A DNA stretch of 64,000 nucleotides from Thermoplasmatota archaeon (GTDB lineage Archaea > Thermoplasmatota > JAKEGO01): contig JANQNK010000003.1 of NCBI GenBank assembly GCA_028279595.1, forward strand, positions 128,001-192,000. The letters run 5' to 3'. Position 1 is the stretch's first letter. Each line of letters opens with the position of its first letter. The notes beneath the pieces are model-generated. The model searched no databases. It was not told where the DNA came from and saw only the letters and a list, made by a program, of their open reading frames with translations. Position numbers and translations under genes: made by a program. Positions 1 to 64,000 of this stretch are shown in pieces.

Positions 1-1
1 C

Positions 2-241
2 CTGATCAGGCACCTGGTCCTCCCCGGTCACGTCGATTGCTGCACCAAACCCGTAATGGACATAATCGGTAACAAGCTGGGGTCCGCCCGCATCAACATC
101 ATGGACCAGTTCAGACCGGTCTGGAGGGCCAGGGATCTTGGTCTCGACAGAATGCTTTCACCCGAAGAGTACAAGGAAGCGGTGGAATACGCCGAGAAGG
201 TCCTCGACATGGACCGGTTCAGCCTTCAGCATCCCCTCTGA
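2..241 (+). CDS. Radical SAM protein, PflX-like (3' end only, truncated by window start)
   Basis: Frame reads LIRHLVLPGHVDCCTKPVMD...INIMDQFRP, matching the C-terminal motifs of PflX-type PFL-activating-enzyme homologs. Confidence 0.8.
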   Translation: MIRHLVLPGHVDCCTKPVMDIIGNKLGSARINIMDQFRPVWRARDLGLDRMLSPEEYKEAVEYAEKVLDMDRFSLQHPL

Positions 242-242
242 A

Positions 243-773
243 TCATTCTCTGGACTCCAGCTCCTTCAGGACCTCTTCGGGTAGGAACTCCATCTGCGCA
301 GCCACGACCCCTGCGGAATCGTTTGCTGTCATGTACGCTTCCAGAGGCTCCCTGTTGAGTGTGATGAAGTTGGGTCCCCACTTGAACTTGGATACCAGTT
401 CCTCGGCCTCCTGGATGTCGCCGAGGATGTACGCTGATGCGGACAACGCCTCTGCCGTCGAGAGCCTCCATGGGCGGCCGTAATTGACCGGGTTCGCCGC
501 TATAAGATATGGAAGCGCCCTAGCCTCTGCCGAGACCCTTGGAAATACTGTCTCCAGCGTCGCCCACGAGCAGTCCAGCCCGAGGACGCCGCGCCTGGAC
601 GCCTTCCTGTCAGCCGGGGAGAATGCAACGTCAGCCCGTGGGTCCAGTATCACACCCGACCTCTTGATCTGACGGCGGTACACACGCTCGACGATCTCGA
701 ACCTGACCAGTTTCCTGGCTGTGTTCCGTTTGGGATCGTCATCGCCCTCTATGTAGACCGAGAACCGTGTCAC
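243..773 (-). CDS. tsr3: 16S rRNA aminocarboxypropyltransferase Tsr3 (DUF367)
   Basis: DDPKRNTARKL, LDCSW, RALPYLIAANPVNYGRPWRLSTAEA motifs; GTG start at 773 chosen over the longer ORF. Confidence 0.92.
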   Translation of the reverse strand: MTRFSVYIEGDDDPKRNTARKLVRFEIVERVYRRQIKRSGVILDPRADVAFSPADRKASRRGVLGLDCSWATLETVFPRVSAEARALPYLIAANPVNYGRPWRLSTAEALSASAYILGDIQEAEELVSKFKWGPNFITLNREPLEAYMTANDSAGVVAAQMEFLPEEVLKELESRE

Positions 774-816
774 AGTACCCCCAACTAGGTCGTAGGTTAA
801 GGGTATTTCGCCAGAC

Positions 817-963
817 CTACTGCTGGAAATCGAAGCAGAAACCGCACTTCTCCGTCTCCTTGGGTGGCTCGTCGCAAAGCTCCTCGCCGTCCCAGTCGAT
901 CGGGCATTCGGTCTCCTTGGGATATTTGTGTACCTTCCCACCCTTCACGAAGAACTTGACCAT
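817..963 (-). CDS. 48-aa Cys/His microprotein, paralog A
   Basis: Translated by hand: MVKFFVKGGKVHKYPKETECPIDWDGEELCDEPPKETEKCGFCFDFQQ; equal-length paralog lies just upstream. Confidence 0.8.
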   Translation of the reverse strand: MVKFFVKGGKVHKYPKETECPIDWDGEELCDEPPKETEKCGFCFDFQQ

Positions 964-1050
964 GTTTATCACAGGACACCACATCGATTAATAGTCCTTC
1001 CCCGAACTACCATGATAAAAGGGTATGACGATCCGGGACCGGCGTGCCGA

Positions 1051-1197
1051 TCACTGCTGGATGTCAAAACAGAAGCTGCACTTCTTGTCGCCGTTCGGCG
1101 GTTCCTGACAGAGGACCTCGCCGTTGTGGAGAACAGTGCATTCTGTTCCCTTCGGGTGCTTGTGGACCTTTCCTCCTTTAACGAAGAATTCCTCCAT
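1051..1197 (-). CDS. 48-aa Cys/His microprotein, paralog B
   Basis: Translated by hand: MEEFFVKGGKVHKHPKGTECTVLHNGEVLCQEPPNGDKKCSFCFDIQQ; 31/48 identical to paralog A, ungapped. Confidence 0.8.
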   Translation of the reverse strand: MEEFFVKGGKVHKHPKGTECTVLHNGEVLCQEPPNGDKKCSFCFDIQQ

Positions 1198-1247
1198 GGT
1201 ACCGTTTAGTGACCATTCTCGGATAATATCCCTTTCCCGAAAGAGCG

Positions 1248-1475
1248 CTAATCGGAAAGGTCGTCCAGCATGTTCACGAGGCGGTCTAATTCCCGGTTGG
1301 ACTTGATTATGCTACGTGTAAGGGTACCGTCGAAGTCCATGTCGATGGTGTGGCCACAGTTGCACTCGTGGTGGATGAGCCCCAACATCTTCTCGAGTGC
1401 GATCTGATGGGTGCGCTCGCACTGGGGGCAATGAACATCCACTATCCTGATCCCTATGCGTCTGGAGCCTGTCAT
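1248..1475 (-). CDS. Small zinc-ribbon-like protein
   Basis: CPQC...CNCG motifs, 75 aa. Confidence 0.6.
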   Translation of the reverse strand: MTGSRRIGIRIVDVHCPQCERTHQIALEKMLGLIHHECNCGHTIDMDFDGTLTRSIIKSNRELDRLVNMLDDLSD

Positions 1476-1618
1476 CTCGCCTCATATTATATTTGGGTCT
1501 CAATGATAGTTATAATTTGCGCATCGAGTATAAATAGAGGACCAGTTCCGGTGTCAGATCGGTGTGCCACAAGTATTAACCCGATCACGTCCCTTCATAG
1601 CTCACGAGGTGCCGAAGT

Positions 1619-2287
1619 ATGCTGCCCAGGATCATAACTCACACGGGAGTGAGTCTCGATGGGAGGGTGACCGGTTTCGAGGTAGATGTCGGTCTCTACT
1701 ACGAACTGGCCATGGGGTGGGGCGAGGACGCAACCCTCGTGGGCGCCGACACACTTCTCACCGCCCCGGATGACGAGGTCCCGGAGGAGACGCCTGAAGC
1801 GTTCGAACCCAGGACTGTAGATCCCGAGGACCCCAGGTCCATCATCGTGATCCCCGACAGCCGCGGCAGACTCCGGAACTGGCACTACTGGCCAAGGACA
1901 GAGTACTGGAAGGACGCTGTGGCGATGATCTCGGCCTCGACCCCCGACGACTACGTTGAACACCTCAGGGAGCGTCACATCGACACGATCGTAGCTGGCG
2001 ATGACCATGTGGACCTGCGGAAGGCCCTCGAGGAACTGAATCGGGGATTCGGTGTGGAAACGGTCCGCGTCGACAGCGGCGGGACTCTTTTCTCCGTCCT
2101 GTTGCGAGAGGGCCTGGTAAGCGAGGTCAGCCTGCTAGTCCATCCGGTAGTGGTCGGGGGAGGCGACGAGAACCTGCTCTTCAAGGGGGAGATCCTCGAC
2201 GACGCGATCCTTCCGGACCTGGAATTGTTGTCCATCGAGGAGAAGAGGAACGGTATCCTCTGGTTGAAGTACGATTTGAAGGGTTGA
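1619..2287 (+). CDS. RibD C-terminal domain / pyrimidine reductase family protein
   Basis: SLDGRV, LVGADT, DSRGRL, VDSGGTL motifs. Confidence 0.88.
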   Translation: MLPRIITHTGVSLDGRVTGFEVDVGLYYELAMGWGEDATLVGADTLLTAPDDEVPEETPEAFEPRTVDPEDPRSIIVIPDSRGRLRNWHYWPRTEYWKDAVAMISASTPDDYVEHLRERHIDTIVAGDDHVDLRKALEELNRGFGVETVRVDSGGTLFSVLLREGLVSEVSLLVHPVVVGGGDENLLFKGEILDDAILPDLELLSIEEKRNGILWLKYDLKG

Positions 2288-2295
2288 TCCCCCCC

Positions 2296-2865
2296 TCATC
2301 TGTTCAGGTCCATCATGGCCGCGTTCGGGCATTTGAACCGCGCCAGACAGTTCACGCAGGCGATCATCCGGAAGACGACGAACACCCTGAACAACATCAG
2401 ACCGAGGACTGACAGGAACAGCCCGAGCAGCAGGTACGAGAAATCGATGAACAGTGCGATGCCCATGCCTGCGATCGGGAGGATGAGCGCCGCCATGTAC
2501 AGCGTGTTGTGGCAGAGCAATCCCTTCGCACGATCAGCGAAGCGGTTCGGGTCCCCCCTTTCAGAGAGCTCCTTCGCGATGATATTGCTCCCGGCAATGC
2601 AGCGTGATCCGCCCAGCCTCGAGTAAACGCAGTGCGGACAGACGATGAAGGGCATCAGTATGTACAGCTGGAATATCGCGAAGGCCAGGTAGAAGGCTCC
2701 GATGATATCGCCGTATCCCAGGAACGCGAAGCCGACCGCCAGTCCGATGGCGCCGAGCACGTAATGGAGACCGAGCGAGATATGGTACACGAGCATGTGT
2801 CCCACCGGATAGACCTTGTACCCTGTTCTGACACGTACCCTGCGTCCCGTCGGATCACCCGCCAT
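2296..2865 (-). CDS. Cys-rich membrane protein (about 4 TM), start uncertain
   Basis: Hydrophobic helices with CPHC-x-Y...C and CVNC...CP motifs. Confidence 0.7.
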   Translation of the reverse strand: MAGDPTGRRVRVRTGYKVYPVGHMLVYHISLGLHYVLGAIGLAVGFAFLGYGDIIGAFYLAFAIFQLYILMPFIVCPHCVYSRLGGSRCIAGSNIIAKELSERGDPNRFADRAKGLLCHNTLYMAALILPIAGMGIALFIDFSYLLLGLFLSVLGLMLFRVFVVFRMIACVNCLARFKCPNAAMMDLNR

Positions 2866-2950
2866 GGAATCCGGGACCGGGTTCAAAAGGTTTTCCGGCT
2901 GTCGGCAGGGTCCACAACCCTTTAGAACGAGCGCCGTGATACATCGGCCG

Positions 2951-3973
2951 ATGACATCGACCTTCGAGACCATAGCCCGGGACGCCGAGGTGGTCACCCA
3001 GGACGAGCTGAAGGTCCTGCTCGACAACGGAGGGGGGAAGGCCTACATCGGGTTCGAGCCCTCCGGCATAGTCCACGTAGGCTGGCTCGTCTGCATCAAG
3101 AAGATGAAGGAGGTGACGGACGCCGGGTTCGACCTGACCGTCTACCTGGCGGACTGGCACGCGTTCGTCAACGACAAGCTCGGCGGTGATATCGAGACCA
3201 TACGGCTCTGCGGCGAATACCTGAAGGAGGTCTTCGACGCCGCCCAGGTCCCGTGCACCTACCTGTACGCGTCGGAGCTCATGGACTCGATAGACTACTG
3301 GGAGCGTGTCATGCGGGTCATGAAGGGCACCACCCTGAAGAGGACCAAGAGGGCCATGACCGTCATGGGCCGCAAGGAGGACGAGGCAGAGGCCGACACA
3401 TCGAAGTTCCTCTATCCCGCCCTGCAGGTGGCCGACATATTCGAGATGGACCTTGACCTGGCCCTCGGGGGAATGGACCAGCGCCACGCCCACATGCTCC
3501 AGAGGGACGTCGCGGACAAGCTCGGGTGGAAGAAGGTGGTGGCAGTCCATACTCCGTTGATCTCGGGACTAGCCGCCAGCGGTCGTATGGACCCGATCGA
3601 GGGTAAGATGTCGAAGTCCAACCCCGACGGTACGATATCGATCCACGATACCACCGAGGAGATCTCCCGGAAGATGAAGAAGGCCTTCTGCCCCGAGATG
3701 GCCGAGGGCAATCCGGTAGTGGAAATAGTCCAACATGTCATATTCCCCTACGAGGGCAAGTTCACCATACTCAGGGACGAGAAGTGGGGAGGCGACATCG
3801 AGTACACCGATGTCGCGGCTCTGATCGCGGACCTCGAGTCCAAGCAGCTCCACCCGCAGGACCTCAAGATGTCCACCGCGGCCGCACTCGACAGGATCGT
3901 CGAGCCGTACAGGGCACATTTCGAGGGTAAGATGGACATGGTGGAGCGGATCAGCGCAGCAGTGGGACGCTGA
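2951..3973 (+). CDS. tyrS: Tyrosine--tRNA ligase (archaeal type)
   Basis: YIGFEPSG, HVGW (HIGH), LADWHA, YPALQVAD, GGMDQR, KMSKS. Confidence 0.97.
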   Translation: MTSTFETIARDAEVVTQDELKVLLDNGGGKAYIGFEPSGIVHVGWLVCIKKMKEVTDAGFDLTVYLADWHAFVNDKLGGDIETIRLCGEYLKEVFDAAQVPCTYLYASELMDSIDYWERVMRVMKGTTLKRTKRAMTVMGRKEDEAEADTSKFLYPALQVADIFEMDLDLALGGMDQRHAHMLQRDVADKLGWKKVVAVHTPLISGLAASGRMDPIEGKMSKSNPDGTISIHDTTEEISRKMKKAFCPEMAEGNPVVEIVQHVIFPYEGKFTILRDEKWGGDIEYTDVAALIADLESKQLHPQDLKMSTAAALDRIVEPYRAHFEGKMDMVERISAAVGR

Positions 3974-4125
3974 TATCCAGGATGACCTTCACGGATGGGG
4001 GGCGCTGTGATGATGAACGCCTCGCCGATCATTGACGACTGATGGGCAAGCTGAGCGCCCCGCACCGCCATGCAGGAGCTGGTTTTCGACATTCAATATA
4101 TATATCGAAAGGCCGATTCCCACCC

Positions 4126-5193
4126 ATGGAACGGGCATCCAGGGAGGCGCGGTCGGCGGGCAGGGCGATTTCTGCACGGACCGTACTCATCGCTACGATG
4201 ATGGCGTTCGTACTTGTGCATGTATCGACCGCAGTATCCGCCGGGTCCACGACGATCCACTATTCATGGGACCACGAGGGGGAGAACGTCTCCTTCGATC
4301 TGACGGTCCAGGATGAATACATTGCCGGTTACGAGAGCTACGAGCTCAAGGAGCGCTTCGATTACGGGAGCATGTTGACCGTCCAGGACCCTCACGTCAT
4401 GATCGCAGCCATCGAGATCCGGGAGATCGCCGAGGAGCACGATTTCGACCGGGCGGAACTGGCCCTGACCTTCGTCCAGAGCTTCGAATACTCTGAGGAC
4501 AACGAGGCCAAGGGCTGCCGCGACTACGCGCGGTTCCCGCTCGAGATGCTGGTCGATTCCACCGGAGACTGCGAGGACAAGGCGATGCTGCTCACGGTCC
4601 TGCTCATCGACCTCGGTTACGATTCCGTCCTCTTCGTGATCTACGACAACACCAGCGGCCACATGGCCTCGGGTGTCGCGGGAAACGGATTCTCGGGCGG
4701 ATCGGTCATGCACAACGGGACCGAGTACTTCTACGCCGAGACCACGTCCCGTGGGTTCGACATCGGGGATGTGCCGTCCGGCATCAACCTGACCGATATC
4801 GAGGTGGTGGAGAAGAGCGCCCCGAAGAGCCAGTTCCACGATCCCGAGGAGGAGACCGACGACCTCCCGCCGTGGTACTACTTCATCATGGGAGCCCTCA
4901 TGGCGGGAGCGCTGGCTGCGATCGCCGCCGTCCTCGGTTCCCGGAAGGGAAGGAAGGCTGCCGAGGCGGAGGAATCCGAGAAGAAGTGGAAGGAGTACGA
5001 GCAGTACGAGCGCACTGACTCGGGACTCAACATCATCAATGAACCTCGCACACCGCCGAAACAGAGAGCGCCCAGGACCAGATCGCGTCCACCGCCCGAG
5101 GAGTACGGGTACGACAGGGACCGCAGGATGGTCAACGATTACATGGCCGACGATGACGGCGGGTCCGAGGATACCTACAACCCGTACAAATGA
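4126..5193 (+). CDS. Secreted, membrane-anchored transglutaminase-like Cys protease domain protein
   Basis: Signal peptide, GDCEDKA...H...ETT catalytic-triad pattern, C-terminal TM plus charged tail. Confidence 0.8.
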   Translation: MERASREARSAGRAISARTVLIATMMAFVLVHVSTAVSAGSTTIHYSWDHEGENVSFDLTVQDEYIAGYESYELKERFDYGSMLTVQDPHVMIAAIEIREIAEEHDFDRAELALTFVQSFEYSEDNEAKGCRDYARFPLEMLVDSTGDCEDKAMLLTVLLIDLGYDSVLFVIYDNTSGHMASGVAGNGFSGGSVMHNGTEYFYAETTSRGFDIGDVPSGINLTDIEVVEKSAPKSQFHDPEEETDDLPPWYYFIMGALMAGALAAIAAVLGSRKGRKAAEAEESEKKWKEYEQYERTDSGLNIINEPRTPPKQRAPRTRSRPPPEEYGYDRDRRMVNDYMADDDGGSEDTYNPYK

Positions 5194-5194
5194 G

Positions 5195-6526
5195 CTATCC
5201 ATTCTCGAAATCGTCCAGCAATCCCCTCAGGCCTGGCCTTCGGGGATATCTTTCCCTCAGGCGTACTAGCATCGCCGGGAGTCCACTGTTGTCCTTCAGG
5301 TCCTCGAACCTTCGGCGGATGCGCCACAGGACGTCGCGTCCCTTCGACGTCAGCAGAAGGTCCGTAAGATGTTCGGCAAGCTCTATGGACGGTTCTGATT
5401 CCTCGGCTATCCATTCGACCATATCGACGTCATCCGAGCCTAACGCCAGATCGGTCAGCGCACTCACCTCGCCCACCTCCAGGAGCAGCTCGGCGAGCAG
5501 GACCCTTGCCTCCGGGTCCATTTCGAGGGCCGTCGTGACCGCGGCGTCCGGGCTCACCTCCACGAGCCGTCCCATGACCTCCCTATCGACCCAAAGTCCA
5601 AGGCATTCCCTCAGGTGGTCTATCCTGTCATCCTCCGAGATGTCCAGCCCTGCGGCGATCAGATGAAGGGCCCGCCTCTCCCTCGGGGTCCTGTCCCCCA
5701 TCGCCTCGATGACGATCGGTAGGCATTCCTCCCCCATTCCGGCGCCTTCGAGATGCTGGCAACCTTCCTCGATGGCCTCGACCGGCGCATCGGAACCGAT
5801 GATCGCAAGCAGTTCGTCCGTCCTGCCGAGGACCCCGAGCAGATGGACCCTTGCCCTCGAGGCCATGTCGGACTCGATCGGACCCGCAATCGTGGGCAGC
5901 CGCGCCAGAAGTGCCTCGGCGTCGCCCGGGGAGAACCTCCCCCTCGCGATCGCCTCGAGACCGCGCTCCGGGTCGACCTCCAGGATATCTCCGGCGAGGA
6001 CTGCAGCTCCATCGGCCTCCAGCTCAGCGATGGTCCTGGTCCACTCCTCCGTGAACGGCTCGACGAAAGGCGTTCCCTCGAGGTAGGAGACAGCCCTTCT
6101 CAGGAAAGCCTCGGACTCCTCGGGGCCGAGTTCAGAGATCTCGGTCAAAAGGGTGTCCGCCCGGCGCTCAAGGGCCCTCTTCTCTGCCTTGGTCCTCATT
6201 CTCGCGGATAGGCTGACAAGGTCATCGACCTCGGCATCGAGATCCCGGTCCTCACCCATCCTTCCGGGGACCTCGGATACCTTCAGGGCCACCGCGACGG
6301 CGTGCTTGCAGATGCCGCCGAACGGGCAGTTGCAGGTGATGACCGGTTCGTCCTCGGTGATGATCCTTACCCTGTAGTCGGACGTACCCTCGACGACCGC
6401 CTCGACGACCTTCCCGTCGGTGCTGATGGGACCTACCCTGCCCTCGATGTAGTACATCCTGCCCCGGTTGTAGATCGTCGCGGAGACCCTCCTCCGCACC
6501 GCGTCGCTCAGGTCCTTCGGGTCCAC
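5195..6526 (-). CDS. SWIM zinc finger protein
   Basis: RGRMYY...V.GT..Y.V and CNCPFGGICKH; GTG start at 6526. Confidence 0.85.
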   Translation of the reverse strand: MDPKDLSDAVRRRVSATIYNRGRMYYIEGRVGPISTDGKVVEAVVEGTSDYRVRIITEDEPVITCNCPFGGICKHAVAVALKVSEVPGRMGEDRDLDAEVDDLVSLSARMRTKAEKRALERRADTLLTEISELGPEESEAFLRRAVSYLEGTPFVEPFTEEWTRTIAELEADGAAVLAGDILEVDPERGLEAIARGRFSPGDAEALLARLPTIAGPIESDMASRARVHLLGVLGRTDELLAIIGSDAPVEAIEEGCQHLEGAGMGEECLPIVIEAMGDRTPRERRALHLIAAGLDISEDDRIDHLRECLGLWVDREVMGRLVEVSPDAAVTTALEMDPEARVLLAELLLEVGEVSALTDLALGSDDVDMVEWIAEESEPSIELAEHLTDLLLTSKGRDVLWRIRRRFEDLKDNSGLPAMLVRLRERYPRRPGLRGLLDDFENG

Positions 6527-6620
6527 GCCCACCGAACGGCAAGGGCCGATATTAAACCGACGGGGCGGCCGAGACCACAACCCTTTTCTAACAACCTCGG
6601 CATTGTCCCACCGTGGGAAC

Positions 6621-7703
6621 ATGACTCCAGCGCAGGGTAACGTTGATGGTGCTGGCCAGGGGAAGGGACGCATCGCCGTCCTCACCGGGGGCGGGGACGC
6701 TCCGGGACTGAACGCCGTGATAAGGGGAATAGTCCACAGGGCCAACTCCCTGGGTTACGGCGTCCTCGGTCTGAGGAACGGCTGGGCTGGCCTGACCACG
6801 GGCAAGGAGACTTTCGATCTGGACCTGGATGCTGTCAAGGACATTCATATCACCGGAGGGACCATCCTGGGAACCTCGCGGACGAACCCATACAACATCG
6901 ACGGCGGGCCTGGCATGGTGAAGACGAGCCTCGATGGGTTCGGCTGCGAATACCTGATCGCGATCGGCGGCGAGGACACGCTTGGCGTGGCGAACAAGCT
7001 TGCGGCCGATGGCATAAAGGTCATCGGCGTTCCCAAGACAATCGACAACGACCTCAGCGCAACGGATTACACCTTCGGGTTCGACACCGCCTGCAACAGG
7101 GCGGCCGAGGCGATCCGCAACCTCCACACGACCGCCCGGTCCCATTCGAGGGTGATCGTCGTCGAGGTAATGGGCCGGCACGCCGGCTGGATAACCTGGA
7201 ACAGCGGTATCGCCGGTGGAGCACACATCGTCCTGCTACCGGAGGAGAGGTTCTCGATGGACGACATATGCCATGTCGTCGAGGAGCGCGAGAACGCCGG
7301 TGACCCCTACACTATCATAGCAGTCTCGGAAGGGGCGCTTCCTGACGACCAGGAGAGCCTGGCCCTCCAGACCGAGGAGAGGGACTCCTTCGGGCACGTC
7401 CGACTTGGCGGGATCGCACAGAAACTGGCGAAGTCCATCGAGGCGCGGACAGGCAAGGAATGCCGGCACGTGGTCCTCGGGCATCTTCAGAGGGCCGGAG
7501 CCCCGTCCGCCTTCGACGTCGTCCTCGGAACCCGCCTCGGCATCAAGGCCGCCGAGATGGTCGACGCCGGAGAGTTCGGAAAGATGGCCGCCCTCAGGGG
7601 GCTGTCCATCGAGGCCGTCCCCCTCGAGGAGGCCGTCGGGACCCTGAAGACCGTCCCGGACGACATGATCGCCGAGTCGAGGTTGTTCTGGTCCCCGGAT
7701 TGA
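6621..7703 (+). CDS. pfkA: 6-phosphofructokinase (PfkA family, probably PPi-dependent)
   Basis: TGGGDAPGLN, GGTILGTSR, GGEDT, PKTIDND, EVMGRHAGW. Confidence 0.95.
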   Translation: MTPAQGNVDGAGQGKGRIAVLTGGGDAPGLNAVIRGIVHRANSLGYGVLGLRNGWAGLTTGKETFDLDLDAVKDIHITGGTILGTSRTNPYNIDGGPGMVKTSLDGFGCEYLIAIGGEDTLGVANKLAADGIKVIGVPKTIDNDLSATDYTFGFDTACNRAAEAIRNLHTTARSHSRVIVVEVMGRHAGWITWNSGIAGGAHIVLLPEERFSMDDICHVVEERENAGDPYTIIAVSEGALPDDQESLALQTEERDSFGHVRLGGIAQKLAKSIEARTGKECRHVVLGHLQRAGAPSAFDVVLGTRLGIKAAEMVDAGEFGKMAALRGLSIEAVPLEEAVGTLKTVPDDMIAESRLFWSPD

Positions 7704-7718
7704 ATGGAGTGATCGTAG

Positions 7719-8840
7719 ATGTACGAACCGATACCTGGAAAGAGGATATTCAACGCCCTGCTGGACCAGGACTGCATAGTCCTTGCCTGCAACCCCCGGA
7801 TAATCCCCGGTGTGGCGAAGGGCATATTCAATGCGGCGAAGGAGCTCGACGCACCGCTCATAATGGAGCTTGCCAGGACCGAGTGCAACCAGCACATCGG
7901 CTATACCGGTCTCAGGCCCAGCACCCTCGCGTCCCGGCTCTACGAGGTCAACGAGGAGGTCGGGCACGACATCTGGGCCCTCCACGCGGACCACATCGGC
8001 ATCAAGACCGGCCTGCCGGACGACATGGCCGACGCCAAGGAGCTCGTCCAGGAGCAGATGGACTCCGGTTTCACGAGTTTCGCCATAGATGCTTCCCATC
8101 TTTTCGACTTCGACGGCGCCACGGTCGCCGAGGAGCTCGCCCCCAACATCAAGGCCACCATCGACATAGCCAACTACATCACGGATGGAATGTCCGGGAA
8201 GGAGTACGGGCTCGAGGTAGAGGTGGGCGAGATCGGAAGGACCGGCGATGGCGGCATGATATTGACGTCACCAGAGGAAGCGACCACTTTCATATCGGCC
8301 CTTAGGGACGCTGGCATAGACCCGCAGCTGATCGCCATAGCCAACGGCAGCACGCACGGGAACGTCTTCGACGCCGACGGCAATCCGATCCAGCAGGTGT
8401 CTATAGACATCGAGAGGACGAAGGCCGTGGCCGGCGCGCTTCGTGAGGCAGGACTTGGAGTGAGGATCGCCCAGCACGGCATAACCGGAACACCGCTCGG
8501 GCTCATTGCAGAGCAGTTCCCCCACGGGGACATCCTCAAGGGCAACGTTGCCACCCTCTACCAGAACATCGTCCTCGACGCACTCAAGGAACACCACCCG
8601 GACCTATGGCAGGAGATCTGGGACTGGACACTGACCAACAAGCCCATGGAGGGGAGGCCCGACATCGAGGTCTTCGGAAAGAACGTGAAGCACGCGCTCA
8701 AACCCTTCTTCGACATGATCTACGAGATGTCCGAGGCCTGCGAGGCACAGATCGAGAGGGAGTCGTACAAGGCCACTGAAGCCCACATACTGGCCTTCAA
8801 GTCCGCCGGGAAGGCGGAGCTGGTCCGCCAGGCACTCTAA
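7719..8840 (+). CDS. fbaA: Fructose-bisphosphate aldolase, class II
   Basis: LHADH, IDASH, EVEVGEIG, GSTHG, HGITG; directly follows pfk. Confidence 0.88.
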   Translation: MYEPIPGKRIFNALLDQDCIVLACNPRIIPGVAKGIFNAAKELDAPLIMELARTECNQHIGYTGLRPSTLASRLYEVNEEVGHDIWALHADHIGIKTGLPDDMADAKELVQEQMDSGFTSFAIDASHLFDFDGATVAEELAPNIKATIDIANYITDGMSGKEYGLEVEVGEIGRTGDGGMILTSPEEATTFISALRDAGIDPQLIAIANGSTHGNVFDADGNPIQQVSIDIERTKAVAGALREAGLGVRIAQHGITGTPLGLIAEQFPHGDILKGNVATLYQNIVLDALKEHHPDLWQEIWDWTLTNKPMEGRPDIEVFGKNVKHALKPFFDMIYEMSEACEAQIERESYKATEAHILAFKSAGKAELVRQAL

Positions 8841-8881
8841 GGGTGGACGGACCTCGCGCTACAATATTGATTGTTCAGCGA

Positions 8882-8919
8882 ACGCGCTCGACGCCGCCCC
8901 TGCTGGGGCGTCGACGCGT
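8882..8919. terminator. GC-rich hairpin between convergent genes
   Basis: ACGCG-c-TCGACGCC pairs with GGCGTCGA-CGCGT. Confidence 0.45.
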
Positions 8920-8957
8920 ATCACCAATATCCTCCCAGGGGTACGGGTACCGCATGA

Positions 8958-10310
8958 TCACTTCGAAGCAACAGCGACGGCCTCGTCGAAGACGTCCATG
9001 GCTGCGGTGACCTCTTCCTCGTTTATCACGAGTGGGGGAATAAATCTGATGGCAGAGCGGCCGCACGGGAGCAGGATGAGTCCGCGCTTGTACGACTCCT
9101 CGACTATCCTGTTCCTGAGGTCGGCGGCGTACTCCTTCGTCTCGGTGTCCTTGACGAACTCTGCCGCGATCATGAGGCCCAGTCCGCGGACGTCGCCGAT
9201 CTTCGGGAAGCGTTCCTGGAGCTCCGTCAGTCTCTGCATGATGAGCTTCCCCTGGACGATGGCGTTGTCGCAGAGGTTCTCCTCCTGGATCACGTCGATG
9301 GTCGCCTCCGCAGCGGCGCTGGCAACGAGGTTTCCGCCGTAGGTGTTGGAGTGCGCTCCCTGCACGCCGAAGTCCATCTCGGCCCTAGCGGCGACGGCTC
9401 CGATGGGCATTCCGGAACCCATCCCCTTCGCCATGGTAACGAGGTCTGGTACGAACCCGAAGTTCTCGGACGCGAACATCTTTCCAGTGCGACCGAAGCC
9501 AGCCTGCACCTCGTCCGCAACGGTCGGTATGCCGCGGTCCGCTGCGAGCCTCTGGAGTGCTGGCAGGAAGTCGTCCGGCGGGATGACGTAGCCGCCCTCT
9601 CCCTGCACCGGCTCGACGAATATGCTGGCGACCTGGTCCACCATGTATGCGTCCAGGTGCTTCTCGATGAGGTCTATCGTGAAGGTCGTGAGGTCCTCGG
9701 TGTCCACACCGGCGACCGGCCTGTATCGGTTCGGATACGGGACGTGGACGACGCCGGGCATCCACGGGAAGAACCTGTCCTTGTGGACCGGCTTGCTTGC
9801 CGTCAGACCCAGCGAACCCATGGTCCGGCCGTGGAAGGCGCCCACGAACGCGATGTGGTGCTGTCTCTGGGTGTGCCACCTCGTGATCTTGATGGCAGCC
9901 TCGACCGACTCGGTCCCGGAGTTCGTGAAGAAGATCTTCTTGTCGTGGTCCCCGGGTGCGATGTCGACGAGCTTCCTCGCCAGGGAGACCTGGGCGTCGT
10001 AATAGAAGTCCGTACCTGCGAAATGATGAAGCTTCTTGGCCTGCTCGGTGATAGCCTCTACCACCCTCGGGTGGCAGTGACCGGTGTTCGTGACGCCGAT
10101 ACCGCTGGTGAAATCGATGTACACGTTGCCGTCAACGTCCTCGACCATCGAACCCTCTCCGCGGACTCCGACGATCGGCGATGTCTTCGTGCTGGTCATC
10201 AGGAACTCATGGTCGCCATCCACGATGGCCTGGGCCTTTGTTCCCGGAGGTGTCGTTACGATATCTGGGCCTTTCAAATTCTCACCGCCCGGCGATACCG
10301 GAGTCCCCAT
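8958..10310 (-). CDS. Class III PLP aminotransferase (ornithine/4-aminobutyrate type)
   Basis: NSGTES, FHGRT, EPVQGEGG, DEVQAGFGRTG, AKGMG, HSNTYGGN. Confidence 0.93.
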   Translation of the reverse strand: MGTPVSPGGENLKGPDIVTTPPGTKAQAIVDGDHEFLMTSTKTSPIVGVRGEGSMVEDVDGNVYIDFTSGIGVTNTGHCHPRVVEAITEQAKKLHHFAGTDFYYDAQVSLARKLVDIAPGDHDKKIFFTNSGTESVEAAIKITRWHTQRQHHIAFVGAFHGRTMGSLGLTASKPVHKDRFFPWMPGVVHVPYPNRYRPVAGVDTEDLTTFTIDLIEKHLDAYMVDQVASIFVEPVQGEGGYVIPPDDFLPALQRLAADRGIPTVADEVQAGFGRTGKMFASENFGFVPDLVTMAKGMGSGMPIGAVAARAEMDFGVQGAHSNTYGGNLVASAAAEATIDVIQEENLCDNAIVQGKLIMQRLTELQERFPKIGDVRGLGLMIAAEFVKDTETKEYAADLRNRIVEESYKRGLILLPCGRSAIRFIPPLVINEEEVTAAMDVFDEAVAVASK

Positions 10311-10365
10311 TTAAGGCTTGTGGAAAGACTGCTGGGATGGTCGACGATGGACGACGATATTTCCC

Positions 10366-11304
10366 CTAGATCCGCTCCCCCGAACGTCCTAGTATGGACG
10401 CTGCGATCACGTCCTTCTCCCTGACCACTGCACCCGGCGAAACGATGGCGGAATCGACCACCGCACCATCGCCGACGACCGCACCCTCGAGGATGGCGCA
10501 ATTGCGTATCCGGCATCCCTTTCCGATCCTCGCGCCCTTGCCAACGTCCACCGGTGCAGTGAGTTCGCTCTCCACCGAGGCATCCGGAGCCACGAGGACG
10601 GGTTCAGAGATCTCACCTCTCGAAACCCGCCTTTCCAGGAGATCGTTCATTGCGAGAAGGTAGGAGGGAAGGGTGCCGACATCGGTCCACAGTCCATCGA
10701 ACCGGAAGCCGAAAAGGCCGTGCTCCACGGCCTTGGGGAAGACCTCCCTTTCGATGGAGACCTTTCCCTCCGGGATCATGTCCAGGATCTCGGGTCCCAG
10801 GACGTACATTCCCGCGTTGATCAGGTTCGTCGGCGGGTCCGGGGGCTTCTCTACGAAGCTGGTGATCCTGTCCCCGTCCATGTCCACGACGCCGAACCTG
10901 GTAGGGTCCTCGACCTCCCTGAGGGCGATGGTCCCGATCCCTTCGTTCGCATGGTGGAAATCGATCATCGCCTTCGAATCGAGGTCGGAGATGATGTCGC
11001 CGTTGAAGACCATGAACTCCTCGTCGAGGTGCTCGGCGCAGTTCTTGATGGCGCCACCGGTCCCCAGGGGCTCCTCCTCGTCGACGAATATGAAGCGGTC
11101 CGAGTCCTCGCGGGACTCGAGGTAGGACCTGATCTCCTCTCCAGAATAGGAAAGGGTGAAGACGACCTCGGCGTCATGTGGAGCGACGTCGAGGAGGTAA
11201 TCGATTATCGGTCGCCCAGCGAGAGGGACGAGCGGTTTCGGCACGGTCTCGGTCAGTGGAAGGAGCCGGGTGCCGAAGCCTCCGACGAGCATCAGGACCT
11301 TCAT
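10366..11304 (-). CDS. NDP-sugar synthase (mannose-1-phosphate guanylyltransferase-like)
   Basis: GGFGTRLLPLT...PKPL, EPLGTGG, NGDI, EKP; C-terminal hexapeptide repeats. Confidence 0.92.
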   Translation of the reverse strand: MKVLMLVGGFGTRLLPLTETVPKPLVPLAGRPIIDYLLDVAPHDAEVVFTLSYSGEEIRSYLESREDSDRFIFVDEEEPLGTGGAIKNCAEHLDEEFMVFNGDIISDLDSKAMIDFHHANEGIGTIALREVEDPTRFGVVDMDGDRITSFVEKPPDPPTNLINAGMYVLGPEILDMIPEGKVSIEREVFPKAVEHGLFGFRFDGLWTDVGTLPSYLLAMNDLLERRVSRGEISEPVLVAPDASVESELTAPVDVGKGARIGKGCRIRNCAILEGAVVGDGAVVDSAIVSPGAVVREKDVIAASILGRSGERI

Positions 11305-11394
11305 GTGGTATCGATATCGTCTCCGTTATTTAAGGCTCTCCCGGTCTCTCCCATATGGGGGGTCGATGTTCTAGAAAATGAGCCCCTGGCTCGT

Positions 11395-12057
11395 TCACTC
11401 TATGAGGTCCAGCGCCGATTCGATCCGGTTGAGTTCGACCCCGGTCGTCGGCGTCCCTGTCGCCGCTCCCGCGTCGTTCGCCACTATAGCCGAACCGAGC
11501 ATCGGTGAGCCGAAGTTCGCGGTCCCGAACTCGATCTCGAGTCCGAATACTTCCTCGAGCACAGCGACCTCGCGGGCATCGGTCTTGGGATGGCAGAGTA
11601 TGCCCTTCGAATTGAGGACTGCCGCTGAACCCACGGTCTTCAGACCACCGACCGTTCCGGCGGTCATCTCGACCCCGAGGTGGTCTGCCATGTCCTTGAG
11701 GATACGCTTCGGGTACTTTGGATTGGCGAGGGCGGTGGCTGGCCCCAGAAGGACATTGTTCCCGACCGCGTTCAACCTGTCATGAAGTACCATGACGTTG
11801 AAGGTCTCGCGCAGTCTGGCCAGTTCCTCCGATTCGATGATGTTCGAGACGATCATCCCATCGTCGTTGGCTATGCACAATGCACCGATTACGGTCATGC
11901 CGCCGATGGTGGCCTTCTGGACCTCGACGCTCAACGCTTCCGATATCTCGTCCACTCTGGAATCCGAAAAGTTGGGTGAAACGATGCACGACGAATTGTC
12001 GGCCACGGCAAGCGTGCCGAGGTTCGGGTTGCCGTTGACGTCCAGCCTGATGAGCAT
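11395..12057 (-). CDS. eif6: Translation initiation factor 6 (aIF6)
   Basis: GTANFGS...VAND.GA..G..TTG.EL.RIE; conserved position after rpl31e. Confidence 0.96.
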   Translation of the reverse strand: MLIRLDVNGNPNLGTLAVADNSSCIVSPNFSDSRVDEISEALSVEVQKATIGGMTVIGALCIANDDGMIVSNIIESEELARLRETFNVMVLHDRLNAVGNNVLLGPATALANPKYPKRILKDMADHLGVEMTAGTVGGLKTVGSAAVLNSKGILCHPKTDAREVAVLEEVFGLEIEFGTANFGSPMLGSAIVANDAGAATGTPTTGVELNRIESALDLIE

Positions 12058-12072
12058 GGGTAGTCCGCCCGA

Positions 12073-12348
12073 TCACTCCTCCGGGAGCGTGATCTCGACG
12101 TAACCGCCTTCTTCGGGGAACTTGGTGACCTTGACCCTGATCTTTGAGGGGATCTTCGACGATCCCCTGGACCAGATGTGTTCATTGACCTTGTCATCGA
12201 TCCAGATCGAGTCCTCGTCGACCTTCATGTGCTTGGAAACGAACGATCTGATGACCTTCATCGATCTGGGGGCCCTCTTCCATCTGGGGCTGTCCCTCAT
12301 CGCTCGCAGCGGGATCGTGTATATCCTCTCGATCTCCTCGTCTGCCAT
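12073..12348 (-). CDS. rpl31e: 50S ribosomal protein L31e
   Basis: ERIYTIPLR...KRAPR...NE.IWSRG. Confidence 0.97.
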   Translation of the reverse strand: MADEEIERIYTIPLRAMRDSPRWKRAPRSMKVIRSFVSKHMKVDEDSIWIDDKVNEHIWSRGSSKIPSKIRVKVTKFPEEGGYVEITLPEE

Positions 12349-12352
12349 GGGA

Positions 12353-12508
12353 TCATCTCTTCAACTTGGACCTGCGCCAGTTCCTGCGCTTCGGGTGGTC
12401 CATGAACCGCCTGTTCGTCCGCATGACCACCCATGCGGGCACGCGTCTGTTGCTACGCATCGCCCTGAGCAGCCTGTTCTTCTTGCCACATGGCTTGTTC
12501 CGCGCCAT
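12353..12508 (-). CDS. rpl39e: 50S ribosomal protein L39e
   Basis: Hand translation [31 protein letters not shown]...[14 protein letters not shown] (51 aa, below ORF-track cutoff). Confidence 0.96.
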
Positions 12509-12517
12509 TTGATCGCC

Positions 12518-12856
12518 TCACACTCGTTTGATTGTGATCTCCCGCTTCCGTCCCTGCAGCTGACCGAGGATGGTCTTCAGGACCTCGTCCGTCACCGGCA
12601 CGGGGATCCTCCCGGCCTGGACGAGGATTATGACCTGGTCCTCGATGTTCGCAGCGAACTCGGGCTTCGCCATTCGTATGTTCGCAAGCCGCGATCGGGC
12701 CTCGGGAGTGAATATCTGCCTCAGGAGCGCCTCGCGCTGAGCGCGCATCTGCTCCTCCTGGGCCTGTTCCATCCCGGCCTCCTCGGCCTGGGCCTGCGCC
12801 TGGAGCTCGAGCATCCGTCTCTGTCTCAATGCTTCGAGCTCGTCGTCCTCCATCAC
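12518..12856 (-). CDS. PDCD5/TFAR19-family DNA-binding protein
   Basis: ELEALRQRRMLELQ...TPEARSRLANIRMAKPE. Confidence 0.95.
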   Translation of the reverse strand: MMEDDELEALRQRRMLELQAQAQAEEAGMEQAQEEQMRAQREALLRQIFTPEARSRLANIRMAKPEFAANIEDQVIILVQAGRIPVPVTDEVLKTILGQLQGRKREITIKRV

Positions 12857-13647
12857 TCCTCCTCTCCCTTCTCGGGCTCTTCGGAGGGCTCTGGCTCTTC
12901 GACCGCCGCTTCCTCGGCGGGGGCTTCCTCGACGGGTCCTGGCTCCTCCGCAGGGGTCTCTTCGACGGTCTCCTCGACCTTCTCGGATTCCTCAGCTGGG
13001 GCCTCCTCGACCTTCTCGGGTTCCTCGGCGGGAGCTTCCTCCGCGGGTGCCTCCACGGTCTCTTCGGCAGGCGCTTCGGGCGCAGGCTCCTCTGCAGGAG
13101 CTTCCTCTGCGGCCGCCTCTTCGGCTGCGGCTTCCTCGGCAGCGGCCTTCTCGGCCTCCTTGCGCGCCTTCTCCGCCGCCTTCCTCGCCTTCTTCCGTGC
13201 CTTCTCCTCCTCCTTGCGGATGAGCGCCAGTTCGGTCTCGACCTCGTGGGCGGCGGAGTCCATGAGCTTCATGCCGGCACCGGTGAGCTTGCGCCCCCTG
13301 ATCCCGGCCTTCTCTATCAGACCCGCTCCCTCGAGCTGCTGGAAGGCGTGCCGAGTGATGGAGCGGCTGCCCTTCTTGGCCTTGTTGGGCTTGACGCCCC
13401 TGTCGGCCTTCCCACCGAACATGGACGACACGCGCTCGATGCCTATCGGTCCGTGTACGTAGACCTTCCGCATGACCGCTCCCAGCCTTACGTGCCACCA
13501 TTCCTCCTGGGTCGGAGGCCTCTCCTTGTGAATGCCGGTCTTCACGAACAGAGCCCAGTCTGGCTGTGCGCATTCCGGCATCTCCCGAAGCTTCGTGGCC
13601 ACGTTCTGGATCAGCGGCTCAGGCGGTACATCGTACACCGTCGTCAT
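12853..13647 (-). CDS. rps19e: 30S ribosomal protein S19e with long acidic C-terminal extension
   Basis: MTTVYDVP...P.WA.FVKTG.HKERPP core; about 120 extra aa of K-rich then EEAPAEE-type repeats. Confidence 0.96.
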   Translation of the reverse strand: MTTVYDVPPEPLIQNVATKLREMPECAQPDWALFVKTGIHKERPPTQEEWWHVRLGAVMRKVYVHGPIGIERVSSMFGGKADRGVKPNKAKKGSRSITRHAFQQLEGAGLIEKAGIRGRKLTGAGMKLMDSAAHEVETELALIRKEEEKARKKARKAAEKARKEAEKAAAEEAAAEEAAAEEAPAEEPAPEAPAEETVEAPAEEAPAEEPEKVEEAPAEESEKVEETVEETPAEEPGPVEEAPAEEAAVEEPEPSEEPEKGEEE

Positions 13648-13800
13648 CTTCTGGTCACTCTCCCGCTAGTCGGAGGGGTAGTCCGTGCGATAATGTTCGT
13701 AGTTATAAAGGTTATGGATGAACAGGATGGCTGATTTATACTACTGGATGCAGCCGATAACTTATTAATCGCCACATCATATGAATTATCGGGCCAAAAG

Positions 13801-14655
13801 ATGAGAGCGAGGGGACCAAAGCACCGAGCCCGCATCATTGTACTAGTTTCGATGTTCGCCCTGATCCTCATTGCCATCCCGGTAGCAGACGGGAATCCAG
13901 TTCCCTATTATCCAACCTTCACAGCAAAGGACGGCAATCCGATCCCAGCTGTCAACGATACCGACGTCTATCTGGCAGAGGAACTGTTGATATTCACATT
14001 CTCATCCAAGAGCGTCGATGTCCAGGCTGAATATCTATTTCGAAACGACGGTCCATACCATGTCAATCTCTCGATATTCCTTCCCTTCAATGACACTGCC
14101 ACTGTATTCGACCTCAAGGTCGACGGGATCGACCACTCATATCAGGAGTACCAGATGGATCTGCACCGATACTACTGGTGGGGGAGTGGACGCAGCTATC
14201 ACGGTGTCCTCTTCGGTGTCTCCTTCGGACCGCACGGATCCCGTAACGTAAGCATTGGATATCAACGCGAGTTGCATGTTTCATACGACTACGAGGACAA
14301 TGACAAACTGCATCATTCGTTCAACTACATGGTATGGACGACCAAGTACTGGAACCACTCCATCGATCGTGCACGGTTCGAATTCTGGTTACCCAGGTCT
14401 CTCTACGAGGAAATAGACTATTACGACTTCAATAGCTCATATGAATCGGGAAAATATACCGTTCTCGTCGAAGAATACGAGGATTGGTCCCCGTCCGATT
14501 ATTACGGTGAGGTAGGAATAAACTGGTGGAGATTCCGTCCTGAAGAACCTGACGTGATCCCGCAGATATTCCTGATCGGTCTCGGATCAATTGCAGCCGT
14601 CATAGTGTTCTTCGGGTCCTGGGAGTACCTGGACCGTCGAAAATCAAGGAAATGA
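13801..14655 (+). CDS. Secreted, membrane-anchored hypothetical protein (DUF4424-like)
   Basis: Signal peptide, V.L.EE.L, Y.F.N, YMVWTTKYW..SID pattern, C-terminal TM plus basic tail. Confidence 0.65.
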   Translation: MRARGPKHRARIIVLVSMFALILIAIPVADGNPVPYYPTFTAKDGNPIPAVNDTDVYLAEELLIFTFSSKSVDVQAEYLFRNDGPYHVNLSIFLPFNDTATVFDLKVDGIDHSYQEYQMDLHRYYWWGSGRSYHGVLFGVSFGPHGSRNVSIGYQRELHVSYDYEDNDKLHHSFNYMVWTTKYWNHSIDRARFEFWLPRSLYEEIDYYDFNSSYESGKYTVLVEEYEDWSPSDYYGEVGINWWRFRPEEPDVIPQIFLIGLGSIAAVIVFFGSWEYLDRRKSRK

Positions 14656-14665
14656 CAGTTCACCG

Positions 14666-15334
14666 TCACTTCTTCTTCTTGTCCTTCTCTTCCTCTTCCT
14701 TGATCGGCTCGGCGTCGATCGGTTCCGCTCCGGGCAGTTCGACGACCTCCTCGACCTCCATGACGGCGGAGTACATCTCGGCGTAGTCCTTGAGGATCTC
14801 GATGGAGATCTGGCCGATCTCGGCCTTCCTGGCCCTCCAGGCGTCTTCAAGGTCCACTATCGGGCCGATGGCGCTCGTCCTGTAGAATTCGAAGAGGAGG
14901 ATCCTGAAGAGCTGGGCCCTCACGACGTCCGTAGGGACCGTGGTGAAGGACCTTCCCGCCTCGAGGTAGTCCCTTCCGATCTCCCTGGCGACCCGCTCGA
15001 CGTCGAGCCCGTTCGCGAACGTGCTGTCGAAGGTGAAGTTGAACTTGGGGAATATGGTGGAGAACGTGTCCATGTGTATCTCCATGAGCCTTCCGAAGTC
15101 ACGGAACACCTGCGGTACGGTCGCACCACGATCGACAGGGAGGATCGGCATCCCGTCCGCCGGTCTTCCGATGTCGACCTGTTCGATGAGGACCCTTCCG
15201 AGGGCGACCTCGACCGATCGGTGTATCGTCCCGTAGAAGATCTTGCTCAGGGGCATGCCCGTCTCGTCGGAAATGAAATCCATCGCCTGCTTCTCCCTCA
15301 CGGGGACCATCAGTCCGAACATAGCGCGTTCCAT
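14666..15334 (-). CDS. Hypothetical protein, possible N-terminal ribbon-helix-helix
   Basis: Long ORF with host-like codon usage; FGLMVP...ISDETGMPLSKIF pattern. Confidence 0.6.
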   Translation of the reverse strand: MERAMFGLMVPVREKQAMDFISDETGMPLSKIFYGTIHRSVEVALGRVLIEQVDIGRPADGMPILPVDRGATVPQVFRDFGRLMEIHMDTFSTIFPKFNFTFDSTFANGLDVERVAREIGRDYLEAGRSFTTVPTDVVRAQLFRILLFEFYRTSAIGPIVDLEDAWRARKAEIGQISIEILKDYAEMYSAVMEVEEVVELPGAEPIDAEPIKEEEEKDKKKK

Positions 15335-15403
15335 GGGTACCACTTTGAAATTTCTTTAAAAGAATTATAAACAACTGGGATTTATAATTTGCGTCTTCCA
15401 CCA

Positions 15404-16624
15404 TCAGAGCTCGTACGTCCTCCCCTCCTCGGGGAGGAGTATGTTGTAGTCCTGAAGGTCGTCGGCGAGCACCTGCCTGCTGTCACCGTGCATGAGCACG
15501 ATCAGTTCCGGGTCGCACTTCTGGGCGAACTCGACCAGTTCGGTGTGCCCCGCGTGCGCGGAGAAGTCGTACTGCACGACCTCCGCCTCCACCGGGACCT
15601 TCGCTCCGGCTATGTTGAGTGCGTGCTCGTCGAGCAGCCGCCGCCCGTTCGTCCCCTCGACCTGGTATCCGGTCAGCAGTATGGCGTTGTCCTTCGAGTT
15701 GAGCCTGTTGGTGTACTCGAGAACGGGTCCGCCGTCCAGCATTCCGCTGGTCGTGACGATGACGTCTCCCCGGAGGGCCTTCTTCCTGTCGCTCGGCCTG
15801 ACGATCTGGCGGACCTCCCGCATGGCCCTCTTGAGCTCCTTCGGTTCGTGGAGGAACCTGGGATGCTCCATGTACATCTCGGCCACCGCCCGGCCCATGC
15901 CGTCGACCCAGATCTCGAGGTCCATGTGGTAGAGCATCATCAGGACCTCCTGGGTCCGTCCGACAGCGAACACAGGAACGATCGCCGTGCCCCCCCTCTC
16001 TATGACCTCCTCGATCTTGTCGATGAACTCCCCGATCAGCTGCCTGCGGTCGGGGTGGTCCCTGCCTCCGTAGGTGGATTCGAGCATGAGGACGTCGGTG
16101 TGCACGGGCTCCGCACTGCCGACCAGGAGGGAGTCCGTAGCGCTGATGTCGCCGGTGAAAAGAAACTCCCTGTCGCCCTCGACCCTGAACATCGTCGCTC
16201 CGGGTATGTGCCCGGCTGTGATGGCCTCGATCTCCATCCCGTTCCAGCCCCGTGTCTCCCCGAAGATCATCGGATCGTACAGGTCCCAGGCGATCTCGGG
16301 GGCACCCTTCCTGAAAGGAGGGTCGTAACCCTCGGCATCGGCGATCTTCTGGCTGTCGCCCGCGAGCAGGTCGCTCACCACGGCCGTGGGTTCGGTGGCC
16401 CAGATGGGCATGCCATACCTGTCCGCCACCCAGGGGATCATACCAGAGTGGTCGAGGTGGGCATGGGATAGAAGTGTCAGATCGACCTTCGGAGCTGGTT
16501 CCGGGACCTTCGGAGGATTGGACGGCAACATGCCGTAATCGAAAAGAGCTGACCTCCCGCCTTCGGAGAGTATCATTCCGAGGCGGCCGACCTCGCTCGC
16601 GCCCCCGAGGAACCGTATATCCAT
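15404..16624 (-). CDS. MBL-fold beta-CASP ribonuclease (aCPSF2-like)
   Basis: LGGASEVGR, SHAHLDHSG, AGHIPG, ESTYG, FAVGRTQE, FSAH. Confidence 0.93.
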   Translation of the reverse strand: MDIRFLGGASEVGRLGMILSEGGRSALFDYGMLPSNPPKVPEPAPKVDLTLLSHAHLDHSGMIPWVADRYGMPIWATEPTAVVSDLLAGDSQKIADAEGYDPPFRKGAPEIAWDLYDPMIFGETRGWNGMEIEAITAGHIPGATMFRVEGDREFLFTGDISATDSLLVGSAEPVHTDVLMLESTYGGRDHPDRRQLIGEFIDKIEEVIERGGTAIVPVFAVGRTQEVLMMLYHMDLEIWVDGMGRAVAEMYMEHPRFLHEPKELKRAMREVRQIVRPSDRKKALRGDVIVTTSGMLDGGPVLEYTNRLNSKDNAILLTGYQVEGTNGRRLLDEHALNIAGAKVPVEAEVVQYDFSAHAGHTELVEFAQKCDPELIVLMHGDSRQVLADDLQDYNILLPEEGRTYEL

Positions 16625-16635
16625 TCGCAGCCGTC

Positions 16636-17001
16636 CTAGAGGAACTTGGCGAACTGTTCCTCGAAGGCTGCCTTCGGCATCGCCCCGACGAGCCTGTCCG
16701 CGTATTCCCCGTCCTTGAATATGAGAAGTGTCGGGATGCTCATGATGCGGTGCTTCATCGCGATGCCCGTGCTCTCATCCGTGTTGAGCTTCGCGAAGGC
16801 TATCCTGCCCTTGTAATCGCCCGCCAGCTCGTGTATCGTGGGGGCTATCATCTTGCACGGGCCGCACCAGGGTGCCCAGCAGTCGATGACGGCAACAGGG
16901 AACTTCTTGACGAACTCCTCGAAGTTGGCATCATTCACCTCGACCGGCAGGTCTGGCGCGTCGTCGCCCAGATCGCTGAACTGTATCACGTCATCAACCA
17001 T
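16636..17001 (-). CDS. trxA: Thioredoxin
   Basis: WAPWCGPC, SIPT. Confidence 0.96.
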   Translation of the reverse strand: MVDDVIQFSDLGDDAPDLPVEVNDANFEEFVKKFPVAVIDCWAPWCGPCKMIAPTIHELAGDYKGRIAFAKLNTDESTGIAMKHRIMSIPTLLIFKDGEYADRLVGAMPKAAFEEQFAKFL

Positions 17002-17059
17002 GGTTCTCACCGGATTTCCATCAAATCCATGACGTATAAAAAGGTATCCCCTGGGGTGC

Positions 17060-17653
17060 CTATCGGTCGCGCTCGCCCTTGAATCCCTTGGCGACGATGT
17101 AGACCTCAGAGCTCGCCTTCCTCGATGCCTCTGGCGAGTGGCATTTCACGTTGGAGAAGGCCGACCTGTACTCGGCCAGGAGGTCCGGGAACATGTCTCC
17201 CTGGAAGACCTTGACCACGGAACAGCCGCCCTTTCGAAGGACCCGCTTCGAGACCTTGAGCGCCCACTCCGCCATGTGGACGGACCTCGCCTGGTCCATG
17301 CTGTAATGTCCGGTTATGTCCGGTGACATGTCCGAAAGTACGACGTCCACCTCTTCGCTCCAGTCCGCGACCTGTCTCAGGAACTCCTTGGACGTGACGT
17401 CCGCCCGGATGAAGACGACGCCGTCCACCGCCTCCATGCCCCTGATGTCCGCGGCGAGTACGTTTCCCGGACCGGCGAGCTCGACCGCGACCTGGGACCA
17501 GCCACCAGGAGCGGCTCCGAGGTCCACGACCCTGTCGTCGCGCCTTATCACCTTGAACTTCCTGTCGATCTGCTTCAGCTTGTAGGTGGCCCTCGATCGG
17601 TAGCCTTCAGCCTTCGCCTTCCGGTAGTATCCGTCCTTCTTGTCGTAGGACAT
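17060..17653 (-). CDS. rlmE: 23S rRNA Um2552 2'-O-methyltransferase RlmE/FtsJ
   Basis: GYRSRA.YKL, DLGAAPGGWSQ, SDMSP, KVFQG, SSEVY. Confidence 0.96.
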   Translation of the reverse strand: MSYDKKDGYYRKAKAEGYRSRATYKLKQIDRKFKVIRRDDRVVDLGAAPGGWSQVAVELAGPGNVLAADIRGMEAVDGVVFIRADVTSKEFLRQVADWSEEVDVVLSDMSPDITGHYSMDQARSVHMAEWALKVSKRVLRKGGCSVVKVFQGDMFPDLLAEYRSAFSNVKCHSPEASRKASSEVYIVAKGFKGERDR

Positions 17654-17750
17654 CGTATTCCGAGTCCGGAGCCCGATTATAAATGTTTGTCAGGTCCACG
17701 ACAGTGATCGAAGGTCCCGATTTGGACCGAAGACCGTTCACTCGACTCCC

Positions 17751-20700
17751 TCAACGCTGCTCTCGACGTCTTGCTATGAAGATGCCAAGGATCGCGAAGA
17801 TCGGGACCAGCAGACCCAACTCGGGAATGTCATCCCCCTGCTCGAAAACCACAGCGTCCATCCCGGCCATCGCCCAGGCGTCCACCGTCCCGTAGGACGT
17901 GTTCCACTCCGATGTCGCCATGAGAGCCCTGTCGATGGTGCCATTCGCGTTCAATGCGAATACGTAGTACTCCCCCGCAGCGAGGGATATCCAGGCTGTA
18001 CCGTGCCCGGATGGCGCCCAGTCCGTCCAGGTCGAGTTGGTGCCGCCGACCGATTTGCAGACCGCCCGCGAGGCGTCCATGGCGTATACGTACGGGCTTG
18101 CGGTCGAGCTCGCCATCGATACCCACGACGTTCCATTACCCGCATCGCCCTTCGCTGTCCAGGATGATCCGGACACCCCTCTCACCGAGGCCATGCCATC
18201 GAGTCGGAGCGCGTAAACGAAGGTCCCATCGGTGGCTATCGAGGACCATGAGGCATCCTCGCCCGCATCGCCCCATTCCGAGACAGAACCGTCCGATGTG
18301 GATATTCGTGAGACCGCTCCATCGGCCTTCAGGACGTAAAGCTCGGTACCTGCCGAGGTGATGGACCTCCATGAGGAGTCGTCCCCAGCGTCGGCCAGAA
18401 GGACCCATGGTTCGCGGCCGTCGATCGATGATAGCACGCTGCCGTCGCTCTTCAGTGCATGGACCCCGTCCGGGTCCGCAGCGATGTCAACGTATCGTGA
18501 TGATACAGGTGCAGCCGGAGTGCCGGTCCCGAACCGGCTCCATCCGTCCGTGGGGTCCGCACACCGATGGACTTGTCCGTCATTGCGTTGGACCAGCAAT
18601 TCGTTCTCTGCTCCTGCGGTCAGTCCGATGTATCCTGTACCTGCCGGGATCTCCGGGTCACCCGAGCCGAACTCCTCCCAGCCGCCGTCCTCGTACATGT
18701 GGACGGATCCGTCCGCGAGAAGAACGCAGGGAGAACCCTCTGAATTCGAGATATCAACAAAGGAAGCGCTGTGCGGAAGACCTGCCGACCCGAGCCCGTT
18801 CCAGCCGGAGCCAGTATCCTCGGAGACGTGAACTGTACCGTCATTGGTCAGTACGCTGATGACCACGTCACTTCCATCCGAGCGGGTGCATATCCCTACA
18901 GAACCTTGTCCAGGGCCTGGGTCCGCATCCTGGGCATATCGGGACCATCCCTCCGATCCGGTAGTGGTGAATACTGCACCGTCGTTCCTGAGGGCATAGA
19001 GGTCTCCCCCGTTCGAGCTGATGTCCACGAACGAGGACCCTCCGGGAGGTTCAGTGTCCGTTACCATGTGCCATCCGTCGGTGCGGGACGACGACCTGTA
19101 GGACCGTCCGTCCATCCGCATCGTGACCACCGATCCATCGTCAGGCACTGAAGCTATCCCGACGAAACCGTCGGCGACGTTCCCCGGGTTTCCAGTGCCA
19201 AAGGGCCTCCAGCCACCGTCGACAGATACCGAATGTAGCACACTTCCGTTGCTCTGGAGGATGTACACCGTTCCGTCATCCCCGGCGGCGATGTCCTCGT
19301 ACTCGACCCCCTCTGGAAGGGCGGTTATCGGCTCCCATGAGCGCCCGGTCTGCGACCAGTGCGCCGAGCCGTTGAGCGTAAGGGCGAAGGGATCGTCCTC
19401 CCCCGTCGAACCGGAGATGGTCATGGGTTCCGTGTGGTCTCCAGTGTTGTTCCTCCAGGTCGTGAAATGGAAATATACCTGGAAATCGAGATAGTCCCGG
19501 TCCACCGAGACCTCGAGCTCCGTATGACCGTTCGCTGCTTCCACGGGCGCGCTGTCGGCGATCCACGGCCAATCGGCCGGAGCCGTGTCGGAATAGCGGT
19601 AATGACGCGCCTCCTCTACCTCGCCGAGGTATCCAGTGACGATTATTAGCCTGTTGGCGACGATCGGGAAGCCCTCCGGACTGTATCCCTCGTCCGCAGG
19701 CATCACACTGAGGAAGATGTATGCGGCGTCGTTGCTCACCGGAAGGGTCAATGGCAGGTCTTGCTGCGACCCGGTCCCTCCCTTGATCGCGATCGGCCGT
19801 GATGCGGGGATCCATGCACCACCCATCATCTCCCCGTCGACGCCCAGGTAGAAGAAGACCTTGCCCTGGGAGCGGGCTCCCTTGTAGTCGGTGATATCGA
19901 CGTTCCTGCGGGCATCCCCACGGACATCCTCGGTCGTGTTGGCCCACTCATGGAACAGTCCGTCGATGACGTATCCGTCCGGAGGCGCGGCCAGGTACCA
20001 GGAGCAACCGCGGAGCTCGTTCGTGACGGCCTTCGAGTTCGTGGCGACGTCCGCGACGTCCATTGTCAGCACGGTGCCCTCGGTCGCCTGGGGCGCGATG
20101 GTCACCCTTATCGATACGCTCGATTCCCCGATGATCTCGACGTCGTCCATGTCCAGGACGACCTTCCCGTCGGACAGCAGATGGCTGTCGATCGCCGATC
20201 CGTCCCGTATCAGGGAGATCTGACCGACGTCAGTGTCGGCCACCGTTCCGGAGACCTCGACGGTGAGGTTCCTGACCTTGCACGAGCCCCCGGTGGCCTT
20301 GAATTCGACATCCAGGACGTCGTACATGCTGTCAGGTGACAGTATCGTCCCTTCTGTGATGAGCGGGTCCGCGGATATCACGACCGGGGCCCTCTTGCCC
20401 TCGTGTACCAGAGGGAGCACGTTGCTCAGGTCCTCGTTCCCCTTGTCGTCCGAGACCCTGAAAACGAGCAGTGCATCGTCCCCGTTGTGGTAGGGCATAC
20501 CGATCTCGATCCTGCGGTTGTGGACCCTCGAGGGTACATGCGAGATGTGGCTCCAGTTCCAGTCCCTCTTCTCGGGACCGAATCCCTGGTCGGAGTATCT
20601 GTAGTAGTTCGAGGTAACGATCCCGTCCTCCCTGCCGTAGACCTCCACCAGGTACTCGGCCCCTATCCCGAGGATGCTGTATCCAGACCTGGAGGATGCG

Positions 20701-21194
20701 TCCGAGTCGACGAACACCTGCACCGACCCGCCGACGGTCCTGGTGTCGAACATGGTCCCGATCACCTCGACGTACAGGAAGAGCTGGTCGCCTTCACGGA
20801 CCGCTCCCGTGGATAGCAAGTTGATACCGGAATAGGCTGCGTCACCGTCGTCGTCCATGAACAGCGAGACGTCGTCCCAGTCCGAGAAATCGCCGTCGAC
20901 GGTCATGGACTCCTCCTGCGGAAGGAAGTAGATGTATGCTGAGAGTATGAGTGCCGCGACCAGCATCACCACGGCGACGACGTTCCCGATCCTGGACATG
21001 TCGCGGCCCCTCCTAGGCCTCTTGGGTGTCTGTTTCGAGGGATCGTCGTAGATGGACCTCTTTCGCCTCTTGCCGATGGTCGTCGTCACACCTGCAGCGA
21101 GGATGACGGTGCTGGGAGTGCCATGGCTAGGCACATCGGCATACTCGATAATTCCACCCGTCTGTCCCGATACCGCCGCTGATTCCGCCACCAT
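17751..21194 (-). CDS. Large cell-surface protein with beta-propeller repeats and PEF-CTERM-like tail (start could be as late as 20999)
   Basis: N-terminal TM, two (V/I)DG.F..W modules, repeated blades (Y.L..DG.V; W.S.A), C-terminal IPEL + TM + RRR. Confidence 0.75.
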   Translation of the reverse strand: MVAESAAVSGQTGGIIEYADVPSHGTPSTVILAAGVTTTIGKRRKRSIYDDPSKQTPKRPRRGRDMSRIGNVVAVVMLVAALILSAYIYFLPQEESMTVDGDFSDWDDVSLFMDDDGDAAYSGINLLSTGAVREGDQLFLYVEVIGTMFDTRTVGGSVQVFVDSDASSRSGYSILGIGAEYLVEVYGREDGIVTSNYYRYSDQGFGPEKRDWNWSHISHVPSRVHNRRIEIGMPYHNGDDALLVFRVSDDKGNEDLSNVLPLVHEGKRAPVVISADPLITEGTILSPDSMYDVLDVEFKATGGSCKVRNLTVEVSGTVADTDVGQISLIRDGSAIDSHLLSDGKVVLDMDDVEIIGESSVSIRVTIAPQATEGTVLTMDVADVATNSKAVTNELRGCSWYLAAPPDGYVIDGLFHEWANTTEDVRGDARRNVDITDYKGARSQGKVFFYLGVDGEMMGGAWIPASRPIAIKGGTGSQQDLPLTLPVSNDAAYIFLSVMPADEGYSPEGFPIVANRLIIVTGYLGEVEEARHYRYSDTAPADWPWIADSAPVEAANGHTELEVSVDRDYLDFQVYFHFTTWRNNTGDHTEPMTISGSTGEDDPFALTLNGSAHWSQTGRSWEPITALPEGVEYEDIAAGDDGTVYILQSNGSVLHSVSVDGGWRPFGTGNPGNVADGFVGIASVPDDGSVVTMRMDGRSYRSSSRTDGWHMVTDTEPPGGSSFVDISSNGGDLYALRNDGAVFTTTGSEGWSRYAQDADPGPGQGSVGICTRSDGSDVVISVLTNDGTVHVSEDTGSGWNGLGSAGLPHSASFVDISNSEGSPCVLLADGSVHMYEDGGWEEFGSGDPEIPAGTGYIGLTAGAENELLVQRNDGQVHRCADPTDGWSRFGTGTPAAPVSSRYVDIAADPDGVHALKSDGSVLSSIDGREPWVLLADAGDDSSWRSITSAGTELYVLKADGAVSRISTSDGSVSEWGDAGEDASWSSIATDGTFVYALRLDGMASVRGVSGSSWTAKGDAGNGTSWVSMASSTASPYVYAMDASRAVCKSVGGTNSTWTDWAPSGHGTAWISLAAGEYYVFALNANGTIDRALMATSEWNTSYGTVDAWAMAGMDAVVFEQGDDIPELGLLVPIFAILGIFIARRREQR

Positions 21195-21395
21195 GGGTTC
21201 CTACCCCGTTCCTGTTTAACGACTGGCACACATAAAACCCTTTTCATGGATGGCTTCGGAAGGAAATCAGCTGAATCACCCCACTTGCGACAGGTACTGG
21301 CTCAGGAAAAACGCTCGCTCATTCCAGCGGTGAAGAGAGGGGCCGGAGTAGTCTGTTAACGTGTAATACGACCCCGCAGCACTGGTGGAACCGTC

Positions 21396-22433
21396 CTATG
21401 TGTTCCTCTCCGGGACGTCGTCCGGACCGAAGGGAACGAACTTCTCGGCCTTCGCCATCCTGAGCCCCTTGAGGTAACCGCGGCCCCACTCGAAGTGTCC
21501 CACCGCTATCAGGAAGGGCGCTCCCACCACGTACCGTCCTTTGGCGTAGGGTGAATAGGACTGTGTCGCGCCGAAGAAGGCCACGATGAAATAGACGACG
21601 AGCAGTGAGAGTAGGAGGATCAGCGGATACACGCCGAACCCGAACGGGAGGACCATGCTTACGATGGAGAGCGCGAGGAGGACAGCGACCGCGATTATTC
21701 CGATGGACGGCATGATGTGGAGCTTCCTCTTCAGATCGGGGTATCTCACGTTCGCCATGGCCCTGCCGATGCCGTACCTGTAGATCTGTCGGGCGTAACC
21801 CTTGAGCGTCGGCCTGCGCTTGTGATAGACGATGGCGTTCGGGTCGAAGAAGATCTCGTGCCCCTTCTTCTTGATCCGGTGATCGAGGGCGAGATCCTCG
21901 GCCGTCGGGAGGTCCTCGTCGAAACCCCCTGCATCCTCGATGACCGACCGTCTGTACGCTGCATTGCAGCCGGGATTGTGATATATCTTGGTGATGGTCT
22001 TCGGGATCTTGCCGTAACGAGTGTCCCCGGTCATGACCTTCGATCCGTAGGTGACGTCCGACGCCTTCCCGAGGTAGTTGTCAGTCCTTGGAGCGATGTT
22101 CGGACCTCCGACGCTCGCGACCTTCGGGTCGTCGAAGTGCCTCACGAGGTTGCCGAGCCAATCCTCCCTCGGCATCGTGTCGGCGTCGGTGAAAACGATG
22201 ATGTCGGCGTCGGTGCTCCTCAGGCCGGTGTTGCCTGCGTGGCCCCTGGTCCTTCCCTCGTCGTAGACGACGGTGGCGCCGTTCTTCCTTGCGACCTTGT
22301 CGGTCCCGTCCTTCGAGTGACCGTCCACTATCAGTACTTCGAAATCCTGGAAAGTCTGCGCTTTGAGAGCCTTGAAGCAGTCCCTCAGGTCAGCGGCGCA
22401 GTTGAGGGTCGGGATCATCACGACGACCTTCAT
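21396..22433 (-). CDS. Glycosyltransferase family 2 with C-terminal TMs
   Basis: VDGHSKDGT, FTDAD, GGFDE, AED. Confidence 0.92.
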   Translation of the reverse strand: MKVVVMIPTLNCAADLRDCFKALKAQTFQDFEVLIVDGHSKDGTDKVARKNGATVVYDEGRTRGHAGNTGLRSTDADIIVFTDADTMPREDWLGNLVRHFDDPKVASVGGPNIAPRTDNYLGKASDVTYGSKVMTGDTRYGKIPKTITKIYHNPGCNAAYRRSVIEDAGGFDEDLPTAEDLALDHRIKKKGHEIFFDPNAIVYHKRRPTLKGYARQIYRYGIGRAMANVRYPDLKRKLHIMPSIGIIAVAVLLALSIVSMVLPFGFGVYPLILLLSLLVVYFIVAFFGATQSYSPYAKGRYVVGAPFLIAVGHFEWGRGYLKGLRMAKAEKFVPFGPDDVPERNT

Positions 22434-22555
22434 GCAATTCCGTCAGTCGGTCTCAGTATAAAAAGGTTGACGACCACTGTTTCCACTCCAGCCAGTCATC
22501 CAGCCTGGACCGCTGCCGACAGAACTTTTAAGACCGATGTATCGAATGGAGGCCT

Positions 22556-24022
22556 ATGCCGAAGGTCACGAATTTCCAGATCATAGCGGTAGTCGTTGTA
22601 GTCCTCGTGATCGTCCTGGCGGCCACGTTCACCGGCGAGGACGATGGCAATGGCAAGAAAGGGACCTCAGGTGGATGGGACACCCCGTATGACAATCATT
22701 TCGGCAACGTGAAGGTTACGGTCCAAGGCCTGCATTCTGATTCCAATACCAATGAGCCTTACATCGCCATCAATCCGAACGATCCAATGAACATCGTTGC
22801 CGCTGGGAACGATTACTCGACCCTGCTCGGTGATGTCTGGCTTGGTTATTACTACAGCTTCGACGGCGGTGCTTCCTGGAACCGCTCCTTCTTGCCCGGC
22901 TATCCCGGAGACATACGTGGAGACCTGAGCCCGCTCTTCGGATTCATGGGAGCTGGTGATGCTGTCGTCGCATTCGGTCCCGACGGTGAGTGCTACATCT
23001 CTTTGATCGCTTTCGAACGCCCGGTGGGAGAGATACGGAATGGCATCTACGTCGCCAGGTCGAACGATGGGGGGAAGACCTTCGATGGTTCGGACATCCA
23101 CATGGTGGTCGACTTCGGAGATGGGTTCTTGGCGTTCCACGACAAGGAATGGATCGCTGTCGACCCGAACAGCGGCGATGTCTATGTCACATGGTCATGG
23201 TTCACTGCATATTCGACCGCTCAGATCCTCTACTCGAGGTCGACCGACGGAGGCGAGACCTGGTCCGATTATCAGGTGCTCTCCCAGACGCTCGACGCTG
23301 AGATAGGCAATCAGGGGTCCCAGGTCGTAGTGGACTCCGAAGGGGTCGTCCACGTGATCTGGGTGGATTTCGACAGGGAGGTCATCAGGTACACGAGCTC
23401 AGGTGACGGTTCCTCCTTCTCCACTCCGGTGGACCTGGTGGACATCGATCCCATCCCATATGCCCTGAACAACAATACCTACAGGACCCCGACATTACCG
23501 TCGCTTGCCGTCGATACGTCGGGAACCGATTCGGACGGGAACCTGTACATCACATGGAACGATTTCAGGAGTGGCGACGCGGACGCCCTCCTCATCATGA
23601 GTGACGATGGTGGCGATTCCTGGACCGATCCCGTGAGGGTGAATCAGGATGAGTTCCAGAACGGAGCCGACCAGTTCTTCCCGGCCGCGTCCGTCACTCC
23701 GGAAGGGGTCGTCGGGATCGCCTTCTATGACCGGAGGGAGGACACCCACAATACCATGTTGAACATGTACATGGCGACCTCGACGGACCAGGGCGCAACA
23801 TTCCAGGATTTCAAGATAACCACGGAAGACTTCGACGGTGAAGCTGGTGGGGGCTCAGCTCTCGGTCAGGCCACCAGTGGAGATGCCTTCATCGGTGATT
23901 ACATAGGCACCGTTGCGAACGACGAGTACATCTATGCCATCTGGTGCGATACTCGAAATGGTGACCCGGATGACAGGGATGCCGACCTGTACACGGCTCG
24001 GGCTGTTATTGATCGGATCTGA
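22556..24022 (+). CDS. Membrane-anchored sialidase-like BNR/Asp-box repeat protein
   Basis: Five Asp boxes (SFDGGASW, SNDGGKTF, STDGGETW, SDDGGDSW, STDQGATF), DKEW, GDY. Confidence 0.88.
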   Translation: MPKVTNFQIIAVVVVVLVIVLAATFTGEDDGNGKKGTSGGWDTPYDNHFGNVKVTVQGLHSDSNTNEPYIAINPNDPMNIVAAGNDYSTLLGDVWLGYYYSFDGGASWNRSFLPGYPGDIRGDLSPLFGFMGAGDAVVAFGPDGECYISLIAFERPVGEIRNGIYVARSNDGGKTFDGSDIHMVVDFGDGFLAFHDKEWIAVDPNSGDVYVTWSWFTAYSTAQILYSRSTDGGETWSDYQVLSQTLDAEIGNQGSQVVVDSEGVVHVIWVDFDREVIRYTSSGDGSSFSTPVDLVDIDPIPYALNNNTYRTPTLPSLAVDTSGTDSDGNLYITWNDFRSGDADALLIMSDDGGDSWTDPVRVNQDEFQNGADQFFPAASVTPEGVVGIAFYDRREDTHNTMLNMYMATSTDQGATFQDFKITTEDFDGEAGGGSALGQATSGDAFIGDYIGTVANDEYIYAIWCDTRNGDPDDRDADLYTARAVIDRI

Positions 24023-24040
24023 GGGTTCATAGGAACAATT

Positions 24041-25180
24041 TCACAACCCAGCCAGTACTGCTTCGAGGTCCGCCATCAATTCTTCAGCATGATGCCTCTT
24101 GATGTGGGGCATGATGACCATCCTGACGGCCTCGGGATGCCGCGTCCGGGAAAGGCACCAGCCCCTCTCCGACATGTCCGAGATCAACTTCTTGTTGTCC
24201 GTGGTACGGAAGGCGACGATGTTCATGGGAGGTTCGACGACGAGCTCCCCTCCGGCCTTCTCTATCCCCCGGGCCAGGAGCTCCGTGTTCTGCATGCACT
24301 CGTCCACGACCTGCGTGTAGCCGTCCATCCCCAGGTGCATCATCACGGCGTAAGTGGAAGCGACAGCGGCCGAACATCTCGTTCCTGAGAGCGACCTCTG
24401 GTCCTTGACGGTCAGGTATGGAGCTTCGACGGAGATCTTGTCAACGCCCTCACGATGCCGGAACAGGACCGCTCCGGACGGTATGGTGGAGAGCCCCATC
24501 TTGTGGGGGTCCACGGCCACGCTGGTGACCCCGTCGATGGAGAAGTCGAAGTCGGGTGCAGGCCTTCCCAGCCTTCTCAGGAACGGCAGGACGAATCCGC
24601 CGAACGCAGCGTCAACGTGGAGGTAGCAATGTTCGGACGCGATGCCCGCCAGCGTTCCGATGGGATCGACCACACCGAGCTCCGTCGTGCCTGCGACGCC
24701 GACGACGGCCAAGGTGTCGTCGGATATCCTGTCCTCCACCTCGGAGACGTCGACCTTGAAGTCATCGTCGAGTCCCACCAGCACGGGTTCCAGATTGAGC
24801 AGATCGACGGCCTTGCTGAAGGAGAAATGAGCGGTCTCACCGAAGATGACCTCCCTCTTGCCGGTGAGGTTCCTTGCGATCCAAAGGGCCGTGATGTTCG
24901 CCTCGGTACCGCCGCCCACGATGTGGCCGGTGGCCGTCGGGTAGGACAGCATCTCGCCGAGCATGGAGAAGATGCGCTCCTCCATCTCCTGGGTCCCCGG
25001 ATAGAGTCCGGCGTTCCCCAGGTTGGATTCGATGAACTTCATGTGCGCCCTTATCGCCAGCGGATGAGGGGCCGTGCACATGGAACCCACGGTCCTCCCG
25101 TCCGTGAAATGCCTGTCCTTTCGATAGAACTCCTCGAGGAGGTCCCAGACCTCCTCCTCGTCCATGCCTGACTCTCTCAA
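24041..25180 (-). CDS. mfnA: L-tyrosine/L-aspartate decarboxylase MfnA
   Basis: SMCT.PH, GGTEAN, AHFS, HVDAAFGG, DPHKMG; TTG start overlapping upstream TGA. Confidence 0.92.
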   Translation of the reverse strand: MRESGMDEEEVWDLLEEFYRKDRHFTDGRTVGSMCTAPHPLAIRAHMKFIESNLGNAGLYPGTQEMEERIFSMLGEMLSYPTATGHIVGGGTEANITALWIARNLTGKREVIFGETAHFSFSKAVDLLNLEPVLVGLDDDFKVDVSEVEDRISDDTLAVVGVAGTTELGVVDPIGTLAGIASEHCYLHVDAAFGGFVLPFLRRLGRPAPDFDFSIDGVTSVAVDPHKMGLSTIPSGAVLFRHREGVDKISVEAPYLTVKDQRSLSGTRCSAAVASTYAVMMHLGMDGYTQVVDECMQNTELLARGIEKAGGELVVEPPMNIVAFRTTDNKKLISDMSERGWCLSRTRHPEAVRMVIMPHIKRHHAEELMADLEAVLAGL

Positions 25181-26022
25181 GTTGCCCTCTCCTCGAGGTA
25201 CCTCTTGATGGCTATGCTCGAGAAGATGAGGTACTTCGGGTCGTCGTCGTACTCGTAGAACTTGAGATCGAGGTTCGTCAGGCCCTCGTTGCTGGTACCC
25301 ATGAGGGCTCCCGCAATGACCGTGTGGTCCTTCGGATGGATGAAGAGCATCTCGTACTCCGAGTCCTTCATCGTAATGGCGACGAGCGCAAGCGGGTGGC
25401 CGGTCGACTTGGAGATCCGCATGCTCCTGTCGGACGGGTAGTCGATCTTGCCGAAGACCTTGCCGTCCTGGCCGATGAGGTCGGTGGACATCCATCTCTG
25501 ACCGTGGATTATCCCGCCGACGCCCTTGTTGTCAGGGTCGTAGAACTTCGCATCTATGAACATCGTCGAGAAGTACGGTGGGATCTCGACGTATCCGAGA
25601 AGGACGTCGTTGTGGAATATTGAGTACTTCCCGTCGACCTCGGTCGTGAAATCGATGCCGACCGTCCTGGTTGCCTGGAAGACCTTCCCCTCTGCGATGA
25701 GGTCCGACTTCAGCTCGCCCTCGATGGTCCCGAAGGTCACCGCGGAAAGGCTGGCGATGATACTGGGCGTCTTGAGCTGCATGCAGTTCTTGCCGCCCTC
25801 CATGGTGGTCCTGAAGCCTTCGACGGAGCGCCTAGTGATGTCAAGGACCTTGCTGGGTCCCTCGACACCTTCGGTGTAGAAGAGTATCCGTCTGTTCGTG
25901 AGAACCAGGTTGCCCTTCTTCTCCTCCGGCATGGTCGGGTCAATGGTCAACCGACCGCTCTCCTGGTGGATAATCTTCTCGTCTATACCAAGGTCGTCCG
26001 TGATCTTTCGCATGCGGCCCAC
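25177..26022 (-). CDS. Hypothetical protein with PH/GRAM-like N-terminus
   Basis: KGNLVLTNRRILFY resembles GRAM/bPH core; domain call tentative. Confidence 0.6.
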   Translation of the reverse strand: MGRMRKITDDLGIDEKIIHQESGRLTIDPTMPEEKKGNLVLTNRRILFYTEGVEGPSKVLDITRRSVEGFRTTMEGGKNCMQLKTPSIIASLSAVTFGTIEGELKSDLIAEGKVFQATRTVGIDFTTEVDGKYSIFHNDVLLGYVEIPPYFSTMFIDAKFYDPDNKGVGGIIHGQRWMSTDLIGQDGKVFGKIDYPSDRSMRISKSTGHPLALVAITMKDSEYEMLFIHPKDHTVIAGALMGTSNEGLTNLDLKFYEYDDDPKYLIFSSIAIKRYLEERAT

Positions 26023-26114
26023 AACTCCAGCCCGATATATGCCATATTGCCTATTAATACGTTACCGGCTAAGACCAGCCTAGGACATTGATAGATGGCA
26101 GGTCCGGTGAGGTC

Positions 26115-26714
26115 TCATGCGAGCCTGTAGGACATCTCCACGGACAGGGTGTAGGAGTTCCCATCGTCTATGAATATGATCCCCGTGCCACCGCCGAGGA
26201 ACGAATGATCTCCGGCGTCATCGAGGGTGACGATAGCCTCCCAGGGTCCGAAGGTGTCCGCGTCGGGTTCACCCGCCAATTGGGTTATGTTGAAGTAGAG
26301 TTCGATCCTGCCCTCCGCGCCGTGCGCGTTCGTGTCGGAATCGGATTGCACCCACTGCATGTCCGGGTCCCTGACCTCGAGCGTGAAGGTATCCCCCTCG
26401 TTCTCGTAGGTGGGCGCAGCGTCCGCCTCGTCGGTCCATGTAAGGACGAACATCGCATCTACGACGTATCCGCCCGTGTCGAAGGTGTGATTGTAACTCT
26501 CGCCCTCGTTGGCTTGACCGTTCGGGGAATCGGTGTAGTTCTTGTACTCTCCGGTGCCACCACCGCCGCCACCGCCGCCGCCGTCGCCCGGCTCGTAGTA
26601 GTCGGCGTTGGCCGCTTCCATGGCGAATACACCGTAAACGGCGGCGATTATGATGATGCCACCAACGATGGAGATCACCTGATTGTACTTCTTGATGTAA
26701 TCGTCAATCTTCAT
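26115..26714 (-). CDS. Membrane-anchored hypothetical protein with poly-Gly linker
   Basis: N-terminal TM, Gly9 run, acidic beta-rich domain. Confidence 0.7.
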   Translation of the reverse strand: MKIDDYIKKYNQVISIVGGIIIIAAVYGVFAMEAANADYYEPGDGGGGGGGGGTGEYKNYTDSPNGQANEGESYNHTFDTGGYVVDAMFVLTWTDEADAAPTYENEGDTFTLEVRDPDMQWVQSDSDTNAHGAEGRIELYFNITQLAGEPDADTFGPWEAIVTLDDAGDHSFLGGGTGIIFIDDGNSYTLSVEMSYRLA

Positions 26715-26942
26715 CGGGGCATGTTAAGAAAGGAAACGTCTTATAGTTTTCTGTGGACCCGTTACGGATAACGGTATCAGTGACCGTTCCGGAAGGACGG
26801 TACCGATCCCGGAATTCGATATCGTGGGCCCGACCATTACCACTACTGGCCCAAATCCACGACAACGGTGCCAGTGTTTGACAAAACATATATAAACAAC
26901 GAGACCATTACATTTGTTACATCGTGTAGAGGAGGCTCTACT

Positions 26943-27470
26943 ATGAGAAAACTAAAGAAGATCTGGGTGGACCAGGAGGCGGTATCTCCCGTCATCGCCG
27001 TCATTCTGATGGTGGCGATCACCGTGGTCCTCGCCGCGGTTCTGTACATGTGGGCACAGAGTTTCGTGCCGACAGGCAAGAACACGCCAGTGGCGACGGT
27101 CACGGTAAGCAAGAGCCAGAACAACTATGAGCTGTACATCAGCAGCATCGAGCCCGCTGCAGCCGGTGACAGCGTCAAGTATCAGCTCTTGGACAGCAAC
27201 CGCGTCCCGGTCGAGCAAGGTGAGTTGAACGACGTGTACAACAAGGTACTCAGGAATCCCATGAACGGAGGGATCCTGTCCAACGTCAGTTGGAGGGACT
27301 CCAACGGGGATGACAGACTGAGCACCGGTGACACGATAGTACTCCTCGGTGCGGAGAACGATCGCTGGAACAACGAGCCAGTCGCTCCCGGCGTCGCCGA
27401 TTCCGGAATGATCTTCCGGATAATCTTCGACCCGACGGAGAAATCGATCGCGTCGATCGAGCTGACCTGA
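26943..27470 (+). CDS. Archaeal type IV pilin
   Basis: Class III signal peptide EA|VSPVIAVILMVAITVVLAA; GGAGG SD upstream. Confidence 0.92.
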   Translation: MRKLKKIWVDQEAVSPVIAVILMVAITVVLAAVLYMWAQSFVPTGKNTPVATVTVSKSQNNYELYISSIEPAAAGDSVKYQLLDSNRVPVEQGELNDVYNKVLRNPMNGGILSNVSWRDSNGDDRLSTGDTIVLLGAENDRWNNEPVAPGVADSGMIFRIIFDPTEKSIASIELT

Positions 27471-27490
27471 TCAGGCCCAGCTGGAACAAC

Positions 27491-27513
27491 AGAAGGACAC
27501 CTGGTGTCCTTCT
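27491..27513 (+). terminator. Hairpin after pilin gene
   Basis: Perfect 10-bp stem AGAAGGACAC-CTG-GTGTCCTTCT followed by pyrimidine tracts. Confidence 0.6.
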
Positions 27514-27611
27514 CCCCCCCCTATTTTACACTTTTAACTCCGAGCTAGAGGTTGTGAGTCCTATTCAACTTGACACAACTCTCAATATATCATCCGGTCC
27601 GTGGATCGGAT

Positions 27612-28688
27612 TCAAACGGTGAACGCCAGTACGACCGCTGCTGCTCCCGATATCGCGTAAAGCCCCAGCAGTCTCCTGACAAGCTGTTTCTCGGTCATCG
27701 GCTTCTTGCTGAGGAGGAGATAGGCGAGGGTGTACCTCTCGGCACCCTTCGGAGGTTTCAATCTCCCGTCCTTCAGTATGGTCGGGTTCATGCACGCGTC
27801 CCGACGTTCGATCCGCTTGGCCGAGTAGAATACCGTCGCGGCCATCTCGTAGAAGGCAGGAGCAATGCAGACAACAGCGAATATCTGGATGTTCCCCAGT
27901 ATGGCGGCAGCACCGATGACGGCTCCCATCCCGAGGGTCCCGGTATCACCCACGAAGACCTTCGCGGGGGTCCGATTGTACATGTAGAGGGCCATGGAGC
28001 CGCCGAAAAGGGCCGTGAGGATGATTATAGAGTGAGTGCCGGAATGCACCATGTTAGGCGCCTCGGTATCCTGTATGCCGGCGGCGAGCCCGACCAGTAC
28101 GAGGAAGAAGGAGACCACGGCCACCTCGCCGCTCTCGAGGCCGTTGTAACCTGCCGAGAGGTTTATCGCGTTGGCTGCGCCGGTTATTCCGATCGGGACC
28201 AGGATCATCCAGTAGAACATGTAGACGCTGAATCCGTCATCGAAGTTCCAGATCCACCCGCCGGGGAACCATATCTCAGCCCTCACGGCGTTGTGTGCGA
28301 TTATCAGCGGAAGGCTGGCGAAGATGACCAGGATGGCCTTCTCGCGCCTCTTCAGGACCGCTATGTCGTCAAAGATACCAATGGTCGCCGCGACGAAGAA
28401 AACGCCGATTATTGCGAGGGCGGGCACCTCGGAATCGTCGCCGATGAGCTTGCGGATACCAACTGCGATCGTCATCGTTATGGCGAAGCCGAAGACCACC
28501 GCGATACCGCCCATCTCCGCTACCTCGCGGTCCTCGAGCTTGTTGACGTCGTGGCCGCACATCCCGGCCTTCTCCATCTTGCGTATGATCCAGGGTATCA
28601 CGAGAAAAGTTATCGAGAACGAGAGGACTAGAACCATGATTATGGCTGCGTATAGGTCGTCGATAGCCGGAAAGGCCGATCCCATCAT
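27612..28688 (-). CDS. MraY/AglH-like polyprenyl-phosphate GlcNAc-1-phosphotransferase
   Basis: G.DVNK, EMGG, GIFDD, NAINLSAGYNGLE, PAKVFVGDTG. Confidence 0.9.
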   Translation of the reverse strand: MMGSAFPAIDDLYAAIIMVLVLSFSITFLVIPWIIRKMEKAGMCGHDVNKLEDREVAEMGGIAVVFGFAITMTIAVGIRKLIGDDSEVPALAIIGVFFVAATIGIFDDIAVLKRREKAILVIFASLPLIIAHNAVRAEIWFPGGWIWNFDDGFSVYMFYWMILVPIGITGAANAINLSAGYNGLESGEVAVVSFFLVLVGLAAGIQDTEAPNMVHSGTHSIIILTALFGGSMALYMYNRTPAKVFVGDTGTLGMGAVIGAAAILGNIQIFAVVCIAPAFYEMAATVFYSAKRIERRDACMNPTILKDGRLKPPKGAERYTLAYLLLSKKPMTEKQLVRRLLGLYAISGAAAVVLAFTV

Positions 28689-28743
28689 CCCACCTGTCCG
28701 TTCCGGTAATGGGACAACACGTATTTAAACGCTTTATCGAGGC

Positions 28744-30357
28744 TCAGAATTCATGCGCATTGAAGGTCTTGGTGACCGGCGGGTCGACAAGGCCCTCGAG
28801 CTCCCGGACCACCTCGCTCGCCCCGTAGTTGCCAAGCCCCCAGATGTCGTAGTACATGTACATGTAGTAGGTGTGGGACAACGACACCGAGTTGTCCTGC
28901 CACAGCACCATCCTCTCGTGTCCGGACGCGTTGACCATCCAGTCCACGTCAGTGGCCTCGTCGTACTGGTAGAGGTAGGCGTAGAAGTTCCATGCGTTAT
29001 CGTGATGCAGGACCCCGGCGTACCTCCCAGCCCACGGCTCGTCGGGGAGAGGAAGCTCATTCAGCCTGGACCCTGTGATCACATGTGCCACATCGCCCGA
29101 GACCAATCTGTTCCGCGCCCCCGTCGAGTACCTGGCTCCGCCCATGTATCCGAGCTGTTCGGTCCTGAAGGAGACCGCGGAACGGTCGGTCCCCACCGAC
29201 CAGGTGTCCTCGATCTCGACCAGGCCGCTGTTCTCGTAGAACTTCCATGACCTGGTGAGACCGCCCTTCGTGGTCTCGACCTCGGCGTAGACCGTGCTGT
29301 TGTACAGTATGGTCCATGTGTCCCATCCACCCTGCAGCGTGGACGCGTTGTTGAAGGTGAAAGACCAGCTCGGGCTTCCCGCCCCGATCTCCGTCCCGGC
29401 GATCCTGAAGTAGGAGCCGTTGAGGACGTCCATGGTGAACATCCCGTTGTCCACCCATCCGTCGTCGGTCACCATGAGGTCGCCGTCCGGCGAGATGTCG
29501 GTGCTCGGTCCGCCGACGAGGTCGAAGTATATGTAGAACCACCTGTACGTATCGGCCTCATTGCTCCCGTTGACCAACCAGACGATCTCCCCCGAATGCT
29601 GGTCGCCGATGTAAGCGTGAGGGTGTACGTACTTGAGGATGCCGGCCGGACTGGTCCTTTCTATCGTGGCATTGTGCTCCGCGATGGTTATCGTGGAAAG
29701 GTCCACCTGGTTCGTGGTCGGGTCCATTCCCAGCCTCTCGAGCTCCTCATCGAAATCGACCCTGACCCTGATCGGATGCTCCCTCCTTGCCAGATCGCCG
29801 GTGTTGAAGGCTACGGGTATCCTGAACCCGTACGACACGCTCGAGCCAGTGATGGCACCGAACGCCGCCCCGTCGGGCCAGGGATCGGATATCATGTCGA
29901 TGATGGTGAGCGTGTAGGGTGAAGTCATCGTATTGACGCCGTCGTCGACCACTATGGTGACGTTGACCTCGACGAGATGCCTGTCCTGTTCATCCACCGG
30001 AATGGTATCCTGGTTCTGTCTGAAGACGTCGCTTACCTCGTCGAAGTCGAGCAGATCGTACATCACCCCGTGCGGGGCATAGACGTCCGATATCTCATCG
30101 ACGGTCTCGTACAGATTGGCCCTGATGTTCGCTGGTGCCCTTCCCGATTGGTAGATGAGCTCCGAGTTGACCTTCCACTCGAGCGCCTCCCCGAAGACAT
30201 CCGGATTGCCGGTGAGGTCCCCTGAGCTAGCCGAAGTGTAGGACCTGCTCTTCTTGGTGTAGTTGAGGAACGTGGCGTTCGAACCGATGGCCATCAACGT
30301 GAACGCGAGCACGACGCCCATCGCGATGATCAGCTGGGCCCTCTCGTCGCGCTTCAA
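28744..30357 (-). CDS. Large pilin-like/adhesin protein with class III signal peptide
   Basis: KRDERAQ|LIIAMGVVLAFTL; TTG start overlapping upstream stop; in pilus operon. Confidence 0.75.
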   Translation of the reverse strand: MKRDERAQLIIAMGVVLAFTLMAIGSNATFLNYTKKSRSYTSASSGDLTGNPDVFGEALEWKVNSELIYQSGRAPANIRANLYETVDEISDVYAPHGVMYDLLDFDEVSDVFRQNQDTIPVDEQDRHLVEVNVTIVVDDGVNTMTSPYTLTIIDMISDPWPDGAAFGAITGSSVSYGFRIPVAFNTGDLARREHPIRVRVDFDEELERLGMDPTTNQVDLSTITIAEHNATIERTSPAGILKYVHPHAYIGDQHSGEIVWLVNGSNEADTYRWFYIYFDLVGGPSTDISPDGDLMVTDDGWVDNGMFTMDVLNGSYFRIAGTEIGAGSPSWSFTFNNASTLQGGWDTWTILYNSTVYAEVETTKGGLTRSWKFYENSGLVEIEDTWSVGTDRSAVSFRTEQLGYMGGARYSTGARNRLVSGDVAHVITGSRLNELPLPDEPWAGRYAGVLHHDNAWNFYAYLYQYDEATDVDWMVNASGHERMVLWQDNSVSLSHTYYMYMYYDIWGLGNYGASEVVRELEGLVDPPVTKTFNAHEF

Positions 30358-30869
30358 CGCATCTCCCTCCATACCAGGAGCTGAACCTGGAACACGCTCC
30401 CAGTGAATGGCCATGAGGCAGGGGTATGCCTGAGATGGACCAGTCTTGTCGCGGTCACGGCATCACGGATCGGCTCTTCCACCTCCCCCAGGGGATGGCT
30501 GATGAAACCGTTCGAGATGTACAGATTGTAGGAATAAAGGTTCGGAAGGCGCGCCGATACGTTCTCACGCAACTCGTCGACCATACCCTCGGAGAGAAGC
30601 ATCTCGAGCCTGCTCTGGTAACCGTCCATCGGGTCGTCCGGCCTGTCCTGGTCGATGGTCCTCAGGACGTCCTCCCCGAGGTACTCCATCTCACGCAGGT
30701 CGATGCTCTCCGCCTCTGTAGCGAGGTGGCTGGATAGAAGCGCCTGGATGGCCGCGGTCACGAGGATCGATGCTGTGACCACCTCCATCACGTGGACCTG
30801 TGCCCTCTTGTCGAGGCGGAATCTTCGGAACGACCGCACGCGCTCAATCCTCACTATCAATCCGTTCAT
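30354..30869 (-). CDS. Minor pilin-like protein
   Basis: DKRAQ|VHVMEVVTASILV class III signal; in pilus operon. Confidence 0.75.
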   Translation of the reverse strand: MNGLIVRIERVRSFRRFRLDKRAQVHVMEVVTASILVTAAIQALLSSHLATEAESIDLREMEYLGEDVLRTIDQDRPDDPMDGYQSRLEMLLSEGMVDELRENVSARLPNLYSYNLYISNGFISHPLGEVEEPIRDAVTATRLVHLRHTPASWPFTGSVFQVQLLVWREMR

Positions 30870-30879
30870 TCTCTGCCCA

Positions 30880-32046
30880 CTAGCCGATGAGGCCAGGGAA
30901 CACTATCACCTTGAAGGCGAGCCATGTCATCAAGGTCATGACGACCGCGTGCTTGAAGCCCGCTGGAATGTTGCCTTCGGACATGACACCTCCCATCATA
31001 CCGTTCCCTATTGCTTGGATGAGCGTCGATGTCCAGTATATGAAGTCGATCTGCCACGGGTCGATGTCCTTGACCTCGATGGAACCGATCCCGCCTCCTC
31101 CGGTCCCCGAATCGGCATCCGCCCCCGAGGAGACGTTCGATTCCGAGATGGCGGGCAGGAATATGGCCGATATGATGACGATGACGGCCAGGTAGACGGC
31201 GAACGAGACATAGATGACGATGTTGTACATCCCGAGCTCCCTCTTCCTGTCGTCCTTGAGGAAGCGGATCTCCCGGGCGTCGGCCGCTGCGGTCAGGAGG
31301 ATGTCACTGATCTTGCCGCCTGCCTTGTTGGCCTCGGCGACCATCATGACGGTCCGCTCGACCAGCGGGGTCTGCACCCTGTCCGCGAACAGTCTGAGGA
31401 CGTCCTCGAAGGCTATGCCCCACGAGATCTGGGTGGCCATCACCCTCACGTCCTTGTTCAGGGCCCCGTACTCTCCTCTCGAGATCGTGTCGATGGCGGT
31501 GGTCATGCTGAGACCACCCTTCCAGTATTCGGCAAGGTCCTTGATGAAGTCGGGGAACTTGTCCTCGATCCTTTCAAGGCGACGCAACTTGATGCCCTCG
31601 TAGATAGCGAACGGGAGCAGGAGTGTGATGATCGCTAGGGGAAGGTAGTCCATCCAGTTGATGTAGAGCGTGTCGACCTCCTCGTAACTCCAACCGTCTT
31701 CTCTGTCCTCCATGTCCGGAGTGTCGATATTGTCCCGTTGGTCCTTGATCGTGTTCGGGTCGTTGTCCTTCTTGACGGTCACCGGATTCCCGAGTTTGAT
31801 GGTGAACGGACCGTCGCAGATGACCTCCGGATTGTCGTCGATGCCGTCGAGGTCGCGGTCCTCGGGCATCGTCTTCATGTCCTCGGTGTAATCGACGATG
31901 AAGAGGTACATGAACAGTATGCAGAAGATCGCCGACGCTGCGAGGATGTAGTATCCGGTGTAGTCACCCACGCCGTGAGGCCTGAGCCTGGCTATCCTCA
32001 CGCGACGTTTCTTCATTCCTGGTATGGAATCTGGTGATCCGGCCAT
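30880..32046 (-). CDS. Type IV pilus platform protein (T2SSF/TadC-like)
   Basis: FPDFIKDLAE..KGG, GEYGAL, AGG.I.DIL. Confidence 0.9.
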   Translation of the reverse strand: MAGSPDSIPGMKKRRVRIARLRPHGVGDYTGYYILAASAIFCILFMYLFIVDYTEDMKTMPEDRDLDGIDDNPEVICDGPFTIKLGNPVTVKKDNDPNTIKDQRDNIDTPDMEDREDGWSYEEVDTLYINWMDYLPLAIITLLLPFAIYEGIKLRRLERIEDKFPDFIKDLAEYWKGGLSMTTAIDTISRGEYGALNKDVRVMATQISWGIAFEDVLRLFADRVQTPLVERTVMMVAEANKAGGKISDILLTAAADAREIRFLKDDRKRELGMYNIVIYVSFAVYLAVIVIISAIFLPAISESNVSSGADADSGTGGGGIGSIEVKDIDPWQIDFIYWTSTLIQAIGNGMMGGVMSEGNIPAGFKHAVVMTLMTWLAFKVIVFPGLIG

Positions 32047-32048
32047 CG

Positions 32049-32966
32049 TTACACCTTCGGGGTCGCCATCCTCACGAACGTGATGTACGCGAAATGCACC
32101 ACGGGCATCGCGATCCATGAGAACATGTACATTATCGTATCTCCTGCGCTGTATCCGGACCCGCTGATCCAGAATGTGATCGTTAGGATGATCATCAGGA
32201 ACATCGGCATCGCCACGGCAACGATGACGTAGGACTCGGCCATGAAGGCCAGCGTGTCAAGGAAGGACTTCTGTTCCCTCCTGTTCTGGAGCATGTAGTA
32301 CTCGCCCCTGTTGAGGAAGTAGAGCTTGAGGTCGCCGCCGGATGTCAGGGTTCCGACGACCCCCTGCAGGAACTCCTGCCACTGGGTGGAGGGCGACCGC
32401 TTCACCGCCCTCTTCAGGGCTGTCAGCAGGTCCGTCCCCAGGAGGGTCATGTCCCTGTAGATCCACTTAGCCTCGTCGGCGATCTCTCCGTATATGTGCT
32501 TCTGGGCAGAGAGTGACATGAAGATCTTCTGCGGGGTCGCGTTCGCGGCGGCCATCGCGGCGACGAAGTTCGCGGCGTACGGCAGGTACACCTCTATGTC
32601 GTCAGCACGGGCCTTGACCTTCATCCGCGGCCAGGCCTTGAATCCCATGAACACTATCAGCGGTATCGCCAACGAGCCCAGGGCTATCAGCTGGAATATC
32701 GGAACGAGAAGCTCCATTCCGGCCCCGGCCATTATCGGGATCAGCACGAAACCCATGAGGAAGAACATGAGGACACCGACGATCGCGGAGATGAGCGTGG
32801 CCATCCACATGGTCGCGATGTAGACCTCCGCCAGCATGGGCATGTGGCCCTTCTCCAGGTACTCCCTCAGGCTGTAGTTGCGCTCAGCCGACCTCTTGGC
32901 CATACCGTAGAACGTCTGGTATGACAGTCGCTGGAAGGGATTGAGTATATCCTTTTCGTCAGCCAT
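32049..32966 (-). CDS. Type IV pilus platform protein (T2SSF/TadB-like)
   Basis: LPYA, YGEIA.E, G.DLL.AL...SPS, SGG.L..Y, AESY. Confidence 0.9.
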   Translation of the reverse strand: MADEKDILNPFQRLSYQTFYGMAKRSAERNYSLREYLEKGHMPMLAEVYIATMWMATLISAIVGVLMFFLMGFVLIPIMAGAGMELLVPIFQLIALGSLAIPLIVFMGFKAWPRMKVKARADDIEVYLPYAANFVAAMAAANATPQKIFMSLSAQKHIYGEIADEAKWIYRDMTLLGTDLLTALKRAVKRSPSTQWQEFLQGVVGTLTSGGDLKLYFLNRGEYYMLQNRREQKSFLDTLAFMAESYVIVAVAMPMFLMIILTITFWISGSGYSAGDTIMYMFSWIAMPVVHFAYITFVRMATPKV

Positions 32967-32969
32967 TGT

Positions 32970-34742
32970 TCATCCCCACTCGACCGCGTCGGGGGCTCCC
33001 TCCGGCAGCGATGCGACCGGTTCCTCGAAGCCCTCGCCCAGCGATTCCGCCTCTTCCGCGCCCTCTAACTCCGCCGTCCTCTTCGTCCTTATCCTATCGA
33101 TTCCGAGTCGCCTCAGTACATCGTCGGGATTGACGTAGTACTCGTTGATGATCCCGGATGCTTCCCTGTAATCGTTAACGTCGTTCTCCACCATCCACTC
33201 GAGGATCCTCTGCCTGGTCTTGAGCTCGGCCGTCAGGCTCTCCTTGTCCAGGTTGGCCAGGACCATGACGTTCTCCAGCACGTAGCTCTTTCCGAAGAAC
33301 TCGTACTCGTCCTCGGCCGGGTTCCACCTGAACGCCTCGTTGGTGAGCAGCTCACCGGTGTGCGGATCGAGACCGATGACCTCGACGAGCTGCTTGCAGC
33401 GCCTGACGCGCTTCTCCTTGATCCTCGTCTGGATCTGGATGGAGCAGGCGTCCAGCGACGGCAGCATGACCCGCGGGATGTCGATCGGCTTGTTCTCGAG
33501 ACGATGGATGAGGCTTGGAACGGAATCCGCGTGCACTGTGGAATAGGTGGTGTGCCCCGTGGCCATCGCCTGGAACAACACGTATGCCTCGGGACCACGG
33601 ATCTCTCCCACGATGATGTACTCCGGCCTCTGCCTGAGGGCGGCCTTCAGGAGGTCGTACATGTCGATGGCGCCGGTCACCTTACCGGAGGCGGTGGCCT
33701 CTCCACCGAAACCCTCACGGGTACAACCCGGTACCCAGTTCGGGTGAGGAAGGTTAACCTCCCTGGTCTCCTCGATGGAGACGATCTTCACCTGGTGTGG
33801 AATGAAGAGCGAGATGGCGTTCAGGCTCGTCGTCTTTCCGGAAGCCGTACCTCCGACGAAGAGCATGGACATGCCGTACTGCACGGCCATCCAGAGATAG
33901 GCCATGAGCAGCGGCGAGAAGGTCTGGAACTTGATCAGGTCGGTCGGTGTGAACGGCTCCTCCCTGAACTTACGGATGGTGTACGTGGAACCCCTCGTCG
34001 AGATGTCCTTTCCTAGGGTCATGACGACACGGGAACCGTCCATCAGCGTGGCGTCTAGCAGGGGTTCAGCGACGGAGATGTGCTTCCCGCAACGCTGGGC
34101 CAGCCGGATGATGTAAGACTCCAGTTCGAACTCGTCGGGCCACATGATGTTGGACTCGAGGGACTCGTGCCTGCGGTGGTAGATGAAGACCGGGATCTCC
34201 GGTCCGTCGCACGAGACATCCTCGATGTTCGGGTCGGACATGAGCGGATCGATCCTACCGTATCCCAGCAGGTCCCTCCTGACGTAGTAGAAGACCTTGT
34301 CGATGGAGACCTCCCTCACGTCGTCGGTCATGTTCTTGAAGAGCCCGTAGGACTTGATGATCTTGTCAACGATGCCCCTCAGATAATCGATCGGGTCCTC
34401 CTCCAGGTCCTCGAGGCGGATGTCGAACGTCCGGACCAGGACCTCCTCGATCAGGTTGACCGCGAACTCCTCGTCCGGGTCCAGCGGAGGCTCTATGACG
34501 TAGTGATAGCGAAGGTGGTTCTCCCTGTTGAAGACGATCTTGACGTAGACGAGGTTCTCGTGGACGACGTAGGTCTCCAGGATCTCGTACATCGGCAGGC
34601 TCAGATCGGGCACCGGCGGTGCCAGTTTCGTCCTGATATCGTCCTCCTGCATGAACTTCTTGACCTGCTTCTCCGTCGACGACGCCTTGCCCTTGGGTTG
34701 AGCCTTCTCCTCCTCGGGAGTCTCATCGGCTTTCATGGCCAT
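32970..34742 (-). CDS. Type II/IV secretion ATPase (PilB/FlaI family)
   Basis: Walker A GGTASGKT, IEETRE, LRQRPEYIIVGEIRG, TGH..YST.HA. Confidence 0.96.
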   Translation of the reverse strand: MAMKADETPEEEKAQPKGKASSTEKQVKKFMQEDDIRTKLAPPVPDLSLPMYEILETYVVHENLVYVKIVFNRENHLRYHYVIEPPLDPDEEFAVNLIEEVLVRTFDIRLEDLEEDPIDYLRGIVDKIIKSYGLFKNMTDDVREVSIDKVFYYVRRDLLGYGRIDPLMSDPNIEDVSCDGPEIPVFIYHRRHESLESNIMWPDEFELESYIIRLAQRCGKHISVAEPLLDATLMDGSRVVMTLGKDISTRGSTYTIRKFREEPFTPTDLIKFQTFSPLLMAYLWMAVQYGMSMLFVGGTASGKTTSLNAISLFIPHQVKIVSIEETREVNLPHPNWVPGCTREGFGGEATASGKVTGAIDMYDLLKAALRQRPEYIIVGEIRGPEAYVLFQAMATGHTTYSTVHADSVPSLIHRLENKPIDIPRVMLPSLDACSIQIQTRIKEKRVRRCKQLVEVIGLDPHTGELLTNEAFRWNPAEDEYEFFGKSYVLENVMVLANLDKESLTAELKTRQRILEWMVENDVNDYREASGIINEYYVNPDDVLRRLGIDRIRTKRTAELEGAEEAESLGEGFEEPVASLPEGAPDAVEWG

Positions 34743-34968
34743 ACAACATCACCCCTACGCACTTGGCTCACGTCTACATGTATGCGTTCAATACTATATA
34801 TCTTTATTCGAGGGGAGGTCCAGAATACGGACGGTCAGGGCGGGACCCTGGCCATCGGAATATCGGTCGGTTTCCGGCGCCCTGAACGACCTTCCTACCG
34901 GGCACTTCGATCCCACCGGTGGCATACCGTTTTATAACCCTCTTCCGCTATGGCCGAACGGTGATCGA

Positions 34969-36480
34969 ATGGACCTCCACCTGAAAGGAAGACTGGTGCT
35001 CAGCAGGGAGACCGACATACCCGGACTAGAAGGGTTCCTGTCGGAATCGAACTCCACCGTTCTGGCCAAGGGCGCTCCAGAGGGAATGGGGGCCGAGGTC
35101 ATCTCTCATAGGCTGGAGGGCAACGAGCTCCATCTCGAGATCAGGAGCCACGAGTCCGTCAGGGCCCACGACGCCATGCTCCGTCTGAAGAACGCGTTCG
35201 CCGCCAAGTTCGGCAAGGAGTTCAAGGTCGGGGTGCGGGATATCGTCATCGACACCTATGACATTACTTTCGACATCGAGAAGGAGCCAGTGCACGACGT
35301 GAACCTGCCATTCGTGGAGAGATTGTCCTTCGAGGGTACCAAGGCGACTATCCATCTCGTGGACGTCGAGGAGGAGTTCCTGCAGGGCAATTACATCGAC
35401 AGGATGATCTCCAGGGTCCAGGAGAAGATCGAGGGGCAGTACTACGAGGGCAAGGGCGAGTTCTGGAAGGAGATGTGGACCTCGCCGGAGAAGCCCGTGA
35501 AGTGGAGCGACGACCCCACGGACGCGATGCTCGACGCCGGATGGCTGAAGCAGGGCCCCACCAAGGGGAAGTGGTTCCTCAGGCCCCAGGCCGCCGCTGT
35601 CCTGAGGGCCATGGAGCGGATCGCCGTCCAGGAGATGCTCCTGCCGCTCGGATACCAGGAGGTCATCGAGTCCCATTTCGTCTCGTTCGACATCTGGTTG
35701 AAGACCGGCCACCTCGAGGGTTCTCCGAACGAGTTCTACTACGCCTTCGAGCCCGAGACCAGGGACCCCGCCGCCTGGGAGCGGTTCAAGGACATCGTCA
35801 AGATCACGAAGAAGGTGCCGGAGGACGAGCTCCTGAAGCTCGTCAAACCTTCCAATGCCGGTCTTTGCTATGCTCAGTGTCCGGTGACCTACTGGTCGTT
35901 CCAGAACAAGACCATCGCCGACGGCTCCCTGCCTCTACTGCTCTTCGAGAGGGCCGCTAACTCCTCGAGGTACGAGTCCGGCGGCCGGCACGGCATGGAG
36001 AGGGTCGACGAGTTCCACCGGATAGAGGTGATCTTCATCGGCTACCAGGACCAGATAATGAAGGTGCGGGAGGACCTGCTCGAGAAGTACAAGTACGTCT
36101 TCAACGACGTCCTCGACCTCGAGTGGCGGATGGCCTGGGTCACACCCTTCTACATGCAGCAGGCCGGTCAGGTCGGCATCGACGACGAGGACAAGATGAT
36201 CAAGGGCACCATAGACTTCGAGGCCTTCCTACCATACCGGGGTGACAGGGATACGAGTGAATGGCTCGAGTTCCAGAACCTCTCCGTACTGGGAGACAAG
36301 TTCACGAGCGCCTTCAACATCAAGGGGCAGAAGGGAGAGGTCTGGTCGGGCTGCACCGGGATCGGCCTGGAGAGGTGGACCACAGCTTTCCTCTCCCAGC
36401 ACACCATCGACCCGGAGAACTGGCCCGAAGGGTTCAGGAAGTACCTGCCTGAACTGCCGGAAGGCTACGATCTGCTATGA
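34969..36480 (+). CDS. serS: Serine--tRNA ligase, methanogen-type (type 2)
   Basis: KGAP.G.GA, VRAHDA..RL, YAQC, RYESGG.HG.ERVDEFHRIE, WSGC. Confidence 0.94.
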   Translation: MDLHLKGRLVLSRETDIPGLEGFLSESNSTVLAKGAPEGMGAEVISHRLEGNELHLEIRSHESVRAHDAMLRLKNAFAAKFGKEFKVGVRDIVIDTYDITFDIEKEPVHDVNLPFVERLSFEGTKATIHLVDVEEEFLQGNYIDRMISRVQEKIEGQYYEGKGEFWKEMWTSPEKPVKWSDDPTDAMLDAGWLKQGPTKGKWFLRPQAAAVLRAMERIAVQEMLLPLGYQEVIESHFVSFDIWLKTGHLEGSPNEFYYAFEPETRDPAAWERFKDIVKITKKVPEDELLKLVKPSNAGLCYAQCPVTYWSFQNKTIADGSLPLLLFERAANSSRYESGGRHGMERVDEFHRIEVIFIGYQDQIMKVREDLLEKYKYVFNDVLDLEWRMAWVTPFYMQQAGQVGIDDEDKMIKGTIDFEAFLPYRGDRDTSEWLEFQNLSVLGDKFTSAFNIKGQKGEVWSGCTGIGLERWTTAFLSQHTIDPENWPEGFRKYLPELPEGYDLL

Positions 36481-36513
36481 TGGAAGGAAATACCCGGCAA
36501 GAATTCAACTGTC

Positions 36514-36720
36514 CTAGAGGTCGAAATCACTGCTGAGGAGCGAGGAAGCGCTCTTATACTCTCCGCTACGGCCCGAGTCCATCTCCTCGAAGACCTCGGG
36601 ATCGATGTCGTCCATGGATATCTGGTTCTTGCACTCGGGACAGCGTGTGAGCCTGTCCTCCAACAGCTGGAGTGCGTTGACCTCGACCATGACCTCGCAC
36701 CTTGGACATTCTATCTGCAT
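36514..36720 (-). CDS. Small zinc-ribbon protein
   Basis: CPRC...CPEC. Confidence 0.7.
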   Translation of the reverse strand: MQIECPRCEVMVEVNALQLLEDRLTRCPECKNQISMDDIDPEVFEEMDSGRSGEYKSASSLLSSDFDL

Positions 36721-36757
36721 CGGTGTTCCTCTCGCGACAATCGGACTCCCAGTTTAT

Positions 36758-39700
36758 TTATTTTCTGGTGGTTCTCCGCTTGCTGGGGGGTTTGCTGGAA
36801 TTCACTATAGGAGGTCGTTTTACCTTCTTACCCTTCATTGGAGATATCGGCCCCCCTTCATCCTTGGGTAACGATCTCGTCTCTCTCCTCTCCTCCATCA
36901 TCCGTTTCCGTTTGACGATACGTAGCAGGAGGACGACAAGTATCACAGCAGCAAGGAAAAGGATGGAGTTCTGCAGAACCATACTTGAATCGATCTCGAG
37001 CGGATGGTCGCTAGTGTCCTTATGGGGATTTCTGATCACGATCTCCTGTTCTATGATATCCGAATAATGGGCGCCGTCGGAAACTCGGATCTCGAATGAG
37101 TGTCTTCCGCTCCCATAATCGTCGGCCCATAGCCTGAGGGTCAACATGAAAGACGTTAAATTGACATGATCGACATTGGGACGGACCTCTGTCCAATTAC
37201 CACCATTCACCTTCATTTCCACGGTGAAAATGTTTCCCCTGTCTTCTGTCACATTGAATATGATGTAGAATGATGTACCGACATTTACCTTTTTGCTGGT
37301 CCTTTCATCGATCGAAATGACCGGAATTCCATCGATGTCCCCGGGAGGCTCGATATAGGTCGTGAAGGACCTTGACAACGGGGAGAAATCATATGTGTCT
37401 GTCCTGATGTAGTAATGGTGGTCGACTATTCCATCTTCATTCTCGTCCGTTGTCCATCTCGAATAGTGGTTGTTCCACCAGTAGATCTTCTCGATTCCTG
37501 CTGCATCGATATTTTCATGGTTTCGAACGAAATCGTTAAAGTAAATCTCTCCGTTCGTCTCATAGGTCTTTATCCCACTCTCCAGATTCGCGTACATCCA
37601 CGATCTCGTAATGTTCAATTCTTCGGTATCATAGATTAAAAATCCAAATTCGTTATGAGAGACGTTGACCAGGGAGATGTCTACCTGATAGCAATCAATC
37701 AAAGATATCCCAACATAATGGTCGGTGATGCTGCAGTTGGAGATCATCACATTCGAGCAGCTGTCGATGTAAAGGCCGTCCGATGTGAATTGGCTACTCA
37801 ATGGATATGGAAAATCGTATCCACTGCCCCCGTCCAATGTCAAGTTCATGATCGAGATATTGTCTGAATCCCAAACCATGACTGCTCCCATCAGAGGAGC
37901 GATCATCATGTCTCTGATCGTGACATCAGAGCAATTGACCAGAATGAGCTGAGTGGAATCTTCGGTTATCACTGTCTCTACCTCGGACACAACCAAGGTC
38001 GGAAATTCCCCATCGATCGAGCAATTTTTGAATTCTGATTCCATGAATCCCATGGTCCCGAGTGGTTCGACAAAGATATCACCAGATATATCGCACTCGG
38101 TAAACCGATTCGTCCCCCTAACGAAAACGATGAAATCCGAAGCTTCGATCGAACAATCAGTGAATCGGCTGTCGCCCGATAGGATGATCAACGTCCTGTT
38201 CGTAATTGAACATTCTTTGAACCGATTATCGTTTCCATCGATCTGAACGGATCCTGTCCCATTGATAACCACATCATCGAATCGGTTTCGATCCCCTGTC
38301 ACGATGAGATCGCCTGTCATCCGGTTCAACTCGATCCCATCGATAGAATTGTCGTTGCCGATTATCTCGAACGATTGGTTCGCGAATCCTACCCCATTCA
38401 CATCCGCGATCTCGTTCCCATTCCCTCCTATCCTGATGTACGACTCAGGGCCGACCTCTGAGACGGATGAATGATCGAAAGACATCGATGCATTGGAACC
38501 ACTTATCGAAATGAAGTTCGATATAAGGGTGGTATTGACTATCGATCCATTATTACCGATGTCCAATTCCGAAGGCAATACGTAATACCAATTGAAGCCA
38601 CTGGATACCAGCTGGAATCGGGAATCGGCAATATTGACGTCATCGTTCACGCGTAAACGAAGGTATGCGTTATCGACGATACAATCTGAGATCGTTACAT
38701 TATCGAAATCAGCGATGTAAAATCCAATCGTAGGATAACTGGAGATGTAGTATTTTCTCAAGATATTGAGAATATTAACATTTCCGATCCTGAGCCTTTG
38801 ACCATTCGTTAAATAAAGCCCTTCAGTGGAGTTCTGGACAGACAGTGAATCTATGACAACATCGTTAATCCCTTCCATTCTGATACCTTTTTGAATTCCT
38901 TCACACGTGATGTTCCTAACCGTGATGTTAGAAGAAGAGTAAACACGTATCCCGTCACCCTCCAACATCAATGAGTTCTGGACGGTGATGTTCTTACAGG
39001 ATACCGCAATCATCCCTCCCACTCCATCATAGGTCTGGTCCTCCTCATCGACCAAGACGAGATATCTACCGGTTAGTGTGGAACAATTGACCAATGAGTA
39101 CGATCTGACGCGAGCTTCGAAATATATATTGTAATCCAATCCTCCCCTGATAACACAATTCATCAGAGTCAGATCGTTTGCATACTCGACGTCCAGCCCA
39201 TCCTCCGAAAGAAATGTGGAATTCACCGCAGTGAGATCGGTGCGGTATAGTTCGAAGTCACTCAGGTCTGTTTCGATCGTGACATTGTCGATGTACACAT
39301 TGTGACAATCCTTGAAGATCATTCCAGTAGAGGCCCCGGTGATCGTGGAATCCTTAACCAACAGGTCATGGCAATCTTCGGCAATGATGGAATTCAATCC
39401 ATTCTGGTCAACTATCGTGATATTGCTACAATTATTGATGATGATTTGTCCAGCGATATCAGAATACAACATGTCAGTCTGGTCATGGATAATGATCAAT
39501 GGCCTTCCATCCACGGTTGTGTTTTCAATGATGATATCTTCGATTGCTACTTCCTCTCCAATTACCACCCCTGAACCGAATAGTTCGCAACCGCTTATGT
39601 AGGTCGTTTCATCGATAAAAATGGACCCCATCGTGCAATTGGAAATGGTGACATTTTTCGCTACTGTTGGTCCAAGGATACCTAATCCATAACCGGTTCG

Positions 39701-40231
39701 ATCGATGACCGAGTCAACGATCAATGTGGAACCTGAGGTAACTATTGCAGTATAAGGTGCATTGAGTATGGTCACATTCCTGATCTCGTTCTTGGAATAA
39801 TCCTCACTTCTCGATAGATCCATTGATCCGTTTATAAGTACACAATCCTCTATGAGGAATGTTCCGTCCCTAGAATGAATGAGATCGTCGTAAGTAGAGT
39901 TCGTACTCATTGTGAATCCGGAGATCGATACTCCTGGCTCGTAAATACCGAGGCCAGAATAGTCAAACTTAAGAAAGGTATTCGAGGAACCATTTCCAAT
40001 TATGGTGATCGAATCAAGAATGGATAACCTTGAGAGCCAGTAGGTACCAGCATGGACTCTGATTGTATCATTATCATTTGCGGTGTATATAGCCCATGAC
40101 AGGGAACCTGAGTCCGCACCGTCCCAATCGTCATCAACGATGTAAGTCTCACCCGAGGACAAACCGATTGATAAAATCACGACTAACAAGACCGCGGTGA
40201 TTAGGAGTCCCCTGAGCATGGTGTTCCCCAT
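36758..40231 (-). CDS. NosD/CASH right-handed beta-helix surface protein
   Basis: Signal peptide, IVDDD...DTIRVHAGTY, many S.N.I.N repeats, C-terminal TM plus basic tail; visibly lower GC. Confidence 0.88.
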   Translation of the reverse strand: MGNTMLRGLLITAVLLVVILSIGLSSGETYIVDDDWDGADSGSLSWAIYTANDNDTIRVHAGTYWLSRLSILDSITIIGNGSSNTFLKFDYSGLGIYEPGVSISGFTMSTNSTYDDLIHSRDGTFLIEDCVLINGSMDLSRSEDYSKNEIRNVTILNAPYTAIVTSGSTLIVDSVIDRTGYGLGILGPTVAKNVTISNCTMGSIFIDETTYISGCELFGSGVVIGEEVAIEDIIIENTTVDGRPLIIIHDQTDMLYSDIAGQIIINNCSNITIVDQNGLNSIIAEDCHDLLVKDSTITGASTGMIFKDCHNVYIDNVTIETDLSDFELYRTDLTAVNSTFLSEDGLDVEYANDLTLMNCVIRGGLDYNIYFEARVRSYSLVNCSTLTGRYLVLVDEEDQTYDGVGGMIAVSCKNITVQNSLMLEGDGIRVYSSSNITVRNITCEGIQKGIRMEGINDVVIDSLSVQNSTEGLYLTNGQRLRIGNVNILNILRKYYISSYPTIGFYIADFDNVTISDCIVDNAYLRLRVNDDVNIADSRFQLVSSGFNWYYVLPSELDIGNNGSIVNTTLISNFISISGSNASMSFDHSSVSEVGPESYIRIGGNGNEIADVNGVGFANQSFEIIGNDNSIDGIELNRMTGDLIVTGDRNRFDDVVINGTGSVQIDGNDNRFKECSITNRTLIILSGDSRFTDCSIEASDFIVFVRGTNRFTECDISGDIFVEPLGTMGFMESEFKNCSIDGEFPTLVVSEVETVITEDSTQLILVNCSDVTIRDMMIAPLMGAVMVWDSDNISIMNLTLDGGSGYDFPYPLSSQFTSDGLYIDSCSNVMISNCSITDHYVGISLIDCYQVDISLVNVSHNEFGFLIYDTEELNITRSWMYANLESGIKTYETNGEIYFNDFVRNHENIDAAGIEKIYWWNNHYSRWTTDENEDGIVDHHYYIRTDTYDFSPLSRSFTTYIEPPGDIDGIPVISIDERTSKKVNVGTSFYIIFNVTEDRGNIFTVEMKVNGGNWTEVRPNVDHVNLTSFMLTLRLWADDYGSGRHSFEIRVSDGAHYSDIIEQEIVIRNPHKDTSDHPLEIDSSMVLQNSILFLAAVILVVLLLRIVKRKRMMEERRETRSLPKDEGGPISPMKGKKVKRPPIVNSSKPPSKRRTTRK

Positions 40232-40341
40232 TCAAACGACTCTGTTCAAACATAAAGGGTTTATGGTCATCATTTTCCATCGAGGCTAATCCGAATCCCA
40301 CATGATTTCCAGAGAGCCAGACGTCGAGGATAAGTACGATT

Positions 40342-41382
40342 TCACTCCACTTCGACCTTGTACCCGGTATTGTTGACGGGAGCGGTGATGACCCTGTCGA
40401 CGATGTCGCTTTCAGTCATCATTCGCTCGAATGCTGCGGCATCAACGACGGGAACAACGCCTGTGACACTTGGTCCCACAGAGCTCATACCGACCAGCTT
40501 CGCCCCGGCGTCCCTCATCCGCTTGGAAAGGTCCCGAATTCCCTGCGGATCAGCGTGATGCTCGATCTCGGCGACCTTGGAACCTAGCGATTGTATGCTC
40601 TCGATCGCCTCGGTCATCCCATCGAGGTCCATGGACTCCATCGCGGGGACCAGGTCCATGAGCATGATGTGCGTCTTCCTCTGCGCGTCCCTGTCATCGA
40701 GGTCCCTCGCCCTGTTCATCAGGAGCTCGACCTCATCCTCGCCCGAGTGCCTGTCGGGATCGCCGGCGATGACCGCCATAACGACCGAGAGATCGTCCGG
40801 GAGGGGAGCCCTGTGTGCTATCCCGAGCCCGTCCGACATGATAACGAATCCTCCGTAGAGTCCAGCAGCGGGTCCGACCCCGGTCTCGAATCCAGGGATC
40901 ACTCCATCCGGGTGGTCCTCGATGAAGTTCCGGCCGATGATGTAACGAAGGTCCCTGCTCTCGAGAGGCTTTCCAAGGACGTGGTTGACAGCGACCGCCA
41001 CTGCGGTCATCAACGCGCTCGTCGAGCCGAGTCCGAGATGCCTGATGCCGTGGTCCTCGGCCTCGATCTCGAGGCATCCGTCGTAACCTGCAGCTCCCGC
41101 GACGACGCGGGCGGCGTGCTCGACGACGTTCGATCTCGATGAATCGAAGACCCATTCCTCGGAGGGTCTGGCCTTCGCAACGGCGTCGAGGCCGATGGCG
41201 TGCCCTATCCCGCCACCTCCTGGTTTCCCTGGTGAGAACCGGCGCATGTCGATGACTGACAGGTGGGTCCTGCAGGGCACCACTGCTTTGGCCATCTCAT
41301 GCAATTTTATGGAACCCGTACTGTAGAATGAATCGTCAAGGAACGTGCCCGGTCTGAGGACCTCCATGGAACTCCAATCCAA
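40342..41382 (-). CDS. GHMP-family protein, beta-RFAP synthase (MptG)-like
   Basis: P.R.H, GGGIG, HLGLGSTS, TGVG...GGF, MSSVGP. Confidence 0.75.
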   Translation of the reverse strand: MDWSSMEVLRPGTFLDDSFYSTGSIKLHEMAKAVVPCRTHLSVIDMRRFSPGKPGGGGIGHAIGLDAVAKARPSEEWVFDSSRSNVVEHAARVVAGAAGYDGCLEIEAEDHGIRHLGLGSTSALMTAVAVAVNHVLGKPLESRDLRYIIGRNFIEDHPDGVIPGFETGVGPAAGLYGGFVIMSDGLGIAHRAPLPDDLSVVMAVIAGDPDRHSGEDEVELLMNRARDLDDRDAQRKTHIMLMDLVPAMESMDLDGMTEAIESIQSLGSKVAEIEHHADPQGIRDLSKRMRDAGAKLVGMSSVGPSVTGVVPVVDAAAFERMMTESDIVDRVITAPVNNTGYKVEVE

Positions 41383-41449
41383 CCCCGGTATTAGTCATTT
41401 TCCCGGATGCTCCAAAAGGAAGATGTAATCCGCGGAAGCATTGGAGACC

Positions 41450-43555
41450 ATGCGGGCGTACCCCTTCTCCGTTAGGCGCACCTGGCTCGATGCGGTCCCT
41501 CTGATCATCGTGTTTGTCATGGGGGCGCTCGCTCTTTCCCAGGTGAGAGGATCGGTGACCATCGCCGAGGTCCATTACAACACGTTCAGTCAGGGCGAGG
41601 ATGATGAGTTCATTGTGATCCGCAACGACGGACCCGACGTGGTCGACCTGTCGGGATGGGACATTACTGACAACGAGGACGTGTCCCCGTTGAACGGCAG
41701 CCTTTCTCCCGGTGGAAGTATGGTCCTCACGCGTGATCTGGAAAGCGTTCTGGAGAAGGAGCCCGACTTCTTCAGTCGGAGGTTTTCATGTGTTCTGGGT
41801 CCATATCTTGAACTACGGCTTGCGAACGACGGAGATGAAGTTGTCCTCAGGGAGCATGATCGTGTCATGGATGCTTTCGTCTATGGTGATGGGACATCGG
41901 GCACCGGATGGCTCGGCCCCCCATCGCCTTCCCTTTACGAGGGTGAGATCGCCGTCAGGAGTGGCCGTGATACCAATACGTCATCGGACTGGACCACTGG
42001 CCGCCTGCACAGGCTTGGTCAATCGGACTTCGTTCCAGGATACTTCATGGCGGAGTCTATCACAGCGTTGGTCACCCCGGACTGCACCGACGGGCCGATC
42101 ACTGACCTGATCGGATCGGCGAACGAGAGCATCCTTGTCGAGGCCTACGAGATCCTCTCTCTCGCGATCGCTGATGCCCTCTCCAATGCCTCACGCCTAG
42201 GGGTCGATGTTACGGTCCTGCTGGACGGCGGTCCGGTAGGATGGAACTTCTGGAACGTCTATGAGGTGGAATATCGCGAGCGCTACAGGTCCCTTGAGAA
42301 GGTGTACACCGAGAAGTCGCTGGTCGATAGGATGGTCTCGGCCGGGGTAGACGTCAGGTTCCACACGGGTATCGATCCGAGATACGTCTTCATCCATTCG
42401 AAATGCATAGTGGCCGATGATGCCGTCCTTGTGTCCTCGGACAACCTGGTCGAGGGGGCCTTTCCGAACGAACTTCGATTCACAGGCACGTCCGTGAGAG
42501 GAAGCCGGGGGTGGGCAGTGATCCTTCGAGGAGGCGAGATCTCGGACCACTTCAGGGCAGTGATCGAGCATGACATCGAAGGATACGATGTAGTTCGGTG
42601 GGGGACTCCACCATACGATCCACCGCCGTCCTACTTCGAATTGGGCCGGGATCCTGACGAATGGGTGTGGACATCGCCGGTTCAGCCTGTCGTCATCGCT
42701 CCCTTTCATGTCAACCGTTCGGTGCCGATCCTTCCCGTGCTGTCACCCGACTCCTCCTCTGGATGGCCCATCGTGGCGATGATCGAGAACGCAACGGAGT
42801 TCGTGTACGTCGAGCTCCTTGACCTCAATCCCAACTGGAGCCGGATGGGCGGGAACGCGTATCTGGAAGCCCTCCTCGATGCCGCTGGAAGGGATGTCGA
42901 TGTCCGGGTCCTTCTCGATCCCACATGGGCCCGAGAGGGAGGGTCCTTCGATAATCATGAGATGTCAAAGGCCCTGGTCGAAGCATCGGAATCATTGCCG
43001 GAGCTCGAATGTCGGCTCCTCTCCCCTCACGGGCTGACGATGCTCCACAACAAGGGTGTCGTCACCGAGAAGAGCGTCCTCGTATCGAGCATCAACTGGG
43101 GCTTCAACTCCGTGTTCAGGAACCGTGAGACCGCGGTCATCATCGAGGACAGGGAGATCGCTGGATACTATCGAAACGCGTTCTTTCAGGACTGGAACAG
43201 GTCCGTTCTCGACAAGGTCGGGGTTTCGATCTCATATGACGGTAACTACGCCGTTCGACTGGCCGGTGTGAACGGCTCACATCAGGTGGATGTCAGGATA
43301 GGTGATGTACACACCTTCTCCGACGTCATCCGAGAGGATGAGACGAGGACCGTTCCGCTCATCCGGTCCAGCGGACCAGTAACTATTACGATCGATGGGT
43401 CGACCATTCATCTGACCGACTCGACAACTGATGTCACAGCCAGGGACCGGACCGACAGGAAGGTCGATGATGGTGCGGTCGACCTGGGGATCCCAGCGAT
43501 GGCCATCGTGGCGATGGTCGTGTGGTACATCATCTTCCGAAAACTGCGGGGATAG
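41450..43555 (+). CDS. Phospholipase D-family protein with lamin-tail domain
   Basis: I.EV.Y...EF..I.N LTD start; HSKCIVADD and HNKGVV motifs; SINW, NRE. Confidence 0.88.
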   Translation: MRAYPFSVRRTWLDAVPLIIVFVMGALALSQVRGSVTIAEVHYNTFSQGEDDEFIVIRNDGPDVVDLSGWDITDNEDVSPLNGSLSPGGSMVLTRDLESVLEKEPDFFSRRFSCVLGPYLELRLANDGDEVVLREHDRVMDAFVYGDGTSGTGWLGPPSPSLYEGEIAVRSGRDTNTSSDWTTGRLHRLGQSDFVPGYFMAESITALVTPDCTDGPITDLIGSANESILVEAYEILSLAIADALSNASRLGVDVTVLLDGGPVGWNFWNVYEVEYRERYRSLEKVYTEKSLVDRMVSAGVDVRFHTGIDPRYVFIHSKCIVADDAVLVSSDNLVEGAFPNELRFTGTSVRGSRGWAVILRGGEISDHFRAVIEHDIEGYDVVRWGTPPYDPPPSYFELGRDPDEWVWTSPVQPVVIAPFHVNRSVPILPVLSPDSSSGWPIVAMIENATEFVYVELLDLNPNWSRMGGNAYLEALLDAAGRDVDVRVLLDPTWAREGGSFDNHEMSKALVEASESLPELECRLLSPHGLTMLHNKGVVTEKSVLVSSINWGFNSVFRNRETAVIIEDREIAGYYRNAFFQDWNRSVLDKVGVSISYDGNYAVRLAGVNGSHQVDVRIGDVHTFSDVIREDETRTVPLIRSSGPVTITIDGSTIHLTDSTTDVTARDRTDRKVDDGAVDLGIPAMAIVAMVVWYIIFRKLRG

Positions 43556-43612
43556 CACGCGCTCTGCCCACTGGGGATATCTCGTCTGATGGACCCCTGT
43601 CCTCCTATCGGT

Positions 43613-43834
43613 CTAACTCCCCAGGTCCCACTTCTCGGAGAACCTGTGGTGGTGTAGCTCGATGTTGTCAGCAACGTTCTGGTTCCAGTCGACAGAGGCT
43701 TCGTCACATTCGTGGCACACCACTCCCTCGAGCGGGATCTCGGTTTTTATCTCCCACTCGTCCCTGGGGTAGAACGTGCAGTCCTTGCACCAATGCCATA
43801 CGTGACTATCATATGACCTCGCGTACCTCTTCAT
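43613..43834 (-). CDS. Small Cys/His metal-binding protein
   Basis: WHWCKDC...CHEC. Confidence 0.65.
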   Translation of the reverse strand: MKRYARSYDSHVWHWCKDCTFYPRDEWEIKTEIPLEGVVCHECDEASVDWNQNVADNIELHHHRFSEKWDLGS

Positions 43835-43895
43835 ATGCGGACCCAACTATATGAATCGGATTCTCGCCTATATAATTCTTTTTATCAGTTGGGAC

Positions 43896-44348
43896 TTAAA
43901 TATGGCTCGAACACTGGCAGAATCCTACAGTTGCTTCCGACGTCGCGATGAAGATGTAAGCCTCCTCGACGCCCTTCACCGCTTGGAGCTCATTGAACAT
44001 CCTTCTGACATCTTCGGCTTCCCCCGAGAACATCATGGCCTCGCAGCATGGGGCGTGGTCGATGTCCATGTCGGAGTGCATGAAGGACCTGATCGTGCCC
44101 TTGTGTTTATGACGGACACTCGAGACACGATCGTCCGAGTCGTGGTCGTACAGGATTATCATGACTCCCTCCACGACCCCACTCATGTCCTCAAGCGAAG
44201 CCTTCTTCCTCATGAACTCCCTGAGGGCGTCCCGGACGAGCTCGGACCGGCTGACGTAGCCCATCTCGGATTTCGCAGAATCCATCTCCTCCACGGTCAC
44301 TCCCGGCAGGCTGATCGAAATGACGTTCGTCTCCTTCTGCACCATCAC
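43896..44348 (-). CDS. NikR-family RHH regulator with variant metal site
   Basis: ISISL...GY.SRSELVRDALR RHH plus ACT domain; H/HxD/CC instead of H/HxH/C. Confidence 0.88.
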   Translation of the reverse strand: MMVQKETNVISISLPGVTVEEMDSAKSEMGYVSRSELVRDALREFMRKKASLEDMSGVVEGVMIILYDHDSDDRVSSVRHKHKGTIRSFMHSDMDIDHAPCCEAMMFSGEAEDVRRMFNELQAVKGVEEAYIFIATSEATVGFCQCSSHI

Positions 44349-45160
44349 TCCATCCTCCTGTAGGCGGCGACGAAGATGAAGATACCGGCCATCGTGAAGA
44401 CTATCACCCCGCTTGTGGCGACGTCGTAGATGGCCGAGAGGATCATTCCCAGGAAGGCGCTGGACATACCGAACAGAACCGCTGCGACGGTCGTGCCGCG
44501 GAACGACAGGCCCAGTTGAAGGGCGGACAATCCCGGGAGGACTATGAGGGCAACGACGAGGATTATCCCCACCACCTTGATGGAGATGACTATGGTCACG
44601 GCGACCAGTATATTGAATCCTATGGACAGGGTCGTCACCGGTATACCGACAAGGCGCGCTGCCTGGTCATCGAAAGTCATCGAAAGGAGTTCCTTGTAGA
44701 AGACACCGAGGAAGACAACGGCGATGACGGCAAGAGTTGTGACAGTCTCCAGGTCCTGCTGATCGATCGTCAGTATCGAACCGAATAGGTAGGAGAAGAG
44801 CTCGATATTGAAGCCGTCGGCCAGCGAGATCACTATCAGGCCTCCAGCGAATCCAACGGCGAGCATCACGGCTGTGGCTGCGTCGGAGGACGCCAGTCCA
44901 AGTTTCTTCATGTAGGATATGCCCAGAACCGCGAGTATTGACACTATCATTGCCGTTAGGAAAGGATCGATGCCGAGGAAGAGTCCCAGGGCTATGCCGC
45001 CAAAGGCGGTGTGGGCTACACCATCGGCCATCATGGCCTCCTTCCTGAGTATGAGGAAGAGGCCCACCCAGGAGCACACGAGGGCAGTGATCGCCCCTCC
45101 GATTATTGCGTTCCTGAAGAAGGTGTACTCGAAGAGCCTAGGTATATCGAACAGTGTCAA
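44345..45160 (-). CDS. znuB: Zn/Mn ABC transporter permease
   Basis: D.VAH.AFGG, YLFGSIL, FD...A...G, VG..LV.AL. Confidence 0.92.
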   Translation of the reverse strand: MTLFDIPRLFEYTFFRNAIIGGAITALVCSWVGLFLILRKEAMMADGVAHTAFGGIALGLFLGIDPFLTAMIVSILAVLGISYMKKLGLASSDAATAVMLAVGFAGGLIVISLADGFNIELFSYLFGSILTIDQQDLETVTTLAVIAVVFLGVFYKELLSMTFDDQAARLVGIPVTTLSIGFNILVAVTIVISIKVVGIILVVALIVLPGLSALQLGLSFRGTTVAAVLFGMSSAFLGMILSAIYDVATSGVIVFTMAGIFIFVAAYRRME

Positions 45161-46002
45161 TGCCGTTGTTCCACCCCGCAGCTGTGTTCGTGGAATACGA
45201 AATGGAAATGGTCACCGTATCCCTTCCGGAGCAGATCGTTGGGGTCGAGGTCGGGTGCGACCTTCGCGAAATGCACGTCCCTGCTGACGCACATCGCCTT
45301 GGACATCCTGCAGAATACTGCCATAAGGTCGTGGGAGACGAGCAGGATGGTTATGTTCCGGTCCTGGTTCAGGACACTGATCCGCTCGTAGAAACGCTCC
45401 ATCGTCGTAGCGTCCACGCCGGCAACGGGTTCGTCGAGGATCATGAGGTCCGGGTCCCGGACGAGGGCCTTCGCCACGAAGACCCTCTGCTTCTGGCCTC
45501 CCGAGAGGTTGCCTATGCGCCTGTTCGCAAGCCTGGTCAGCTCCATGGCCTCGAGGGCCGAGTCTACGGCCGCCCAGTCCTCCTTTCTAAGCGGTCTTCC
45601 GAGATTACCCCGCCTCACCCTCCCTAGTCCGACCATCTCCTTCACCGTCAGGGGGAACTGGGTGTCGAAATTGATGGCTTCCTGGGAGACGTAGGCCACG
45701 CGTTCCCACTGCCGGAACCTAGAGATGTCCTTCCCGAAGAGGCGGATGCTTCCACGCTTTATCGGCAGGATCCCAAGTATCGCGTGGATGAGCGTCGTCT
45801 TTCCGCCGCCGTTCGGTCCGACGATCCCGACGAAGTCACCAGCCTCGATGTCGAAGGTCGCTTTCCTGACAACCAGCTCCTTGGACCTCATCACATCGAG
45901 GTTACGGACCTCGAGAACGGGGGTCCTATCGATGGAGCGATCGGTCGTCCTTCCATTTACTACGGTGTCTGCCTTCGACCCGACTGTAACCGACGCTATC
46001 AG
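45157..46002 (-). CDS. znuC: Zn/Mn ABC transporter ATPase (start unresolved; first canonical start 45894)
   Basis: GPNGGGKT, LSGGQKQR, LDEP, VSHD. Confidence 0.9.
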   Translation of the reverse strand: MIASVTVGSKADTVVNGRTTDRSIDRTPVLEVRNLDVMRSKELVVRKATFDIEAGDFVGIVGPNGGGKTTLIHAILGILPIKRGSIRLFGKDISRFRQWERVAYVSQEAINFDTQFPLTVKEMVGLGRVRRGNLGRPLRKEDWAAVDSALEAMELTRLANRRIGNLSGGQKQRVFVAKALVRDPDLMILDEPVAGVDATTMERFYERISVLNQDRNITILLVSHDLMAVFCRMSKAMCVSRDVHFAKVAPDLDPNDLLRKGYGDHFHFVFHEHSCGVEQRH

Positions 46003-47393
46003 ACCACTCCCAATCCTATCTTCAGGTTGTCGAGGTTCTTTTCCATCTGCTCGATGTAGTCCATTCCGTCGATCCTCCCAGTCATGAGGTATATACGTAG
46101 GACATTGACGTTCTCTCCCGTCTGTTCCTCAACCTCCGTTTCCAGGGTCTCCGCGAAATTGGTAGGATAGACCGGATCGACGAAGATCGAGTAGATCTCC
46201 TCGTCCTCCATCAGCTCGGCGAGTTCGATGATGTCCGACGTGCTCGGTTCCTCTTCGGCCCATCCCTCGATAAGACCATGCTGTTCGAACTCGTATCGGC
46301 TGGACAGGTATCCGAAGGCGGAGTGCAACACGATGATACCCGACACGGGCGCATCTGAGAGGTTGTGCATGTATGCGTGGTCCAACTCCTCGAGCTCATC
46401 CCTCAACGTTTCCCATCTGTCCGTGTAGTAGGCCTCGTGGTCGGGGTCTTCCTCGACAAGGGCGTCATAGATGGCCTCAGCCTCCTGAACAGCGGTGAAC
46501 GGTGAGATCCATGTATGAGGATCGTTCGGTCCGTGATCGTGTCCATCATCGTGTCCATCATCGTGGCCGTTATCGTGGTCATCATGCTCGTGGAGATGTG
46601 CTATCCCGAGCTTGACCAGCTCCTCCTCCGTGGTATTGAAGTGGATCATGTAAGTGGTGTTCCCCTCGAGGTCGTAGACCCCGTGCCACTCGAACGGATC
46701 CTCGTGTTCGTGTTCCTCATGTTCATGTTCCTCGTGTTCGTGCTCCTCGGGCTCGACGGTCTCGTTGCCCAGAGACACGAAGAATCCCATCTCCTCCTCA
46801 TCGTGCTCGAGGAAGATAGCGAACTCGCCCTCCTCCTCCGGCTCGAAGGTCAAGTATCCGACGTAGGTGCCGTTCTCGTCGTGCAGTGTAAGGTTGTAGC
46901 ACACGCCGTCCTCGATGTCGGCCGCTGCCGACTCGTTGGGACCGGCGGAGATCGCCTCGAACGGGCCGTCCTCGAAGAGATGGTGTCCAGCCTCCACGAC
47001 CGGATCGACATTCTCCAGGAGCTCGAGCCCTTCCGAGGTCTTGATGATGTCCTTGTTCGAGGTACTGATCGCTGGCAACAGGTCATCCTCCACCCACGCG
47101 TCTATCCCGGTGCCGCTGTAGATCAGGATATCGGCATCGTCCGCCTCGACGATGTCGGAGACTGACGGCTGGAACCCATGGAGCTCAGTGTTGTCCGGTA
47201 TGATGGTCTCTACGTAAACGTATTTACCTCCTATCCGATTGGCGAAATATCCGTGGGGATAGAAGGATGCGACGACCTTCACCTTCCCCGCTTCGGCCTC
47301 TTCCTGTTCTATCGACTGCTGGATGGCAACACCCAGCCATGTCGAGACCAACACGATTGCCACAATCACTAGAACTATCTGTTTCTTATTCAT
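45999..47393 (-). CDS. znuA: Zn/Mn ABC transporter substrate-binding protein with large His/Glu-rich insert
   Basis: VVASFYP, ELHGFQP, DPHTW.SP, H.AFGYL..RY. Confidence 0.92.
   Translation of the reverse strand: MNKKQIVLVIVAIVLVSTWLGVAIQQSIEQEEAEAGKVKVVASFYPHGYFANRIGGKYVYVETIIPDNTELHGFQPSVSDIVEADDADILIYSGTGIDAWVEDDLLPAISTSNKDIIKTSEGLELLENVDPVVEAGHHLFEDGPFEAISAGPNESAAADIEDGVCYNLTLHDENGTYVGYLTFEPEEEGEFAIFLEHDEEEMGFFVSLGNETVEPEEHEHEEHEHEEHEHEDPFEWHGVYDLEGNTTYMIHFNTTEEELVKLGIAHLHEHDDHDNGHDDGHDDGHDHGPNDPHTWISPFTAVQEAEAIYDALVEEDPDHEAYYTDRWETLRDELEELDHAYMHNLSDAPVSGIIVLHSAFGYLSSRYEFEQHGLIEGWAEEEPSTSDIIELAELMEDEEIYSIFVDPVYPTNFAETLETEVEEQTGENVNVLRIYLMTGRIDGMDYIEQMEKNLDNLKIGLGVV
46533..46748 (-). repeat. 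Coding tandem repeats for His-rich loops (EEHEH x3; HDDG-type units)
   Basis: 15-nt and 12-nt imperfect tandem units inside znuA. Confidence 0.8.
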
Positions 47394-47434
47394 CTATCAT
47401 TACCCCCTTTAGACCTCGGTTGAATCAGAGCAAG

Positions 47435-47507
47435 GTTAATATATTAATATTTTCCCAGATTTATTAATCATTACTATTATTATGTCCTGGCCTTAGTAAT
47501 TATTAAC
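47435..47507. promoter_or_regulatory. Nested inverted repeats, candidate RHH/NikR operators
   Basis: ATTAATA-N12-TATTAAT, ATTACTA-N17-TAGTAAT and outer GTTAATA/TATTAAC in the AT-rich divergent intergenic region. Confidence 0.6.
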
Positions 47508-47640
47508 ATGGTCAGTCCACTCGAGGTCGACGAGGGGTCTTTCTGTTCGTGGTCAACTATAAATCGGATGAAATCTTAATAATCCATGTAGGGGGATTTG
47601 ACATAGAGCGAGTTAGGCAGGTCCCCCAGGAGGGATACAG

Positions 47641-48045
47641 GTGAACGAGAACGAGAACACCGTAATACAGTCCTTCAGCGCACCTGCGGACCTGATCGCC
47701 AAGCTCGATGAGCTTCAGAAGGAGCGCGGATACTCTTCGAGGTCCGAGGTCGTAAGGAAGGGGCTGAGGCACTTCTTCTCTCTCATCGACGAGAGGATCG
47801 AGGGCGACCACCCGGAGGGTGTGATCGTGACCTTCCATCCTAGGAAGGCGAACGCGGCCGTGTCTGATATAAGACATAAGTATGCGGATATACTGATCGG
47901 CTACACCCATTCCCATACCGGAAGCAAGCTGTGCAACGATGTGATGCTGGTCAGCGGACCGAACGACCAGGTCAGGTCGATGATTGACGAGCTCCGGGCG
48001 ACACGGGACGTCAGCCTTGTACAGTTCGTGCCGGCCCCCAAGTGA
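47641..48045 (+). CDS. nikR: NikR-family RHH regulator with canonical H/HxH/C site
   Basis: GYSSRSEVVR RHH; IRH...THSH.....C. Confidence 0.8.
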   Translation: MNENENTVIQSFSAPADLIAKLDELQKERGYSSRSEVVRKGLRHFFSLIDERIEGDHPEGVIVTFHPRKANAAVSDIRHKYADILIGYTHSHTGSKLCNDVMLVSGPNDQVRSMIDELRATRDVSLVQFVPAPK

Positions 48046-48067
48046 TCGGACCACTCACCCCTTGCCT

Positions 48068-48823
48068 TCAGAAAGCTCCAGCGATTGCATCGAACAGTCC
48101 CAGGAACCTCAATCCTATAACAAGGAGGAAGACACCGAAGACCCTTCTGAGATTCTCCCTTGAGATACTTATCGTAGCCCTGGCTCCGATCATCGCAGTG
48201 ACAGCCCCCGCCACACCGATCGCGATCCCCGCGGTGATGTCAGGAACCCCCTGATAGACGTACTGGGCCGTGGCTGCCGATGCGTTCACTACGATCACGG
48301 CTGACGACGTCCCCACGGCATGCCTGATGTCGAAGCCCATGTAGATCGTCATGAACAGCACCATGACGATCCCTCCGCCGATCCCAAGGAACGCAGCCAC
48401 GATCCCGACGAGGAAACCATACGGGATGATGACCATCGGATTCGACCTGGGCCTCCCGGCCTTCAGGGATTTCCCAGTATGGAGGAATCGATAAGAGAGG
48501 ATGAGCAGGAACACTCCGTAGATGAGCTTGATGGCCTCGGTCGGAGTGTTTATGGAAGCCAGTGCACCGATCTGTGTGCCAGCTATTGCCGGTACAGCCA
48601 GCATCACCGCTGTGCGAGGTTTCACATGGCCGAGCTTCCTGTGGGTCGCACTTCCGGATAATGTTATGATAATTATCGCAACGAGCGAGGTGGCGATCGC
48701 AACGTGCGGATCGACCCCTATCAGGATGAGGGAGGGTACTATGATGATGCCTCCCCCGATACCCAGGAGACCGCTGGCCAACCCGGCCAGGAGACCGATG
48801 ATAACCCCCACCAGTGGGTCCAT
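48068..48823 (-). CDS. TauE/SafE (TSUP) family transporter
   Basis: Two G.GGG motifs, A.ATSL, AVGTS. Confidence 0.92.
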   Translation of the reverse strand: MDPLVGVIIGLLAGLASGLLGIGGGIIIVPSLILIGVDPHVAIATSLVAIIIITLSGSATHRKLGHVKPRTAVMLAVPAIAGTQIGALASINTPTEAIKLIYGVFLLILSYRFLHTGKSLKAGRPRSNPMVIIPYGFLVGIVAAFLGIGGGIVMVLFMTIYMGFDIRHAVGTSSAVIVVNASAATAQYVYQGVPDITAGIAIGVAGAVTAMIGARATISISRENLRRVFGVFLLVIGLRFLGLFDAIAGAF

Positions 48824-48989
48824 GGTACCGGAAAAGAGCGGTCGTATTTAAGGTTCCCCGGGTTAACCTCCCGAACGCCAAGCCGTACCAAAGTCCATCA
48901 GGCATTGGCCGCTTCAATATATATTGTCGCCAAAGCCCTTTGGTCGGGAACCAACATTTATATGAGGGATGCGATTCCCACAGGATAGC

Positions 48990-49187
48990 ATGCAGGTAGA
49001 GATGGACAGGGTGGACTACATCACGGAGACCGCCCTCACGATCAGGGACACCCGTCGGAGGACGACGGTTCCCAAGGCGATAGTCGACCGACTGGAGCTG
49101 GAGAACGGCGACAAGATCAGGTGGATAATGTTCGACGACAAGTCGATAGTGATCACCAAGGTCAAGAACGGTTTCTCCGAGGATTGA
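48990..49187 (+). CDS. AbrB/MazE/SpoVT-like DNA-binding protein
   Basis: RTTVPK.IVD.L.L..GDKI.W. Confidence 0.8.
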   Translation: MQVEMDRVDYITETALTIRDTRRRTTVPKAIVDRLELENGDKIRWIMFDDKSIVITKVKNGFSED

Positions 49188-49201
49188 GGGACTGATAACG
49201 C

Positions 49202-50143
49202 ATGGTGTTCCTCGATCCTGCCTCAATCGTCGTTATCGGCTTCATATCCCAGTTCATCAACGGTTCGCTGGGAATGGGCTTCGGAGCGACCTCGTCTTCG
49301 CTCTTCATAGGCCTGGGTCTCTCCCCGGTCATAGTGTCTGCATCGGTGCACATCGGCAAGGTCTTCGCAGGCTTCGTTTCGGGGGCCTCGCATCAACACT
49401 TCGGCAATGTGGACAAGGAGCTGACGATGAGGTTGACGGCCATGGGTGTCGTCGGCGGCGTCATCGGAGCCTTCTTCCTTTCGAGGCTGGCCACCGACTT
49501 CGTGGTCCCGTTCATCGCGATAATCCTGCTCATCATGGGCCTTCGTATCTTCCTTCGTTTCTTCATCCAGAAGGCAGAGGCCCATCCTGGTCCCCCCTGG
49601 GGGCAGTTCTCCACCAGATTGCTTATCCCGCTGGGTTTCGTCGGAGGCCTCGTCGATGCATTCGGCGGAGCGGGCTGGGGCCCGATCTGCATGGCCTCTC
49701 TGGCTGGCAGGACGAAAAAGGAGATCCGTGTCCTCATCGGGTCGGTGAGCATGGCGGAGTTCTTCGTCTCACTCGCAGTGGTCGCTACCTTCATAGTGCT
49801 CCTCGGTGAGGGGGGTTTCTTCCTGTGGCTCGTCTTTCCTTTAGTGATAGGAGGCGTCCTGGCAGCACCGATAGCGGCCTATGCCACGACCAGGATCACA
49901 CCCACCAGGCTCGGTATGGTCGTGGGCATATTCCTGGTCGTGATTAACACCATCACTCTTGCAGGATCGCCATTCCTCACGGACGGGCCGATACCCGTTC
50001 CATCGGCCGCGATCGTGATCATGATCACATCGGCCGTGCTGTTCACCGTTTGGTGGAAGAAGTGGCGTCTGATCAAGACCAGGGAGGAGAGACAGAGGGC
50101 TCGGCGCAGGTTCGGCCGGGCCTTCAGGCAGAGGAAGGCGTAA
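49202..50143 (+). CDS. TauE/SafE (TSUP) family transporter
   Basis: GSLGMGFG, SASVH, H..FGNVD, DAFGG.GWGP, IGSV..AEF. Confidence 0.9.
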   Translation: MVFLDPASIVVIGFISQFINGSLGMGFGATSSSLFIGLGLSPVIVSASVHIGKVFAGFVSGASHQHFGNVDKELTMRLTAMGVVGGVIGAFFLSRLATDFVVPFIAIILLIMGLRIFLRFFIQKAEAHPGPPWGQFSTRLLIPLGFVGGLVDAFGGAGWGPICMASLAGRTKKEIRVLIGSVSMAEFFVSLAVVATFIVLLGEGGFFLWLVFPLVIGGVLAAPIAAYATTRITPTRLGMVVGIFLVVINTITLAGSPFLTDGPIPVPSAAIVIMITSAVLFTVWWKKWRLIKTREERQRARRRFGRAFRQRKA

Positions 50144-50177
50144 CGTTTTTAATGACGTAGCGTTGCTGGGTATCCCT

Positions 50178-51047
50178 ATGTCGGAAGAGAAGGGCTGTGG
50201 CTGTGGCACCAAAAACGACGTCAGCGATGAGGAGATCAGGCGCATCGTCAGGGAGGGCTATGCCCAGATATCCAACGAGGGATCCTGCTGCAATCCGGTC
50301 GTGTCCAGCACGCCCAGCGACACCGATGACCTCGCAAGGCACATCGCGAAGAAGATGGGCTATTCCACCGAGGAGCTCGACTCCATCCCGGACGGGGCAA
50401 ATCTCGGTCTGGGATGCGGGAACCCTGTCGCTCTCGCTTCGTTGGAGGAGGGCGAGACCGTCGTCGACCTAGGGTCTGGCGGAGGGCTCGACTGCTTCCT
50501 CGCCGCTGACCGGGTCGGTGAGACCGGCCGCGTCATCGGCGTGGACATGACCCCCGAGATGATCGAGAGGGCCCGCGGGAATGCCGCATCCGGGAACTAC
50601 ACCAATGTTGAGTTCCGCTTCGGCAAGATCGAGGAGCTGCCCATCGACGATGGAACGGTCGATGCCGTCATATCCAACTGCGTGATCAATCTCTCCCCGG
50701 ACAAGGCGCGGACCTTCGCAGAGGCGTATCGTGTCCTGAAGCCCGGCGGCCGCCTCATGGTCTCCGACATAGTCTTGCTGTCCGAGATCCCCGAATCCAT
50801 CCGGAACAGCGCAAAGGCCCTGGTAAGCTGTCTGGGCGGAGCGGTGATGAGGGACGAGTACCTGCGGCTGATCGAAGAGGCTGGATTCGAGGGCACCAAG
50901 GTCATCGACGAGATGGTCTTCCCGGTATCGGAAACGTCCAACGTCCCCACGGAGTCGGTCTGCTGCGGACCCGAGGTCTCCGAAGACGACATCGCCCGCG
51001 CCGAGGGCCAGGCAGTGACGGTGAAGGTACTGGCCTGGAAGCCGTAG
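50178..51047 (+). CDS. arsM: Arsenite S-adenosylmethyltransferase
   Basis: GLGCGNP, DLGSGGGLD, GVDMTPEM, SNCVINLSPDK, fourth Cys in SCLGGA. Confidence 0.93.
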   Translation: MSEEKGCGCGTKNDVSDEEIRRIVREGYAQISNEGSCCNPVVSSTPSDTDDLARHIAKKMGYSTEELDSIPDGANLGLGCGNPVALASLEEGETVVDLGSGGGLDCFLAADRVGETGRVIGVDMTPEMIERARGNAASGNYTNVEFRFGKIEELPIDDGTVDAVISNCVINLSPDKARTFAEAYRVLKPGGRLMVSDIVLLSEIPESIRNSAKALVSCLGGAVMRDEYLRLIEEAGFEGTKVIDEMVFPVSETSNVPTESVCCGPEVSEDDIARAEGQAVTVKVLAWKP

Positions 51048-51096
51048 GCAACGTAGAAGGATTTTATAGTCGGTCCCCGATAGTCGAACGGGTACC

Positions 51097-51651
51097 ATGG
51101 AGATCGACGACACCCCCGTCAGCCAATGGGGTATACTGAAGATGCTGACCGTCGTCCTGTGTCTAGCGATATTCGTGAGTCCGTTCCTTCCACAGTACTG
51201 GTACGAGGAAGAGACCCGTCACGCCATCACCCTCGAGGTGATCGACACCGAGGACAAGGACGTCAACGGGTTCGACGACGATTCCGTCGGTGGCGCTTCC
51301 AACGGTCAACTTTACGTCCTCTGCAGCATGTTCATCCTAGGGTTCATATTCATCGGACACGAGATCTCGGTGGAGATCCGTGGAGACAAACAGCGGATAA
51401 ACGAACTTCTTGCGATGGCGTTCGCTTTCGTCATGTTCGTACATTCAGCAAGCTTCTCCTGGTGGCTGGCGGACCAACTCGAGGACCAGTACACCGATGC
51501 GGGAGTCGGAGTTGGTGTTTATCTTGTGGTGTTCTGCTCGCTTATCCTGATGTTGACCACATACCTCCTGTGGAGGGAGAGGGAGCGCCCTGACTTCGCG
51601 ATAGTCACGGACAAAAGGGAAGACCTAGCACCTACCGCGGACGGTCGTTGA
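51097..51651 (+). CDS. Hypothetical 4-TM membrane protein
   Basis: Four hydrophobic segments. Confidence 0.7.
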   Translation: MEIDDTPVSQWGILKMLTVVLCLAIFVSPFLPQYWYEEETRHAITLEVIDTEDKDVNGFDDDSVGGASNGQLYVLCSMFILGFIFIGHEISVEIRGDKQRINELLAMAFAFVMFVHSASFSWWLADQLEDQYTDAGVGVGVYLVVFCSLILMLTTYLLWRERERPDFAIVTDKREDLAPTADGR

Positions 51652-51652
51652 G

Positions 51653-52642
51653 ATGGTAAGACGCCCAGACAATGTCTCCCAATTGGACCTGATCTACATC
51701 TTCGGTAAACCCCATGAACTGATCAAGTTCACGGTCATCCTACTATTGTTGGGACTGTTCTCATATCTCTTCAGTTTCATGTTCATGTTTGCTCAATGTT
51801 ATTGTCCAGAGGAAGTCATCGGGTTCTTCCTGCTCGGTAATTCCTTCTTTCTGTTCGCCATACTCATGACTCTGATCTCAAAAAAACAATCCTCTGAGAA
51901 AGGATTGTCCTCCTCCCAGGCCTTTTCACTTTCCGCATTACTAGGATTTCTCGTCGGATTTCCTCTTTACACATTTCCTCCGTATTATGAACGCCCCGAT
52001 CAGCTCATATGCTTCTCGGCCTGCCTTGTGCCGACCCTTGGTCTTGTGATCGCGGCTGGTAACCTCCTCTTAACGACGATTCGTGAAACCCGTGCCCTGG
52101 AAAGCGTAAATAGATCTGATGCGTCCTTAAAGGAATTGAGAACCAGCAGGCCGTCAACGAGTGCTCGAAAGTACTATCCCCGATCAGCAGAGTCCGGAAA
52201 AGCTGCGTCTAGGAGCATCCCCCTCTTCATTTTCGTTGCGTTCATTGTAGCCTACCCGATAATGACGAACCTTCCAGAATATTTCACCGGAATGAGTACA
52301 CCCACCGCTACGATGGAGCTGAACCAAACAACAGATGGTAACTACACATTGAACACATCCTCATTGGACATTTCTTCTGTCCGACTCGAATGGGTCAAGA
52401 TACAAATCATAAATCGGACCCGAGTCCCGGTCTATCAGATCGATCTCGATGATCTTAACTCGACTCAAAATTTTTCATCCACGGTTCAGTTCATCGACAA
52501 TGATGATGACTATCGTTGGACCGAAGGGGACGAATTCCACGTTGCATCCGCTGACAACGGTGGCTATGCAGAACCAGGATTCATAATCCGTTTGATATTC
52601 GATCCTACAGATAAAACCATTGCATCGGTCGAATTCAACTAA
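51653..52642 (+). CDS. Polytopic membrane protein with C-terminal pilin-head-like domain
   Basis: About 5 TMs then a domain visibly similar to pilin 26943-27470 (RVPV.Q..L.D; D...D....GD; R.IFDPT.K.IAS.E). Confidence 0.75.
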   Translation: MVRRPDNVSQLDLIYIFGKPHELIKFTVILLLLGLFSYLFSFMFMFAQCYCPEEVIGFFLLGNSFFLFAILMTLISKKQSSEKGLSSSQAFSLSALLGFLVGFPLYTFPPYYERPDQLICFSACLVPTLGLVIAAGNLLLTTIRETRALESVNRSDASLKELRTSRPSTSARKYYPRSAESGKAASRSIPLFIFVAFIVAYPIMTNLPEYFTGMSTPTATMELNQTTDGNYTLNTSSLDISSVRLEWVKIQIINRTRVPVYQIDLDDLNSTQNFSSTVQFIDNDDDYRWTEGDEFHVASADNGGYAEPGFIIRLIFDPTDKTIASVEFN

Positions 52643-52839
52643 CGGTTCTGATAGGTCGCTATGAAACGCTCCAGCGAGCGGTCGTATGTCCTCTCGACAT
52701 CAGCTGGGAATAGGCAACCTGGAAGCTCTCCATTCCTCCAGTGCTTCTTCAGGCATTCGCAGCACTTCCCCCTGGTGCCGCACGAGGTGTAGGTACAGGT
52801 ACAATTCTCGGCATTCTCTTCGAGATGACATTCGACCAT
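52639..52839 (-). CDS. Cys-rich small protein (DUF6485-like)
   Basis: CTCTY..C..RGKCCEC...H....ELPGC.FP...E.TYDRS. Confidence 0.8.
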   Translation of the reverse strand: MVECHLEENAENCTCTYTSCGTRGKCCECLKKHWRNGELPGCLFPADVERTYDRSLERFIATYQNR

Positions 52840-52957
52840 GGTCTCACATCCGTCGTCAACGCTTCGGTCAGCTACGGCATCCGCGCGCCCGCACTAACAC
52901 CCTGCGGGTGTGCGTGCGGTAGCGTCACACCTGTGATTGAAAGGGATAATGACCCGA

Positions 52958-53947
52958 TCAGTCCATGTCCTTGAGCGCCTGTGTCATGGCAGGGACGATG
53001 TCGTGCAGGTCCCCGACGATGCCGTAGTCGGCGACCTTGAAGATGGTCGCTGTCGGGTCCTTGTTTATCGCGACGATGACGGTGGATCCCATCATTCCGG
53101 CCCTGTGCTGGACGGAACCGCTGATGCCGCAGGCGATGTAGAGTTCGGGCGAGACCGTCTTTCCGGTCTGTCCGACCTGGTGGTCCTGGGCTATCCAGCC
53201 GTTGTCCACTGCGACACGGGAACCGCCGACCTCTCCTCCGAGGACCTCGGCGAGCTGGCGGATGTTCTCGAATCCGTTCTCGCTTCCGACGCCCCTTCCA
53301 CCGGCGACGATTATCTTCGCCTCCTCGAGGTTGACGGTCTTCCGGGCCTCCTTCACCACTTCGAGGAACTTGACCATCATGTCCGCGTCGACGGATTCGA
53401 AGTCGACCTTGACGACCTCGCCTGTCCTCGACGTGTCCGGCTCGATCGGTTTCATGACCCCCGGCCTGCATGTCGACATCTGCGGCCTCTTCTCGGGGCA
53501 CATGATCTGCGCCATGAGGCTGCCGCCGAAGGTCGGTCGTGTCGAAACGAGCAGTTTCGATTCCGGATCGATGTCCAGGCCGGTGCAGTCAGCTGTCAGT
53601 CCTGTGTACAGCCTCTGGGCCACACGGGGCGCGAGGTCCCTTCCGATATGGGTGGCCGGGAACACCACGATCTCGGGCTTGTACTCCTCGATGATCTTGC
53701 ATGCCGCCCTCGTGTAGGGGAGCGTAAGGAAATGTTCGACCTCGGGCGCGTCCGCGAGATAAACCGTGTCCGCTCCGTGCGCAAAGAGGTCCTGTGCCAT
53801 GGACTCGACGCCGCTCCCTATCAGGATGGCCCCGAGCTTGACACCGAGGTCGTCGGCGAGCTTCCGGCCCGAGCCGAGGAGCTCGAAGGCGACCTTCTGG
53901 ATCGTCCCCTCACGCTGTTCCGCATAAATGAAAACATCACCTGTCAT
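52958..53947 (-). CDS. etfA: Electron transfer flavoprotein alpha subunit
   Basis: GRDLAPR, GLTADCT, RPTFGG, QVGQTG, GISG..QH; ATG at 53947. Confidence 0.96.
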   Translation of the reverse strand: MTGDVFIYAEQREGTIQKVAFELLGSGRKLADDLGVKLGAILIGSGVESMAQDLFAHGADTVYLADAPEVEHFLTLPYTRAACKIIEEYKPEIVVFPATHIGRDLAPRVAQRLYTGLTADCTGLDIDPESKLLVSTRPTFGGSLMAQIMCPEKRPQMSTCRPGVMKPIEPDTSRTGEVVKVDFESVDADMMVKFLEVVKEARKTVNLEEAKIIVAGGRGVGSENGFENIRQLAEVLGGEVGGSRVAVDNGWIAQDHQVGQTGKTVSPELYIACGISGSVQHRAGMMGSTVIVAINKDPTATIFKVADYGIVGDLHDIVPAMTQALKDMD

Positions 53948-53952
53948 TTGAA

Positions 53953-54741
53953 TCACCTCAGCACGTTCTTGTCTTGAAGACGTTCGATAAGCGTGCCGGC
54001 GGCCTCCTTTGCCGTCCCCTCTATGAGCTCGCCCTCCCTCTTCGGGACCATGACGAAGGTCTTCTTGACCTGGGTAGGCGAACCCTTCAGCCCGATCTTG
54101 GCCTCGTCGGCGTTCAGGTCGGCGGCGGTCATCTTCCCGACCTCCTTGTCCCTGTACGCGGTGACGATGCCCTTGATGGTCGGATAGCGCGGCTCGTTCA
54201 GATCGCCGATCACAGTAATGACGGCGGGCAGCGACGTCTCGAGCGTCTCGTGTCCGTCCTCGAGGGCGCGCTCGATGACCGCCTTGTCGCCCGATATCTC
54301 GACCTTGCGTGCGTAGGTCACCTGTGGGAGCTCCAGCGACTCCGCGAGCTGGGGTCCGACCTGGGCCGTGTCCCCGTCGATGGCCTGCCTGCCGCATATG
54401 ATGAGATCGAACTTCCCGATGGCGTTCACCGCCCTTGCGATGGAGTAGGCCGTTGCCCAGGTGTCTGATCCTGCAAAGGCTCTGTCGGACAGAAGGATCG
54501 CCTCGTCCGCACCCATCGCGAGGGACTCCCTCAGCGCGTCGTCGGCCTGCGGTGGACCCATGGTCAGGATTGTTATCTTCCCGCCCTCCTTCTCGCGGAT
54601 CCGGAGCGCCTCCTCGATGGCGTGCTTGTCATCGGGGTTGATGATGCTCGGCACACCCTCGCGGATGAGCGTTCCCTTCTTCTCGTCGATCCTTACATCG
54701 TTCGTGTCTGGCACCTGTTTTATACAGACGATAATATCCAT
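53953..54741 (-). CDS. etfB: Electron transfer flavoprotein beta subunit (bifurcating-type motifs)
   Basis: CIKQVPDT, GTLIREGV, AGSDTWAT, CGRQAIDGDTAQVG. Confidence 0.96.
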   Translation of the reverse strand: MDIIVCIKQVPDTNDVRIDEKKGTLIREGVPSIINPDDKHAIEEALRIREKEGGKITILTMGPPQADDALRESLAMGADEAILLSDRAFAGSDTWATAYSIARAVNAIGKFDLIICGRQAIDGDTAQVGPQLAESLELPQVTYARKVEISGDKAVIERALEDGHETLETSLPAVITVIGDLNEPRYPTIKGIVTAYRDKEVGKMTAADLNADEAKIGLKGSPTQVKKTFVMVPKREGELIEGTAKEAAGTLIERLQDKNVLR

Positions 54742-54745
54742 TCGA

Positions 54746-55885
54746 TCACCTCAGCAGGCTCCCCGCGATGACCATCCTCTGGACCTCGGATGTACCCTCG
54801 TAGAGCTCCGTGATCTTCGCGTCCCTGTACAGCCTCTCGACCGTGTAATCCTTAATGTAACCGTATCCGCCGTGGACCTGGATCGCATCCCGCGTTACGC
54901 GGACCGCCACGTCCGAGGCCATGAGCTTCGCCATCGCCGCGGCGACGCTGTACGGTTTTCCGGAATCCTTGATGTAGGCCGCCTTCCTCACCAGGTGGCG
55001 GGATGCGGCTATCTCTGTGGCCATGTCCGCCAGCATCCACTGGATGGCCTGGAACTTGGAGATGGCCTTTCCGAACTGCTCCCTCTCCTGGGAGTACTTC
55101 ACGCTCTCCTCCATCGCGGCCTGTGCGATCCCGACCGCCTGGGAGGCGATGCCGATCCTGCCGCCGTCCAGGGTTCCCATTGCGATCTTGAACCCCTTTC
55201 CCTCCTGTCCGAGGAGGTTGTCGGCCGGGACGGCCATGTCCTCGAAGAAGAGTTCGGCTGCTCCGTTCCCGCGGATACCCATCTTGTCCTCGACCTTCCC
55301 GACGGAGAAACCGGGGAACTCGCGCTCGACTATGAACGCGCTGATACCTCGCGCTCCAGCGGTCGGGTCCGTGAGTACGAATATGACGAACGTCTCTGCC
55401 GCCTCGGCGTTCGAGATGAAGACCTTTGAACCGTTGATGATGTACTCGTCGCCCTCCTTCACGGCGACGGACCTCTGGGACCCCGCGTCCGTCCCGGCTC
55501 CGGGTTCCGTTAGGCCGAACGCACCGAGACGTTCACCCCTGGCCACGGGGCCGAGGTACTGCTCCTTCTGGGACTCGGTACCGAACTTCTCGAGGGGGTG
55601 GCACACCAGTGAGTTGTTGACCGACATCAGTACGCCCGTCGTGGCGCAGGCCTTCGAGACCTCCTCCACGGCTATTGTGTAGGAAACGGAATCAACGCCT
55701 CCGCCGCCGTACTTCGGGTCCGTCATCATGCCGAGGAGCCCGAGCTTCGCTAGCTTCGGGACGGTCTCCCGGGGGAAACGGCCCTCCTGGTCGATCTCCT
55801 GCGCCAGGGGTGCTACCTCCTTCTCGGCGAAGTCCCGCACGGTCTGCTGGACGAGACGTTGCTCCTTCGTCAGTTGAAAATCCAT
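54746..55885 (-). CDS. Acyl-CoA dehydrogenase (butyryl-CoA dehydrogenase-like)
   Basis: LTEPGAGTD, NGSK.FI, KMGIRG, R.QFG, HGGYGY, YEGTSEVQ. Confidence 0.95.
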   Translation of the reverse strand: MDFQLTKEQRLVQQTVRDFAEKEVAPLAQEIDQEGRFPRETVPKLAKLGLLGMMTDPKYGGGGVDSVSYTIAVEEVSKACATTGVLMSVNNSLVCHPLEKFGTESQKEQYLGPVARGERLGAFGLTEPGAGTDAGSQRSVAVKEGDEYIINGSKVFISNAEAAETFVIFVLTDPTAGARGISAFIVEREFPGFSVGKVEDKMGIRGNGAAELFFEDMAVPADNLLGQEGKGFKIAMGTLDGGRIGIASQAVGIAQAAMEESVKYSQEREQFGKAISKFQAIQWMLADMATEIAASRHLVRKAAYIKDSGKPYSVAAAMAKLMASDVAVRVTRDAIQVHGGYGYIKDYTVERLYRDAKITELYEGTSEVQRMVIAGSLLR

Positions 55886-55987
55886 CTAGTGCACTCTCCA
55901 GATGTCTGGTCGAGCAATTGGATTTCCTTACTTAAACGTTTTCGTGACAGAGGGGTCCGACGGTCCCCTGACCAATCGATGAACGTC

Positions 55988-56004
55988 GTTACGGAATGCG
56001 TAAC
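55988..56004. promoter_or_regulatory. Palindrome upstream of the acyl-CoA dehydrogenase-etf promoter
   Basis: GTTACG-GAATG-CGTAAC. Confidence 0.35.
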
Positions 56005-56023
56005 TGAGATGGACCACTTGCGA

Positions 56024-57397
56024 CTATCTCAGAGTCCTCCTCCGGCGTTTCGCTGATATCGGGATGACCACCGCCATGGACAGGAATATCAGTCCTGCCT
56101 CGAATCCAGGCGTGCCCTCGTCCTCATCCTCGGCCTCCTTCGGCGAGATGTATGCCGTGTACACGGGATCGTGCTCGATCCGATAGCCGTTCCATTCGGG
56201 GAATGCCACGGCGTACCAGAAGTGACCGAACTTGAACGCATGGGCCGCGAAGAACATGAACACCTGGGGATTCTTGAACAGGGTCTGGTAGTAATCCGTC
56301 ATCGCGTAGCAGGTCAGGGTGAACAGTCCGAGCGAGAACCCTGCCTGCCATCTTACGATCCCGAACTCCTCGTTCCTTGGAGCGACGAGCATGTTGTACG
56401 CCTGGATGTCGTCGCCTATCGTGGTGCCGTTGGTCTCGTCGATGAGGTCGTACGTTCCCCTGTAACCGACCTTGAACGCCCTCTCGTTGCTTTCTCCTAC
56501 CTTGACCTCGAGGTCGTCCGTGACGTCGGTGATGTTCCCGTCGAGCTCGTTCCCGTCGAAGTGATGGAGTGCGAACTTCGATGTGAAGACGCTCACGTAG
56601 TGGACGACGGATATGCCCATCGTGTCGGGGATATCGGTGACATTGAGCTTGAATGGGATTCCGAGGAAGACCCCCCATAGTTCGGTGACCTGGCCGATCT
56701 CGTAGAACGTCTCCGCCCTGATGGTGTCCTCGCCGAAGGTCACCTCGTAGGTGATGGTCAGTTCACTGAACTTGACGATGTATCCGGTGGCGAGCCAGAT
56801 CGACAGCTGGTTGGGAACGGCGACGGCGTAGAGGTTCCGGTATCTCATCCCGAAGGTGTACGTGTGTCCGTCCTTGTCGATGTCTATGACGTCGACCTCC
56901 GGTGCGTAGGTCTCGTTCGTCTCGTTGCCGATGACCTCACCGATGCCGAACGGGATCGCGAACAGTGTCTCCTCGTTCCCGGGGTCCGGAAGCATGTTCT
57001 GACCGGGTCCGGTGCCGTTGTACGAGTCGTTGTAGGTCATCAGGAACGCCAGGACGGCGCCCAGGAAGACCTCGTGGCCGCCGGGGGTCCAGTAATGCAT
57101 CCCAAAGAGCTGGTACGGCAATGTGGAGACGTTGTTGTCCTTGGTGTAATCGCGGAACGCGATCAGGAACGCCTGTGCGTCCCCCTCCTGGACGTAGGAC
57201 ATCGCGAACCTCGCGTCCCCTCCGTCGTGTTCGATCGTTATGTTGTCGTTCGTCCACATGTCCTCCTCGAAGGTGTGTCCGAGGAGCTCCTCCTCCTGAC
57301 CCTTCTCCCATTCCGTCGGCACGACGGCCGATACATTGGGTGTCAGGAGCATTCCAACTACGATAACTATCACGTACGTTGTGACCCATCCCTTCAT
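56024..57397 (-). CDS. Secreted protein with PGF-CTERM archaeosortase signal
   Basis: Signal peptide; TPGFE + TM + KRRRR C-terminus. Confidence 0.85.
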   Translation of the reverse strand: MKGWVTTYVIVIVVGMLLTPNVSAVVPTEWEKGQEEELLGHTFEEDMWTNDNITIEHDGGDARFAMSYVQEGDAQAFLIAFRDYTKDNNVSTLPYQLFGMHYWTPGGHEVFLGAVLAFLMTYNDSYNGTGPGQNMLPDPGNEETLFAIPFGIGEVIGNETNETYAPEVDVIDIDKDGHTYTFGMRYRNLYAVAVPNQLSIWLATGYIVKFSELTITYEVTFGEDTIRAETFYEIGQVTELWGVFLGIPFKLNVTDIPDTMGISVVHYVSVFTSKFALHHFDGNELDGNITDVTDDLEVKVGESNERAFKVGYRGTYDLIDETNGTTIGDDIQAYNMLVAPRNEEFGIVRWQAGFSLGLFTLTCYAMTDYYQTLFKNPQVFMFFAAHAFKFGHFWYAVAFPEWNGYRIEHDPVYTAYISPKEAEDEDEGTPGFEAGLIFLSMAVVIPISAKRRRRTLR

Positions 57398-57612
57398 GGT
57401 TCCCACCTAAGTAAACATCGGACTCAGGGTATTTAATCGTACTGAAAACCGGATATGTCCCTCCCACCAGCCCCCCTCCCCAACCTAGAATGACACTCAG
57501 GACCTAGCGATGGGTCCATTAAGAAAACCATAACTGACCCCCCGCCGGGTCCCCCCCAACGTAGAATGACAGCCAGAATTGGACGACAGACCGAGGAACC
57601 AGGTCGAGTACC

Positions 57613-58002
57613 TTATGCTAGGTTGTCCAACATCATCTCGACGGCGGTGCCGATCTCGTCGCCCTCGTCTGAGGACCAGAAGCGTGAGAGAGACGTCTCG
57701 ATGCCACCGCGGACGTTGGCGGTCACAAGGACATGGACCCACTTCGGCTTTACCGCGTCAATGAAATCATCGACGACCGTGTTCAGGAGGTCCTCGTGTA
57801 TCGTGCGTTCGTCCAGGAACTCGACGAAGTAGAGCTTCAGGGACTTGAGCTCGACCAGGGCCGCCTCGGGCTCATAGGTGATCATCACCCTGTAGTAGTC
57901 CGGAAGCCCGGTCATCGGACAGCGGGAGACGACCTCCGCGGTGTCCAACCTGATGGCGTATCCCTTGTCTTCGTTGGTGTTCTCGAGGGTCTCCAATGTC
58001 AT
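57613..58002 (-). CDS. queF: QueF-family T-fold protein (preQ0 reductase-like)
   Basis: CP.TG.PD, ELKSLKLY QueF motif, HE, RGGI. Confidence 0.85.
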   Translation of the reverse strand: MTLETLENTNEDKGYAIRLDTAEVVSRCPMTGLPDYYRVMITYEPEAALVELKSLKLYFVEFLDERTIHEDLLNTVVDDFIDAVKPKWVHVLVTANVRGGIETSLSRFWSSDEGDEIGTAVEMMLDNLA

Positions 58003-58123
58003 CGATGTTCCTCCCCGCGGGATGATGAGGTCGGTCTCGATATAAATAAATCACCGCCGTGGGCCCGCAAATGTTCAAAGCGTTACAGATATGGTTATAT
58101 ACCCATCATTCCGAGGTAAGTTC

Positions 58124-58300
58124 GAGGGCGGGAAACGGCCCGGTCCAGCACTTATCGATCCTCGCGTTCCGGGCTCCATCCCCTTTTCAAGATCCCGCTC
58201 TCACAGACGCCACCCAATGGGGGCGTGGGAGCGGTCCTTCGCCGGGGTCCCGAAATGACCGGCATGCAGGACCACACCCCATACACCTCCTGCGCCCCCC
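58124..58300 (+). ncRNA. Candidate structured non-coding RNA
   Basis: TATA-like TTATATAC at 58095 and four consecutive GC-rich stems in an intergenic gap; no known family recognised. Confidence 0.3.
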
Positions 58301-58368
58301 AACCCATTTCCGTTACATTTCTGCAAAACGTTTAATATCGTCCGTTTGATAGTGTCCATGGTGCTCGT

Positions 58369-58887
58369 ATGAACGGTGAAGAAGCCCCTGGACAGGAATC
58401 CCGACAGCGCAACATCATGGACCTCGAGCTGAAGAAGGGCGTATCATATCTCATTGTAGATCACATCGAGGACGCATACACCCTCTTCAAACGCTATTCC
58501 AGGGAAGCGAAGGGTATGTGCGTCACGAGGACCCCTCCCGAGGAGGTCGAACATATTTACGACGTCCACAACGTCACCTTCAAGTGGCTGACGCACCTGA
58601 AGGTCGACCAGGGCGTCCGACCGACCGAGCTCCACATCCTCTTTCCCTCGATCCAGCAGTTCATGGAGGGTGGAGACTTCATCATAATCCTCGACGGTCT
58701 CGAGTACCTGAAGGTGCACAATGGCTTCGACGAGATATTGAAGTTCATCCAGTCCTTCAGGGACCACGTCTACATGAAGAAGGGACTTCTTCTCGTGCCG
58801 GTCTCCCATGATGCGCTATCACCCATGGAGATATCCCTGATTCGGAGGGACCTCATGCCGATCGAGGACCTCCTCAAGAAGCTCTAG
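58369..58887 (+). CDS. DUF835 domain protein
   Basis: CVTRTPP, WLT, V.PT.L, LDGLEYL...NGF....KF. Confidence 0.9.
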   Translation: MNGEEAPGQESRQRNIMDLELKKGVSYLIVDHIEDAYTLFKRYSREAKGMCVTRTPPEEVEHIYDVHNVTFKWLTHLKVDQGVRPTELHILFPSIQQFMEGGDFIIILDGLEYLKVHNGFDEILKFIQSFRDHVYMKKGLLLVPVSHDALSPMEISLIRRDLMPIEDLLKKL

Positions 58888-59699
58888 TTCTCCGTTTCCG
58901 GAACGGCCAGCTCCTCATCTGGAGCCTTGAGCAGGAGCCTGAGGTCGTCCAGGAGTCCGAGGTAGACGCCGTCGATCAGGAAAACCTTCGCCTTCTCAAG
59001 GTCGACGTAACCGTTCCGGAGGAACGGCCCGAGGAGGTCGTCGTCCTCGTTTACCGGAGATCCCGACCCGTACTCGCTGAATGCGGGCATTACGATGGCT
59101 TCGCCGTCAGGCTTCTCACCATACCTCTTCAGGAACGGCTCCTCGGCGATCGGTGCGCGCATCCAGCAGACCTCCGACATTCGGGTACCGAGGTCGTCCC
59201 TGAACGCTACGGAAGGGTGCTGATGCCCCATTACAACGACCTTCTGTTTCGCCACCTCAGGAGTAGGATATGAATGACCGTGGAACAGACCAACTCCCTC
59301 AATCACGATACCTGTCGCCGGATGGACCGTGATAAGTTCGGGATAGTCGGCCCAGCCCGGGACCAGTTTGGACAACGATCCGTCGTGGTTACCTGGGACA
59401 ATGTGTACGGGAACGATGTCTGCGACCGCCTTGAGGAAGTTCGGGACCTCGTCGGCCTCCTGCTGCGCTATGGCCCCTATAGAGTTCTTGACATCTCCGA
59501 GAAGGACGATCTCCTCGGCGCCGGTGTCCTCCACGAGCGATTTGATTCGTCTCAGAAGTCCCTTTGTCTGGCTAGGTAAAGTGACACCTGCGTCATGGTA
59601 CTCGGCCTCGATACCGACGTGGAGGTCCGCTATCACCAGGACCTTCCTCTTGCCGTCGATGAGGAGCGCAGCCTCGTCGGGCACGGGTTCTACGTTCAC
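58884..59699 (-). CDS. Metallophosphoesterase (calcineurin-like)
   Basis: ADLHVG, LGD, GNHD, HGH, GHQHP, PAF; GTG start at 59699. Confidence 0.9.
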   Translation of the reverse strand: MNVEPVPDEAALLIDGKRKVLVIADLHVGIEAEYHDAGVTLPSQTKGLLRRIKSLVEDTGAEEIVLLGDVKNSIGAIAQQEADEVPNFLKAVADIVPVHIVPGNHDGSLSKLVPGWADYPELITVHPATGIVIEGVGLFHGHSYPTPEVAKQKVVVMGHQHPSVAFRDDLGTRMSEVCWMRAPIAEEPFLKRYGEKPDGEAIVMPAFSEYGSGSPVNEDDDLLGPFLRNGYVDLEKAKVFLIDGVYLGLLDDLRLLLKAPDEELAVPETEN

Positions 59700-59858
59700 G
59701 AGCCACCCAAAGCGGACATGTGTAAAAAGGGTATCCCGAAGCCGAACGAACTGATAGCAGGAGCACTGGGACCGGGCGCTTAAGACCACGTTGACCTCCA
59801 TGAATAACGTCCGGGCCAAGTGCTCCCTCATCCGGTTATGAAAATTGATAATTGGAGA

Positions 59859-59886
59859 CCACCCCCGGGCCCATCCCCGGGGGTGG
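59859..59886 (-). terminator. Perfect 11-bp hairpin directly 3' of the tRNA-end fragment
   Basis: CCACCCCCGGG-N6-CCCGGGGGTGG. Confidence 0.55.
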
Positions 59887-59887
59887 A

Positions 59888-59905
59888 TGGTGGGAGCACT
59901 GGGAT
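59888..59905 (-). repeat. tRNA 3'-end fragment, candidate att site
   Basis: Minus strand ATCCCAGTGCTCCCACCA = T-stem 3' strand + acceptor 3' strand + A73 + CCA; no 5' half upstream. Confidence 0.65.
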
Positions 59906-60020
59906 GAGAAGCCCACCGAGTACCTTGAGAATCTGAATCAATACGGCCAATTCATTCGAGAATTGTTCTCGAACCGTCCTCCGAGGATCGGTCAAACCGC
60001 TTAGTTAGGGTTGATGTACA

Positions 60021-60149
60021 ATGGAATCGGAACTGAGTGATGAGGTTAACGAGAGGAAAGAACTAAAGAAGCACGCCGAGGACATCGAAAAGGCATTCGA
60101 CTACAATCCCGAATGGAACCACCTGAAAAAGAAGAAGAAGAAGAGGTGA
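60021..60149 (+). CDS. 42-aa charged peptide with poly-Lys tail
   Basis: Hand translation MESELSDEVNERKELKKHAEDIEKAFDYNPEWNHLKKKKKKR; stop lies within the GAGGTGA SD of the next ORF. Confidence 0.55.
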   Translation: MESELSDEVNERKELKKHAEDIEKAFDYNPEWNHLKKKKKKR

Positions 60150-60153
60150 ATTT

Positions 60154-60540
60154 ATGGAATCATCGGGGACTGAACTTCCTGAATTCTCTCATTTCGACGT
60201 TGCACCTCACGGCATACCCATTCGAGTTGACATTCCAAAGGACGGTGTCTATGTCGGCCGTGTTCTCGAATCGGAACTCCTTAATCCGAATAAGGAACCG
60301 GTGAACTCCGTCTTCTATCATGTGAAGATCCTCACGGTAGAGTGTGAGTGTGAACCTTCTCTTACCGTTTACGATATTCCTCGACTCCGCTGTCCAATAG
60401 ACGAGCAGGAAATCGTGTCCATTGGAAACGTCCTTGTCATCAATGTATTCCTCATGAGTCAACGGATGGTTTTGACTCCTTTATCCGAAATCAAGCAGTC
60501 ATTGAACATGATCAAAGAGGTCCAGGGGGCTTTGTTTTGA
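60154..60540 (+). CDS. Hypothetical protein
   Basis: 128-aa ORF with GAGGTGA SD; stop overlaps next start. Confidence 0.65.
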   Translation: MESSGTELPEFSHFDVAPHGIPIRVDIPKDGVYVGRVLESELLNPNKEPVNSVFYHVKILTVECECEPSLTVYDIPRLRCPIDEQEIVSIGNVLVINVFLMSQRMVLTPLSEIKQSLNMIKEVQGALF

Positions 60541-60947
60541 AGTTGTCACCTGAGGAGACGATCACTCATACGCAAGCTGGCTCGTCACGTCTCCTTCAAG
60601 AGCGGAACGTCCCCATCGATACAGTCCTCCCCCCGGACCTCGTCCTCCTCACAGTGTTCGTTGAATGCAAGAACGGAATGGCCGTCAGAGACTATGATGT
60701 AGTAGTGACGGGTGAGGACGAAGTCTTCCGAGGTAGAACCGATAAGACCGGCCACATCGACTTCTATGTCCCTGACGGTCAAGAGATGATGATCGTCAAC
60801 GGGGATGACGTTTACGAACTGTACATGGAAGGCAACGGATATGTAACGCTTACGTCTCCGACGGACCTACCGCCGAAAAGACCACCTTCAGCGTCACTTC
60901 TCGAATCATTGCTATTGCCACAGGGTAGTCAACGTCCTTCCACTTAG
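60537..60947 (+). CDS. Hypothetical protein, possible carboxypeptidase-regulatory-like beta-sandwich
   Basis: TTG start in TTGA overlap; LTV.V....G..V....V.V........TD..G pattern. Confidence 0.55.
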   Translation: MKLSPEETITHTQAGSSRLLQERNVPIDTVLPPDLVLLTVFVECKNGMAVRDYDVVVTGEDEVFRGRTDKTGHIDFYVPDGQEMMIVNGDDVYELYMEGNGYVTLTSPTDLPPKRPPSASLLESLLLPQGSQRPST

Positions 60948-61229
60948 TGTCACGCTTTTCGCATGTCGTCCGGGGTATTGGTGATTCCGATCCTCTCTCA
61001 TCTTCTCCCGGGCCCCCGGACGGCATGTATTATAAATTCGATAAGTAATTCCAATATCCCAACTGATGAATGAGATAATACTATGACAAATGTAGAAGGA
61101 TACTATTCATCTATTTTGTAATTGGTTCAGTTACGATTATAATAATTCGTATTCCCAATTGAAGGATATGAATAGGATCCATATTTAGTTGTTCTAATGT
61201 AGATGATGAGTTTAACCGGGAATAAGAAA

Positions 61230-61510
61230 ATTGGTAGAGATGTACCTCACCAGTAACTAACGACATCGAAGACGATGGTATACTTGAACATTATTTTGTA
61301 ACTGACAATGGTTACACATATGTTATTAAACCATATGGTGGATATATATGGAAGGTACGTACCAAGGGTAATTTCAGAGGTACTGGGTGCTTTGTTTTTT
61401 CTTGCTAGGGCATGGTAAGTTAATATTTGATAATCTGATGATGATAACAATAATTATACACCATTGATGCAAAGAAAGGTGTTATATTATATACATTAAA
61501 ACAACTGTAA
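61230..61510 (+). pseudogene. Decayed FG-GAP/PQQ-like beta-propeller gene fragments
   Basis: Stop- and frameshift-interrupted pieces SPVTNDIEDDGILEHYFVTDNGYTYVIKPYGGYIWK and LYTIDAKKGVILY. Confidence 0.5.
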
Positions 61511-61694
61511 GAAACTGTTCTATTAACCAATATCCATTGGAATGAATAATTAAAAATAGAAGTATAATAAATTGGTTTCAATCCTATAGTACTGTTATGG
61601 TATTGTTTTATTATTAGAAGATGTCGCTATCTAATGTATATTTATGGTCATATACTATTTATACCTGTAAATTCGCTTCTATTTTGTTAATGAA

Positions 61695-61940
61695 TTGAAG
61701 TGGTCAATGGTCTTACGACGTGATAGTATGGGCTCTAGAAACCTAAAAAAGATTAGCGTGAAAAAGATCAAATTTTATTCTTATTTATTGTTATATTTGA
61801 TTGGATGGGTATTTTTTATCGTGGGTACAGTTCATTTAATATTGTGTTACGACCAAAAAGACTTTCGGACTCCATTTATTCTAATTATAGGTATAAATTT
61901 AATTTTCTTGAGTTTATACCATATTGACTCGGATTACTAG
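61695..61940 (+). CDS. Small 2-TM membrane protein
   Basis: Basic N-terminus and two hydrophobic segments; AT-rich, so could be spurious. Confidence 0.45.
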   Translation: MKWSMVLRRDSMGSRNLKKISVKKIKFYSYLLLYLIGWVFFIVGTVHLILCYDQKDFRTPFILIIGINLIFLSLYHIDSDY

Positions 61941-61972
61941 TGTTAACCGATAAGGCTATCCAAGTATCGGGG

Positions 61973-62016
61973 CGTTGTTTTACACGTGTACCCGTCTCAC
62001 ACGTGTAACAACAACG
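61973..62016. repeat. Nested palindrome
   Basis: CGTTGTTTTACACGTGT-N9-ACACGTGTAACAACAACG; each arm contains palindromic ACACGTGT. Confidence 0.75.
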
Positions 62017-62451
62017 TAGGCGGGAGATGAACGGTAACGTTCATCGAGGGGGCTATTCCCTATACTGTTTTTCAATTCTAACCGTAATAGGTATTGTCTC
62101 CGTGGATCTACCGTCGCACCCTCCCGTTAGGACGACAGAAGGAGGGGCGGTCTATTCTTTTCTACCTCGATCTTCTCTGTATTCTCTATGCCCCTCCCGG
62201 CGTCCGTGGGGAGGGGTGCCGACCGGGTCGCCGCAGGCGACCCCTATGAATCTAATTTAAGGTCGGCAGGTTGAGAGGAATTAGAATGTTTGAAAATGAA
62301 AACATTAGCTATTCCTATGAAATTCTTAAGAAAACGTCCGAAAAGGGGTTGTGAGAACTCTTTGGGGATTTTCATTTTATAAATACTTTGGATACAATGG
62401 TCCTAAAGTTATATGTAGTATACAAGTATATACACTAAAAGTAGTGGTAAA

Positions 62452-62742
62452 ATGGGCGATTACACGACCGTAAAGATCAGCAAGGATACTCTTCGATTAA
62501 TGGACCGCGTTCAATCCTTTTTCACCTATCGTTACGGTAAGAAATTGACCAAGGATCAAGTCCTTCGTACAGCTCTTCTCAAGTTCGATTATCGACTAGC
62601 TAGTAATCTTCATCAAACGGACCTCTCTTTCAACGAATATATCAAGATGCTCGAGGACGACGTCGGCTTGTCTTCGTCCGAAGGAGAATGGAAGACCTTC
62701 AAGGGCGTGAAAGTGTGGTGCGGTCCCGTCAATAAACGTTAA
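62452..62742 (+). CDS. Ribbon-helix-helix-like DNA-binding protein
   Basis: TTVKISKDTLRLMD...GKKLTKDQVLRTAL strand-helix-helix pattern. Confidence 0.65.
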   Translation: MGDYTTVKISKDTLRLMDRVQSFFTYRYGKKLTKDQVLRTALLKFDYRLASNLHQTDLSFNEYIKMLEDDVGLSSSEGEWKTFKGVKVWCGPVNKR

Positions 62743-62933
62743 TACTGTTTTACTGAAATTGGAGTTGGGGGTCCCCCGGTAATAACATGAGATCATTTCG
62801 GAGGTAAGTACCGGATCGGACACGGTCCCTTCGTAATTCACTGGGATTACAAATAAAAACCTACCACGTAAAAAAATGGTCAATGGAGATATAAGGGATG
62901 GTGGACTATTTGAAAATAGCGGAGTGGTGATAT

Positions 62934-64000
62934 ATGAAGGGAATAATCACTAAATGGATTGTTATTCAAATAATCGTTTTATTAATTATTAGTTCGGTGA
63001 CATATTTATACGGGAAAGAGTTGAAGAAAGAGGAAGAAGAAATAGTGGGTCGGTATAAAACTAGAAATCCTAACGATATTATATTCGATAAGACTATGAC
63101 ATATACATTATATCAATCAATGATTGGTGATTTACATATTGAGAATTCTCTGGATCAATTTCCGTTTACGCCAGAAAATGAAAATCAGACAAGATATGAT
63201 AACAATAATTATACAAATTCGTTTTATGCAGATTGTCAAGTAACAACAAATTCGTCACATGTAACAGATGAAAACTTAGTATGGATGTTTCCAGATCCAT
63301 GGGATGATGGAATGCGACCCATGGGGTCGGTTCTATTAACAACATATGTGAATATTACACATGATTGTCATCTTAATGATGCGTTATTCAGTTTCTGGTT
63401 AACAGCTCGGTGTGATGATGAAGAATATAAAAATAGCCAAATCGATTTTAAAATGAAATCTTCAATATTATTACCTGATAAATTGATGACAGATCGATTA
63501 AGAGATACTAGGGGTCGGATGATGTTTTCTCCAAATGAGACAATTCGTGTTGGAGAGCAGAAGCAAATTATCTTTGATTTTAATTTCATAAATCCTTCGA
63601 CATGGAGATTAAATACGGGTGATAAATTATTATTTCAGTTACAATATTGGATTATGAATCCAATAATATTAGATCCAATTCAAAACGTGTCAGAGGAAAA
63701 TGTACCGGTGAAATTATTTTTAATTTATGGTGGTGTTAATCCATCTTATTATAATATTTCATTAGAAAGGGGTATTGGATTAATTCATGAGATTGATTAT
63801 TCATTTAATGAACCAAACGAATATCGATATTGTTTTATTCCTCCAATTAATCATTCGATTAATAAGGTAACATTAGTTATTGAGGGATTAAATCTAGAAT
63901 ATATTTCTTTTTATTCCTCCTTGTCAATGAATAATGGTGATAGACTAAACAAAAGTTGGGTTTATATTTATTTACCATATAATTACCATCCCTGTTTAAC
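62934..64000 (+). CDS. AT-rich secreted/membrane-anchored protein (runs off window end)
   Basis: GGAGTGGTGA SD, MKGIITKWIVIQIIVLLIISSVTYLYG N-terminus, frame open to 64000; absent from the ORF track because it has no stop in the window. Confidence 0.8.
   Translation, partial: MKGIITKWIVIQIIVLLIISSVTYLYGKELKKEEEEIVGRYKTRNPNDIIFDKTMTYTLYQSMIGDLHIENSLDQFPFTPENENQTRYDNNNYTNSFYADCQVTTNSSHVTDENLVWMFPDPWDDGMRPMGSVLLTTYVNITHDCHLNDALFSFWLTARCDDEEYKNSQIDFKMKSSILLPDKLMTDRLRDTRGRMMFSPNETIRVGEQKQIIFDFNFINPSTWRLNTGDKLLFQLQYWIMNPIILDPIQNVSEENVPVKLFLIYGGVNPSYYNISLERGIGLIHEIDYSFNEPNEYRYCFIPPINHSINKVTLVIEGLNLEYISFYSSLSMNNGDRLNKSWVYIYLPYNYHPCL

Follow-up and report, generated by a model that had tools for sequence, protein, structure and literature searches.

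NikR of Escherichia coli, Helicobacter pylori and Pyrococcus horikoshii (PDB 1q5v, 2ca9 and 2bj1) has the same RHH plus NikR_C build as the two regulators analysed here, which we call NikR-A and NikR-B. In the E. coli protein, the high-affinity nickel site is a square-planar His3Cys site consisting of H76', H87, H89 and C95. The likeness to our locus also covers a bipartite operator, with its half-sites spaced by about two helical turns, and a metal importer as the target. In reviews, NikR proteins are described as sensing nickel only (PMC11672702). A zinc-responsive NikR is nevertheless not a new idea, since Kaster et al. proposed one in 2011 for the homologue MTH603 / MTBMA_c09830 beside ZnuABC in Methanothermobacter (PMC3087415). 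That proposal consists of one sentence, without site, clade or operator analysis, and the likeness to our locus is by neighbourhood alone, namely a NikR homologue beside an archaeal ZnuABC cluster.

Two other systems are comparable in function or arrangement. Zur, of the Fur family, carries out the zinc-dependent znuABC repression that we propose for NikR-A, and in Zur proteins zinc is sensed at a site with an N2OS donor set (PMC6103462). The H, H, D and C of NikR-A provide the same donors, but the fold of Zur is unrelated. The Treponema pallidum protein TroR (troABCDR) and the Archaeoglobus fulgidus protein MDR1, metal-dependent repressors of the DtxR family, are encoded by the last gene of an ABC-3 type importer operon under its own control; they have the DtxR winged helix instead of RHH/NikR_C, and there is no homology. 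When compared to classical NikR, NikR-A has Asp in place of the third ligand His, a loop 2 residues longer and a doubled Cys, and it is zinc-type importers that adjoin it instead of Nik or NikMNQO. The half-site is AT-only (TTAWTAA), and Ile/Val stands in place of the G-reading Arg of E. coli NikR.

Layout of the locus and identity of its products

The window is the whole 64,000-nucleotide stretch of DNA that was analysed, which comes from an uncultured Thermoplasmatota archaeon. The genes of the locus and the spacer between them are as follows.

43896-44348, minus strand: NikR-A, RHH + NikR_C regulator, 150 aa, last gene of the operon
44345-45160, minus strand: ABC-3 family permease (ZnuB/AztB-like), PF00950, 218.6 bits; best NCBIfam match AztB, under cut-off
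45157-45894, minus strand: ABC ATPase (ZnuC/AztA-like), Pfam (PF00005) and NCBIfam matches
45999-47393, minus strand: ZnuA-family binding protein, 464 aa, PF01297, 187.8 bits
47394-47640: AT-rich spacer of 247 bp between znuA and nikR-B
47641-48045, plus strand: NikR-B, divergent RHH + NikR_C paralogue with His3Cys residues, 134 aa

The gene layout agrees with the initial annotation, in which a znuACB-like operon ends in nikR-A and faces a divergent nikR-B. There is a 4-nt overlap between the ATPase and permease genes, and the nikR-A start overlaps the permease stop, so nikR-A is translationally coupled. A ZnuA-fold binding protein, an ABC-3 permease and an ABC ATPase in a single operon (PF01297, PF00950 and PF00005) place the transporter in cluster A-I, with all NCBIfam equivalog scores of its proteins under the cut-offs. 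In the genome searched (2.29 Mb, 86% complete), znuA is a single gene, NikR-A and NikR-B are the only NikR_C genes, and no Fur/Zur family gene was found.

According to the solved structures, binding proteins with three His ligands are of the zinc type, and those with His-His-Glu-Asp are of the Mn/Fe type. The window ZnuA has an N-terminal membrane anchor, the ligand set His-His-His-Asp (H72, H293, H357 and D406) and an insertion of 168 residues that is acidic and rich in His (20 His, 51 Asp/Glu). Among solved structures it is closest to the zinc binders AdcA and YcdH, and the ligands align (AdcA 7jj8). The three-His set was found in 16/16 ZnuA proteins linked to NikR-A-type genes, with a variable fourth ligand (D/E/N/A/K).

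Both regulators belong to the NikR family under the Pfam definition (PF08753 + PF01402), and the claim of two different family members at this locus stands. The RHH_1 scores are 24.8 bits for NikR-A and 29 bits for NikR-B (cut-off 20.5 bits), those for NikR_C are 49.9 and 42 bits (cut-off 22), and the two proteins are 35% identical. Both are under every cut-off of the five or six NCBIfam NikR models, the best scores being 88.7 bits (NikR-A) and 63.5 bits (NikR-B) where 111 would be required. Among solved structures, P. horikoshii NikR (2bj1, E = 2.8e-15) matches best, and its third nickel ligand His is aligned with D92 of NikR-A.

Metal sites, the NikR-A clade and its gene neighbours

The site residues of NikR-A are H79, H90, D92 and C100-C101, and so it departs from the His3Cys nickel site with H, H, D and C(C). 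NikR-B has all four residues (H..H-S-H..C) at the nickel-ligand positions. The altered site of NikR-A had been pointed out together with a CQCSSH tail; the site turned out to be a property of a whole clade, but the tail is confined to the NikR-A protein. Among 163 NikR-like representatives, H,H,D,CC is present in all 19 full-length nearest relatives of NikR-A, while the canonical H,H,H,C is present in about 120. In the tree, the H..HxD..CC proteins are monophyletic.

The clade is linked to zinc-type importers rather than to genes for nickel uptake or nickel enzymes. The clade member lies directly behind such an importer in 28 of the 31 distinct Thermoplasmatota loci, either znuA-znuC-znuB (20 loci) or a ZIP permease (PF02535; 8 loci), which are two unrelated zinc importer classes. 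It was proposed initially that phylogeny and synteny of NikR paralogues next to TroA-family transporters would be informative, and the monophyly and the importer linkage in 28/31 loci bear this out. Scans of genome contigs gave mainly Thermoplasmatota loci, and the other phyla contributed a small number of short, weak matches. Six loci have a CDF (efflux-type) gene downstream of the regulator in the same orientation, and this does not fit a simple uptake repressor well.

One genome, G093, contains both kinds of NikR. Its canonical NikR, which scores 99.7 bits and has His3Cys and a reading-strand Arg, is encoded next to cbiMNQO, and the cbiM promoters have the dyad GTAGCAC-N13/14-GTGCTAC. Its H,H,D,CC paralogue comes after the gene of a His-rich membrane protein, and the site in front of them is a different one, TTAATAA-N14-TTAATAA.

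The candidate operator and the shared spacer

Three features of the spacer are considered, as follows.

47441-47467, no strand assigned: O1, candidate NikR-A operator, ATATTAA-N13-TTATTAA, 48-74 nt upstream of the znuA ATG
47500-47506, no strand assigned: HS3, extra exact TTATTAA half-site, kept in four close relatives
47540-47583, plus strand: most conserved block of the spacer, from the footprint of the window, L003, L066 and L067

O1 probably overlaps the TATA/BRE elements of znuA. It is an N13 copy, with one mismatch, of the motif TTAWTAA-N14-TTAWTAA that precedes znuA or ZIP genes in related loci. In 222 kb of locus DNA the motif occurs 23 times with at most one mismatch; 17 of these occurrences are within 150 nt upstream of znuA and they cover all 15 loci for which upstream DNA is available. 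ZIP genes are preceded by the same motif. In the 2.29 Mb genome of the window, a search allowing no mismatch in one half-site and no more than one in its partner gave only three pairs at O1-type spacing, one of which is O1 itself. The other two, C3:22822 and C4:89885, were rejected as regulon sites, as the adjoining genes have no metal link, and no O1-type site was found at the ZIP gene of this genome. The AT-richness of the half-site, its likeness to archaeal promoter elements, and the N13 spacing and mismatch of the window copy weigh against the zinc-repressor model set out below.

In the block at 47540-47583, the TATA-like element for nikR-B is TATAAAT (47558-47564), and a TTAATAA half-site comes after it at 47576-47582. 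For the conserved TTCTGTTCGTG block, the genome offered no second copy that was informative. A second full operator, for NikR-B, was sought in the spacer and none emerged; a large dyad at 47464-47506 was considered for this role and rejected, as it is not kept in register in L003.

Proposed zinc response and its alternatives

Since the clade is found nearly always behind zinc importers and its metal site is altered, NikR-A most likely senses zinc; we infer this specificity from the gene neighbours and the identity of the ligands. NikR-A is probably a zinc-responsive, self-regulated repressor of the znuACB operon. In this model, znuA-znuC-znuB-nikR-A would be one operon for a high-affinity zinc importer. 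When zinc is sufficient, NikR-A, presumably a tetramer, would take zinc at its His2-Asp-Cys(Cys) site. The zinc-loaded protein would then occupy the two half-sites of O1 over the znuA core promoter and shut off both the importer and NikR-A itself. The initial annotation spoke of a NikR repurposed as a zinc sensor; the comparative evidence establishes the gene order, the altered site, the clade, its importer linkage and the conserved operator, and it makes NikR-A look like a regulator of zinc-type importers, while zinc as its effector, repression as its mode and the binding of O1 are predicted from the sequences. If true, the family that is reviewed as nickel-only with a fixed His3Cys site would gain a second effector metal, one ligand swap would be shown to retune a sensor, and archaea without Zur would have their missing regulator of zinc uptake. 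The site signature, the operator and the natural paired control in one genome (canonical NikR with cbiMNQO versus the variant) make the 2011 suggestion directly testable.

Alternatively, both regulators may be nickel sensors, with the ZnuABC-like transporter and its His-rich binding protein importing nickel for [NiFe] hydrogenase. Both proteins are of the NikR family, and the window genome encodes HypA and, in one operon with a HycI protease, a group-3b-like [NiFe] hydrogenase, while CbiM and NiCoT importers were not found in it. We had considered the occurrence of the clade in genomes without nickel enzymes as a discriminator, but nearly all of the 26 clade-carrying genomes use nickel (HypA above the Pfam cut-off in 24/26 and any match in 26/26, [NiFe] hydrogenase large subunit in 24/26), so it was dropped and nickel sensing is still compatible with the distribution; in three of these genomes the clade member is even the only NikR-like protein. 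Against this, the three-His site of the zinc type is common to all linked binding proteins, ZIP permeases precede the same regulator clade, and Asp replaces the nickel ligand His clade-wide. Moreover, a canonical NikR and a different operator go with the nickel/cobalt ECF transporter of G093. Nickel could also be supplied to the window organism by an Opp/Nik-family ABC system on contig 1, for which the DppA and NikA models score alike, both far under the cut-off. To our knowledge there is no nickel importer of cluster A-I (ZnuA/TroA-type). We give nickel only a slim chance. Much the same slim chance is given to NikR-A sensing another divalent metal (Mn, Fe, Co or Cd) with importers of broad range. 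Several metals can pass ZIP and CDF proteins, a DtxR gene and feoAB adjoin the operon in one locus (L043), and the fourth ZnuA ligand varies; but the third ligand is His in 16/16 ZnuA proteins rather than following the His-His-Glu-Asp of the Mn/Fe types, the best solved relatives are zinc binders, and an N2OS site that includes Cys typically belongs to a zinc sensor.

A further alternative concerns the pair of regulators. Two NikR-type sensors, NikR-A with N2OS plus an extra Cys and NikR-B with N3S, may use the same AT-rich half-sites in one 247-bp spacer at the only high-affinity zinc importer, so that the response would either take both zinc and nickel as inputs or have two set-points for zinc. 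We consider this unlikely though worth keeping in mind; if true, the NikR family would have diversified into multi-metal sensors in archaea. As a rival to regulation by NikR-A alone, a two-input circuit on one promoter region, read by separate tetramers on neighbouring half-sites or by mixed tetramers, seems less likely still, if slightly ahead of the two single-metal alternatives. In its favor, the spacer has O1 and two further conserved exact half-sites, one just past the nikR-B TATA box, both regulators belong to one superclade with members using TTAWTAA sites, and the pair is kept in the closest relatives. However, no second full operator could be defined, and NikR-B is confined to those relatives: none of the other NikR-A loci has it, and the 400 further genomes sampled in the phylum gave no relative at E <= 1e-22. 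Therefore NikR-A does not need NikR-B, and the heterotetramer or logic gate suggested initially loses its footing, as NikR-A-type genes occur without NikR-B in all other lineages.

Whichever way the pair works, zinc-dependent repression by NikR-A is our preferred reading, and NikR-B can be placed beside it. The claim of a canonical H...HxH...C site in NikR-B is correct for its residues, but a plain canonical nickel sensor is less convincing, for NikR-B falls in the superclade of NikR-A (support 0.97) and P0045, a His3Cys relative, lies behind a ZIP gene with the same operator. Judging from these relationships, NikR-B is a lineage-specific paralogue from an importer-linked superclade and not an ordinary nickel NikR. 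Its role may be nickel sensing or a second zinc set-point. In the shared spacer, NikR-B probably recognizes half-sites of the same kind as NikR-A. The DNA-reading strands (VISISL in NikR-A, IQSFSA in NikR-B) had been noted as different, and their letters do differ. A different reading of DNA does not follow, since in register the DNA-facing residues are V/I, S and S in both regulators, as in many NikR-like proteins, and the strands are thus no evidence for differing specificity. The D34-equivalent is Lys in NikR-B, at a position that is variable across the family and so supports no conclusion.

Gene layout and neighbours of the NikR-A clade

The interval 43896-48045, placed exactly by the initial annotation, holds the following genes.

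45999-47393, minus strand: ZnuA-family binding protein (Pfam ZnuA)
45157-45894, minus strand: ABC ATPase (Pfam ABC_tran)
44345-45160, minus strand: ABC-3 permease (Pfam ABC-3)
43896-44348, minus strand: NikR-A, NikR-like, 150 residues (Pfam RHH_1 and NikR_C)
47641-48045, plus strand: NikR-B, NikR-like (Pfam RHH_1 and NikR_C)

The permease stop codon is overlapped by the NikR-A start, and an AT-rich spacer of 247 bp separates znuA from NikR-B on the opposite strand. The two regulators share 35% identity, and neither reaches the cut-off of any curated NCBIfam NikR model. The genome (2.29 Mb, 86% complete) has no NikR_C gene besides these two and no ZnuA gene besides the one in the window. No Fur/Zur-family gene was found in this genome at that completeness, and its one good DtxR-family gene lies away from the znu locus. 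The association of a znu operon with two NikR-like genes is confirmed and very unlikely to be due to chance.

Of 401 sampled genomes of the phylum, 318 have NikR-like genes, and only about 19, from roughly ten families, have a member of the NikR-A clade in the strict sense (at least 159 bits; the next score is 104). ZIP permeases are a second zinc importer class, unrelated to the ZnuABC type. Among 31 distinct loci with the H..HxD..CC site of NikR-A, drawn from species-level genomes and metagenome contigs, the regulator directly follows znuA-znuC-znuB in 20, a linkage that persists down to 38-41% identity to NikR-A, and a ZIP permease (PF02535) in 8. Neither is found ahead of the regulator in the other 3, one with Glu for Asp and two that represent a single gene on short contigs. 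At six loci a co-directional CDF (cation efflux) gene lies downstream of the regulator, which is awkward for a pure uptake repressor. These loci (L026, L036, L023, L027, L030 and L032) are importer-regulator-exporter strings, and control of importer and exporter alike by one uptake repressor would be odd.

Downstream of NikR-A, at a distance of 49 nt, lies a short ORF (43613-43846, minus strand; about 73-77 aa) with an HHH run and two CxxC pairs. It is kept in place in the loci L003 and L004 (73% identity), matches no Pfam family, is present only once in the window genome, and could be a further member of the znu operon.

Metal sites and the sensed metal

The NikR-A site was read from an alignment to P. 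horikoshii NikR (2bj1, E = 2.8e-15). The first two nickel ligands (H79 and H90) and the Cys (C100) are kept, Asp92 occupies the third-His position, and the loop is 2 residues longer with a second Cys, C101. All four canonical ligand residues are present in NikR-B. Among 163 NikR-like representatives retrieved with NikR-A, the H,H,H,C site occurs in about 120 and the H,H,D,CC site in 19; these 19 coincide with the closest relatives of NikR-A and form one clade in the tree. The CQCSSH tail pointed out initially is present in NikR-A and confined to that one protein. The DNA-reading strands, described as different, do differ in their letters, but the in-register residues facing DNA are V/I, S, S in both, as in many other NikR-like proteins.

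ZnuA-family manganese or iron binders of solved structure have Glu at the third ligand position. In all 16 linked ZnuA orthologues, His occupies the three positions that bind zinc in the structures of AdcA and related zinc binders; the residue at the fourth position varies, and six of the orthologues have His/Asp-rich loops. The window ZnuA has an exceptional 168-residue insertion (residues ~125-292, with 20 His and 51 Asp/Glu) at a site holding 5-29 residues in orthologues. The runs HEHEEHEHEEHEHE and HDDGHDDGHDH lie in it between apparent beta-strand segments; the insertion may fold into a metal-scavenging domain instead of forming a loop.

The His2-Asp-Cys donors of the NikR-A clade amount to an N2OS set, like that at the zinc-sensing site of Zur proteins (PMC6103462). 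We consider it fairly probable that NikR-A responds to zinc and represses both its own gene and the zinc ABC importer encoded with it. As an idea this is not new: a zinc response was suggested in 2011 for a NikR homologue of Methanothermobacter encoded next to ZnuABC (Kaster et al. 2011, PMC3087415), for which we found no published test in the literature, and a 2024 review treats NikR proteins as nickel-only sensors (PMC11672702).

That the clade senses nickel instead is disfavoured by gene context and site chemistry. On the other hand, the window organism uses nickel: its genome encodes HypA and a [NiFe] hydrogenase operon with the HycI protease. This group-3b-like operon (locus L048, contig C10:90000-95000) also encodes the large subunit, the small subunit and a fused Fe-S/FAD/NAD subunit. 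A search for CbiM or NiCoT importers gave none, and the genome yielded no nickel importer of a recognised kind; it has one Opp/Nik-family ABC system that may or may not carry nickel. Of 26 clade-carrying genomes checked, 24 have HypA over the Pfam cut-off and 24 a [NiFe] hydrogenase large subunit. Three of these genomes lack any other NikR-like gene. On balance, we rate nickel sensing by the clade as unlikely but do not dismiss it. The initial proposal of a NikR repurposed as a sensor of zinc or another metal is partly supported, in that the clade mostly follows znuACB or ZIP genes and has an altered site, with nickel kept as the less probable ligand.

Candidate operators

The motif TTAWTAA-N14-TTAWTAA (at most 1 mismatch) has 23 copies in 222 kb of locus DNA. 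It was found that 17 of these lie within 150 nt upstream of a znuA start, covering all 15 loci with upstream DNA. It also stands 50-63 nt ahead of ZIP genes, ahead of a stand-alone H,H,H,CC relative (L053) and, in genome G093, ahead of a gene for a 242-residue His-rich membrane protein followed by a clade member. The window and its close relatives have an N13 version, and a footprint comparison across four relatives revealed further conserved elements in the spacer:

47441-47467: ATATTAA-N13-TTATTAA, 48-74 nt ahead of the znuA ATG
47500: half-site, conserved in the footprint
47540-47583: conserved block ahead of nikR-B, a TATA-like element with a half-site just downstream

Judged by position, the candidate operator at 47441-47467 would coincide with the TATA/BRE if znuA has a short-leader archaeal promoter. 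Only 109 TTAWTAA half-sites occur in the whole window genome, and the 247-bp spacer contains three exact ones; pairs with operator spacing number only three genome-wide.

G093 offers a natural control, with a canonical NikR and an H,H,D,CC paralogue in one genome. The former (99.7 bits, His3Cys, Arg in the reading strand) is convergent with cbiM-N-Q-O, and the latter is encoded separately behind the AT-rich motif. The cbiM promoters of four Thermoplasmatota genomes (L068, L070, L071 and L072) carry a different dyad, GTAGCAC-N13/14-GTGCTAC, which is probably the operator of the phylum's canonical NikR and is without a good match in the window genome. The 242-residue G093 protein (L073:1796-2524, minus strand), ahead of the H,H,D,CC NikR, is a multi-pass protein that matches no Pfam family and contains a DEEDDHDEDHHH loop; it is a candidate for a third, undescribed metal importer class of the regulon.

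The divergent NikR-B

The window's distinctive feature is the paired, divergent NikR-B from the superclade of NikR-A. At E <= 1e-22 it has no relative among 400 other sampled genomes of the phylum, and beyond the window it was found only on two near-identical metagenome contigs that share its gene layout, plus two short contigs. In a 164-sequence tree its long branch falls within a clade of 32 leaves (support 0.97) to which every H,H,D,CC protein belongs. Sites in its own sub-branch are mixed (HHHCL, HSHCV, HHCCV and FQHCV), and two members are linked to zinc-type transport: P0026 adjoins znuACB and a P1B ATPase, and P0045, with canonical His3Cys, directly follows a ZIP gene behind TTATTAA-N15-TTATTAA. 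NikR-B is about 31-37% identical to the zinc-linked clade, compared with 24-27% to canonical NikR of related genomes. Given this proximity and the zinc ties of P0026 and P0045, the His3Cys residues alone would be insufficient to call NikR-B a nickel sensor. No NikR-B operator or regulon could be defined in the window genome, and the suggested heterotetramer or two-metal logic gate gained no support from our analysis.

After NikR-B, the block 48068-51047 encodes two TauE/SafE-family membrane proteins, a small AbrB/MazE-like protein and an arsenite methyltransferase (ArsM, 322.7 bits). Its promoters contain no TTAWTAA sites, and the block is conserved in L003.
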